A stretch of 64,000 nt of DNA. Origin: Octopus vulgaris (taxonomy: Eukaryota). Shown here in pieces: positions 1 to 64,000 of the stretch. The position numbers and the translations under genes were made by a program. The stretch is from positions 29,264,001 to 29,328,000 of the forward strand of contig OX597823.1 in the NCBI GenBank assembly GCA_951406725.2, given 5' to 3'. The number at the start of each line of letters is the position of its first letter. Position 1 is the first letter of the stretch. The notes below the pieces were generated by a model, which worked only from the letters and a program-made list of their open reading frames with translations, was not told the origin of the DNA and searched no databases.

Positions 1-310
1 AATCTAATTACCCTTACTAGTATATTCTCAAAATTCCATTTATACAAGACTCTTTCACAAATGAACAACAAATGGAATTAATATCTACACATTATCCATT
101 TGAAATTACATCGTATGAAGCTCACATCAGAATTTACCCACCATGGACAAGAATCCTTTTTACCTATTCTACACACCACATTCCTTAGATAACGAAACAG
201 CATCTTCAACATCCCACATATCTCATATTCCCCTTTAAACGACCTGCATTTCTCCCTTTCCAAAATAACTTCCCGTTTAATGAATGCCTTCTATTAAGAC
301 TCTCTTAACT

Positions 311-360
311 TCTCTCTGATGATGGGATATCATTTATTTCTCCGAAACAGCCGTAAAATC
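311..360 (+). ncRNA. Hammerhead-like motif (stem I decayed)
   Basis: CTGATGA(316)-tGGGA..TCTCC-GAAAC-AGCC-GTA; same stem III as 57394-57405. Confidence 0.5.
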
Positions 361-437
361 ACCTTTCTCTTAAGAGAAGTCCTAGAAATAGCACATTGCT
401 TTGGCCTTGTTATCTCCTTGTATCTAACATATAGTGA

Positions 438-611
438 GAATTTACAAAAGAAAGACGGGTGTGTAAACAACAAGCAGATGTATTAGTTTAACGCTTGGGA
501 AGTGAGAAAATCTTTTACGTTTCGAGTCTACGCTCTTCAACAGAAAGGAACACAGAAATAAACAGGGAGAGAATTTAGAAAAAGGTTCAGTGGCTAGCAA
601 TCTATCATGGC

Positions 612-612
<1 letters not shown>
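438..612 (-). mobile_element. Short TA-associated repeat with variant HHR (copy 1 of 4)
   Basis: Reverse complement of 512-547: cttt-CTGTTGA-A-GAGC-gtag-ACTC-GAAAC-GTA-aaag. Confidence 0.65.
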
Positions 613-650
<38 letters not shown>

Positions 651-1620
651 GTGTATAGAATGGGAAGGTCATTTCTCTGGGATTCGTTAACTGGTATAGA
701 TATTTCTGATGACACCCTAATAAGGGTTAAAAATAGTCAATTTTTCAATTAACAGAAAAATAGGCGTTTGTATATTGTATATCTTCTGCGTAGATTTACA
801 AATATGTTTAACATAATGTATCTTTGCCTGTGTTGATATATATGTATGTGTGTGCATATATATATGTATATATATATATTGGCCTTGCTATTTGCTTTTG
901 AGCCAAATTAACTAACATATATAAGAATACAAAAAATTGAGACAAGAATGCGACAGGCGACAACAAAACATCCAGACAGATGATACTAAAAGGGACATGA
1001 AAAAACAAGGACTGGTCATTCGGAGTTTTCTTTTGTCAGTCGAGTTCCAGATTATCTTTGCAGTTTCGGCTGGTTACATCCACACACACACTCAGACACG
1101 CATATATATATGTACACACATACATGTCTCTCTACTTATTGGTAGTCTATACATATATACATATATGGGTATAAAAATTAATATATAAACATGCTCTCAA
1201 ACCTGTATGGTGTATTTATATCGCTGTATAAAACTCGTTTTCATTCGTCAGTTTGGGTCACGTGGCAGGCTCATTGGTTAAATGACAGCTTGACCGAATG
1301 ACGGATAACATGTAGATACTGAAATTTTACTGGGATATCAACCAAAAGCAACAAAATAGGCTGGTAGTCATTTCTTAGTTCGGTATCTATTTGAATTAGC
1401 TGCAAGTGAAAGCAATAACATTATATAAAGAGGAATTTCCAATTCGCTACTACTTCCATATTCGGTAGGCTTCTAGGGACATTCATTATGATATACATGC
1501 AGATGCGTGCACGCACACACTTCACACACACGCACGCACACACACGCACGCACACACACGCACACATATGCATGTATGCGTGTGCGTATGTATCTACGTA
1601 TGTTTGTGGCGTGGGGGTGT

Positions 1621-1692
<72 letters not shown>

Positions 1693-1812
1693 ATGAATTA
1701 TGTGTCAGGAGTTGAACAGATAGAACATAACAAGGAGAAAAAATTAGACGAAAGCAGAGAAAACGGGAGACTAGATGAAAACTTAACAGACGGGGAACAT
1801 ATATATATATAT

Positions 1813-2242
1813 ATATAATATTAATTAGAGACAAAACCACTATTTTGCAAAACAAACAAGGAAAGACTTAATCAATACATAAAATTTTAATAAAAAGTAA
1901 AAAAAAACCGCCACTACAATTGTTTCATGTCTTGAACGACAATCTTCAGGTAGATTTCCGATTTTCAAATATGTTTCAATTTATGACTTCATAAATTGAA
2001 ACTGATTTGAAAATCGGAAATCCACCTGAAGATTGTCGTTCAAGACATGAAACAATTGTAGTGGCGGTTTTTTTTACTTTTTATTAAAATTTTATGTATT
2101 GATTAAGTCTTTCCTTGTTTGTTTTGCAAAATAGTGGTTTTGTCTCTAATTAATATTATATAATATTTTACTATAAAATTGGATTTAATCCTAAATCTGA
2201 TTTTTTCCCTGTAAATTTGGATTTATTCCCTAATATTTATTA
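1813..2242 (+). mobile_element. PLE-type hairpin insert (inverted pLTR plus ~80-nt tail) in (TA)n
   Basis: Arms ~1813-1986 and 1989-2162 with a 2-nt spacer; tail 2163-2242; an HHR in each arm; related copy at 56295-56648. Confidence 0.85.
2022..2064 (+). ncRNA. Canonical minimal type-I hammerhead ribozyme
   Basis: ccac-CTGAAGA-t-TGTC-gttcaa-GACA-t-GAAAC-AATT-GTA-gtgg: complete core, stems I and II, palindromic AATT loop III, GUA cleavage after 2060. Mirror copy at 1911-1953(-). Confidence 0.85.
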
Positions 2243-2850
2243 TATATATATATATTCCGTCGTAACTGCTATCCTGTCTTTTCTCGCCCGCCTTCTAAGG
2301 CCACTGGTCGACATTCCTGTTCTCTTGTCGTCCACTATAATCCAGCGTTTGCAATACTTTTTTCGTCTGGCGTAAACAGCCCTTCTTATCTTGTTCTCCT
2401 TGTCCTGTCTCTCACTGTTATATATTTATTTTTCCACTGTTTATATATATTTTTTTACTGTTTATATGTTTGTACTGTCGTTACCGTCTTGCTTGTTTTT
2501 TTACCATTTTTTTACCATTTTTTACCCCTCTGCGAAAAGATCTCAGAATTTTAATTGATTTGCTTTTCGCAGGAAGGAAGTTTCTTCGAAGATACGTCTC
2601 GCTTTTATCCTTCGAAACGTAGAGTAGATGAAACCTTAGCGACTGAAGAAGGGGATTTTTCGTTGTGCTAATTGTCTTGTATCCCTTTTTTTTGCTTGTC
2701 CTGTTCCTTGGTTTGTGTCTATGTTTTTCGTCTCTCTATGTGTTCGACGTCTTTTTGGTGTCCTGTACACATATATGCGTGTATATGTACATGTAGAGGT
2801 AGGTACGTACATATATGTTTATATATACGCATATGTTCTATTTTATTAAC

Positions 2851-2905
<55 letters not shown>

Positions 2906-3409
2906 ATGAGGCTAGATGATGAGTTTAATGTGATTAGATGATGTATGCTTTTCTAGCATAACATTTTACCCACTGTCTTGTTTCTTTCTCTTTCCTTGTC
3001 ATTTGCTAGTGAGGATACTCTCCGCTTTGGTGCTTTATTTCCTCCGTGAAGTCCTGTTCAAAGACACGTATTTATTTTACATGTATGAGCTCAAACAAGC
3101 CTGAAAGATGAAAACTGGCACTCTGATTATTTCATTTGTAACGGAACAGAAATTATTTAGCTTCTTATTTTAAGACGTAACGGCCTCATTCTTTTGATTA
3201 AAGTTAGTTTTTTTAAGAGTTTAATTATAATAATCAAATTTATTTCTGTATGTTTTTATGAGTTTGTTATATTAATAATTATTTATTTGTAGATTTGATC
3301 AATTAAAATCCTTCAAGACGGTGCTCCAGCATAGCCGATGTCCAATGACTGAAACAAATAAAAAAGTAAAAGAATAGCTGAACATACAAAAACTGCTCCC
3401 CAAAATATA

Positions 3410-3650
3410 CAGTAATCCCTCGACTATTGTGGGTGTTACGTTCCATAAACTCTGCAAAATGTCAATATCCGCGATATGTGAATATCCGCGAAGTAAAAAC
3501 AGTACTGTAGTATATAGATTTTAAAATTATTTTTGTAATTTGCATATATTTATTTTATTATACAAATGCAAAATAATACCACGGAGGAATTGACGTAAGC
3601 TTAAATAATAAACCGCGATAGGCGAGCCGCGATATGGCGAGGAATTACTG
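3410..3650. mobile_element. Tigger/pogo-type MITE
   Basis: TIRs CAGTAATCCCTCG / CGAGGAATTACTG; TA TSD. Confidence 0.85.
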
Positions 3651-3760
3651 TATACACTCTTCAGCAAATGAAAAATCTGTATAAATATATTAATTCGGTG
3701 TTATCGTAATGTGACAAAACACTGAAAGGGATATTTATATTTATAAGGGAACTTATACAA

Positions 3761-3822
<62 letters not shown>

Positions 3823-3830
<8 letters not shown>

Positions 3831-4640
3831 GTGTGCATTTAAACACAAAGAGAAATTACCTATAACACGCTAGGAGACGGTCAAAACGACCGAAAACCAC
3901 AAAAAATTTGTGCAATTTCAAAGGGAATGAAAAAATAAAAACTTTTACCTTGTTTTTACGGTTATACCTATAGGTTTCGAATTTTTTGCAAATAACGTAA
4001 TTTACTAGGCAAATCCCCTTCAGTAACCGAACCATCCTAGACTAACCTATAATTATGAGACCAATAGCACATGTCTTTCAATTTCTACACGCTAGGAGAC
4101 AGTCCAAACGACCGAAAACCACAAAAAATTTAAGCAATTTCAAAGGGAATGAAAAAATAAAAACGTTTATCTAAGTATCGATAATTAGCTTTTCAAAGTT
4201 CGTTTCGGCATTTTTCATTTTCTGTCGACTGAAACTGCGCTTGTATGGTGGATTTTGAAAAAATATATATCATATAAAGATGAGACATGTGCTTTTGGTC
4301 TCATAATTATAGGTTAGTCTTGGATGGCTCGATTACTGAAGAGGATTTGCCTAGTAAATTATTTTATTTACTAAAAAAAATCCGAAACCTATAGGCATAA
4401 CAGCAAAAACAAGGTATAAGTTTTTTTTATTTTTTCGTTCCTTTTGAAATTGCTTAAATTTTTTGTGGCTTTCGGTCGTTCTGACTGTATTCTAGCGTGT
4501 AGAAATTGCCTGTTATAGGTAATTTCTCGTTGTGTTTAAATGTACACTATTCTATGTTGAATAATATGAAGTCTATTGATTTTTATGCATGCCAGACCAT
4601 TGGTAGTGAAACTTGTAACAATTTAAATTTACTGCCCTAT
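3823..4640 (+). mobile_element. PLE-type hairpin insert with partial tandem pLTR and ~85-nt tail
   Basis: Arms ~3823-4076 and ~4284-4555; internal direct repeat ~4087-4163 of ~3865-3942; tail ~4556-4640; TA-flanked. Confidence 0.75.
4332..4401 (+). ncRNA. Hammerhead ribozyme (one mutation in the cleavage triplet)
   Basis: tta-CTGAAGA-GGATTT...AAATCC-GAAAC-CTATAG-GCA-taac. The mirror copy 3961-4027(-) has GTA but a CTGAAGG core. The consensus of the two is canonical, with palindromic stem III ACCTATAGGT. Confidence 0.7.
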
Positions 4641-4671
<31 letters not shown>

Positions 4672-4672
4672 C

Positions 4673-4887
4673 TTGAAATTTACAGAAAAACAAAAGACGA
4701 AGAGCGGTGTATAAACAACAAACAGGTGTATTAGTTTGAAGCTCGGGAAGGTGAGGAAGTCTTTTACGTTACAAACCTACGCTCTTCCACAGAATGGAAC
4801 ACAATGAAATAAACAAAGAATTAAAAAAACTGGTGGATTTAGCGGTCAATACACCTGTCTTCGTCTTTCGTTTTTCTGTAAATTTCA

Positions 4888-4889
<2 letters not shown>
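4673..4889 (-). mobile_element. Variant-HHR repeat (copy 2) with ~40-bp terminal inversion
   Basis: HHR-like 4761-4796 (CTGTGGA; GAAA mutated); 4673-4712 is inverted at 4850-4889; TA-flanked. Confidence 0.6.
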
Positions 4890-4927
<38 letters not shown>

Positions 4928-4944
4928 GAAACATATATATATAC

Positions 4945-5044
<100 letters not shown>

Positions 5045-5286
5045 GCGTCAAACAGACAGATAGACGGTCAGGCAAGATTTTCTCTCATGTGGCTTTAACT
5101 ACTCATGACGCCGAAATTAGCTCTGACTAAGTTAAGTGTGTGGCTGTTCACAATAAACAGATTGCTTTATAGTTGACATCTGCTGCCTCCGGCCTCCTAA
5201 CATACAGTTTTGTGGAGCAGATCAAACGGCAATCATTCTTCTTACTTTCTATTTGGCTTTGGCTTTCGTTTAACCTCCACCTGGCT

Positions 5287-5300
5287 CCTTCTTCTTCTTC

Positions 5301-5348
<48 letters not shown>

Positions 5349-5930
5349 TTCTTCTTCTTCTTCTTCTTCTTCTTCTTCTTCTTCTTCTTCCTTCTCTTTT
5401 TCCTCTTCTTCTTCCCCTTCCCCTTCCTCTTCCACTTCCTCTTCCTCTTCCTCTTCTCTTCTTCTTCCTCTCCTTCCTCTTCCTCTTCTTCTTCTTCTTC
5501 CCCTTCTTCTTCGTCTTCTTCTTCCTCTTCTTCGCTTCTTCCTCCTCCTCCCCCTCATCATCATCATCATCATCTATGCTTTCTTCCACTACTAATACTC
5601 TTCTTTTCCTTCTTCTCTTTCTTCTTTTTCTTCCTCCTCCACCTCCTCATCCTCATCATCATCGTCATCATTATCATCATCATCGTCAATGTTTTCTTCC
5701 ACTACTACTACTGTTACTACTACTCTTCTTTTCTTCTCTTTCTTCTCATTGTACTCCTTCTACATCACTTTCTCATTTCTTTTCCTTTTCTTCTTCTTTT
5801 CTCCTTATACTCCTCCTCCTCCCCTTCCTTCGTCTTCCTTTCCGCCTCATTCTCTTCTCCCTCTTTCTCTTATGATTTTTATTATTATCATTATCGTCTT
5901 ATCCAGTTCTTTTTGTTCCTTCTCCTCTTA
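5287..5930. repeat. Mosaic (TCT)/(TAT)/(CCT)/(CAT) trinucleotide tract
   Basis: Direct inspection. Confidence 0.95.
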
Positions 5931-7299
5931 GAATTCTTCTTTGTATAATTAATTAATCTTTGTATACTTAATTAAGGTTAGATAACTGTAAATTTAAATT
6001 CGTATACAATGGAAGCCATACACAATTTTCACTAAAGATCTCATCAAGGTTCTGTACAATATCCACGAGAGGGCCCTGACAACATCGAGTACTTTAAATC
6101 TAAAATACAATACCGAAAAGGCAACGTCATCCTTCTCTATGAGGTCTATAGTTTGGGACCAAATAATGACATCTCGACCCGAACCGAAATAGCAATATTA
6201 TTGCTGTTTAATGTTAAGCAGAGTTTTTTCCTATCTCAAATTGTGCTTAAGCCAATGAGACACGACAAATGTGCTATGTACCTAATACTAATCAACTACC
6301 ATAGCGCCGTCCATGACACTTCAGTTGAGAAAGCTCTTCCCTTTGACTACGCCATGGTACTCTACGGCCCAAATTTCAACCACGCCAAGTCATCATCATT
6401 CACAGTCACCCTGGTATATTCATTTGATAGCATGAATCCACACATAGCAGCTTGGAGAGCAATTATGTTTTATTGCTTGTTGATTGTTCCTCCACTCGCA
6501 CCCTCTTTTGACAGTATAACAACTTAGTAGGCCTTTGTGCACACTGTCGCCAACGCTTGTTCAGAATACACCTCAGCAACGCCCACTAGCAAAAATAAAT
6601 TAAAGATTCCAAGAGAGAAAAAGCGTTCTTCAGGAAAATCTAGAATCAACAAAAAACATCGACCAACTAAAATACTACCAACAACAGCAACAACAACTTT
6701 AATCAACAGCAATAAGAACATTTGAGTCACAAAAATATCATTTGCAGACCTTCATGAAAACTTACAGCAACTATTAAAGAGGTGAAGAAGAGGAACAGAT
6801 CGTTAAGAGAATCATGCTCTACCCAAAACTTTTTATTCCCTTCTCAACAAAGATATAACTCCCATTTCACCCACGGATCAGGTTAATGAAAGTAAGTATT
6901 ACACTGCCGCAAGCAATGTAATAACCTCTAGGCTACGTGCCTCCACAAACTGTGACCTAATTTCCAATAAATATTGGTAGCAAATTTTGGTATAAAACCA
7001 GAAATTTCGGGGGTAGGCGACGGTAAGTCGATTAGATCGAACCCAGTGCTCGGCTAGTATTTATTTTATCGATCTCGAGAAAATGAAAAGTAAAGTCCTA
7101 GCATGTTGTCAACTGAATGTGACAGTACCATAAAAGGGAAGAAAGCTACTGTTATTTATTTTCTTTCTTATGTTCTGAATGTATGCCGGCACTTAGTTGC
7201 TTCGCAGGAGAACATCAAAGACAATATACTGAAATTCTTCATATCCCAAGGTCATTTGCTATTGATGAGGTCAAGAAGGGTTAACTTCTTAGGAAGAGA

Positions 7300-8482
7300 C
7301 TATTTCCTAAATTCCAATCAACACAACTTTCGTTATAGCAGAGACTGATTAACATAGATCCTACATCACATCTACATTATTCTAAGAGTTTTAGCAGAAG
7401 GCTCGAACGCGGATGCTGTTTATATTAACTTCAGCAAGGCTTTTGGCAGAATCAACCATTGTCCGTCACTGGAGTCTGCTGCAAGTTACAGGAGTGGATT
7501 AAGTATTTCCTGGTGAATAGAAGAATCCAAACAGTTGAGGTTGATGGATTCCACTCACGTCCAGTGAAAATTATCCAGTGATGCCCATCAAGGGACCGTA
7601 TTGGTCTCACTACTCGCCATGCATAAACGATATCGCAGGTGTCATCAAACACAGCAGAATATAAATATTTGCAAACGGCTGTAAGCTTCAGAAAGTTATC
7701 GACATAAAAGGTTTCCGATATAAAATGTTGTAAGCCAATAAGTGCAAGGGAAAATTTTAACTTTGGAAGATGTGTGCTTTGAAACAGATACACATAAGCA
7801 ACTATACTTACTTCCACCGAGAGAATTTCACATGGCAGCTGACAGTATCAGTGACCTCGTAGTAATTGTGGACGAGAACCGCAGTCGGAGTACTCACACC
7901 AAAAATAAGTTGATATGGCTTGCAAGATGAGCTTTGAATCCTCAGAACTTACGGGTCTAGTGAGTCGAATTTCATTATTCTTCTCTTTTCACCCTTTGAA
8001 GGGTGTATTCTTCTCTTCTCACCCTTTGAAGGGCCACACCTGAATTACTATCCACTACAGTCGCCCCAAACTAAACAGAACATCATGAGGCATTCCAGAG
8101 GGTAATTACAAAATAAATTAATGAACGACATTAATGGCCTTGGTTATTGTGATTGCCTCAGATCACTCAGACACTATTCCATCCACAGCTGCCGTGACCG
8201 CAACATAATCTGCCCGATGTGGAAAATGTACGAAACAGCATTACCCAAATGACCTTAACATCAAGATTAAAAGTCACTCAACGCTGGGTCTCTATGCCAT
8301 ACACACCTTTCTACAAGGAATACCAGACAAACCATATATGCCAGAATACATTCCGGCCAATATCAACTCAATTCTTCAATGCACTATGGAGATACAAAAC
8401 ATGACCTGATCATAGCTCAAAGAACTTTACCAAGTGATGCTATTAAGTTAGACATGGTTTGGGTCAATTGTAACTGAAACAT
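7300..8482 (+). mobile_element. Highly decayed CR1-like LINE (RT region to 3' end); may extend 5' to ~6000
   Basis: DAVYINFSKAF at ~7412-7444; 3' end GCTATTAAGTTAGACATGG shared with 34342 and 45405. Confidence 0.65.
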
Positions 8483-8523
8483 AGCTAATTATGTCTATGT
8501 GCAAAGGTGCCTGTATATGTGCT

Positions 8524-8560
<37 letters not shown>

Positions 8561-9129
8561 GTGTTTGCTTATGTGTGTTTCTGTGTATGTTTACGTGTAC
8601 AGGGAGAGTATATGTGTGAAAAATTTGAAAACATATTTATGTGCCAATAATTAATAAACCTGTATTTAATTTTACTAAGTATAGATACTCATTAGTCAAA
8701 ACCACAGAATTTTTGTTTCCGATCAGACCAGAAGACAGCTCGGTTGCACTGGTTATAGAATGTACGTCGTTCCTCTTTACTAAGAAAGACAGAGAGGCAG
8801 AGACATAGAAAGATGCTATTACTTGCATACATCATTTTGGCTTCCCTCCATAATTAATTTACGCTGTACTAATGAATGTATTGACGCACAAATATGTAAA
8901 ATTGCCGAATGTTACTCTCCCATATGATATGAGGAGTTTTAAGCAGCTATATTTCTCGGTAGACTTATCAAGACAATTCAATAAAAACCAGATGAAGCTA
9001 GTCGAGTCGAACTGTTCTCTGGTCCATCCTGCAGAGATCCCTGAGGGTTAATCACCGGGTTTATTTCCAAAGAGAATTTAATTATATGTTTGTAAAACTT
9101 ATGTACATATATTTTACTGAGAGAGGAGT

Positions 9130-9183
<54 letters not shown>

Positions 9184-9346
9184 CGTGTGTGTGTTTGTGT
9201 GTATGTGTGTTTGTGTGCGTGTGTATGTGTGCGTGTGTGTGTGTGTGTGTATAATTATATATATATATATGTATATATATATAATATATATATATATATT
9301 TATATACATATACACATATACATATATATATGTATGTGTGTATGTG

Positions 9347-9377
<31 letters not shown>

Positions 9378-9647
9378 ATGTATCTTTGGAATACTAAAGG
9401 TATTATTATTTAAGCCATCACACATTAATCAAATATTTTCGAATTTTTTATTCTTTTTTAACGAAACCAAAACAGGGAAAAAATAAAACATAAATAAAGA
9501 CTAAAAGTTAAAAATCAAAAGAACATAGGATAAAATTAAAGAAACACAAGGTAGAAAAAAAAAACTGAATTCATAAAAAAACAAAAAAAGAAGTAAAGCG
9601 GATGACGTATTTAAAGTTCTGGGGCAGCGATTTACGTCAAACACATA

Positions 9648-9666
9648 CAGCCGCTAGGTGGCAGTA
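9648..9666 (+). promoter_or_regulatory. Candidate CTCF site
   Basis: CAGCCGCTAGGTGGCAGTA closely matches the bilaterian CTCF consensus. Confidence 0.4.
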
Positions 9667-9889
9667 CAATTTGTCAAACGATAATCATCTACAGATATAC
9701 TTGCAGCTAGAATTAATTTATAACCAACAACACCGCCAATTGAATTGGGATGACTTAGTAAAAATAAATGCAGAAATAAATACATAAATTTTGAGGGGAA
9801 AACGGGCGAAATAGAAGAAAAAACTATTTAACTCATGTTTTCTAAGAGTAAGAATTTATTTTATCGAAGCAATATTTAATGGAATGTAG

Positions 9890-10325
9890 GGCGGCGAGCT
9901 AGCAGAAACGTTAGCACGCCGGGCGAAATGCGTAGCCGTATTTCGTCTGCCGCTACGTTCTGAGTTCAAATTCCGCCGAGGTCGACTTTGCCTTTCATCC
10001 TTTCGGGGTCGATAAATTAAGTACCAGTTACGCACTGGGGTCGATCTAATCAACTTAATCCCTTTGTCTGTCCTTGTTTGTCCCCTCTATGTTTAGCCCC
10101 TGGTGGGCAATAAAGAAATAAGAAACGTTAGCACAGCGGGCGAAATGCTTAGCAATATTTCGTCTGCCGTTACGTTCTGAGTTCAAACTCTGCCTAGTTC
10201 GAATTTGCCTTTCATCCATTTCGGAGTCGATTAATTAAGTACCAGTTACGCACTGGCGTCGACTTAATCACTTTGTCCTTGTTTGTCCACTCTATATTTA
10301 GTCCGCTGTGGCCAATAAAAAAATA
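9890..10325 (+). mobile_element. tRNA-derived SINE with Meta-like central domain, dimeric
   Basis: GGCGGCGAGCTAGCAGAA head, GAGTTCAAATTC B-box, CCTTTCATCCTTTCGGGGTCGATAAATTAAGTACC domain; second unit from ~10121; ATATTTAATGGA on both flanks (TSD-like). Confidence 0.85.
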
Positions 10326-10507
10326 CATATTTAATGGAGTATTTTGTGGAGGTAAATGTAAAATGAGTTCGAATTGGCATCATAACCGATTAAATATGTT
10401 TCAGTGTTTAGCTGTGTCTCTTTTTCTTTAGATTTTGAATTCTGCCAAATCCTGTTTTGCTAATCATTTTCACAGCATACGTAGTACTTGTAATATTCTG
10501 GTGTCCA

Positions 10508-10697
10508 GGCGGCGAGCTGGCAGAAACGTTAGCACGACGGACGAAATGCTTAGCGTTATGTCGTCAGCCGTTACGTTCTGAGTTCAAATTCCACCGAGGT
10601 CGACTTTGCCTTTCATCCTTTCGGGGCCAATAAATTAAGTACCAGTTACCCACTGGGGTCGATGTAATAGACTTAATATCTTTGTCTGTCCTTGGTT
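10508..10697 (+). mobile_element. Meta-type SINE copy
   Basis: Same head and central domain as 9890. Confidence 0.85.
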
Positions 10698-11605
10698 CGA
10701 AACATATGGTGTACCTACAAAATGTCTAATACGAAATACATCTCCTGTTTTTAATTAATACTATTACTCTAACTGCCACGGCGAAGTTCCTGAAATAAAT
10801 CCACCGAAAGTGTACCATAACTACGGATGACAACAGGTATCCTAAACTGTGCGGTGCTCTACTCAACATTTAAACACACACACACACACACACACACTCA
10901 TACACACACACACACACACACACACACTCATACATATATATATGCGATAAAAAAATTTAATTAGAACTTTGTTTACTTTTTATTTACTAACGGCTCGTTT
11001 AGAAATCCCCACACGACACCATGATATTGCTACACACCACCGGTGAGACGTGTATCTCACCTTGAAAACCATTAGTTCAAACACATACAGGAAAATCAGA
11101 TAAACACAGCGCTAGAAACATAATTTCGTATACAGTTACTATCAGAATCTACACCAAGAATCATTTTCCTGTTAAATGCAAAAGTGTGCAGGCAAAGGAA
11201 AGAAGCAAATGAGATAAAAGTTTAGACGGAAAACAAACGGTTACTCATATAAATGTAACCGAGTAAGTACTCCCTCTTTGTTGATGGCATAAACTTCGTC
11301 GTTAAAGCTTTTCTATTTCTTGACGATCGGGTGGATTAACGTTTACGGGTTCCTTAAGACACAGCAACCATTATCTATGAATGTATTGAAGTCCCGGTTG
11401 ATCACCTTTCTATATATACACTAATTGAAGATTACTTTTATTATGTAGAAAAGATAAGAAATCTTAGTTTTCAACGATACCTCTACCGCGCAAATATCAG
11501 TTCACGTTACGGAAATCGCAAAGGTAACCGATTTTCAGAAATCCTCAAATAAGTGGGAGGCTTCTAAAACCCACATTCTTGAAGTTGAATAGGAGTTATA
11601 AAAAT

Positions 11606-12174
11606 CCTTTCTACTGGAAGCACAAGGCCTCAATTATGGGAGAAGAGATTAAGTCGATTACATCGACCCCAGTGTGTAACTGGTACTTATTTAATCGACC
11701 CCGAAAGGATGAAGGCCGACCCCGGCGAAATTTGAACTTAGAATGTAGCGGCAGACGAAATACCTATTTCTTTACTACGCACAAGGGGCTAAACACAGAG
11801 AGGACAAACAAGGACAGACAAACGGATTAAGTCGATTACATCGATCCCAGTGTGTAACTGGTACTTATTTAATCGACCCCGAAAGGATGAAGGCCGACCC
11901 CGGCGAAATTTGAACTCAGAATGTAGCGGCAGATGAAATATCTATTTCTCTACTACCCACAAGGGGCTAAACACAGAGAGGACAAACAAGGACAGACACA
12001 CGGATTAAGTCGATTATATCGACCCCAGAGCGTAACTGGTACTTATTTAATCGACCCCGAAAGGATGAAAGGCAAAGTCGACCTCGGCGGAATTTGAACT
12101 CAGAACGTAGAGGCAGACGAAATACCTCTAAGCATTTCGCCCGACGTGCTAACGTTTCTGCCAGCTCGCCGCCT
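11606..12174 (-). mobile_element. Meta-type SINE trimer
   Basis: Full head at 12173 followed by two ~180-bp head-truncated tandem units; TAGGAGT.ATAAAA on both flanks. Confidence 0.85.
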
Positions 12175-12214
12175 TAGGAGTAATAAAATAGTGACACTGC
12201 ATCGGCTACTACGA

Positions 12215-12462
12215 CATGTATTCCAAGTGATCCGAACAGCTTGCTTATGAAACTAACGTGAAAACGGTTGAGTATTCCACAGACACGCGTAGTTCTCAGG
12301 GAAACTCATCGTGACACAAAATGTGACAAGGCCGAAACTCTTTTTTGTCAGTAGAGTAGACTGGAGCAACGTAAAATAAAGTATCTTGTTTAAGAGCACA
12401 ACTCGCTGTTGGGAATCGAACCCACGACCTTACGATCGTGATCCGATTACCCTAACCACTAA
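12215..12462 (-). mobile_element. Diverged relative of the tRNA-SINE family
   Basis: GGGAATCGAACCCACGACC..CCTAACCACT head plus degraded 3' body. Confidence 0.6.
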
Positions 12463-12645
12463 GCTTGGCACCTACACGAGTAGGAGTAATATGGAATTTG
12501 AAACCAGCATGTTGACTTTATTATTAGAAAAAAATACATGAGAGATTTTCTTTTCTGCATGCAAATTCCGGTTGGGCAGAAATCCGGATGTGTAATCACG
12601 CCATAAAACAGCTTGAAAGATATTAAAGAGAAATGGCGAAATACA

Positions 12646-13023
12646 TTAGAAACAAGAGAAGTTAGAGAGCGCAAACCTCCGCCACGGCAACACCAACGTC
12701 TTCACAACGATTAGCCAGAGATGATTTTTAAAATGAGAATATCTGAAATAAACTTGACTGCTCTCACAAATGAAAATACTAAAACTGAACACGACAGCTC
12801 TCAAAAATTAAGTTTAAAACAACCGGAAAAATAATCCAGAATCCTTGTCCGGTGACGGATCGATCCCAAAATCTAATCAGTTCGTGCCAGTCGCGAGGCC
12901 AAACACCCCTGAAAGTTTCATTTGAATCCATCCAGCGGTTCTTAAGATACCTTGTCCACGAACAAACACGACTGAAAACAACACCATCGCCTTCACTACG
13001 GTTTGTACACTTGGCGACAATAA
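12646..13023 (+). mobile_element. Non-autonomous Helentron/DINE-like element
   Basis: AACAAGAG start, ACCTCCGCC subterminal motif, AAAGTTTCAT..AATCCATCCAGCGGTTCTT core; similar 3' fragment at 61215-61295. Confidence 0.5.
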
Positions 13024-13898
13024 CTAAATTTCATACAATAAAATTTCATGACATAATGTTGTGAACGTTATGCCTAATAGTTGAAATAACTAGAAGTTTT
13101 ACAAAAATAATTCAGAAAACTAATCCTTTTAAGTCATAGAAATCGAATCAATTCATTGAAAACGTGTTTATGTATTTCTAATGGCTTCAACGAACCAGCT
13201 ATAATCTAACTGTTATTATTCGAATGTTCACTCTGATTAAATCATTTGTCAAGTACAATTCAGGAATACTATAGTTATAATTTATTATTATTTTTACTAT
13301 TAGAATTTCCGAACGCTGCGAGATTGCAGTATCGTTAGAGCTCGGTTATAAAAAGTCCTGTGTTGTTGCAGCTTTTTACAGTCTGTATACAAATCCGGCC
13401 AGGGACAATTTCGCCTCCCATCGTTTCAGGGACGATGAACTAAAGTGCTACTCAGGTAATTTGGTCAATGGTATCATCTAACTTCTGATCTCAAAATTCC
13501 TGGCCTCGTGTCCAAAATCAGAAACCGTTATTAAAATTCTTGTGATGGTCTTTTGATTGTTGGTGATTGATTCTTGGCAATGACATCTTTCAGTTCAATC
13601 CCTCCTTAATAAGACACAGCAGGACACTGGAGATCAGAATAGAGACCTTTCAATTTAAATGTATGAAGCATTTCAACGAACAAATAGCAAAGTAAACGAG
13701 AGATATATAAAATTCAAAGAAATTAACCTTATGAATATGTTTTTGTACTGGCGTAGCAGAGGTGAAAGATGGCATTAAACAAAAATACACTATAATCTGT
13801 ATCTAACTACAATGGTCTATATCATCGAGGGATTATCTCATGCTTTTGTTATTATAACGTTTATATGATTATAAATAATTGTTTGTCAATAGGAATGT

Positions 13899-13947
<49 letters not shown>

Positions 13948-15128
13948 CTTTATTTTAAGCAGCAGAAAAAATCAACAAAATCTGTTACTCTGAGTTTCTC
14001 GTTGCCGTTCATCAGACAGTTTTTGCTAGAATGGAACATATATATTAATTCAATCTATACTCTTACAAACGCTACACCTTTAAAAAGAAATGGACTTGTT
14101 TGATTGGCCCTTTAGAAAAAACGGTCAATCTTCGAGCGATAAACAAAAAGGTCAAAAATATATGTATATATATATAAAAACTTATAAAAATTATAAAATC
14201 CGAGGAAAATACCGAGGAAAAAACCTGTTGCCGTTAATGAAGACAGTACAAATTAATGCATAGAAATTAAACCTGTTATAAATACTGCAATACATATTTA
14301 TATTAAAATTCACATATATATATCAACATACACAAAAGGATGCGCGTAAACGCCATACATACATATACAGACGTATGAATATGAATCTAAATTATACACA
14401 TAAAAGCATGTGTACATATATTCACGCAAACCGTCTCGCACGCAAGCTAAATTTCATCTATGTAGCAATTCTCATATACTGAGCAAGGAGGGGAACGAAA
14501 GAAAGGGAAGAGAGAAAAACGGAGGAGGGGTGGGGAAAAAAATTTGTAGCGATGTTATTTGGCATCTATAGAGGCCTGTATACATACACAAGTTTGAATT
14601 GATACATATACATACCGTCGTGTATATGTGTGCTTAAGCACAAGCATACTTTCACTCACACATACACAGATACGCATGCTTACAAATACATATGCTTTGC
14701 TATACACAAACTTATATAAACATTCTAAATTTGACAACATTGCTTTTTTTATAAAAAAACATTGCTTTTAAAAAATGCATTAATAAAAATATATACGAAG
14801 GACCTATAAAATAAAATATAACATCCTATTTTGGGTCATTTATAAATAATCAAGGTAATATAAATAATCAAGGTAATCTTATGCAATACAATAACATGAA
14901 AACAAAGTTTGTAGGTTTTTCCTAATATATATGTAGAAATAATAAGACTTTGCTATAGGTCCGTTGTAGCGCTCAAGAGTCAAAATCAAAATCAAAAAAT
15001 CAAAATACAAAATATATACTCTATCCATATGGTATATTTATATTCGACATTTTAAATTTAGCCTTGTGCCTACATAAGTTCATTAATTCACTTCTTTGAT
15101 TCAAAGAATTATTGTCTTTGAATAATAT

Positions 15129-15242
15129 ATGCATATATTATTCAAAGACAATAATTCTTTGAATCAAAGAAGTGAATTAATGAACTTATGTAGGCACAAG
15201 GCTAAATTTAAAATGTCGAATATAAATATACCATATGGATAG
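15129..15242 (+). pseudogene. C-terminal fragment of a Penelope-like (Naiad-type) RT/GIY-YIG endonuclease ORF
   Basis: Translates MHILFKDNNSLNQRSELMNLCRHKAKFKMSNINIPYG*. The LNxRSEL-x3-CRH-x2-KF pattern is the typical end of PLE GIY-YIG domains. Mirrored at 15021-15134 on the minus strand. Confidence 0.75.
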
Positions 15243-16248
15243 AGTATATATTTTGTATTTTGATTTTTTGATTTTGATTTTGACTCTTGAGCGCTACAAC
15301 GGACCTATAGCAAAGTCTTATTGTTTCTACATATATATTAGGAAAAACCTACAAACTTTGTTTTCATGTTATTGTATTGCATAAGATTACCTTGATTATT
15401 TATATTACCTTGATTATTTATAAATGATCCAAAATAGGATGTTATATTTTATTTTATAGGTCCTTCGTATATATTTTTATTAATGCATTTTTTAAAAGCA
15501 ATGTTTTTTTATAAAAAAAGCAATGTTGTCAAATTTAGAATGTTTATATAAGTTTGTGTATAGCAAAGCATATGTATTTGTAAGCATGCGTATCTGTGTA
15601 TGTGTGAGTGAAAGTATGCTTGTGCTTAAGCACACATATACACGACGGTATGTATATGTATCAATTCAAACTTGTGTATGTATACAGGCCTCTATAGATG
15701 CCAAATAACATCGCTACAAATTTTTTCCCCACCCCTCCTCCGTTCCTTTTTCTCTCTTTCCCTTTCTTTCGTTCCCCCTCCTTGCTCAGTATATGAGAAT
15801 TGCTACATAGATGAAATTTAGCTTGCGTGCGAGACGGTTTGCGTGAATATATGTACACATGCTTTTATGTGTATAATTTAGATTCATATTCATACGTCTG
15901 TATATGTATGTATGGCGTTTACGCGCATCCTTTTGTGTATGTTGATATATATATGTGAATTTTAATATAAATATGTATTGCAGTATTTATAACAGGTTTA
16001 ATTTCTATGCATTAATTTGTACTGTCTTCATTAACGGCAACAGGTTTTTTCCTCGGTATTTTCCTCGGATTTTATAATTTTTATAAGTTTTTATATATAT
16101 ATACATATATTTTTGACCTTTTTGTTTATCGCTCGAAGATTGACCGTTTTTTCTAAAGGGCCAATCAAACAAGTCCATTTCTTTTTAAAGGTGTAGCGTT
16201 TGTAAGAGTATAGATTGAATTAATATATATGTTCCATTCTAGCAAAAA

Positions 16249-16286
16249 CTGTCTGATGAACGGCAACGAGAAACTCAGAGTAACAG
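16249..16286 (+). ncRNA. Minimal type-I hammerhead ribozyme
   Basis: ctgt-CTGATGA-a-CG-gcaa-CG-a-GAAAC-T-cag-A-GTA-acag; stem I ctgt/acag; predicted cleavage after A16282. Mirror copy at ~13981-14018(-). Confidence 0.7.
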
Positions 16287-16389
16287 ATTTTGTTGATTTT
16301 TCTGCTGCTTAAAATAAAGCATATTACTCTACCACTGGTATTTGAGTACTCTTTTTTCCACCTTGTTTCACATTTATGTGTTTACTCCG

Positions 16390-16433
<44 letters not shown>

Positions 16434-16532
16434 GAGTGTTGTAGTTCGCTTGAAGCATTATGTACTCTTTATAAAGAATAAAAAGTTTTGAATGGTACAA
16501 CAATGCATTATAATACAAACAATGGGCTATAT

Positions 16533-16803
16533 ACCTGTTATAATTTATTCATCCATAGCCTGATAATATTTCGGAATAAAATTCTTTCTACAATTATTTT
16601 TATATGAAGTCGCTGCTGTAATCAGTTTTCCAACGGCATTTCCTTTCTTTTTATTTCGGAAGACGCTTACGAAAAAAAAAAAAAAAAAATGAAAAGCCGT
16701 TGGAAAACCGATTATAGCAGCGACTCCATCTAAAAATATATCTGAAGAAGGAATTTTATTCCGAAATATTATCAGGCTATGGATGACTAAATTACAACAA
16801 GTA
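16533..16803. mobile_element. Fold-back MITE with ~110-bp imperfect TIRs
   Basis: CATCCATAGCCTGATAATATTTCGGAATAAAATTC is inverted at ~16752-16786; arms are symmetric, with no tail. Confidence 0.7.
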
Positions 16804-16849
16804 CATACATGCATACATACATACATACATACATACATACATACATACA

Positions 16850-16902
<53 letters not shown>

Positions 16903-17051
16903 TAGGTTTGGAGATGTTGTACAGGTATTTTATATTAGAAGAAATGAGCTACTCAGAAATTCGGATGGTTTTATATTTACAGATATTTATTTTTACATTA
17001 CATGTTTTTATACATCATACATCATATATCATATATCATATATATTATATA

Positions 17052-17113
<62 letters not shown>

Positions 17114-18328
17114 GGGGGTCTATATTATTATTTCAGTGAAAACATATTTTGAATATTCTATTGGGTTCTGAGATGTTGACATTAAGAGTTTTTTCTATGT
17201 TTCCTTTTTCTTTAGGTTCGCAAGAAGAGTTATTGTTGACTGATCTTAGTTGAGATTTGATCAAATGTGGGAATTGCTGATCACTTTAGTAAGGCGCATT
17301 AAGCATTCGATTCATTGGCTAAGCGAAACAAGAACGCAGAATCGGACAGAAGAACGTTACACTTTCTATTGGATGAAAATGTGATTTTCACCAAATTGTA
17401 TCATCTCGTAAACCAACAACTCTTTGTTTGTTTGTTTGTTTCAATTTCTACAGTCTAGTCATTGGTTATTAAACCCGTTTTCACCTTATTTCACAGCTTG
17501 GCGGACTCGTCAGTCGAGAAATAACAATAAAATGTCTTAACCATGAACACAGCTCAAATTATTTGAAACTATCGAACGCTTCTTTATAAACTCGTTCCCT
17601 GCTTCGAAAGAAGAGCACACATTACACAATAAATAAATATAAATAAATATAATTACATAAATATATGGTAGCACAAATGGATAAAAACATTAGCTGTTTT
17701 AATTAACTATATTTATTGTAATGGTTGACTCAATCTATTTCACTGTATTAATTTTCTTTTATATCGATATTTTACCCGTCTTTCTATACAAGATCTGGTC
17801 CAGTGATATAAAACGGCTAAATTCAATTATTCTTTATGTTTATAAATGCTGGAACTTTTCACTTTTTTCTTTCCGATAATGTTTGATTTTTTGTTTGTTT
17901 GCTTTATTATTTTTTTTGGGGGGGGGGGGTACGAAATTTGAAATACGTTTTTCTCCTTTACTTGTCTTATGTTTTTTTTTTCTTTTTTACTTTTATTTAT
18001 CTATACAATATTTCCAATGACCCTTTATTCCCCTGAGGAATTATAAATGTTCACATTAGAATATTGTTAAACGGAGTGAAATAAATCCGTTAAATATATC
18101 TCTCTCACTTAGCAACGAGATTTCAAACTTAGTTCTACTAATCGAAATTGTTCTTTCGATAATTTAAGTGACCTACTGAACTCGTACATTTACTTTCTAT
18201 TCAAATTCATTGTCTTTTCACTGGTTTCAATCATTGCATTGTTGTCACGCTGGGGTACTGCTTTCAAATCGACCGTAATAATTCCTTCTCGTACATAATT
18301 TTATTGCTCAATATTGACTGGAATCTAA

Positions 18329-18607
18329 GGCGGCGAGCTGGCTTAAAAGTTAGCACGTCGGGCGAAATGCTTAGCGGTATTTCGTCCACCGCTGCGTTCT
18401 GAGTTCAAATTCCGCCGAGGTCGACTTTGCTTTTCATCCTTTCAGGGTCGATTAAATAAGTACCAGTTACGCACTGAGGTCGATATAATCGACTTAATCC
18501 GTTTGTCTGTTCTTGATTGTCCTCTCTGTGTTTAGCCCCTTGTGGGTAGTAAAGAAATAGGTATTTCGTCTGCCGTTACATTCTGAGTTCAAATTCCGCC
18601 GAGGTCG
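18329..18607 (+). mobile_element. Meta-type SINE with partial second unit
   Basis: Family consensus; junction AAAGAAATAG|GTATTTCGTC at ~18560. Confidence 0.85.
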
Positions 18608-19077
18608 ATGATGATGAAAAACGATTTTATCCAAATCCCTCTTTAGCTCCCAAAGGATTTCGTAGATAATCGGCCACTTTAGGTAGAAATTCAGTTGATT
18701 AAACAACCGAAAGCTTTTTTGTCAGGAAATTCCGAACGAAATCCATTTAATAGTTATTAACGGCTTGACCTAATGGTTGGGGTGTTAGGCTCACGATCAT
18801 AAGACCGAGAGCTCGATTCCTAACCCGGACAGCACGCTGTGTCTTTGACCAAGGTATTTCATTATAACTAGCCTAGTGCTGGTGCGGTCCTTTCTTCTAT
18901 AAGCTGTTACATCGTCAATATTCTGTTGGGTCAGGGGTTGCAAGAGCCAAGAAGGTATCTACGCCTGTTCGCGACTATATGGGCACCTAAACCAATTGAG
19001 AAAACATGGTACACCTAAATTCATACACGCTTCTCAGTGTCAGCTACAACAATAATGAGTATTTTTGGCTATCGTGG

Positions 19078-19449
19078 TACTCCGTCGGTTACGACGACGA
19101 GGATTCCAGTTGATCCGATCAACGGAACAACCCGCTCGTGAAATTAACGTGTAAGTGGCTGAGCACTCCACAGACACGTGTACCCTTAACGTAGTTCTCG
19201 GGAAGATTCAGCGTGACACGGAGTGTGGCAAGGCAAGCTCTTTGAAATACAGGTACAACAGAAACTGAGAGAAAGAGTGAGAGAAAATTGTGGTGAAAGC
19301 AGGGTTCACCACCACCACTCCTTGCCGGAGCCTCATGGAGCCTTAGGTGTTTTCGCTCAATAAACATTTACAACGCCCTGTCTGGGAATCGAAACGGCGA
19401 TCCTACGACCGCGATTCCGCTGCCCTAACCACTAGGCCGTTGCGCCTCC
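19078..19449 (-). mobile_element. Same tRNA-SINE family, full length
   Basis: High similarity to 26495-26877. Confidence 0.88.
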
Positions 19450-19878
19450 ACATTTTTGACAATATTACGTATTTGTAGCTATAATAAAATTCTGTAATGC
19501 TTTATATATTCAAATAGTTACCAACCATGGCAAGTAGTTTATTTCCTTATTTCCTATGATTTTGGTTAATACTGGGTGAAATGCTTTTCAGATAGCACAA
19601 GTGGATAATTCGTTGAACAGCGAATGTAACGTTACTCGATAGATTTCATTTTGTTTCAGTTAGTTACCGTGGAAACTTATTCTTTATGGTTATACTATTT
19701 CGAGTTATCGTCAATAGCTGACTGAGGTTTCACGTGCTTCAGGGTGTATGTATATATATATATAATGCTCAGGGTGTTTATGTATCCGTGCGGAATCGCC
19801 CAAGGATAGATTGAAATAAGATATCTTTGTGTTAAATTATTAATATCCGTAATATACATTTATATATGTATGTGCGTA

Positions 19879-19909
<31 letters not shown>

Positions 19910-19978
19910 GTGTGTGTGTGCGTGTGTGTGTATGTATGTATGTATATGTATATATATATATATATATGTATGTATATG

Positions 19979-20032
<54 letters not shown>

Positions 20033-20033
20033 A

Positions 20034-20077
<44 letters not shown>

Positions 20078-20079
20078 AT

Positions 20080-20355
20080 CAATATTTCTAAATCTCTCAG
20101 AGATAGATATATTCAGTAACAGTACTTTAGAGAAAAGACTATGTGCCAACATAATGTGGCTACCCTGATGGGACGAATATTACTGTTGTTTATCCCCAGG
20201 AAAAGTCGTTTCCAGATAGCTAGTCAACACACAGATGTTGCTTTGTGCTGGATGGAAGAATTGCTGAGCTCCCCTGTTCGAAAATATAAAGACACAGATA
20301 CTGTGTCGTATAGCCAGCTGGAAACAACGTTTTCTGTGCCTAAACAACAGTATTA
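20080..20355. mobile_element. Degenerate PLE-type hairpin insert
   Basis: Inverted arms ~20177-20222 and ~20311-20354; degenerate HHR agaa-TTGCTGA...GAAAC-AAC-GTT-ttct; ~95-nt left tail; TA-flanked. Confidence 0.45.
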
Positions 20356-21133
20356 TACATCTAAATATGAGGACGTATAATATAAAATTATATTATGTGT
20401 GTGTATGTATATATATACATATTTATATATATAAATATATAGAGAGAGAGAGAGAAAGAGAGAGAGAGGGAGGGGGGGAGAGAACATGAACAAGCGAACA
20501 ATAATCGAGAATATGACATCTTTATTTGATGGTTACAAAATAAACTCTCGTTTCTGTTGTGCCAGCATATTTCGATATAGGGGGCAGAAAGGGGAACAAA
20601 ATACCAGGCAATCCAATATATCCGATAATTTATGCTAACAGCAGAAATGATCGTTGGGTCTGTATGATGTGATGTTCAAATAAAGACGTGATATTCTCCC
20701 TTATTGCTCATGTTGTTACATACTCTGGCTTTCTTGAAATTCTTCTAAGTGACCTTTTGATTTACTTATCATACATGAGAAATTACATTGGAAGTTAATG
20801 CTATCTGAATTTATTGGTATCTGATTGTTTGATGTCGTTAACCAAGTTCGCTTTACCCAGAGTATACACACACACACAGAGATTAGTAGTAAGGAATAAT
20901 AAAAGCAAAATCAACATCTCAATCAATCCTTAAGCACTTCGCCGCAGTTACTTAAACACTTAACAAAAAAGACGTAGGTATGGCTGTGTGGTAAGAAGTT
21001 TGCTTGTCAACCACAAGGTTACGGATTCGATACCACTGTATGTTACTTGCGCTAGTGTTCTCTAGTATAGCCTTGGTCCTACTAATGCATCGTGAGTCGA
21101 TTTGGTAGACGGCAACTTAAGGAAGTTCAAACG

Positions 21134-21199
<66 letters not shown>

Positions 21200-21205
<6 letters not shown>

Positions 21206-21345
21206 TGGTGTCGCGAAAGGCCTAGTTGGATGCCAAACCTTCCGAGTTCTTTTACAGAGCTTAGAAGAACCTCCCCAACGGCTGCAATAAGTGTGTGAAT
21301 CTGAGAGGGGAATATGTTGAAAAAAATCATAATTAACTGATCCCC
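21200..21345 (+). mobile_element. mariner C-terminal fragment
   Basis: CNKCVNLRGEYVEK-like terminus. Confidence 0.55.
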
Positions 21346-21640
21346 TTATATTTTCCTTGATTTCAGGTAAGATCACCGTGAAGGAAGTTCACCGTGAAGG
21401 AAGTTCATTTTGAAGAAAATTTACCAAGAAAATATATCGATAGTAACTCACTATAGATAGTTAAAAACTATTTTATTGAAAAAAAGAAAGGGTGAATTGA
21501 GGACGGTGTACTTACTGGACCAGATTTATTTTACCCAGAGCCAGAAACTATTCAGCACCCACTTGTATATACATACATACATACATACATACATACATAC
21601 ATACATACATACATACATACATACATACATACATACATAC

Positions 21641-22190
21641 ATGGTGGCTGCCCCCTCGTTATCGAGTATGGCCATTGCATTAAGCTTAATCAATGTTGTT
21701 ATCATGAAATGCCTGTGCAAAAATTTTTTTTTTTTTAAGTGAGGAAAGGCTGTGCACTGAGTCAATCCCACTCACTAAGCAACAGCAGCCATAATCCGAA
21801 AAGAAGAACAAGTCAACATCATCGGTAACCACTGAGCCGCAGGTTTTATGTCGGAGTTATCCCAGTTACCTGAGTTACCTTCTCCTAGAAGGATGCCCTA
21901 ACAAAGGCTAGGAGTCCTTCGCTCCCAATGGTTTAACCGCGCGATCGAGTATTCAGTCCGATTATTTCTATGTCCCCGCGCATGATACAGCCTTAAGACA
22001 TTTATTGGATGGCCGTTGACACTCAAGAGTTCCTCCGCCCTTTGACGGGTTTTGTTTTTCATCCCGCAGGGTGTCCAATAAACACCCTCCTCACCAAGCA
22101 AGCTTGGTGGGGTTGCCAGTTTAGTCGCCGACGACCCGACCATGCAACAGGTTGTACTGGGTTATATGTTACCAGTAGCACTCGAAAGTG
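21641..22190 (-). mobile_element. Non-autonomous RTE-like element in (TACA)n
   Basis: TTACCTTCTCCTAGAAGGATGCCCTAACAAAGGCT resembles RTE 5' UTR motifs; GC-rich hairpins; embedded in a TACA tract. Confidence 0.5.
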
Positions 22191-22308
22191 ATACATACAT
22201 ACATACATACATACATACATACATACATACATACATACATACATACATACATGTGTGTAGTGTGTGTATGTGTGTATACGGCTGCGTGTGTACATAGGTA
22301 CATTCGTG

Positions 22309-22359
<51 letters not shown>

Positions 22360-22618
22360 AACTTTGTGTTTGTTCCCCATCGCTGCTTGACAACTGGAGT
22401 TGGTGTGTTTACCTCCTCGTAGCTTAACATTTCAGCAAAAGCTATCGGTAGAATAAGAACCAGATTTTAAAAAATGAATAAGTACAGGGATCGATTCATT
22501 GGAATAAAAATTATCCAAGGCAATGCTCCAGCACGGCCGCAGTCTAATGACTAAAACATGTATATATTATATGTATGTATGTAACTATATATTGTATGTA
22601 TATATTTATGTATGTCTA

Positions 22619-23857
22619 CAGAGTGCGAAAGCAAAACTAGGAAAATAATAGATAATTCACCAAATAGTTTATATTACAACAACCAGCAACCTGACATAAA
22701 TATAAGTTTATAGGGGTATAAAGAGACAATTTATTCAATATGTCTGCCTTCGTTGTCCACAGCCTGCACAAGCTGCCTGAAGGTGTCACAACACTTCATG
22801 ATGAAGTACTCAGACATGTTGTCCTACTCTTCCCTCTGGACTTGCTTAAAATGATCAAGACTTGGATGTGAAGTTCTGTTGGGAAAATGCTCCAATTTGC
22901 CCCATACGGCATAGTCTAGGGAGTTCAAGTCTGGACTGGAAGAAAAGTAGAAGTTGGCAGGCCAAAAGTCAGCGAAGTTGTCTTCGTAGACTTCTGCACT
23001 TTCTTCGCCGTATGAGCTGGGTCCAGACATACTTACCGTGGGGGTAGTTAGACTCCAGCCAAGGCAAAACCATATACGGCAGGACTTTATAATAAACGTC
23101 AGACCTCCACCATTTATCCATACTTGAAAAAATGGAGAGCCATCTTTTTTCCCGTCAAGCGCCACGACTCCTAGTATCATGACTTGAGCTGGGGGCTTGG
23201 TCCTAAAGATGCCCTTTACTTCTGACGGTGGGTTAGCAATGTATCTATCATTGCAACGTTTTTAAAAACAGCATGAACAGTAAAGATATTTTCATCTGAA
23301 AATATTTTCATGGCTTGTCTATTGTGATTCAGGTATCGCAACACTTTTTTGGCCCTTTCATGCCTTTTGACTTTCATTGCATGAGTCAATAGGTGTCTCA
23401 GGGTCCTCACGTATGACCCCAAATGTAAATCAGTGTGAACAGCATTTCTGATGTCCATGGACAGTTTTCTCATAGATGTTGTTGGGTCTATCGAAATTTT
23501 GGCTTTCAGAGACTTAAGAAATGCATTATCCCGTTTTTATTTATGTCTCCGCTTTCTTGCTTTCTCGTGATGCCTCCAATATCCAGCATTCGGTTCTTGA
23601 CGTTGTAGATAGTGCTCACAGAGTGCCCATCAATTTCAGCAATACGTCTCATTGCAGCCACGGCACGAAGCGCAAATCTGCAATGCGTTGTCTCTTGGTA
23701 GCTTAAGTGGACATATTAGATCGTATGACTGGAACTTCTGCATAAATTAAATCAGTTTACCTCCATCCTGAAACAGACAACAATAATTTAGCATTTACTC
23801 TCAGGAATATATGAAAATTAAGGCTTCCAAAATGCTCAAAGTTTTGCTTCCTCCAGC

Positions 23858-23860
<3 letters not shown>
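22619..23860 (-). mobile_element. Tc1/mariner (maT/DD37D-like) transposon, decayed
   Basis: KIFSDENIFTV and WPA..SSPDLNSLDYAVWG; TIRs CAG.G.G..AAGCAAAAC; TA TSD; terminal fragment at 48377-48457. Confidence 0.88.
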
Positions 23861-23921
<61 letters not shown>

Positions 23922-23923
23922 AC

Positions 23924-23982
<59 letters not shown>

Positions 23983-24091
23983 AGGAGCAAAGATACTGAA
24001 GATTCAGTATACACCGCGTGGCAAAATTATGAGTTGAAAATATATTTCTTTTCCAAATATTTTCAACCTATATATATATATATATATATAT

Positions 24092-24156
<65 letters not shown>

Positions 24157-24270
24157 ATGCAGCACGGGATTTTGTCAGCGACGAAAATATTTTGGCAAAT
24201 TAAATTTAAAAGTAAATCTAACGGATTTTGTGTGTTTTTAAATGGTTTATAAACACCTTCCACGCTGCAG

Positions 24271-24344
<74 letters not shown>

Positions 24345-24346
<2 letters not shown>

Positions 24347-24598
24347 ATAAAAATGGTAAAACAACAAAAGAATGAAAGAGAGCTCGATATTATGTGAATA
24401 GAGGAATTTATCTGTAAATATATGGTGACAATTATTCGGTAGCCATGATAAAACTCCGAGTTTCCGATGTCGGGGCGGAAACCACATTTTTTTCGATGCT
24501 CCCATAACTGAAGAGATGGCGGCGTGGATTTCCACCCCGACATCCAAAACTCGGAGTTTTAATATGGCTATCGAATAAATGGCACATATTATATTTAC

Positions 24599-24602
<4 letters not shown>
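24345..24602 (-). mobile_element. PLE-type hairpin insert with HHR (GUU triplet) in (TA)n
   Basis: Tail ~24345-24409; arms ~24410-24485 and ~24524-24602. The plus arm reads ataa-CTGAAGA-GATG..CATC-c-AAAAC-TCGGA-GTT (24504-24562); the minus arm retains GAAAC. Confidence 0.7.
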
Positions 24603-24642
<40 letters not shown>

Positions 24643-25012
24643 TATACAACGACACATATACATCATTACATCAACATAGACGTAGATGCACTTATACATT
24701 TGCAACGGTAGGCATGCATCTGAAGATATACACAGACATCTTCAAGCAGAGAGCCATCTAAGCCACTACATCTACATAGACAAAATGTTACATTCGTAAT
24801 AAATAGTGAAATAATTACCAGTTACGTACTGGGGTCCATATAATCGACTATACTCCTCTCCCAAATTTCAGGCCTTGTGCCTTTAGTAGAAAGAATTATT
24901 ACATTACAGAGATCTGCTATCACATCTACAGTGACTCACTAATACATACACATATACAATCTGTTACGTGTACAGAGATACAAATATTCATAGGCACACA
25001 CGGACACACACA

Positions 25013-25052
<40 letters not shown>

Positions 25053-25094
25053 CACGACTTGATCTTGTATGCGGAGAATAATTATGAAATATAC

Positions 25095-25397
25095 TCTTTT
25101 ACTCTTTTACTCTTTTACTGGTTTCAGTCATTTGACTGCGGTCATGCTGGAGCACCGCCTTTAATCGAGCAACTCGACCCCGGGACTTATTCTTTTGTAA
25201 GCCCAGTACTTATTCTATCGGTCTCTACATATATACGACGGGCTTCTTTCAGTTTCCGTCTACCAAATCTACTCACAAGGCTCTGGTCGGCCCGAGGCTA
25301 TAGTAGAAGACACTTGCCCAAGGTGCCACGCAGTGGGACTGAACCCGGAACCATGTGGTTGGTAAACAAGCTACTTACCACACAGCCACTCCTGCGC
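25095..25397 (-). mobile_element. CORE-like SINE (internal deletion)
   Basis: Same family as 60156. Confidence 0.85.
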
Positions 25398-26494
25398 AGT
25401 TCGTAGCAGTTCGACCAAAATATTTCCCTGTGTTCTAAATCCGAAAGGGTTAAATTGGTTTAAGTATTCATTGTTTCGAGTTAAAAGAAGCCGTAAATCA
25501 GTAAGTACGCATCGTTAATTTTGATAATTAAGACAGACAGGAGGCCAGTTTTGGATCATCCGGTTTGGCAAGTGTTCAAAGTATATGTTTTGTTAAGACT
25601 TTGATAAAGTACAGAGACATATTTCGTGTAATCACCATTCAAGTCACAGACAACATCAAAACAAACACAAGCGGAAAAATAAATTAGCTATCTGTGACCA
25701 ATCAAACATTTTCATATTTATCTTAAACGGCTTCATTGGCTTCGAGCTACAGTTTGTTCATTTTAGCTTCTGACTTTCAACCATATTCATACCGGCAATT
25801 TTTTTTTTTTTTTTTTTTTTTTGAAGATAAAATTAAGTAGGATAGGATTAACTTCGAAATATTGCAAAAGAAAAATGAAAATAGGTAAATCTGTTTTTTT
25901 TTTTTGTTTTTTTTTTCTAAGCTTTGTGTAAGACGCTACAAAACATCTGAATAAGAAAAATGTCAGCTTATAAGATAACTTTCTAATACTGATATGGATT
26001 TTTATAGCTGCTTTAACAGATGCAGTTTCATAATGTGTTAACTGTCAGTGCGCAGTCAGCGGGGTTCCCACTTAAAATGTTAACATCATGAACAAAAGCT
26101 AACAAGGAAGTTTACGCAACAGAGCCATTAAATAAACTCCTCTTGGGGCCACATCTGTCGTTTTATTGCAAAACTAAACGCATTATAACAAATACGGATT
26201 TCTTTCGGCTCTGTACGATCTCTGCTCTCATACCATCGAAGTTAACTTTGTCTTTCATCCTTTAGAGGTCGATAAAATGAAGTACTAGTTATGTATTAGG
26301 GTCGAGGTAATCGATTTGCCCCTCTCCTCAAAACCTTTGGCCTTGTCCTAAAATTAGAAATACTCATCGTCAAAAACAATAATGAAGATAATGTTCTTCT
26401 TGCTGTTGATGTTGTATGATCCAGCAAACCTGAGTGCAAAGGTATTCTAGTATTTATAATCATTTCTTTCTTTCTAATCGAGTTTAGTGCATCT

Positions 26495-26877
26495 GGAAGC
26501 ACTCCGTCGGTTACGACGACGAGGGTTCCGGTTGATCCGATCAACGGAACAGCCTGCTCGTGAAATTAACGTGTAAGTGGCTGAGCACTCCACAGACACG
26601 TGTACACTTAACGTAGTTCTCGGGGATATTCAGCGTGACACAGAGAGTGACAAGGCCGGCCCTTTGAAATACAGGTACAACAGAAACAGGAAGTAAGAGT
26701 GAGAGAAAGTTGTGGTGAAAGAGTACAGCAGGGATCACCACCATCCCCTGCCGGAGCCTCGTGGAGGTTTTAGGTGTTTTCGCTCAATAAACACTCACAA
26801 CGCCCGGTCTGGGAATCGAAACCGCGATCCTACGACCGCGAGTCTGCTGCCCTAACCACTGGGCCATTGCGCCTCCA
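26495..26877 (-). mobile_element. tRNA(Arg-like)-derived SINE, full length, 12-bp TSD
   Basis: Head (reverse complement) GGAGGCGCAATGGCCCAGTGGTTAGGGCAGC..GGTTTCGATTCCC; TSD TTTAGTGCATCT at 26483-26494 and 26878-26889. Confidence 0.9.
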
Positions 26878-27249
26878 TTTAGTGCATCTAAGACTACATT
26901 AAATAATGTCTGATTCATTTTTTAATGACAGTAGGATGGGATTTGAGAAATAATTTGGTTGATATTTCTAGTAAATTGAGTAACTACGTCGAGGCTTCCA
27001 TGACGTCTTGGAACAAACCGATAATATTCAAATATGGCTTTCGAAATACGACTGTAGAAATCTCTAATCCAGTGCATATCAGGAGTAAGTGTTGATATTA
27101 CTAAGAACATAATAACGTTAATATATAACTGTAGCATTTCCTTTCAATTCGCATTGTCTTGACATACTGTCATGGGCACCCGAATGTTTTTCAGGCAATT
27201 CCGCAAGAGTTACTTGTTATGATCTTATGATTATCATACATAGAAACAA

Positions 27250-27683
27250 CAAAATCAAAAAATGAGCAACTATAAAGATCTTGAAATAGAAATTGGCAAA
27301 ATGTGGAACCGCAAGACTAACACAATACTTGTTGTCATAGGTGCGCTAGGAATGATAGCAAAAGGGGCTAATTGCTACGTACCTCAGATACCAGGAAATC
27401 CCAAATTGGCAGAAATTCAAAAGATAGTGCTGATGGGAACTGCCCATATCCTATGTAAAATACTGTCTATGTAATCTTAAATTTTAAAACAAACTCATAA
27501 TTTTATTGTTTTCTTAAACATTCTCTAGAACAATACAATGTGCAAAACCAAATATATGGCACCCTAGGCATAACACCAACATGAACTTCTAACTTGTTGT
27601 CTCTTGGGGTCTCTGGGTGAGACTTGGAGTCAACTTGTACAAATACAAAGCAAAAGTCAAACATAAAATAATGATGATAATAA
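27250..27683 (+). mobile_element. R4/Dong-clade LINE 3' end (restriction-like endonuclease C-terminus)
   Basis: YKDLEIEIGKMW..VVIGALG..IQKIVLMGTAHILCKILSM*, followed by a UTR and an (AAT)-type tail. Confidence 0.8.
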
Positions 27684-28800
27684 TTTCATTTATTTTCCAC
27701 CAGGGAGAAAGATGAGAACAATACAAAGTCAGATGCAAAGTGTGGGGTTTACATATAATGAAATGATAAGAAAGGTTTTTAATTAAGAAAAAAAATAGAG
27801 TAAGTGTACACGGTGTACAATGAAAAAGATGGGAAATATACATGGTATACAAAGATAAAAAGAGTGGGGAGAAGCAAGTGATGTAGTCATCCTGGTACAA
27901 GATGACCTCAAAGGATAATAGTGAAACCCCACCGTCCAAGATTTCCCTGAACAACAAGGGTAAGTGCCCTCTCCAATTCCCTTTCTCCGACTCACAGGCC
28001 CACACTTAAGGAGGTACCATCCTCTCTTGCCATTTTCGCAACTCCCACTTACCTTTCAATAAACTCATTCGAGAACACCACTTCCCTTTCCACCCTCAAT
28101 TTTCTGTACCAGTGAAACTTTAAAAAGTCGTTGAGGCCGCCACCGAGGAGAAATGTATTTGTCCTCATGCCTTACAACCTCCTCCATCATACATTCTCTT
28201 TCGCCACAGCCACCAGACAAAGGAAAACCGCCTTGCCTGCCCGATTAAAGGAAGGTAGTGAGGCAATCATCGCTATGGACTAGGCCGTTAGACAGATCCG
28301 TCACGCACGTGATACTAGCTGTTTGACATAACCCCACAGGTCAGAAATGCCAGCACACTGAACGAGAGCGTGCAGAGCAGTTTTGTCACTCTGTGCAGAC
28401 CTCGGTCAAGCCCGTCTGGTTTCACATCCCTGCCTGTAGAGTTTATCTCGAACCGATAGCGCCCCCGATAATACTGCCAAGCCAAGGGCATCCGGAAATT
28501 ATCCATGACAGTTCCCGACCGGAAAATCCTCCGGAACAGACTAGCAAGTTCGTTTTCGTCGACGCCCAGTGTCTCCCCGAGAACGTCATCGCACTTCCCT
28601 GCCAATAACCCTCTATAAATTGCTAGAGCGGAGCATCCACCGCTCTCATTGCCCGACTAGTAGAGGGCCGTGAGCGTCTGACTACATTCTAGGTGCCAGG
28701 CACCCAGTCTCGATTTTTTTCTTCACCCAGGACTGCAGCTCCGTCAAGGAGACGAGCTGCGGAAAGACGCTTACCATCCAGAAATCGTTGCAGTGAGCAA
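27684..28800 (-). mobile_element. Tx1-clade LINE 3' end (C-terminal ORF2 plus 3' UTR)
   Basis: Homologous to 51960-52400 (ORF 28315-28605 LAWQYYRG vs LAWQCHRE); ends in an AATAAA-containing terminus. Confidence 0.75.
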
Positions 28801-28801
28801 T

Positions 28802-28971
28802 TGGTACTTATTTTATCGACGCCAGTGCGTAACTTGTACTTATTTTATCGACCCTGAAAGGTTGAAAAGCAAAGTCGACCTCGGTGGAATTTGAATTCAG
28901 AACGAAAGAAACGGACGAAAATTTGCTAAGCAGTTTTCCCGATGTGCTAAAGATCCTGCCAGCTCGTTGCC
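28802..28971 (-). mobile_element. Meta-type SINE (diverged)
   Basis: Family similarity. Confidence 0.75.
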
Positions 28972-29310
28972 TTCGTAACACATATGATAACTTACTAACT
29001 GAGGGGTCAGCAGAATTATAATTTGAGGGACGAAAATGATTCCATTTCAAATGATCACCAATATTAAAACATCCCTTTCTCCTCGACGATAAGGGGAGAC
29101 AACACAGAAGATGTCAACATTTTTCTAAGATGCAATCTAAATATTTATAACCTGTTTATTACGGTGGTAGGGAGACACATTAATACATACAAAATAAAAC
29201 TAGTAAAATATTAACAAATCTGAAGAAAACAGATCGAAATATCCATTTAAGAATGGTGTGGCGGGTACATATGTACTTCAGCATTACATTCAGAGCAATA
29301 TTGTTAGTTT

Positions 29311-29935
<625 letters not shown>

Positions 29936-30166
29936 GTTCCTTTACTCTCTTAGCTTTGGCATCATTTCAGAAGATGAGAAGTGAAGAAATACAACCTCTC
30001 AACACAATATTTATTGGCATCCATCTTGTTTTCTTCACTGTTTGAGGTGTTTAATGAAACTTCAATAGGCTCTATATGAACACAATTTTTTGTTATTTGT
30101 GGAACACTTGTTTAGGAAGAAACAAGCTCTGATATTCAGAGAAACTCTCAATGAAAACTCGGGTGA

Positions 30167-30539
<373 letters not shown>

Positions 30540-30703
30540 TAATATGTTTGTCTTGATATAAGGTCACTATGTCGCGCACATGTGGTTGTTATGCATGTGC
30601 CTGATGTACCCTTATCAGGCGCATAGTCATGATGGGGATATTGGCTTCGTATATTTGTACCTCATTGTGGCTTTCGTGGCATGCACTGCTCTCTCACTCA
30701 ATG

Positions 30704-30845
<142 letters not shown>

Positions 30846-30859
30846 TGTTGATGATTTCA

Positions 30860-31063
30860 ATTTTTAAGACAAGGTCAATACTTTAGGGGAAGGGGTAAGA
30901 TTATTTCATAGATCCCAATGTTTAACTGATACTTAGTTTATCGACCCCAAAAGGACGAAAGGAAATGTCGACCTCTGCGGAATTTGAACTCAGAACGTAA
31001 AGGCAGACGAAATGTTGCTAGGCATTTCGCCCGGCATGCAAACGATTCTGCCAGCTTGCCGCC
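30860..31063 (-). mobile_element. Meta-type SINE
   Basis: Family similarity. Confidence 0.75.
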
Positions 31064-31067
31064 TTAA

Positions 31068-31127
<60 letters not shown>

Positions 31128-31985
31128 AAGAAGAAGAAGAAGAAGAAGAAGAAGAAGAAGAAGAAGAAGAAGAAGAAGAAGAAGAAGAAGAAGAAGAATT
31201 GCTTTTAAAACGTACTTGCTTCGATTTCCTTTACATTACGTAAATTATTTATATCAATGGTGTTAGTAATAATCAAATATGTTTAAAATCTTAAATCAAG
31301 ATTTTATAAAGTATCGTGTTATGTGGGCAATTTGCATAAAGCTGAGTATCTGATTTAACAAGTTACAGTGTCAGTTCTAGAAGGCAAACAACCACTTATA
31401 TCAAAGAACAGAATGTGCCAGCGCATATTCAAGAACCTATTGTTAATCCATGATATTATCTGTAGATAGAGATGAATCAATTAGCACAGCATTGTCAAAC
31501 TACATACGGTACTTGAAAGATCCCAACTTTGATATAACTCAGTATGCAATAGACTTCAGTAATAAGTACACTTATTCCCCTGTAGTCCCCTATAATGAGA
31601 CTAAATGTAAAATACTGCATCCGCACCAAATCAACAACCACCTTAAGTACAAAGATCAGAATGGAATTTACAAGTGCCATCAAGTAAAGTTTCATTCTTT
31701 CCATTGTGAAGGGCATTATCGATCCAGACCAAAAGTAGATATATCATACATACATGCACACACATGCATACATATATGAATGCATACATAAATACACACA
31801 CACACACAAACAGATTTATATATATGTATGCTTAGATATTAGATATATATATATATGTATGTATATATATATATATATATATATGCATACTTGTGTATGT
31901 ATATACATATATATTTATATACCTATATGTATATCTGCATATACGTGTGTGTATATATATATATGCGTGTGTGTATGTATGTATG

Positions 31986-32016
<31 letters not shown>

Positions 32017-32059
32017 GTATGTATGTATGTATACAGGGTGGCCCAAAATAGATTTATCC

Positions 32060-33638
32060 CTTTCGCATTCATATTCAGAACTTATTGCATGCCTAGAGAA
32101 GCAGATGGACATGTCTGGAGACTAGCCAGAAACTGATGCCATATCCATTGACGGAGTACACCTAGCACATGCTATTCGACCCAAGAATCTGACCGTCAAG
32201 GACTATGCTGAACACGACTTTGTTGGAAAGAAAAACAAATATGCTGAAAGGAGCAAACGCACTGATGTAGTATTCGATACTTACAATTTACAGTCACTGA
32301 AATCATTCACGAGATTACAAAAAGCTAGGGGATCCTGAGCCGAGTAATAGAAAATGGAAAGGTTTTCCAGAACTAGCCCAGTTTTCTTCAAAATGAGCAG
32401 AACAAAAAAGAACTGTATACTTTCCTAGCCCATAAGCTGAAACAAGCTACTGGTGGCCTAGAGTTTGCTACAGCCATGGCATCATGTGCTAGCAATAAAG
32501 AGGCTGAGGTACAGCACATGATAAAAGATATGACCGACAGTTCCCATGTAGAATCTGACACTAGAACCTTTTTCCGTGTCATGAATGCTGTGAAGCACAG
32601 CTACATCACGAGAGCAACCGTTCTTGCAAATGACATTGATATAATCGTCATAGCAGTGGCAGCATTCCCTGTTTTGAAGAGAAGTTGTCTAGATCACTTG
32701 TGGGTTGTGTACGGAGTGGGTAAAAGCAGGAGACGGTTACCAGTCCACAGCATAATCGCTAAACTTGGGAAGAAGGCCAGGGGATTATTATTTTTCCATG
32801 CAGTGACTTGTTATGACAGTCAGTGCATTTAAAGGAAGAGGCAAAAAATCTTGCTTTCAAACCTGGGACATTTTTCCTCAAGCCAATAACACATTTTGCT
32901 AGCTGTGTGCACCTTGTATGGACATCACAGAAGATCTGATGCAAGTAATAGAACGATTCGCCGTCCTGTTGTATAATGGATCCAGTTCAAAGTTGTCTGT
33001 AAATAAAACCCGGGAAATCGTGTCTGCAGAAAAGTGCAGACTCTATGATGCAATTCCAGCCACGCAAGGAGCTCTTATCCAGCACGTCCGACGAGCTACA
33101 TATCAGGCAGGGCACATATAGGGCCATGTTCCCCAGACAAAGCCAGCACTGCCGTCACCTATCACCTGGGGGTAGAAAAATAATGATGGTGGCACATTCA
33201 CTAATCACTGGACTGAACTAAGAGTCATAGCAAAACAATGCCAATCACTTATAAAGTACCAATACAACACTGAGTGTGCAGGACGTTGCACATGCAAAAA
33301 AAAACGCCCTTCTTTCTACGCCCCTTTGGGCGTCTCCATGCATTTGATTGATGATTAAACCTGTATAACCTGAATTAGTGAAGAAGATAACAGAAAAATC
33401 CTTCAAAAGTTAAATATAAGGCTATTTGTGTAAAATATTGGATAATAACGTTTATTATAATAAAACTTATTTCCTATTCATCGCAATTTTTAGTTTTGAA
33501 TGTTTGACGCCATCTTGGATTTTGGCCACCATTTTCGATTTTCACGTTGGTAATCATGCCTATCTTAAAGAGCATGTTTTAAACTATAGGTGTGTCAGTC
33601 TCCATATTTGTATCACCTTTTGAAGGGTGTTTCTACTA
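32060..33638 (+). mobile_element. AcademX DNA transposon 3' part (XPG/PIN-like nuclease plus Cys-rich end), decayed
   Basis: IDG, RTDVVFDTY..SLK, SHVESDTR (HEEADTR-type), DIDI, FHAVTCYD..FKGRGKK, IPAT..ALIQHVRRATYQA; subterminal CGCCATCTTGGATTT; ends in CTA. Confidence 0.75.
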
Positions 33639-33677
33639 TCTTCTATCTTCTTCACTAACATACATATCTATATGTAT

Positions 33678-33715
<38 letters not shown>

Positions 33716-33940
33716 ATATATGCATACGTATATATATATATATATGTGTATGGGTAAATATATATATATTTGTATATATGTGCATGTGTGTCTATATGTA
33801 TGTATGCATTTATATACATATACATTTGTACATTTGTATATATATATATATATATATATATGCATGAAGAAATGTATTGTGTATATATATATATGTGTGT
33901 GTTTGTGTGTATATATACATATGTGCGCGAGTGTATGTGC

Positions 33941-33996
<56 letters not shown>

Positions 33997-34341
33997 CTAT
34001 GTATGTATCTATGTATGTATGTATGTATGTATGTATGCATGTATGTATAACTAGTGTACTGTCCCGTGATGGTAAGACCAACAAAAAGTGCTCCATCTGG
34101 TGAGAGAGATAAATATTATCTTATAAACATGATATATTTCTTGATGTGCTTCTATGAGTTTCATGCGATGAAAACATGCCAAACAGTATTTTTTAACACA
34201 TCTGTTGTCTCAACGTAATCTTCATTACCTGAAGATTGCCTGCCTGCGTTTATGTCGGTGTGTCCATAATTATAAATCCTAACTTTAAAGGTTGAATTAG
34301 AACAATCAGCATACTAATAATAGTAAAAGCTTAAGTAAAAA

Positions 34342-34766
34342 AAGCATTATCAACGCCATATCAAAAAATGAAACTCATTTGGACCACGGGCTATACGTCC
34401 CCTGCCAAATTCAAGATCACAACATACATGTACACTGCAACATAATTTCTTTTCCTCAACAGGCCCTGCCCTATTTAACATTGTCCCGAGGGAGATCAAA
34501 GAGGAAAAGGATCCCATCAACTTCAAACAGTCTGGATAGATTCCTTCAAAGAATACCAGATAAGCCACCCATAATTGGATACAACTCACCCAACAAGAAC
34601 TCACTACTTGAACAAAACTGGATACAACTCACCCAACAAGAACTCACTACTTGAACAAAACTTGACTTAAACAGGATTCGAATAATCCTATCAGGTGGTG
34701 CTATTAAGTTAGACATGGCCTGGACCAATCTCTGGTCGAAACATATCTAAGTTTATCTAAGTTTAT
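34342..34766 (+). mobile_element. CR1-like LINE 3' fragment
   Basis: SLDRFLQRIPDKP peptide; tail (TATCTAAGTT)x2; 42-bp internal tandem duplication at ~34578-34662. Confidence 0.75.
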
Positions 34767-35067
34767 AACTTCCAATGTTATTATTTTAATTGAACTATCT
34801 TTTGTAATCTATAAACAAAATGTTATTTATGTTGGTTTGTTCAGCTGCATGCCGTTGAGTATATCGTATGATATTTACTGCTGTAATATGAAAGATATCT
34901 CCTTAATCACATCTAACACATGAAACTAGATATTTGATATCTAAGATATAGCAACATGTGCAAAAGATTAGATACTCAAGGATTCAAATATTTTATAAGA
35001 GGCGTGTGGAAACCACCAAAAACCATTCAGTAGCCGCATTCATTGGCCGCAGACAAATTATCGAAAC

Positions 35068-35074
35068 TATAAAT
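35068..35074 (+). promoter_or_regulatory. TATA box of U6 (Pol III type-3 promoter)
   Basis: TATAAAT at -31..-25 relative to G35099, the canonical U6 spacing. Confidence 0.55.
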
Positions 35075-35098
35075 GAATGAGAAGCCTTGTGTGTGTGT

Positions 35099-35198
35099 GT
35101 ATCGGCAGTACATATACTAAAATTGGATCGATACAGAGAAGATTAGCATGGCCCCTACGCAAGGATGACACGCAAATTCGTGAAGCGTTCCATATTTT
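35099..35198 (+). ncRNA. U6: U6 snRNA gene or decayed gene copy with shortened 5' stem-loop
   Basis: TCGGCAGTACATATACTAAAATTGGATCGATACAGAGAAGATTAGCATGGCCCCTACGCAAGGATGACACGCAAATTCGTGAAGCGTTCCATATTTT; ACAGAGA box and AGC triad intact; T4 terminator. Confidence 0.93.
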
Positions 35199-35240
35199 AC
35201 TTGGTAAAGAAATAGTATGTATGCATATATATGTAATGTA

Positions 35241-35537
35241 TTTATTGAGCGAAAACACCTAAAGCTCCACGAGGCTCCGGCAGGGGGTGGTGGTGATCCC
35301 TGCTGTACTCTTTCGCCACAACTTTCTCTCACTCTTTCTTCCTGTTTCTGTTGTACCTGTATTTCAAAGGGCCGGCCTTGTCACTCTCTGTGTCACGCTG
35401 AATATCCTCGAGAACTACGTTAAGGGTACACATGTCTGTGGAGTGCTCAGCCACTTGCACGTTAATTTCACGAGCAGGCTGTTCCGTTGATTCGGATCAA
35501 CCGGAAACCCCATCGTCGTAACCGACGGAGTGCTTCC
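35241..35537 (+). mobile_element. Same tRNA-SINE family, 5'-truncated, with its own TSD
   Basis: Lacks the tRNA head; ATGTAATGTATT at 35231-35242 and 35538-35549. Confidence 0.88.
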
Positions 35538-35848
35538 ATGTAATGTATTATCAGGGCCTTCAGAGCACCTGATGAAGTGACCTGAGGTATTCATTTCAGC
35601 TTGTTTCTTTATGTTATGATGCCAAATCACGCTATGGTTAATTTTACTTGTATGGCTTTCTAGACTAGAGTCGGTGAACAAAGTGTCGGTTTAGTCCAAA
35701 GCTTTGGTGGAAACCTTACATGTTACAGCATCGGGTTTGCCACTTTGCCATATTTTCTACGCTTGAAATTCTGAGATCAAATAGCGCCCTGGCCTGCCTA
35801 GATGTAACCGGCTGGTTGGATGAATTAAGCATAGATAGAAGACAGACT

Positions 35849-35932
<84 letters not shown>

Positions 35933-35970
35933 TAGATAGGTAGATAGATATAGATAGATAGATAGCTAAC

Positions 35971-36043
<73 letters not shown>

Positions 36044-37361
36044 GGCCAGACAGACAACCAGACAGGCAGGAAGGCAGGCAAGCATGTGGGTGTGTGTGTG
36101 TTTGTGGGTGTTTGTCGGTGTTTGTATGTATGTGTGGGTTTGTGTGTGTATGTGTGTGGTTGTGTTTGTATGTATGTATGTATATGTGTGTATGTGTGTG
36201 GTTGTGTTGGTGTGTATGTGTGAGGTTATATTTACATATATGTGTGTATGTGTGTGGTTGTGTTAGGGTGCATGTGTGTGTGTATGTGTGTGTGTATTTG
36301 TGTTAGTATGTGTGTGGTTGTGTTAGTGTGTATGTGTGTATATGCGTGTATGTGTGTGTTTGCGTTTGTGCGTGTTTGAGTGTGTATGTGTTGAGGCTGA
36401 CGGTTCAAGTGTTTGATCAGCTGCATTATCTTCTTTTGAATTTATGTGTAAGTCGTTGAGCTTGTCACGAATCCCTGGCCCCTTACCATAATTTTCGCAC
36501 AGAAATAAAATGATACATACGTGAAAACGCTGTCCCATTCGAATTACAGATACGATCAGCGCCCGAAAATGAAGTAATCCTCTACGTAAAACTCTGAGAA
36601 ATAATTTATGGAGTGTTTCAACGTCAATGGAAAACGGACATTAAATGATGACGATAATGATTATGATGATGATGGCGACGATGACGTCGTGTGTGCGCGC
36701 GTGCGACTGCGTACGTGTATGCACGCGAGTGTGTAAGATTATTGTTATGTTGCACGTTCGGATGCCTTCTACTCAACTCCTACTCTACTCTGCTAGTCTG
36801 AACTGCTAGACTTCTCTCTCTATATCTACGTATTGGGCTAGTCCACTTCATCGTCTGGGGGCGTCTACACTACAATTATATATTCATGCATGCGTGCAGG
36901 TGTGTATTAATAGAAATAAGATATGATACACCACCGGTTCCCACTCTTTACGTTTTGAATTACTCTGCGTCCACACTGGTCCCGAGCTGTATTGGCCCAG
37001 TCTTTCCAATTGAAAGCATCGGTTACATAGACAGGGGAGACTTTCTACATGATTTTGGAAGATCCTTCCCTTGACGTGTAACTTTACATTTTTCGGTATA
37101 CCACCAACCCTGATCACTTTCATTTATGTAAAATGTACCTTCAAAAAGGAAGAGTGCAGCAGATCATGTAGTCCTTCCCATATAAAAATTGGAAGAGACA
37201 TATAGTAAAAGTTTATTCTGTGGGTCTGGGGAAATGCACTTTTGCTATACTAAATAATTTCTATATAAAAAGACATTTGTACGATTTCTTTAAGTTAGCG
37301 TGTTAGTAGTGGTACATGATATAAATACGTTTATGTGTGTGTATCGGTGATTATATGACTA

Positions 37362-37426
<65 letters not shown>

Positions 37427-38202
37427 TTCGTCATCAGTAAATGTTAAACAGGGTTACGAATGGAAATAAAGATTGAACAGTGTAATATATAACACTTCAA
37501 AAAATATATATTATTTCTAGATTTTAAATCAATATATTTTTTCCTTTGCAGAAATATATATGTAATACGTCTTATGTATGATATATCTTTTATACGCCTT
37601 AATATGATGTTTAAAAGATAAAAATCTATTTGCAGGAATAAAAGAAAAAAATATGTATAGGATTGTATTTGCATAGTCTGTGTTTGTATGGAATTGCCAA
37701 TGAGATAAAAAAAAATCTATGGAATTTTTTTCATCAAAGAGACACGTTTATTTCCTGACAAAAAACTTGTAAAGTCCTAATTGAAGAAATTTCAAACTCC
37801 TACAAAGAGGTTGATATGATATTGCTTATTGAGTCTTCAAAGAGAGCCACGAAAGCAATGTTATTGTATAATATTTAACTGTCTGTATGTCCTCTATCTA
37901 CAGGCTATTCTGTGCTGATGTCTAAAACACGTGAATGTATAGAACGTTTGTTGAAACTGGAAATTATCATGAACACAATTGGTTGGTCCGTGCTAGTTTA
38001 ATAGTCATGGTGTTCATATCTGGACTTCAAAGTATTTAACACACAATGCCTTTTATATCAGTTCAGCTGATATATCTACCGTCTTATACAGAATTAAACT
38101 GCCTAGCGGGAAAATATAAGTGTGCTAGAATCTAACAATGTTATTCTATTCTTCTTGTAAATCCACGGAAACCTCTTCTAATATAAAGATCTTTTACAGA
38201 TA

Positions 38203-39478
38203 CGAGAGGAGTTCATTAAAGCTTTCCCCTGACCCACTTCCCTAGGACTGGGATAAACGAAACTTGGCATGGCATAATTATTAGTCTTTCTCTACATAGC
38301 CACTACCAATGGTGGCATCTCCCATCGCTTTATGCAGCTGTGAAGACCTCGTCTGTAGAAGTCAGTAGGATCCAAGAATTTGCCTCAGAAATAAGTTCAT
38401 CATCATCCGAAAAGTGCTTCCCCTTCTAAAAAGACTTCGTGTTTGGTGAGAGGTGGAAGTCAGATGGTGCGAGGTCGGAAGAGTGAGGAGGATGAATAAG
38501 GATTTCATAGCTGCAGGTGTGTGCTTTCATCTGAGCAGCATGCGCATTATGAACTTGGTGTCGTCTTGGAGGAGGCGGACTCATTTAGTCAGCATGTCAC
38601 ACCTCTCTGCTTTGATGGCGTCCCGCAATTTCTACAGCAGAGAAGCATAATATGCCCTGTTAACTGTGGTAGTCTTTGCCAAAATATTCATGATCACTAC
38701 TCTGCACAGGTCCCAAAAGACTGTGAGCATCATCTTGCCTGCTGAGTGTTGGACACGAGCCTTCTTTGGAGGTGGTGAGTTATCATGCTTCCATTGTTTT
38801 GACTGGACTTTAGTCTCAGGATCATAATGATGGAGCTATGTTTCATCATGTGTGATAAGCCTGCCGAAAAAGGCCTTATTTTCTTGGCACCTTGCCAAAA
38901 GATCCTGGGAGCAATTGATTCGTTCCTGCTTCTGAAAAGATGTGAGCATCCGGGGAATCCATCGTGCAGACAACTTCGGCATGTGCAAATAGTCGTGAAT
39001 GACTTTTTTCTACTGACCCTACACTTATCGTTACTTCTTGGGCTAGTTGGCGAATATTTATGCGGTGATCCCCCAAAACGGCGGCTTCCACTTAATGGAT
39101 AGTGCTGTCATCAATTGCGGAGTGTGGTCGTCTAGGAATAGGAGCAGTTTCCATCGATGTCCGACCACATTTTAACTGATGATTCCAGCACTTGGCTACG
39201 TCGTATGATGGTGCATTGACATTATAAACTTCTTTCATCTGATCGATAATCTCTTTTGGTGTACGACCTATCGAGTATAAGAACCTGATCACTGATCTGC
39301 ATTCAACTGCCTCCATTATAACACCTTAGTCCACTTCAGCAGCTGTAAAAGACAAACGAATACTAGTAGAAAGCTGCGATTCACAATGTGACGTGTAGAG
39401 CCATGTATAATTATACCTGTGCAAGTTCCTGCAATAACCGGAAGTGGGTCAGGGAAAATTTTTAATAAACACCTCTTG
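38203..39478 (-). mobile_element. mariner (irritans/Himar1-like) transposon, full length but decayed
   Basis: RSVIRFL..HTH, WIP, SAGKMMLTVFWD, HPPHSSDLAPSDFHL; ~38-bp TIRs (..CCCTGACCCACTTCC / GGAAGTGGGTCAGGG..); TA TSD. Confidence 0.92.
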
Positions 39479-40431
39479 TATTAGTGTCCATGAAACATTT
39501 TGCAAAAAAATACTGATGGAAGTGTAAGCGGATTGCGATGCTATTTATTTAAAATCTTTAAAGTGTACCATAATCAAAGCATATTCCTTGTAGAACCACA
39601 AATTATAAGAATGGTGGCACGTGAGAGACAATTAAGACAGAATGTCGGAAATTGAGTTAGAATCCAAACAGAAATGTCAATGCTTCGCTAGAATTTTTTT
39701 ACATGGGAAAGAAAGAATCTAAATTACAAATGGTTAACTAAAAATTTGATTGATGTTTCTTAGAAACTTGAAAGCAGAATCTATAGAAAAATATTTGTTC
39801 AATATTGTGGCCTTGCATGTATTCTAAAGAAAACAACGGCAAGTATAATTGGGGTACGAGTAAATGTTTTAACGAAATCATTAATGGGAGAATGACTTCA
39901 AGTCCAATGATGGTACTTCATATGACATAAGTCTTAAAATGAGACAACACTCGACAATCACGTAAAAATATACGAGAATGTCGGAATGAGAAACCGGCGC
40001 AAAAATAATTAAGCCATAAATGGTTTTCTAATTTTTCTTCAGAATGTATATAGTTTTTACTTGTAGCTTACTTAAAGTGTCGAATGTGATAGAAACAAAT
40101 GGTAACAAATCGGGAAATAGAATTTCAAAAAATACAATGAACGGAAAAGTTTTCGTTAAAACCATTTAAGATTATTTACAGAATTGCAGATCTGTGCCAT
40201 TGGCGCTGCAGGTCCTAGAAATATAATGGAATGTAAATGCCAACATGATAGGTATTGAGCTAAAGTAAAGATGGCTTACAATTAATAGGTCCCTGGTTCC
40301 ATAATCCTGAGCTGATGCTGTAAAGATATCAACAAGTTACCAGCAAATAAAATATAGAATCGACAAATGAAACGATGAATTAAATAAACGGTAGCATGAA
40401 TATAAACCAAAGGTGTATAAAGAGTATTCAT

Positions 40432-40508
<77 letters not shown>

Positions 40509-40683
40509 TATTATTATAGAGCCATAAAGACTCATTTTCTGAGAGAACAGAGATGAAGAGATGTGAAACAGAAAATTATGAGAATAAGCTGTCTTTCCGC
40601 CACCATCACCAACACCGCCATCATCACCACCATCACCACAGTTATATCCTGAGATTAATTTCACAAGACTGCGCGCGCGTGTG

Positions 40684-40760
<77 letters not shown>

Positions 40761-41287
40761 TTTGAAATACATCAATATAATTCAATATAGCGAATATTTA
40801 GTGATCACGCTGTATTTGACGCAAAGAGAATTTTCAAATGCAATCAAACTGACACCAAATATCTTTATTGGGAGACCAACTTGTAAATTAACTGCTATAT
40901 TCTGCATGGCTTAAAGCTGTTATTTTCTCGGTCAAACTGTACAACGAAGTGTAATGTGACGAGGAATGACGATTCCGGAAACAGCGTTCCATTACGTTTA
41001 TAGAAAATCTGTATACATTAATAATTTCAGATTTTTGCATTCTCATGATGTGCCTGCTGTAAAAAGAATCGTTAGCAAGGTTACGAATTTGTGGAGTATG
41101 TCGTAGTCACATGTAATTAATTTGTAAGTTTGTCGTTAAAATAGATGCCGATGTTTCTAAGAGTAAAATAGGAAATCATCTCTGCCTGTCTGTCTGTCTG
41201 TTTCTTCATATATATTTGTGTGTGTTTGTGTGTGTAGTTAGTCAGGTAGACAGATAATTAAATAGGTGTGTATTGATGTGTTCATTA

Positions 41288-41348
<61 letters not shown>

Positions 41349-41350
<2 letters not shown>

Positions 41351-41574
41351 GAGAGTTTACGAAAAAAACAAAAGACGAAAACCGGTGGTGTACAAAACAA
41401 ACAGATGTATTAGTATAACGCTCAGGAATAGAAAAAGTCTTTTACGTTTCAAGCCTACGCTCTTCGACAGAAAGGGACACAGAAAAAACAAGGAGAGAAA
41501 CAAGGAGAGAAAAAAATGTGTGTAGTGGTTAACGATCTATCATGGCGTCTGAGTATCTACCATGGCGTAAAAGC
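41349..41574 (-). mobile_element. Variant-HHR repeat (copy 3)
   Basis: Reverse complement of 41439-41474: cttt-CTGTCGA-A-GAGC-gtag-GCTT-GAAAC-GTA-aaag; TA-flanked. Confidence 0.7.
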
Positions 41575-41587
41575 GTATATATATATA

Positions 41588-41735
41588 CTCTTTTACTCTT
41601 TTACTTGTTTCAGTCATTTGACTGCGGTCATGCTGGAGCATCGCCTTTAGTCGAGCAAATCGACCCCAGGACTTATTCTTTTTAAGCCTAGTACTTATTC
41701 TATCGGTCTCTTTTGCCAAACCGCTAAGTTACGGT
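41588..41735 (-). mobile_element. CORE-like SINE 3' fragment
   Basis: Matches the 3' half of the family. Confidence 0.75.
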
Positions 41736-42298
41736 TATATATATATATATATATAAAGTCAGGTGATATGAAAGGTGAATGTATGTTTAGTTAGATTATG
41801 GTCGTTTCGCAAATTTTCTCATGTATTAATTTCAATAAGAAAAAATTCTGCGTACATATTCACATTAATATGTATGCTCAACATTGTAAAATACAATATT
41901 GTATTCACAAATTCATGCAGATAAGAAGGCTAGCTCATCAAATCAACAGAATATCCTGGTTACACCAACAATTCAGCTCTTAATATACACACAATTTTCT
42001 CTTTTAATATATATATAGAATATAGAAATAGGTTCCAAAAGTAAAATAAGCTACACGTGGTATAGATATAGGGAAAGTAAGAAGAAAACAGCGAAAATGC
42101 GCCTTGGATATAGAAATTAAAGCCTTTTTATGAAAAGTAGCGATAAATATATACGATTAGATGAACGGAGGTAGAATTAAGAAGAATAAAAGTCATTATT
42201 TTGTATTATTAAATGGATACAAAGTCATACCGGTTTCGTCAATTGCTGTTCACTGGATCTGAATGCGCACCGACTACCAAACGGTGTCGTATATATAT

Positions 42299-42341
<43 letters not shown>

Positions 42342-42344
<3 letters not shown>

Positions 42345-42586
42345 ATTACTTCTCAGTATAGTTGCTACTTTCATCTATTATAGAGATTTTCTAAGTATCT
42401 ACTTTGCTCGTTGGAATAACTGGTTGTCTCTTATTTTCTATATATTGCAAGCTGAGCGAACTACTGCTATCTCTAGCGGACAGGTGTCCAGCGCTGAGGA
42501 TGCGAAAAAATAACTCGAAAGCGGATGGTCTGCTGGTCCTGTCAAGCCGATAGAAGATGGTACGGGTTTACTTTCACACCTACTTG

Positions 42587-42592
<6 letters not shown>
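42342..42592. mobile_element. PLE-type insert with HHR and short inverted arms in (TA)n
   Basis: HHR 42488-42536(+): ccagcg-CTGAGGA-tgcg..ctc-GAAA-gcggatg-GTC-tgctgg; inverted ends ATATTGCAAG/CTTGCAATAT; ~100-nt left tail. Confidence 0.65.
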
Positions 42593-42654
<62 letters not shown>

Positions 42655-43041
42655 TACTACTACTACTACTACTAATATAGGATGAAGTTTTTTTACAAAA
42701 ATAAATTTCATCAGAAAATGTGGCAGCATATTAAAATACCTTTAAGGTTAAAATCATAAACAACTTATAAATAAGGGCTAAAGAAAAATTTTTCTATGCT
42801 ACTATGCTGATAACAGACTTTTAAATCGTCAATTTCCACATATTATTTACTCGCTACAGAAAACACGTAGAGCTGAAATCGAGGAAAGCTAGCCAACAGA
42901 ATTTTTTAAAAGTTCGTTATTTCTATATTGAATCAATTTCGGAATTAATCTCATAATAGATTTTTTCCTCTTCAGTAGAAAATACGAAAAGAAATAAATG
43001 AAATACTTACATGCGCCCATGGAAAAAAGCCGAAGCAAAAA

Positions 43042-43161
43042 TCATAACCTGACATTGCTTTCGCCAACATCAAGTTTTCTTTCGGCAGTCCTATTACCAT
43101 GCTCTTCAGCATGTGATATAACTTCAAGTTTAAACATAACTGAATAAGATCTACGAGGCAT
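43042..43161 (-). pseudogene. pogo-family transposase N-terminal Brinker-type DNA-binding domain fragment
   Basis: MPRRSYSVMFKLEVISHAEEHGNRTAERKLDVGESNVRL*. Confidence 0.75.
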
Positions 43162-43799
43162 TTTATGGGCATGTAATGTATAAAATGTTTTATTGGAGAT
43201 TAATGTACAGGTTTAAGTCCCACTTATAAAAACCCTAGGTGAGACCCACAGTGGTTCAAACATTTAATACTGGTATTTAATTAAGTATCTATTGTTTGCT
43301 ACGGTAATTATGCAAACTGCCAATACAAACAGCAGGATGAACTATTTAGCGCTAAACTATTTAGCACAATTCGTGCGTAATTAAGCTAGCAGCACCTAGT
43401 CGGACAAACGCTTCCGCGCATGCGTAATACAATAATGGTGATGTTCTTAACTGTTATATGGGAATGTAAATATGTTTGCAAATTGTTTTTGTTACATGTT
43501 ATTCTGTGTTCTGAATACTTTTGTTTTAATAAATGTTGCTTACTGCAAGTTATAAACAATTCTTTTAACTTCATTTCTTTCAGGGTTAGCTTATGGTATT
43601 TTCGCGTCCAACATCACAAAATGCGTCTGAATAAACATTGCCGGACAGGAAATAGAAACTTGGACATTGCTTAGAAAGTATTTTTCATTTTTAACCTTGT
43701 ATATAGTACGCACTAGGGATTTTGACCTTTGGACAAAAAAAATGCAGATTATAATCGAGGATTTACTGTACGTATATATATATAGACATATAACTATAT

Positions 43800-44294
<495 letters not shown>

Positions 44295-44606
44295 CAAGCG
44301 TTCGTATGTTTGTGATTGAGCTTGGATCCCATTTAAACACCTGTATTGATTGATCATTGATCGAATTACGAAAGCTATATAAAATGGAATACGTCCAGGC
44401 TGGTGGTAACTGGTTAGAAATTCCTTCTCCTATAACAGATTAACGGTATTATTGATCTTGCAGCTAGAGTTTGTTGTTATCCTTACCGACTTACCATAAT
44501 CTCCAAGAGAACATCACCCATTTGATGAACCGGAAGCAAGTTTCTATTGATTAGACATAACACCATTCTCTTTTCCTTTTCGATTTCATACTACTACTAC
44601 TACTAC

Positions 44607-44648
<42 letters not shown>

Positions 44649-44734
44649 CGATAATGATCATCATCATCATTATCATTATTATTATTATTATTATCATCGT
44701 CACCACCACTACCATCATCATTATTATCATGGTG

Positions 44735-44810
<76 letters not shown>

Positions 44811-44823
44811 TAATAATAATAGA

Positions 44824-44864
<41 letters not shown>

Positions 44865-44878
44865 TACAGCTACTACTA

Positions 44879-44919
<41 letters not shown>

Positions 44920-45309
44920 TACTACAAAGACGTGATACTTCATTTTTTATATCGTTTATTGATACTCATTCATGTTCCATTTTCATTCTTCGTCAATTAC
45001 TTTCGCTTCATTTCCCTCACTTCCTCATTCACCATCATTCACAGAGCTTCCTCTGTTATTTACACCATATCTATACGCACACACATACACACACAAATGC
45101 ACACATACACATACATACGTAAACATGCGCAAACACACACACACACATACATGCGCATAAACATAGACATATACAAGCATATATATACATATATTTATTT
45201 ACATACATATATATATATATACATACATATATATGTGTGTGTATGTATATATATGTATGTGTGTATATGTACGCTTGTGCATAAATACATGTGCACATAT
45301 ATATACACA

Positions 45310-45365
<56 letters not shown>

Positions 45366-45404
45366 CATTATTTTTAATTTGTTTCAAATATATATATGTG
45401 TGCG

Positions 45405-45911
45405 TTAAGGGCATGACTGATCTCGACTACTGGGACCGTCTTAAAACATTGAAACACTACTCATTTGCACTACATCATTTGCACGATGTGGAGAATATGC
45501 CGTCAGCATTGCCTAAACGCCCTGAACATTAACTTCAAGGTTCATCCAAGGCTGCGACCACGGGCCATACGTCCCCTGCCCAATTCAGGATCCCAACATA
45601 TAGGTACACAGCGACGCAATTTCTTTTCCTCAATAGGCCCTGCCCTATTTAACATTGTCCCAAAACTGATCAAAGAGGAAAAGGATCCCATCACCTTTAA
45701 ACGGAGTCTGGACAAATTTCTTCAAGGAATGCCAGATAAGCCACCTACACCTGGATACAGCTGACTTAACAAGAACTCACTACATGAATGGACCATGACA
45801 CCACAAAACTTGACTTAAAAAGGATTTAGATAATCCTATCAGGTGGTGCAATAAGTTAGACATGGCTTGGACCAATCTTTGGTCAAAACATATCTAAGTT
45901 TATCTAAGTTT
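45405..45911 (+). mobile_element. CR1-like LINE 3' fragment
   Basis: MTDLDYWDRLKTL..GPALFNIVP..FKRSLDKFLQGMPDKP; same (TATCTAAGTT)x2 tail. Confidence 0.8.
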
Positions 45912-45945
45912 ATATACATATATATACATACAAATATATATTATC

Positions 45946-46275
45946 TTTGTTTCAGTCATTTGACTGCGGCCATCCTGGAGCACCGCCTTCAAGGGTTTTA
46001 GTCTAACAAATCATCCCCTGGACTTATTTTTTAAAGCCTAGTACTTGTTCTCTCGGTTACTTTTGCCGAACCGCTAGGGTGCGCGTATTTAAACACACCA
46101 ATACCGGTTGTCTAGCGATGGTAGGGGACAAACATAGACACAAAGACACCTACAGTTTCTGTCTAGCAAATCCACTCACAAGGTTTTGGTCGGCCTGAGG
46201 CTGCAGTAGAAGACACTTGCCCACGGCGCCACGCAGAGGGACTGAACCCGGAACCATGTGGTTGAAAAACGAACT
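45946..46275 (-). mobile_element. CORE-like SINE
   Basis: Same family as 60156. Confidence 0.8.
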
Positions 46276-46362
46276 TCTTACAACACAGCCACGCCTGCTC
46301 ATATGTATGTGTGTGTGTGTGAATGTGTGTGCGTATGTATGTACGCATATATATATATATAT

Positions 46363-46435
<73 letters not shown>

Positions 46436-47000
46436 ACGGGAAGGTTTACGAAATACATATATATGCGCGCACGCCCCCTTTCTGTTATTGTTTTTAGTGG
46501 CCTCCATTCTTGTACAGCTTTTGCTCCTGTTCTATGTCCTAGTTCTCAGTCAAACATCATTTAATAATTTGTCCGTCTCTTCACTTCTTAAACCTAGATT
46601 CTTCTTCCAGTCTTATTCACTGTCTGCAGATCTTAAAACCCAGCTGTCTTTCTTGTTTTGCTTCTTTCTTTCTCGAATCTATTTTATTTTTTTTCGCTCT
46701 CTCTCTCTCTTTCTCTTTCTCTCTCCCTACCTCTCCTGATCTCTCTATCTCGCTATCTTTCTCGCTCTCTTCCGCGCTCTCTCGCTCTCCCTCTCTCCAT
46801 TGCATCGTGTCTCTTTCCACTTTCATCTCCTCGTCTCCTCTCCCTCTTTCTTTCTCATTCACTTCACCTTTAATTCACAAACCACCCCTGTTTTTATTCA
46901 TCCACTCCCTTACTCAATACACCACTCTTTCTTTCATTGCTTCCAACTCTCCATCTCCCCTTCTCACTCACTCACTCTCTCTCTCTCTCTCTCTCTCTAC

Positions 47001-47034
<34 letters not shown>

Positions 47035-47859
47035 CTTTCTGGTGTATATCACCACCCCCTCATTTCCACTTTCACTTCCTACTTTCACTTTCTAAGTTCA
47101 CTTCATTGCATCTCTTTATATTTATTTCCATTACTTCTATAATTTCCTCTTTCATCTTCGTTCTTCCTCTTCTGTAACTTAACACACATTCTAAAAACTC
47201 TTTACAAACTAAAATTGGCACAACAGCCTAATATCAAATATCTTTCACCTACATTTATAATTGTTCGTTAATTGTAATTGCTTGTTGATTATATTATTAG
47301 TTTCTTTTTGTTGCCATTCGATATGAAAATAATTTTTCAAAAATTTTTTCTTTATTATTCTATTCGCTCAGTTGTTTAGCTTGTTTCGAAACGATTTCTT
47401 TGATAACAAAGGCTTCCTCCCGCACATAGCTCCACTTTTTTTTAGCACTATTCTCATCCCACCGACTTTAATTCATATTATTTATTATTATATAAAAATC
47501 CCAAATCTTTCCCTATACCGAAAGCCCTAAATATAGGCTACAAAAGAAAACGTAGTCTGTAAACGAGTGAAGAAAGGAATTGAAAAAAATTGGACCGGAA
47601 GGCCTTGTTTAATCGATATTTAGTCAACCAAAATCACGGTAGAAATCAAACAAAAGACCACCAATATTGACAGGATCAAACAAAAGACAAGAATAAAATA
47701 AAATGAGGTAAAATAAATTGTAAAATCGAAACAGGATGAAGCATAATTATGAAAATAACAAAGAATATAATTATAAATTTTATATCGTAGTCACTATCAC
47801 AACCACAAGCAGCAAAGTTACTGCGATCTCCCACCCTCATTTTTGCTCATTCCCCCTGC

Positions 47860-47878
47860 TTCTCATCATCAGCATCAG

Positions 47879-47913
<35 letters not shown>

Positions 47914-47965
47914 CCGCCAACGTCGTCATCATCATCATCATCATCATCATCATCACCATCATCAC

Positions 47966-47997
<32 letters not shown>

Positions 47998-48007
47998 CCA
48001 TCATCAC

Positions 48008-48051
<44 letters not shown>

Positions 48052-48275
48052 CCGCCATCGTCATCATCATCGTCATCATCACCCTCACCACCCTCACCAC
48101 CACAACTAGTTCTGTTGCTCTTTCATACGCTCCATTTACACACATAATCGCTAACTCAGTAATTTTTGAATTTCCTGAAATTGGAACCGCACCACCACCA
48201 ATACTACTATTACTCCTATCACCACCACCACTTCTACTACTACTACTACTAGTAGTAGTAGTAGTTGTAGTAGTT

Positions 48276-48316
<41 letters not shown>

Positions 48317-48317
48317 T

Positions 48318-48376
<59 letters not shown>
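47860..48376. repeat. (CAT)n and (TAG)n tracts
   Basis: Direct inspection. Confidence 0.95.
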
Positions 48377-48377
<1 letters not shown>

Positions 48378-48982
48378 CAGGGTGGGAAAGCAAAACTTGG
48401 AAAATAATAGATAATTCACGAAATTGTTTATATTACAACAACCAGTAGCCTGACACAAGTTTATGGCGATCGATATAATCGACCAGACGCCATCTTCAAA
48501 ATTGCTGGCTTTGTTCCAAAATTCGAAACCATTATTTTAGCTTAGAAACTTCTTGGATAGAAAAACAAACCAAAATCTGCATGGTTCGATTCCCCGAGAC
48601 CATTTTCAGTTTCTCCACCCCACATCCGTCCATTTGGGGATTTTAGCCCAATGCATTAAAACCTATTATGTATAGCTCTATTTGCTTCGAGACACGTTTG
48701 ATTGAAAATTTTGTTTCTGTAATACGCTTTGGTCTTGGTTCTAGTTTATAACCATAAATAATATCTTGTGGGGGAGAAAGAGGCAGAGACAGAGACAAAG
48801 ATAGGGAGAGACAGAGGGATAAAGAGAGAGAGAGAGAGAGAGAGAGGAGGGGCTTATGAGGTCGAAATGCATATACGCGATGGGAACATCATTATATATT
48901 TTTATTAAGCTCAAAATTTAAAAGCAGGCAATGAATGTACTATTGAATTGTAATTGTAATTGTGATAAAATTAATTGATATA

Positions 48983-49392
48983 GGCGCAGGATTGGCTGTG
49001 TGGTAAGAAGCTTCCTTCCCAACCACATGGTTCCGGGTTCAGTCCCAGTGCGTGGGCAAGTGTCCTTGGCAAGTGTCTTCTACTATAGCCTCGGGCCGAC
49101 GAAAGCCTTGTGAGTGGATTTGGTAGACGGAAACTGAAAGAAGTCCGTCAGGTATATGTATATGTATTGATGAGTGTGTGTGTGTGTGTGTGTCAGGTCT
49201 CTGTGTGTGTGTCTGTCTTTGTGTCTGCGTTTGTTCCCCCACCTCTTCTCACAACCGATGTTGGTGTGTTTACGTCCCCGAAAACTAGCGGTTCGGCGAA
49301 AAGAGACCGATAGAATAAGTACTAGGCTTGCAATGAATAAGCTCTGGGGTCGATTTGTTCGACTAAAGGCGGTGCTCCAGCATGGCCGCAGT
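48983..49392 (+). mobile_element. CORE-like SINE
   Basis: Same family as 60156. Confidence 0.85.
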
Positions 49393-49417
49393 TGAGTTGA
49401 TATGTTAATTCTGATGT

Positions 49418-49459
<42 letters not shown>

Positions 49460-49490
49460 GATAGGTAGATAGATAGATAGATAGATAGAC

Positions 49491-49559
<69 letters not shown>

Positions 49560-51957
49560 GATAGATAGATAGAGAAAGCACGATTTATTCGTGACCAGAG
49601 GCGTTCGTGAACCGAGGTACTACTGTATTTATAATCATTTCTGATAATGACAAAATGGGTTGGTCGAGTGTATTGACCAAATTATTTACATATTCTATCG
49701 ACCCTGGAAGGGCGAAAACGGTCGTGACAGAAGTTAAGAATGTAAAGATGTAACTAAAACCACAAAATATTTCGTCCGCTGCTCTACCGATTTTGAAAGT
49801 CCTACAGCACTGTGTACAACGACGGCAACAACAACAGCAATAATATAACTTTGTAGCTTCTTTTCAAGACAAATCTAAGAAAATATTTTTATTGACAACA
49901 AAACCTTCTAAGAACACGTCCATGTTTTTTATCTCAGCATACTTCAGAGATTTTTGGAAAAATTTATTTTCTCCTCAATACCGATAACTGTCGCTGATAA
50001 TCTCGTGTGATGAAAATCCTGTATGTATTCGCTTGACCTGCTAGAAATAGCGATCAAATATCTTTCTATCGCATCCTACCATTGTTGTCTTACCTAAACT
50101 ACGACACATTATGCAACTTAGTTTCTGATATGCTGTGACAAGGTGGTCACTGTCTCTAGTCACAGGCCTGCCCGTACCGAACTAGCGCCAGGTTAAACAG
50201 CGACAGCAACTGTAAAAACGACAACAACATGTTCTTTAAAAAGATGAAATACGCAGAGCAGAGATGTCACAGCAGAAACATTCTACGTTCAGATTAGTGT
50301 CGGATCAGTTAAAAGCTGATGTCATTCAAATAAATTAAATAAAACAGACAGAAAACTTACAAAGATTTTCTTTTTTTTCTCTTGCCTAATTTGCATCAAC
50401 TTTAAGCTGATTCGACAAAACGAATGTATTCGTTGTTGTTTTATATTTTATTCTCTAACTATACACTGTCAAAGGCCCCTTCCGTTCTTCATCAAATGCT
50501 AAGTTATCATCTGACAGTAGGCCTGCATTTCATTATTATTGATTACTGACCTCTCTAGAAACTATGAACGCATAAATTTTGGCTTTTGTGTTAGTTATCT
50601 TAGAAATAGCAAGCAAATAAATAATTGTATTATGAAGATCTCCAAAACAGATCAAAACGAAAAGAGTAAAACAAAGCAAAACAAGGGGTGAATAATTAAG
50701 TTTGGGTTGTAATGAAGAGGCAGAGGGAAAAGTTCATTGTTTTGGACTGTGTTCCTTTGTCGAAAACAAAGAGAAAAAGTAAGGGAAAATGAGGTTTTCA
50801 GTAACGGTTCTATGGCAGTCAAAGTATGTCGGAAAAGTATTACATAATTATGTAAATGATGTAATATGGAATTTTCTTTCAGAAATTTGTTATGGTTACA
50901 AAATAACAGTAACGTGTTTTCTACACGTTATGCTCAAATATTTCTGCAGTCAGCGAATTCAGTTAAAGAATGTTATATGAGAAAAAACAACCAGCGGAGC
51001 CTTCTTTCAGCCTCCAGTCAATAATATACGTGCCACACCAATGATCTAAAAGTATGAAGAGCACATCAGATAACGTTGTCCTCGGTACACAGTATCTAAA
51101 AATAAAAACAATATGACAGCAGGCGTAAATTAATCAAACTTACGTTTCCTCGAAAATGTTTGATCTGGAACCGACAACAAAACAGGAAATACTTTTCACA
51201 ATGTTCTATATCATGTATTTGCTAATATAATTTGATATATTTCGCGAGCATTTTACAGTATATTGAGAGCCATACAAATCATAATACATGCGGACGAATT
51301 ATTTCTGGTTATCACGGTTTGGCCTGTTATTAAGTACTAATCACGGGGCCTCAGAGAGTGGCACTTGTGTTGTACAAGTGTTTGCCGCCATAGTCCAGTA
51401 ACGTACATTAGTCTCTTTAGGGTAACCTCATTTGTCATTCCATCAAACGAAAGTGGAAGAGTGGCAACGTGTGTAGACCTAACCAGTTGGAAGCGCACAG
51501 TAAGTTAAACCTTTCAGCTGTCACTTATGCTTCAAACCATACAGATCTGCAACGGACCTAAATAGATTTCTGAGAAGTCAGAATACCATTGACACGGAAA
51601 TACATGGGGAGGACAATCATCTGTGCAGAGAAAGAAACCACCACATATATAGAGTGTGAGTGTGTTTGTGTATAACAACCGGGGTTCGTTTCATATGCCC
51701 CCTCCAGTTAGGGGCTCAATAATAAGCAACCATTGAATTAATACGAGAGATTAATTTGTTCGACTGATTCCTTGAAGACAATGCTCGAGTGTGGCCGCAG
51801 TCGCCAGATGTTTGGTTAAGTTATATTGTAAAAGAGCATACAATCACACATATGTATATAATTGTGAGTATGTATGTGTAGGTGCAGTGTGTACGCATGC
51901 TTGAATGTGTTTTGTCTGTTTGTATATACATTTTGCGTTGATACCGCGTAAAACGAA

Positions 51958-54173
51958 TGGATCTCTGCTTTAACTCCGTAAGATGGCGGAGCAATTTTCA
52001 CAATAGACTCGACCGACAGGTGGACTCGTCCCACACGTGACAGCTTATCCCGAACAGGTAATGCTTCTCGATGGCACTGCCAGGCCAGGGATCTTTGGTG
52101 ATTGTCCATAGGTCCCGGCCAGAAAGTTGTCCTGAACAGGCGGATCAGGTGTTCCTCGTCGATGCTCAGATTCTGCCTGAGAACGTCGTCGCACCTCCTC
52201 TCCACTAATCCTCTATAGAACGCCTTTGTTGTAATGAAGTCGCACAAGTTTGGTCCCGGATGGCAGAGTTGCTTGAGATCAACGCGACACTCGCTGTGCC
52301 ATTAGCCTAGCCTCGGTCTCTGTTTGATCCACGACTGTAATTCGGCGAAGGAGACGAACTGCGGGAAACCGCGCCGCACAAACGGCGACCACACCTATTC
52401 ACTGTCGTCTATGAAGCGCCGGTGATGTCGCAGTCTTAGTGCATGTTTGCGCATCATCAACCACGGCATGGCTAGCCCTCCATTTAGCGGGTGTTGACAG
52501 CAAACGGATCGCCTAACCATCGGAACGCTTCCCTTCCACAAAAAGCGAAAGAGTATGCTTTCCAGTTTGGTGATGGTAGGGTCGGAACAAGGCACGACGA
52601 TCAGACGGTATTCGATGCTGGGTGCAATGTACGCGTTCGCTACCTCCGCCCGACCTTTTAGGAATAGCTTCCTCTCAGCCCTTAGTCATTATTTCACCCC
52701 AGTACTTCTCCATTTGGAGGTCCGTACTGAAACAGATTCCGAGCAATTTAACCGGTCCGTCGGTCGAGTGTCCCACGATGGAGATGCTGTTGGACGGCAT
52801 GGGCTTGCTTCTCCAGGTGCCGAGCCACAAGCCCACTGACTTTTCAAATTTAATTTTTGCTCCCGTTACCGCTTCGTATTCTTTTAGTGTCTCGCCGACT
52901 AGGTCGATGTTCTTGTGACTCGACACTATGATGGTGACGTCGTCCGCGTATGCAGACACGCTCCTCCCGCATCCCAGCTCTCGTGGGATGCCCCTCAGCG
53001 TCGCAAGCTTCCGCAGTAGTGGCTCAATACATACAGAAGCGACGAGAAGAGGCATCCATGACGAACCGAACGCATGATAATAAATGGTCTGAATAGATGA
53101 CCATTTACGCGACTACCGAGCGGATGCCGCTGTATAAGGCAGCGATCCAACAGCGGAAGATGGAACCGAAACTTGCCGCTTTAAGGACATCCTCCAAATA
53201 GTGATGGTCTACCCTATCGAAAGCTTTTGATTGATCCAAATTTATCAGCGCCCTACTCATACCAGGATCCTTAACTACCCTGTCTATGATGTAGCGCATC
53301 AGATGGAGATTGTCATTGATACTGCTACCCGGCACGGTGCACGTTTGCGCCTTGTCGACTAGTTTCTCAATGACAAGCGCCAATCTCTCGCAAGCACCTT
53401 AGCCAAAATTTTCAAATCTGCGTTGAATAGAGTGATGGGCCTAAAGTTATCTATGACGTTCCCCTTGTTTGGATCTTTCCTTAGCAGTGTCATTACTCTT
53501 TGCTTTACAAAGACGGCGATACTTCCGTTTTGCTGCCAGTTGCAGTAGACAGCTGCCAAGACGCCTCCAAACAAGTCTGGCATATGACAATAAAGTTCGT
53601 AGGGAAGACCATCCAAGCCTGGTGACTTGTCTATCGCGCAACCTGCCATCGCATCCCGTACGTCCGCGGCTGTGATGGGTCTTTCACAACACTCCGCCTC
53701 TCTTGCTGAGAGTCGTGGTAGGCCATGCAGGTAGGCACTAAAGTCCACTCTTCGTTCTAACCCACCAATTGTCCCAAACAGTCGGGCAAAGTGTTGTTGA
53801 AAGACCTCACACATCCTTTCAGGTTCGAGTAATTCGCGCCCTTGTTCATCTGTAGGTGACCTAATGGTGGCTCTGTTGCCTCGTTGTGCCTCCGCCACTC
53901 GGGCCTATTGGGCGGCTGCAACTCCTTCGTTCCTCAGAGCACGCATCCTAGCTCTGACAACGCATCCTTTGTGTTTGGGGTTGAAGTGTCGGTCGAGGGC
54001 CAACCTCACTGCCAGTACGTTGGACGCGATGCCAGTTCTAAATGCCTCTTCTAATTTCTCAACTAAGTCTCTCTCTATTCTATTTCGATACCCGTCAATG
54101 CTCTCTTAACGGATGTGCTAATCCAGTCCCTGTAAGCCTGGCGTGCCCTGAACGACGCGTTCGCGACACGCCT
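51958..54173 (-). pseudogene. Tx1/L1-clade LINE ORF2 (reverse transcriptase) fragment, frameshifted
   Basis: KSPGLDGLPYELY, NFRPITLFNADLKILAKVLA, LINLDQSKAFDRVDH, SAYADDVT, FLWKG..GGLAMP across ORFs 53359-53898, 53105-53383, 52675-53055 and 52395-52595. Confidence 0.92.
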
Positions 54174-54174
54174 A

Positions 54175-54257
<83 letters not shown>

Positions 54258-54258
<1 letters not shown>

Positions 54259-54472
54259 CGGGAATGTTTACGAAAATAAACAAAAGACGAAGGCAGGTGA
54301 AGTACAAACAAACAAATGTATTAGTATGGCGCTCAGGAATAGAAATAAAACAAGTCTTTTACGTTTCGAGCCTACGCTCTTCGACAGAAAGATACACAGA
54401 AAAGAAACAAGGAGAGAAACAAGGAGAGAAACAAGGAGAGAAAAAAATGCGTGTAGGAGCTAACGGTCCAAC
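54258..54472 (-). mobile_element. Variant-HHR repeat (copy 4) next to (GATA)n
   Basis: Reverse complement of 54356-54391: cttt-CTGTCGA-A-GAGC-gtag-GCTC-GAAAC-GTA-aaag; contains 3x AAACAAGGAGAG. Confidence 0.7.
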
Positions 54473-54780
54473 ATAGATAGATGGATATGATTATGTATGT
54501 GAGTAATCATTCGGGTCATTTATTCATTTTATCTTCGAAGTAGCAATTTGTTAAGTTTTAAAACTAATTTTCTATTCTTCAGACAATGCCTCGCAGACAT
54601 CCTTTAATCACAACGGCGACGTAGTTCGTGAGATAAGATGGAACCAACTTTCACAGATTAGCTGAACACCTGAAAAAGTAAAACTTTCACCGCAAGGAAC
54701 AGAAGCTTAATATCCTTCATATATACAACTATATAAATATATGTATATATGTGTGTGTATATATATATACATATATATAC

Positions 54781-54853
<73 letters not shown>

Positions 54854-55215
54854 CAAACATGTATACATACATTCATAAATATATACACACACAAACACAC
54901 GTATACACGAAGAATATTTGTATACATATATGTATAATGTGGGAATTTCTGCGTGTATGTGTGTGCGGGGGGGTGTTCAGTAATTTGACTTCGGCCATAC
55001 TGGAGCATCACCTTTAGTCGAGCAAATCAACCCTGGACTTATCCTTTGTAAGCCTTTATATCTATTCTATCCTTTGTGTGCGTGGAGTGAATTGATGTTT
55101 TTATAACTATGAAAATCTGAGAACATTACTGGCAAACCACTCACTCCCATGTAATGTCAACTGCTACTATTAATTTTACTAGTGGCCAGCCATATGACTC
55201 GAACTCACATCCCTT

Positions 55216-55374
55216 GCTTACCAACTACATGATGCCGAGTTCAGTCCCACAACGTGACACCTTGGGGAAGTGTCTTCTACTATAGCCTCGGGCCGACCAG
55301 AGCCTTGTGAGAGGATTTGGTAGACGGAAACTGAAAGAAGCCCATCGTATTTGTATATATATATATATATATAC

Positions 55375-55405
<31 letters not shown>

Positions 55406-55630
55406 TGTATGTATGTATGCACGTATGTATATATATATATATTTGTGCTTGTCCCCCCAACATCGCTTCTGGTGTGTTTAAGTTCCCGTAACTTAGCACT
55501 TCGGCAAGAGAGAGAGACCGATAGAATAAGTATAAAGGCTTACAAAGGATAAGGCCAGGGGTCGATTTGCTCGACTAAAGGTGGTGCTCCAGTATGGTCA
55601 CAGTCAAATTACTGAAACAAATTAAAGAAT
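55216..55630 (+). mobile_element. CORE-like SINE (5' clipped)
   Basis: Same family as 60156. Confidence 0.8.
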
Positions 55631-55764
55631 AAATGAATTATCTCTATCTTTCAATAAATCTCAACGCTTCTAAAGCAAACAATGAAGTTGAATTTAACAT
55701 ACATACATACATACATACATACATACATACATACATACATACATACATACATACATACATACGG

Positions 55765-55925
55765 AGACTACGAAGCGGTGGCCAGCAGGAAGGTACACAG
55801 TAGGCGTTCTGACTTCAATCGCACAGGGAGAAACGCACGTTCCAGGTTTCGGAGTCGTCTAGAGGTCGTGGTGGAAGCTGAGGGCGGTTACGTTGAGGAA
55901 CGTGTTATCTCCCAGTCATAATCTA
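55765..55925 (+). mobile_element. Tc1/maT transposase C-terminal fragment
   Basis: SRFRSRLEVVVEAEGGYVE. Confidence 0.65.
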
Positions 55926-55952
55926 CTTCATGATGTATGTATATATGTATAC

Positions 55953-55999
<47 letters not shown>

Positions 56000-56260
56000 T
56001 GTGCATGTATGTATGTGTGTGTTTGTGTGTACTCTCTTTTTTACTCTTTTGCTTGTTTCAGTCATATGATCGCGGCCATGCTGGAGCACCGCCTTTTTGC
56101 CGAGCGAATCGACCTCGGGACTTAATCTTTGTAAGCCTAGTACTTATTCAATAGCTCTCTTTTGCGGAAGCGGTAAGTTACGGTGACGTAAACACACCAA
56201 CATCGGTTGTCAAGCGATGCTGGGGTGACACAGACACACAAACATATACACACACATACA

Positions 56261-56294
<34 letters not shown>

Positions 56295-56299
<5 letters not shown>

Positions 56300-56646
56300 A
56301 TAAATATTAGGGAATGAATCCAAAATTATAGGGAAAAATCAGATTTAGGGTTAAATCCAATTTTATAGTAAAATATTATATAATATAATTCGAGACAAAA
56401 CCACTATTTTAAAACCAAACAAGGAAAGACTTAATCAATACATAAAATTTTAATATAAATTAAATAAACCGCCACTACAAATGTTTCATGTCTGCTACCG
56501 ACAATCTTCAGGTGGATTTTCGATCTTCTAATCAGTATCAAATTTTAACATTTGTAGTGGCGGTTTATTTAATTTATATTAAAATTTTATGTATTGATTA
56601 AGTCTTTCCTTGTTTGGTTTTAAAATAGTGGTTTTGTCTCGAATTA

Positions 56647-56648
<2 letters not shown>
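56295..56648 (-). mobile_element. Second copy of the 1813-2242 PLE hairpin family, nested in a SINE's TA tract
   Basis: Tail 56295-56380, long arm to ~56546, short inverted arm 56547-56648; similar throughout to 1813-2242. Confidence 0.85.
56472..56515 (-). ncRNA. Minimal type-I hammerhead ribozyme
   Basis: Reverse complement: ccac-CTGAAGA-t-TGTC-ggtagca-GACA-t-GAAAC-ATTT-GTA-gtgg. Core and stems match 2022-2064; the differences are in the loops. Confidence 0.82.
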
Positions 56649-56698
<50 letters not shown>

Positions 56699-56866
56699 GA
56701 CGGGCTTCTATCAGTTTCCGTCTAGCAAATGCACTCACAAGGCTTTGGTCGGCCCGAGGCTATAGTAGAAGACACCTGCCCAATGTGCCACGCAGTGGGA
56801 CTGAACCTGGAACCATGTGGTTGGTAAGCAAGCTACCAAACAGCTACTCCTGCGTTTGTATGTGTG

Positions 56867-56934
<68 letters not shown>

Positions 56935-57058
56935 TACATACGCAGGAGTAGCTGTTTGGTAGTATATATATATACTTCATAATCTTTATAAACAGTATCA
57001 TTCTGCCTGCTATAATTAATCCATAAACGCATATAAAACATCCAGAAGTATATCTTTT

Positions 57059-57410
57059 TCCCTCTCAGATTTTATGTTCAGGTTATATAAATTTAATATT
57101 TACTTAATACTTACTGAGCATTATTTGAAACAGCTGTAAGGGACGATGCTTAATTTGCTGTTAATATTAAACAATTGTTAACATCCCAATCTCCGTTTTC
57201 TCTTTTTTCTTTGATGTATATATACATATATATATATACATATATAAAGGTACTTCCTCTTCTCTTCGTTTCTTTTATTTTACGCATTTCTATTCACTCT
57301 GATGAAACTCCATGTACTAGATCGAATGTCCTATGAAGATGCCAAATATTATTTTCTAAATTCTTTCATGAGCACTGCCTGGCATTGGAAGAGGAAACAG
57401 CCGTAAGAAA
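57059..57410 (+). ncRNA. Two tandem degenerate hammerhead motifs with long stem II
   Basis: First motif: tccct-ctcaga..ATGTTCAG/CTGAGCAT..GAAAC-AGCT-GTA-aggga (57059-57143). Second motif: CTGATGA(57299)...GAAAC-AGCC-GTA(57405). Confidence 0.45.
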
Positions 57411-57519
57411 CATTATGTCATGGTAATGTTATGTCACTTTTTGTGTTAAAAGATGATCTACAGATTGTCTGTCTTGATCAAAAGTTTTCTGCATTTTGTA
57501 ATTATTTAAATTATATACA

Positions 57520-57570
<51 letters not shown>

Positions 57571-58693
57571 GTATGTATGTATATATAGACATAAATATAT
57601 GTATGTATGCCATTTAAGCATGCGATAGCATACACTTGATTATATTGGTCGATTTAAAGCGTATTTAGATGTACTGAAAATATATAACTGGTGTTAAATG
57701 ACCCAATTTCTTCTTGCAACCGATTTTCAAGAGCATATTGGCTCGCTTGGTAGACGGAAATGTAGCTGTCACTTACCGAAATGTCTGAAAAATCATACTT
57801 TGTGGTGCCCCAATACAATTTTATAAACCTTACTGATCTTCTCATACTGAGTTGATCCATTTTGTACTATCAAAAATCGATGACACAAATAGCCAGAAAT
57901 ATTTCTATTCAAAGCAATCTTTTTTTACTACTTGCCTCGGGGGCAAGATGGAGGCATATATGCAGAGAGAAATAGAACTGCGGCGGTGTTCCCAATCTAC
58001 AGAGACCGCTAAAGACTCTCTTCTAGAATTACATCAGTTCTAAACAAGAAAACATTTATTTTTAGGAGTTCAAGTCGTGATTGTCCGGCTTGTCTTATCG
58101 AAAGCACACACACACTTTATTTCTGTCTCTGTGTGCCTGTCTTTCTCTCTCTCTCTCCCTCACACTCACATACACACACAACCATACACAGACACACACA
58201 CGTGCGTACTTATATGGGGTAGTGTGTATGTATATATATATATATATATACACACATATATATTTATATATACACATGTACCTATATACTACATATAAGC
58301 ATATATATTATATACACACAGATATATATATATATGTGTGTATGAAAGTGTGTGTTAATATTTTGTAGATATAACACTTTTGCAAATTAATCCTGCTTTC
58401 GCTCATTCATAGCTCTTCAGAAACCTTTTCCAATAAGCTATTAATTATTATAAGGGTATTTTTTCTAACTCTTGATGTCTGTAAAATACACCATTTGTTC
58501 TCTTTCGTTTCAGGAATTCGTCTATGTTAGCTAGTCTATGGCTGCCTCTCCTCTAGTTCTATCTTCTCACTGCAGTTTCATTCTCTCCCCCGTTCCCTGC
58601 TGTATTCACCAGACCCACTTGGGTCGCAAACGAAGTAAAATACCCAAAGCATCGAACCTTTGTAATTTTTACCTCCTTGTATCTGTCCTGGAT

Positions 58694-59300
58694 ATGTCAC
58701 ATTTCAATATTTCAGCCGACCATTATCGACAACTTCACTGATTTCGAAATAACGGCGAAAGCTACGGAATTAGTTTCTTTCTTTAGAGCAAAACAGAAAA
58801 AAATATATATGATTACATGTGGCGCCCTCTGGTTACAGCCGTTAATAAAAGGGAACTGCTTTAGCGCAACCAAACACTCACTGCGTAGTTCCACGTTCAG
58901 TAACTGCACCGAGTCAACGAAGCAACTCAACAGAAAAGACCGAATAGGCGAAATGGCGTTCTTCTGCAACACGACAACGGCCATCCTCACATCGCCAATA
59001 TGACCATGGGAAGTTCTGCCTTATCCTTTATACTCTCCAGACTTGGCGCCGTCAGATTTTCATCTCTTTCGACCGCTTTCGAACGACGTGGAATTGAGGG
59101 TTTGATTGGACGAATACTTTGAGTCAAGACTGGCAGATTTCTATCGCCGAGGCATCAAAAAACTTAATGAACGATGGGGAGGAAGTCGTAAACAACAACG
59201 GAGAGTATATTATTGATTAATCTGTTGTAGTGTTTTTTTATTTGTTTGTTTAAAATAAATTTGAAAAAAAGACGCTCATGAATTATTCCTCTACCCAACA
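58694..59300 (+). mobile_element. mariner transposase fragment, internally deleted
   Basis: LLQHDNGHPH, WEVLPYPLYSPDLAPSDFHLF, NNGEYIID*; TIR-like end followed by TA. Confidence 0.82.
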
Positions 59301-59605
59301 TACGTAGATACATTCAGTAGGGTATTAAAATAGCACTTGCTATAAACAGACCTATCGCTCTAAAACCTCAAATTACACACTGTTAAAATACACATGGCAA
59401 ATGCAACAAGCATAACAGAAATAGTCTTGCTTTGTATGAACAACAGAAGTAAGGAATGCGTATATTCCAGGATCAATTGATTTCGCTTTCTGTATGAAAA
59501 ACATATTTACACTCGTTAGCCAGACTTAACGCTACAACATCTATTTCTGAAATAGTCATCACATTACACCGTGTGCGTTCTTATATTTGATACCTATTTA
59601 ACTTT

Positions 59606-59655
<50 letters not shown>

Positions 59656-60155
59656 AACATAATAAATATATGTATATATATAAACATAAATAATATATAT
59701 ATATATATAAATAATATATATAAACATAATATATATACACACACACACACAAAATATAGGGGTTATGTTCACAGGTGATCTAAACGACCAGGTACGCTGC
59801 TTAAGTGTTGTAACAGATTGCCAGGGTTCCAAGGCTATAGCCGCGACGGGAGTTATGGAACCATTGTAGATTTCCGATATAGCGGATATATAATTATTAA
59901 AGAGGACAACAAACATAAAGTCAAAGCAAACATCTCAAGTCATAAACGTTATTATTATTGGAAAATTTTTCCAATAATTTAACGAATATATCAAAAATAG
60001 GCCTTACCTTACTCCTATTTCTAGCAAGTGGTATTCTGGTAACCTACTTTATTTATTTGTATTATTTTAATGTTATAGGTTGAACCTGCTGACCACTTTA
60101 TCATTATTGTTATTTTTATTAATGGTAATAATGTTTTATTAAATTTAATATTATA

Positions 60156-60322
60156 GGCGCAGGAGTGGCTGTGTGGTAAGAAGCTTGCTTACCAACCACA
60201 TGATTCCGGGTTCAGTTCCAGTGCGTGTCACCTTGGGCAAGTGTCTTCTACTATAGCCTCGGGCCGACCAAAGCCTTGTGAGAGGATTTGGTAGACGGAA
60301 ACTGAAAGAAGCCCATCGTATT

Positions 60323-60371
<49 letters not shown>

Positions 60372-60605
60372 GGGATTGTGTATGTGTGCGTGTATATGTA
60401 TGTGTGTCTGTGTTTGTCCCCACTACCGCTTAACCAATGTTGGTGTGTTTACATCTCCGTAACTTAGCGGTTGGGGGAAAGAGACCGATAGAATAAGTAC
60501 TAGGCTTACAAAGATTAAGTCCAGGATTTCGATTTGCTCGACTAAAGGTGGTGCTCCAGCATGGCCGCAGTCAAATGACTGAAACAAAAGAGGAAAGTAA
60601 AAGAA
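60156..60605 (+). mobile_element. tRNA-derived CORE-like SINE with internal TA/TG microsatellite (full length)
   Basis: GGCGCAGGAGTGGCTGTGTGGTAAG A-box, GGTTCAGTTCC B-box, CCTTGGGCAAGTGTCTT CORE-like motif, 3' GGTGCTCCAGCATGGCCGCAGTCAAATGACTGAAAC. Confidence 0.85.
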
Positions 60606-60690
60606 AGATATACATGCATGGTTGCAAACAGTTATATATATATATATATATAAATATATGTTTAAATGCACACTCACGCACACACTCACG

Positions 60691-60756
<66 letters not shown>

Positions 60757-61295
60757 ATATATATATATATATATATATACGAGCAAAACGCCCTCCCCCG
60801 TCAACCATTTAAACCAAATTTTCTCGAAACAACTTGTCCGACCGTCCCATAGGCCTCCCCTTTGACAAACGCTGATTTAACCTAAATTTGAGACACCAGC
60901 AAAAGAAGAAATAAAGATAGAATTTTTTTCTATTCCAAAGAAAAACACAAATATGCAACCGAAGAGTTTAAAGTACCTGTAATGATAAGGCTGTTGGCTG
61001 GGAGAACACAAACATGGTTTAAACAGTAAGCTTGGCAGGAAAGAAACGTGCCTTTAAGCAGTAAAAAAAATAACAAAAAGTGGAAGGTGCAGTTACGTAC
61101 TGGATGACGAAGAAAGCAGGACAAAAACGGCTTTATCGATCGCATTCTCACCTGGAATCGTTTTTTGTGATTTTTTTTCAAGACTTATACACACACTGAT
61201 ACCGTCGGTATCTACACATCAAATTTGAGCGCAATCGGATGGAGGATGCCCGAGATCCGAGAAGACACACAGACAGACAGAACGGATTTTATATA

Positions 61296-61331
<36 letters not shown>

Positions 61332-61494
61332 CTTCGCTTACACTATCATACGAACACATACATTCATACACATACGCACACACATTTAAAAAATTGTCTA
61401 CTTGCATGATTTAATAATATATTTTATCATAATCAGATGAAATTCCAAAAGAAATAATATAGATAACGTTCATTTCTTTTCAGGTAACTCTCTG

Positions 61495-63830
<2,336 letters not shown>

Positions 63831-64000
63831 AACAGTCGCTGCATCATAGAAACTAACATAAGTATAGCCATGCAAGCGTTTATAGACGCTTCAAACGCTC
63901 AACGGCATATATTTCAACCACTGAAACAACAAAAACGCACTATAAAAAGAAATATCTTGTGGTTTAATCCACCGTTTCACCTGGAGCCTTGCAACCATTG

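Follow-up and report, generated by a model that had tools for sequence, protein, structure and literature searches.

A kilobase zero-spacer palindrome in Octopus vulgaris and the inverted tail/tail-less insertions of its PLE family

The DNA analysed here, called the window, covers 64,000 nt of contig OX597823.1 of Octopus vulgaris (assembly GCA_951406725.2) and contains a palindrome of 2.37 kb. This palindrome is one 5′-truncated insertion of a young Penelope-like element (PLE), assigned by its motifs to the Hydra clade, into a (TA)n microsatellite. One arm bears a tail and the other does not, and this inverted tail/tail-less layout is a routine product of the family. The two arms in the window were probably copied from one RNA as separate target-primed cDNAs and then joined through microhomology at the word ATGCAT. 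For the family, an ordered two-site twin priming is tentatively proposed, its chances falling just short of even: an element dimer would use both target ends as primers on the same RNA, always one at the tail end and the other 73 nt upstream, and would have left a few thousand tail-asymmetric (near-)palindromes per genome.

The palindrome and its surroundings

Global alignment and a repeat finder place the left arm at 13948–15131 (1184 nt, minus strand) and the right arm at 15132–16319 (1188 nt, plus strand), with a spacer of 0 nt and the centre ATG/CAT. In the global alignment, the arms differ by two substitutions (14835/15428 and 14940/15323) and by five indels, at 13966, 14490, 14508, 14518 (4 nt) and 14536. 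The original prediction of a spacerless near-perfect palindrome with arms of ~1.18 kb is thereby borne out; it listed arm differences near 14940/15323 and 14510–14530 and had overlooked those at 14835 and 13966. The left arm is a tail-less, 5′-truncated and inverted PLE 3′ end that stops at the family's fixed tail-less terminus (13948). The right arm comprises an ORF remnant and ~1.08 kb of 3′ UTR, and the 73-nt tail (16320–16392, plus strand) is present beside it only, as had been noticed. The last 37 codons and the stop of the PLE ORF (15129–15242, plus strand, mirrored on the minus strand) correspond to the C-terminus of the putative GIY-YIG endonuclease and contain LNQRSELMNLCRH. The peptide, MHILFKDNNSLNQRSELMNLCRHKAKFKMSNINIPYG followed by the stop, matches the C-terminal end of the intact family ORF without a single difference. 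Both the origin from a PLE 3′ end and the position of the axis within the endonuclease C-terminus, where the ORF remnant begins at 15129, agree with what was predicted. The self-complementary ATGCAT at the axis (15129–15134) is native to the element and common to both arms, a microhomology of 6 nt.

The flanks, (CA)n(TA)14 on the left and (TA)19 on the right, are not mirrored. They are the two sides of the target microsatellite (13919–13947, preceded by (CA)n, and 16393–16431), inside which a target-site duplication is not readable. The 30-nt centre junction occurs a single time in the 2.8-Gb assembly. The copy is dead, as it contains no reverse transcriptase, and no function is indicated; the ORF list alone identifies no host gene around the insertion. 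The window palindrome is the sole exact zero-spacer palindrome among the long loci examined and thus the extreme of a continuum. Kilobase near-palindromes occur elsewhere, such as L088 with arms of 1.3 kb and a 10-nt spacer, and only the combination of kilobase arms with zero spacer is unusual.

Each arm contains the predicted hammerhead motif, recognized by sequence and comparison of layouts: a type I motif at 16249–16286 (plus strand) with a predicted cut after 16282, and its mirror copy at 13982–14019 (minus strand). The putative ribozyme reads CTGT-CTGATGA-A-CG-GCAA-CG-A-GAA-ACTC-A-GAGT-A-ACAG, with a stem II of 2 bp, and the predicted extended stem I has a CTAG (16239–16242) at its 5′ foot. 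Its core and layout resemble those of Hydra-2_aMil in the accessible part of the PMC8557442 supplement. An Rfam search gives no hammerhead match, only hairpin-type miRNA matches below threshold, and the energy model predicts no hammerhead fold for the monomer. PLE hammerheads are described as dimeric and weakly active, with opposite-strand pairs 100–700 bp apart in Schistosoma (PMC4209133, in the portion available). The element exists as a young and an older subfamily; the core is the canonical CTGATGA in the young one (149 identical copies) and CCGATGA in the older one (L200, L191 and other older copies).

Other repeats surround the insertion. A 360-bp palindrome at 1804–2250 represents a different family, unrelated to the first. 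It is flanked by (TA)n, bears a tail of ~75 nt on one side only and contains a hammerhead-like motif of its own (CTGAAGAT core). When the genome was searched, tailed arms ended at query positions 254–261, and of 31 rows for inverted arms 20 stopped at 177; this second hammerhead-bearing family shows the same tail/tail-less layout. A solo tailed stub of the older subfamily of the PLE (79 nt plus tail, core CCGATGG) lies within long (TA)n arrays at 44034–44185. To the right of the insertion, at 16528–16807, is an 84% inverted repeat with core arms of 77 nt and a 126-nt spacer around an A-run. SINE-like repeats occur at 10000–12180 and 18325–18610, dispersed and as 178-bp tandem copies in both orientations. 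Two minus-strand segments with RT-like motifs (51816–53904 and 28315–28656) are presumably broken ORF pieces of non-LTR retrotransposons.

The element family and its two termini

The right arm matches many genomic loci at 98–99% (40 of 1,764 candidates scored). Twenty such loci, fetched at 9.9 kb, contain long ORFs that end in the window peptide, several of them intact. The full unit measures 3,356 nt and its intact ORF encodes 711 aa (protein P0001), with 1,760 homologues among 7,994 candidates scored. Pfam profile and PDB sequence searches with P0001 found nothing. The ORF is single and its product a telomerase-like reverse transcriptase: the predicted structure has a pLDDT of 84, and its six best Foldseek matches are all telomerases (E 1e-8 to 6e-8). 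As a candidate C-terminal GIY-YIG endonuclease, a GVVY...YTG motif with conserved R, E and N aligns across 14 homologues; one of the homologues carries PF01541, and P0001 itself has no direct profile match.

Other motifs argue for the Hydra clade as defined in the accessible part of PMC8557442. P0001 contains RWK near its N-terminus (RRLRWKAFF) and DKT in place of DKG (NSDKTRN). Its putative endonuclease is devoid of CCHH, with no cysteine between GVVY and YTG, and has CRLC ahead of the conserved E and CRH behind the N (CxxC and CxH). The linker CxCX5C reads CNCKNESSC in 23 of 51 family copies and CNFKNESSC in the other 28. (TA)n targets are found across the sampled family ends, and pseudo-LTR partial tandems occur in L033, L043, L048 and L091; in tandem copies, the tail continues into the 5′ UTR, with the start codon 65 nt beyond. 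Inverted 5′-truncated copies with a one-sided tail constitute most sampled loci. Families of the clade as described there, among them Hydra-1_Obim and Penelope-13_HM, are alike in RWK, DKT, absence of CCHH, CxCX5C and CxxC/CxH, as well as in a canonical hammerhead motif and (TA)n targets, and Penelope-13_HM also has a 5′-truncated inverted copy. In contrast, the present unit, with its long 3′ UTR, exceeds the <3 kb of most Hydra families listed in PMC8557442, and its tail is 73 nt instead of 30–40. The hammerhead with its 2-bp stem II is unlike that of Hydra-1_oBim in the published descriptions accessible, and this is therefore another family.

The two fixed 3′ termini of the family, tailed and tail-less, lie 73 nt apart. 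Beside (TA)n, the tail-less terminus has 1,708 exact matches genome-wide, and a variant shifted by +1 has 17. The tailed terminus has 2,595 matches on the forward strand and ~5,000 in total, an approximate figure as reverse-strand rows are double-counted. The layouts were read at sampled loci from one contig, anchored on exact patterns and hence biased to the young subfamily. Of the 100 tail-less ends that head the list, all of them from contig C1, 22 stand alone and 73 are accompanied by an inverted tailed arm; four others have a partner end that is cut or outside the stretch, and one has a 10-nt tail-less stub (L072, L084, L148 and L149 were re-read by eye). Solo tail-less ends reach nearly full length (L094). 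The first 100 listed rows of tailed ends hold 68 distinct ends, 19 paired by coordinates and 49 fetched. An inverted tail-less arm accompanies 53 of the 68, another inverted piece accompanies one, and 14 have none; in 34 of the 49 fetched, the tail-less arm is of the older variant, two being recognized from the flank only. Not one of the 68 tailed ends belongs to a tail-plus-tail unit. Extrapolation of 53/68 to ~5,000 tailed ends gives a few thousand inverted units in the genome. Thus, the rarity implied in the original prediction was overstated, inversion being the usual product of the family. Inverted truncated copies, one-sided tails and junction palindromes are in themselves published PLE features (PMC8557442 and PMC3846280, in the parts accessible).

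Most inverted units are 110–300 nt long, and 138 exact zero-spacer palindromes share a single CTAG as their centre, located 80 nt upstream from the tail-less end. A strong, family-wide truncation hotspot affects both arms 75–85 nt upstream of the tail-less end (16234–16244 in the window). Located at the foot of the predicted extended stem I, it may reflect an RNA 5′ end or a stop of the reverse transcriptase. Two units depart from the common layout. L072 is a single tail-less plus tail-less unit, and in L190 the inverted arm consists of 5′ UTR and ORF start (387 nt) adjoining a tail-only arm, which breaks the rule of a fixed tail-less end. The same or neighbouring (TA)n tracts are hit repeatedly by the family (L148/L149, L056/L200, L176 and L191).

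Origin of the two arms

Each strand entering from a flank is antisense to the element, the left one from the tail-less site and the right one from the tail end, as target-primed cDNA would be. In the proposed course, the element endonuclease would cut the TA repeat on both strands. Reverse transcription would then be primed from each of the two DNA ends, in one case at the tail end and in the other at the tail-less site, 73 nt apart, and the trailing enzyme would displace the leading cDNA. Both cDNAs would run out close to a shared 5′ break in the RNA, and their antisense 3′ ends would anneal through microhomology before being filled in; where both end at a self-complementary word, a perfect palindrome would arise. 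We infer all steps from cut to product, including displacement and joining, from genomic end products. Part of this course has a biochemical counterpart in the Poseidon PLE PAc of Anolis, predicted to be a dimer, in which both strands are cut and extended in vitro from two start sites that bound the tail (PMC11167929, in the part available). The targets are AT-rich, as here. However, no difference in start site between the strands was observed in vitro, whereas two cDNAs of the present kind require an ordered use of two sites. The PAc tail lies inside the ORF, and here the tail ends 65 nt before the start codon; in its accessible part, the PAc study leaves the two start sites unlinked to the two arms of inverted insertions. 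Double copying of one RNA stretch by displacement is shown for no PLE in the portions of the literature surveyed.

The counts that bear on the mechanism rest on about 150 sampled copies. Among 75 inverted loci, one arm is longer in 37 and the other in 28, with 10 equal; at the cleanly anchored junctions (n = 69), the numbers are 33, 26 and 10 equal. Where the asymmetry is at least 20 nt, the tail-less arm is longer at 16 loci and the tailed arm at 16. Arm lengths are nevertheless coupled, both being short or both long at 72 of 74 loci (Fisher p 3e-18), and among long pairs 3 of 25 end within 20 nt of each other, against 0.47 expected (p 0.01). Since tailed and tail-less ends pair almost strictly, the two sides cannot have chosen their start sites independently.

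The strongest competitor is fold-back or self-priming, which the original prediction had put forward. A cDNA or antisense RNA would fold at its truncated end and be copied into the second arm, the tail-less end would come from endonuclease resolution, and asymmetric spacers from a hairpin opened off centre. PLE junction palindromes have been interpreted in print as products of self-priming (PMC3846280), and endonuclease resolution is a published suggestion for the tail (PMC8557442), both in the parts accessible. Fold-back accounts directly for matched arm lengths and for shared alleles, yet it is doubtful as the main route. Either arm can be the longer, and no folding of the tailed strand can make the tail-less arm longer; that arm nevertheless exceeds the tailed one as often as the reverse, also in very young copies such as L092, with an asymmetry of 1,021 nt and three differences in 1,188 columns. 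Folding of the tail-less strand, for its part, cannot add a tail. The 22 tail-less ends that stand alone also speak against it and show that an insertion can begin at the tail-less site with no tailed arm involved.

The junctions point in the same direction. CTAG, ATTAAT or GC lies at the centre of nine of the ten pairs with arms of equal length, and ATGCAT at that of the window palindrome. As hairpin stems, the centre words would provide 1–3 bp, and as a duplex of two identical ends 2–6 bp; for the CTAG centres (138 loci) and ATGCAT, this means an intramolecular stem of 1–2 bp against a two-end duplex of 4–6 bp. Microhomology at 48 insert-free junctions averages 1.67 nt versus 0.72 nt simulated, and without the exact palindromes 1.13 versus 0.69 nt (n = 39, p 0.004). 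Junction inserts may in part be templated: 8 of 13 match at least 8 nt within 60 nt of a breakpoint, a weak test since some inserts are alignment gaps and the null is not clean.

Sequence divergence indicates a common source for both arms. In 25 of 31 pairs, an arm has its partner as the closest copy; in the other 6, an outside copy is closer. The window arms share alleles present in 0, 1 and 4 of 78 other long arms, the rarest of which is not private once shorter arms are counted, and their differences are private or common only to a distant subfamily. An origin of the arms from two different source elements is rejected on the basis of the shared rare alleles and the 25 of 31 pairs. The shared alleles also fit fold-back, two RNAs of one source locus, or later conversion between arms.

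Two further explanations fare worse. One-pass copying from the transcript of a pre-existing palindrome, a self-propagating non-autonomous unit, would explain why identical 235-nt palindromes recur, with 138 exact CTAG centres, and why one near-palindromic junction is common to 4 of 75 sampled loci. It is improbable, as the window junction is unique in the assembly and most sampled junctions differ from each other. CTAG-type junctions, moreover, occur in the old (L200 and L191) as well as in the young subfamily (L056 and others), which indicates a recurrent hotspot. A sequencing or assembly artefact, either a fold-back read chimera or a mirrored collapse, is very improbable: several of the arm differences resemble consensus errors, being private indels in homopolymer-rich tracts, but the flanks are unmirrored, the right arm bears the tail, the same layout is found at most sampled loci and the centre is a native self-complementary word like those of nine other exact palindromes. 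A chimera would show a mirrored flank; the left arm instead breaks off at the family's biological terminus, found at 1,708 loci. The original prediction was right to set a simple read chimera aside. Logan contigs of four DNA runs show deep coverage of the family and list no piece bridging the axis, a neutral result since contigs are not expected to resolve the centre of a palindrome.

The two-cDNA reading resembles the LINE-1 case. In LINE-1 twin priming, both target ends prime one RNA and the cDNAs join by microhomology, which generates a 5′ inversion. L1 inversions consist of non-overlapping pieces primed at variable internal sites; the arms here, in contrast, are overlapping duplicates from one fixed second site, hence the palindromes. 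Closer relatives are the inverted PLEs of Adineta vaga, which are alike in the head-to-head copy, the tail at one end and the microhomology at the 5′ junction (PMC3846280, accessible part). Their junction palindromes measure 18–38 bp versus up to 2.37 kb here, and self-priming was read from few copies, whereas ~150 loci of one family here favour two cDNAs.

Double-stranded RNA and significance

For the window palindrome, the original prediction expected dsRNA that would be a likely substrate for ADAR or small RNAs; a role of such stubs in dsRNA formation and editing is plausible only. In octopus, high hyper-editing and dsRNA potential are described, and in frog one palindromic repeat is heavily edited (PMC5625713, in the part available). 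Family sequence is present in assembled contigs of four runs guessed to be RNA, and these contigs are not assignable to the window locus. Their A>G differences from the window at 15263, 15298, 15720, 15958 and 16222 are in the genomic allele table, that at 16287 is present in old-subfamily loci, and that at 16212 is not among the 116 genomic arms examined. As the differences are mostly genomic alleles, no claim of editing is made.

Taken by itself, the window palindrome is inert debris of a retrotransposon and of a kind already published. It is valuable as an entry to a young and abundant family with countable end products, whose counts discriminate self-priming from two-ended priming and offer a direct biochemical test. 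The origin of the tandem and inverted structures of PLEs is named as open in the accessible part of PMC8557442. The two-site model was not found in the PLE and palindrome literature searched, subscription papers and supplements possibly excepted, and the counted asymmetry together with the two-site reading may be what is new here. If true, two-site twin priming would tie tail, inversion and junction palindrome to one mechanism. A few thousand inverted units may bear on genome stability and on the dsRNA potential of the octopus and, should the two-site reading hold, much of the long dsRNA that underlies the high level of RNA editing in cephalopods could come from such stubs.
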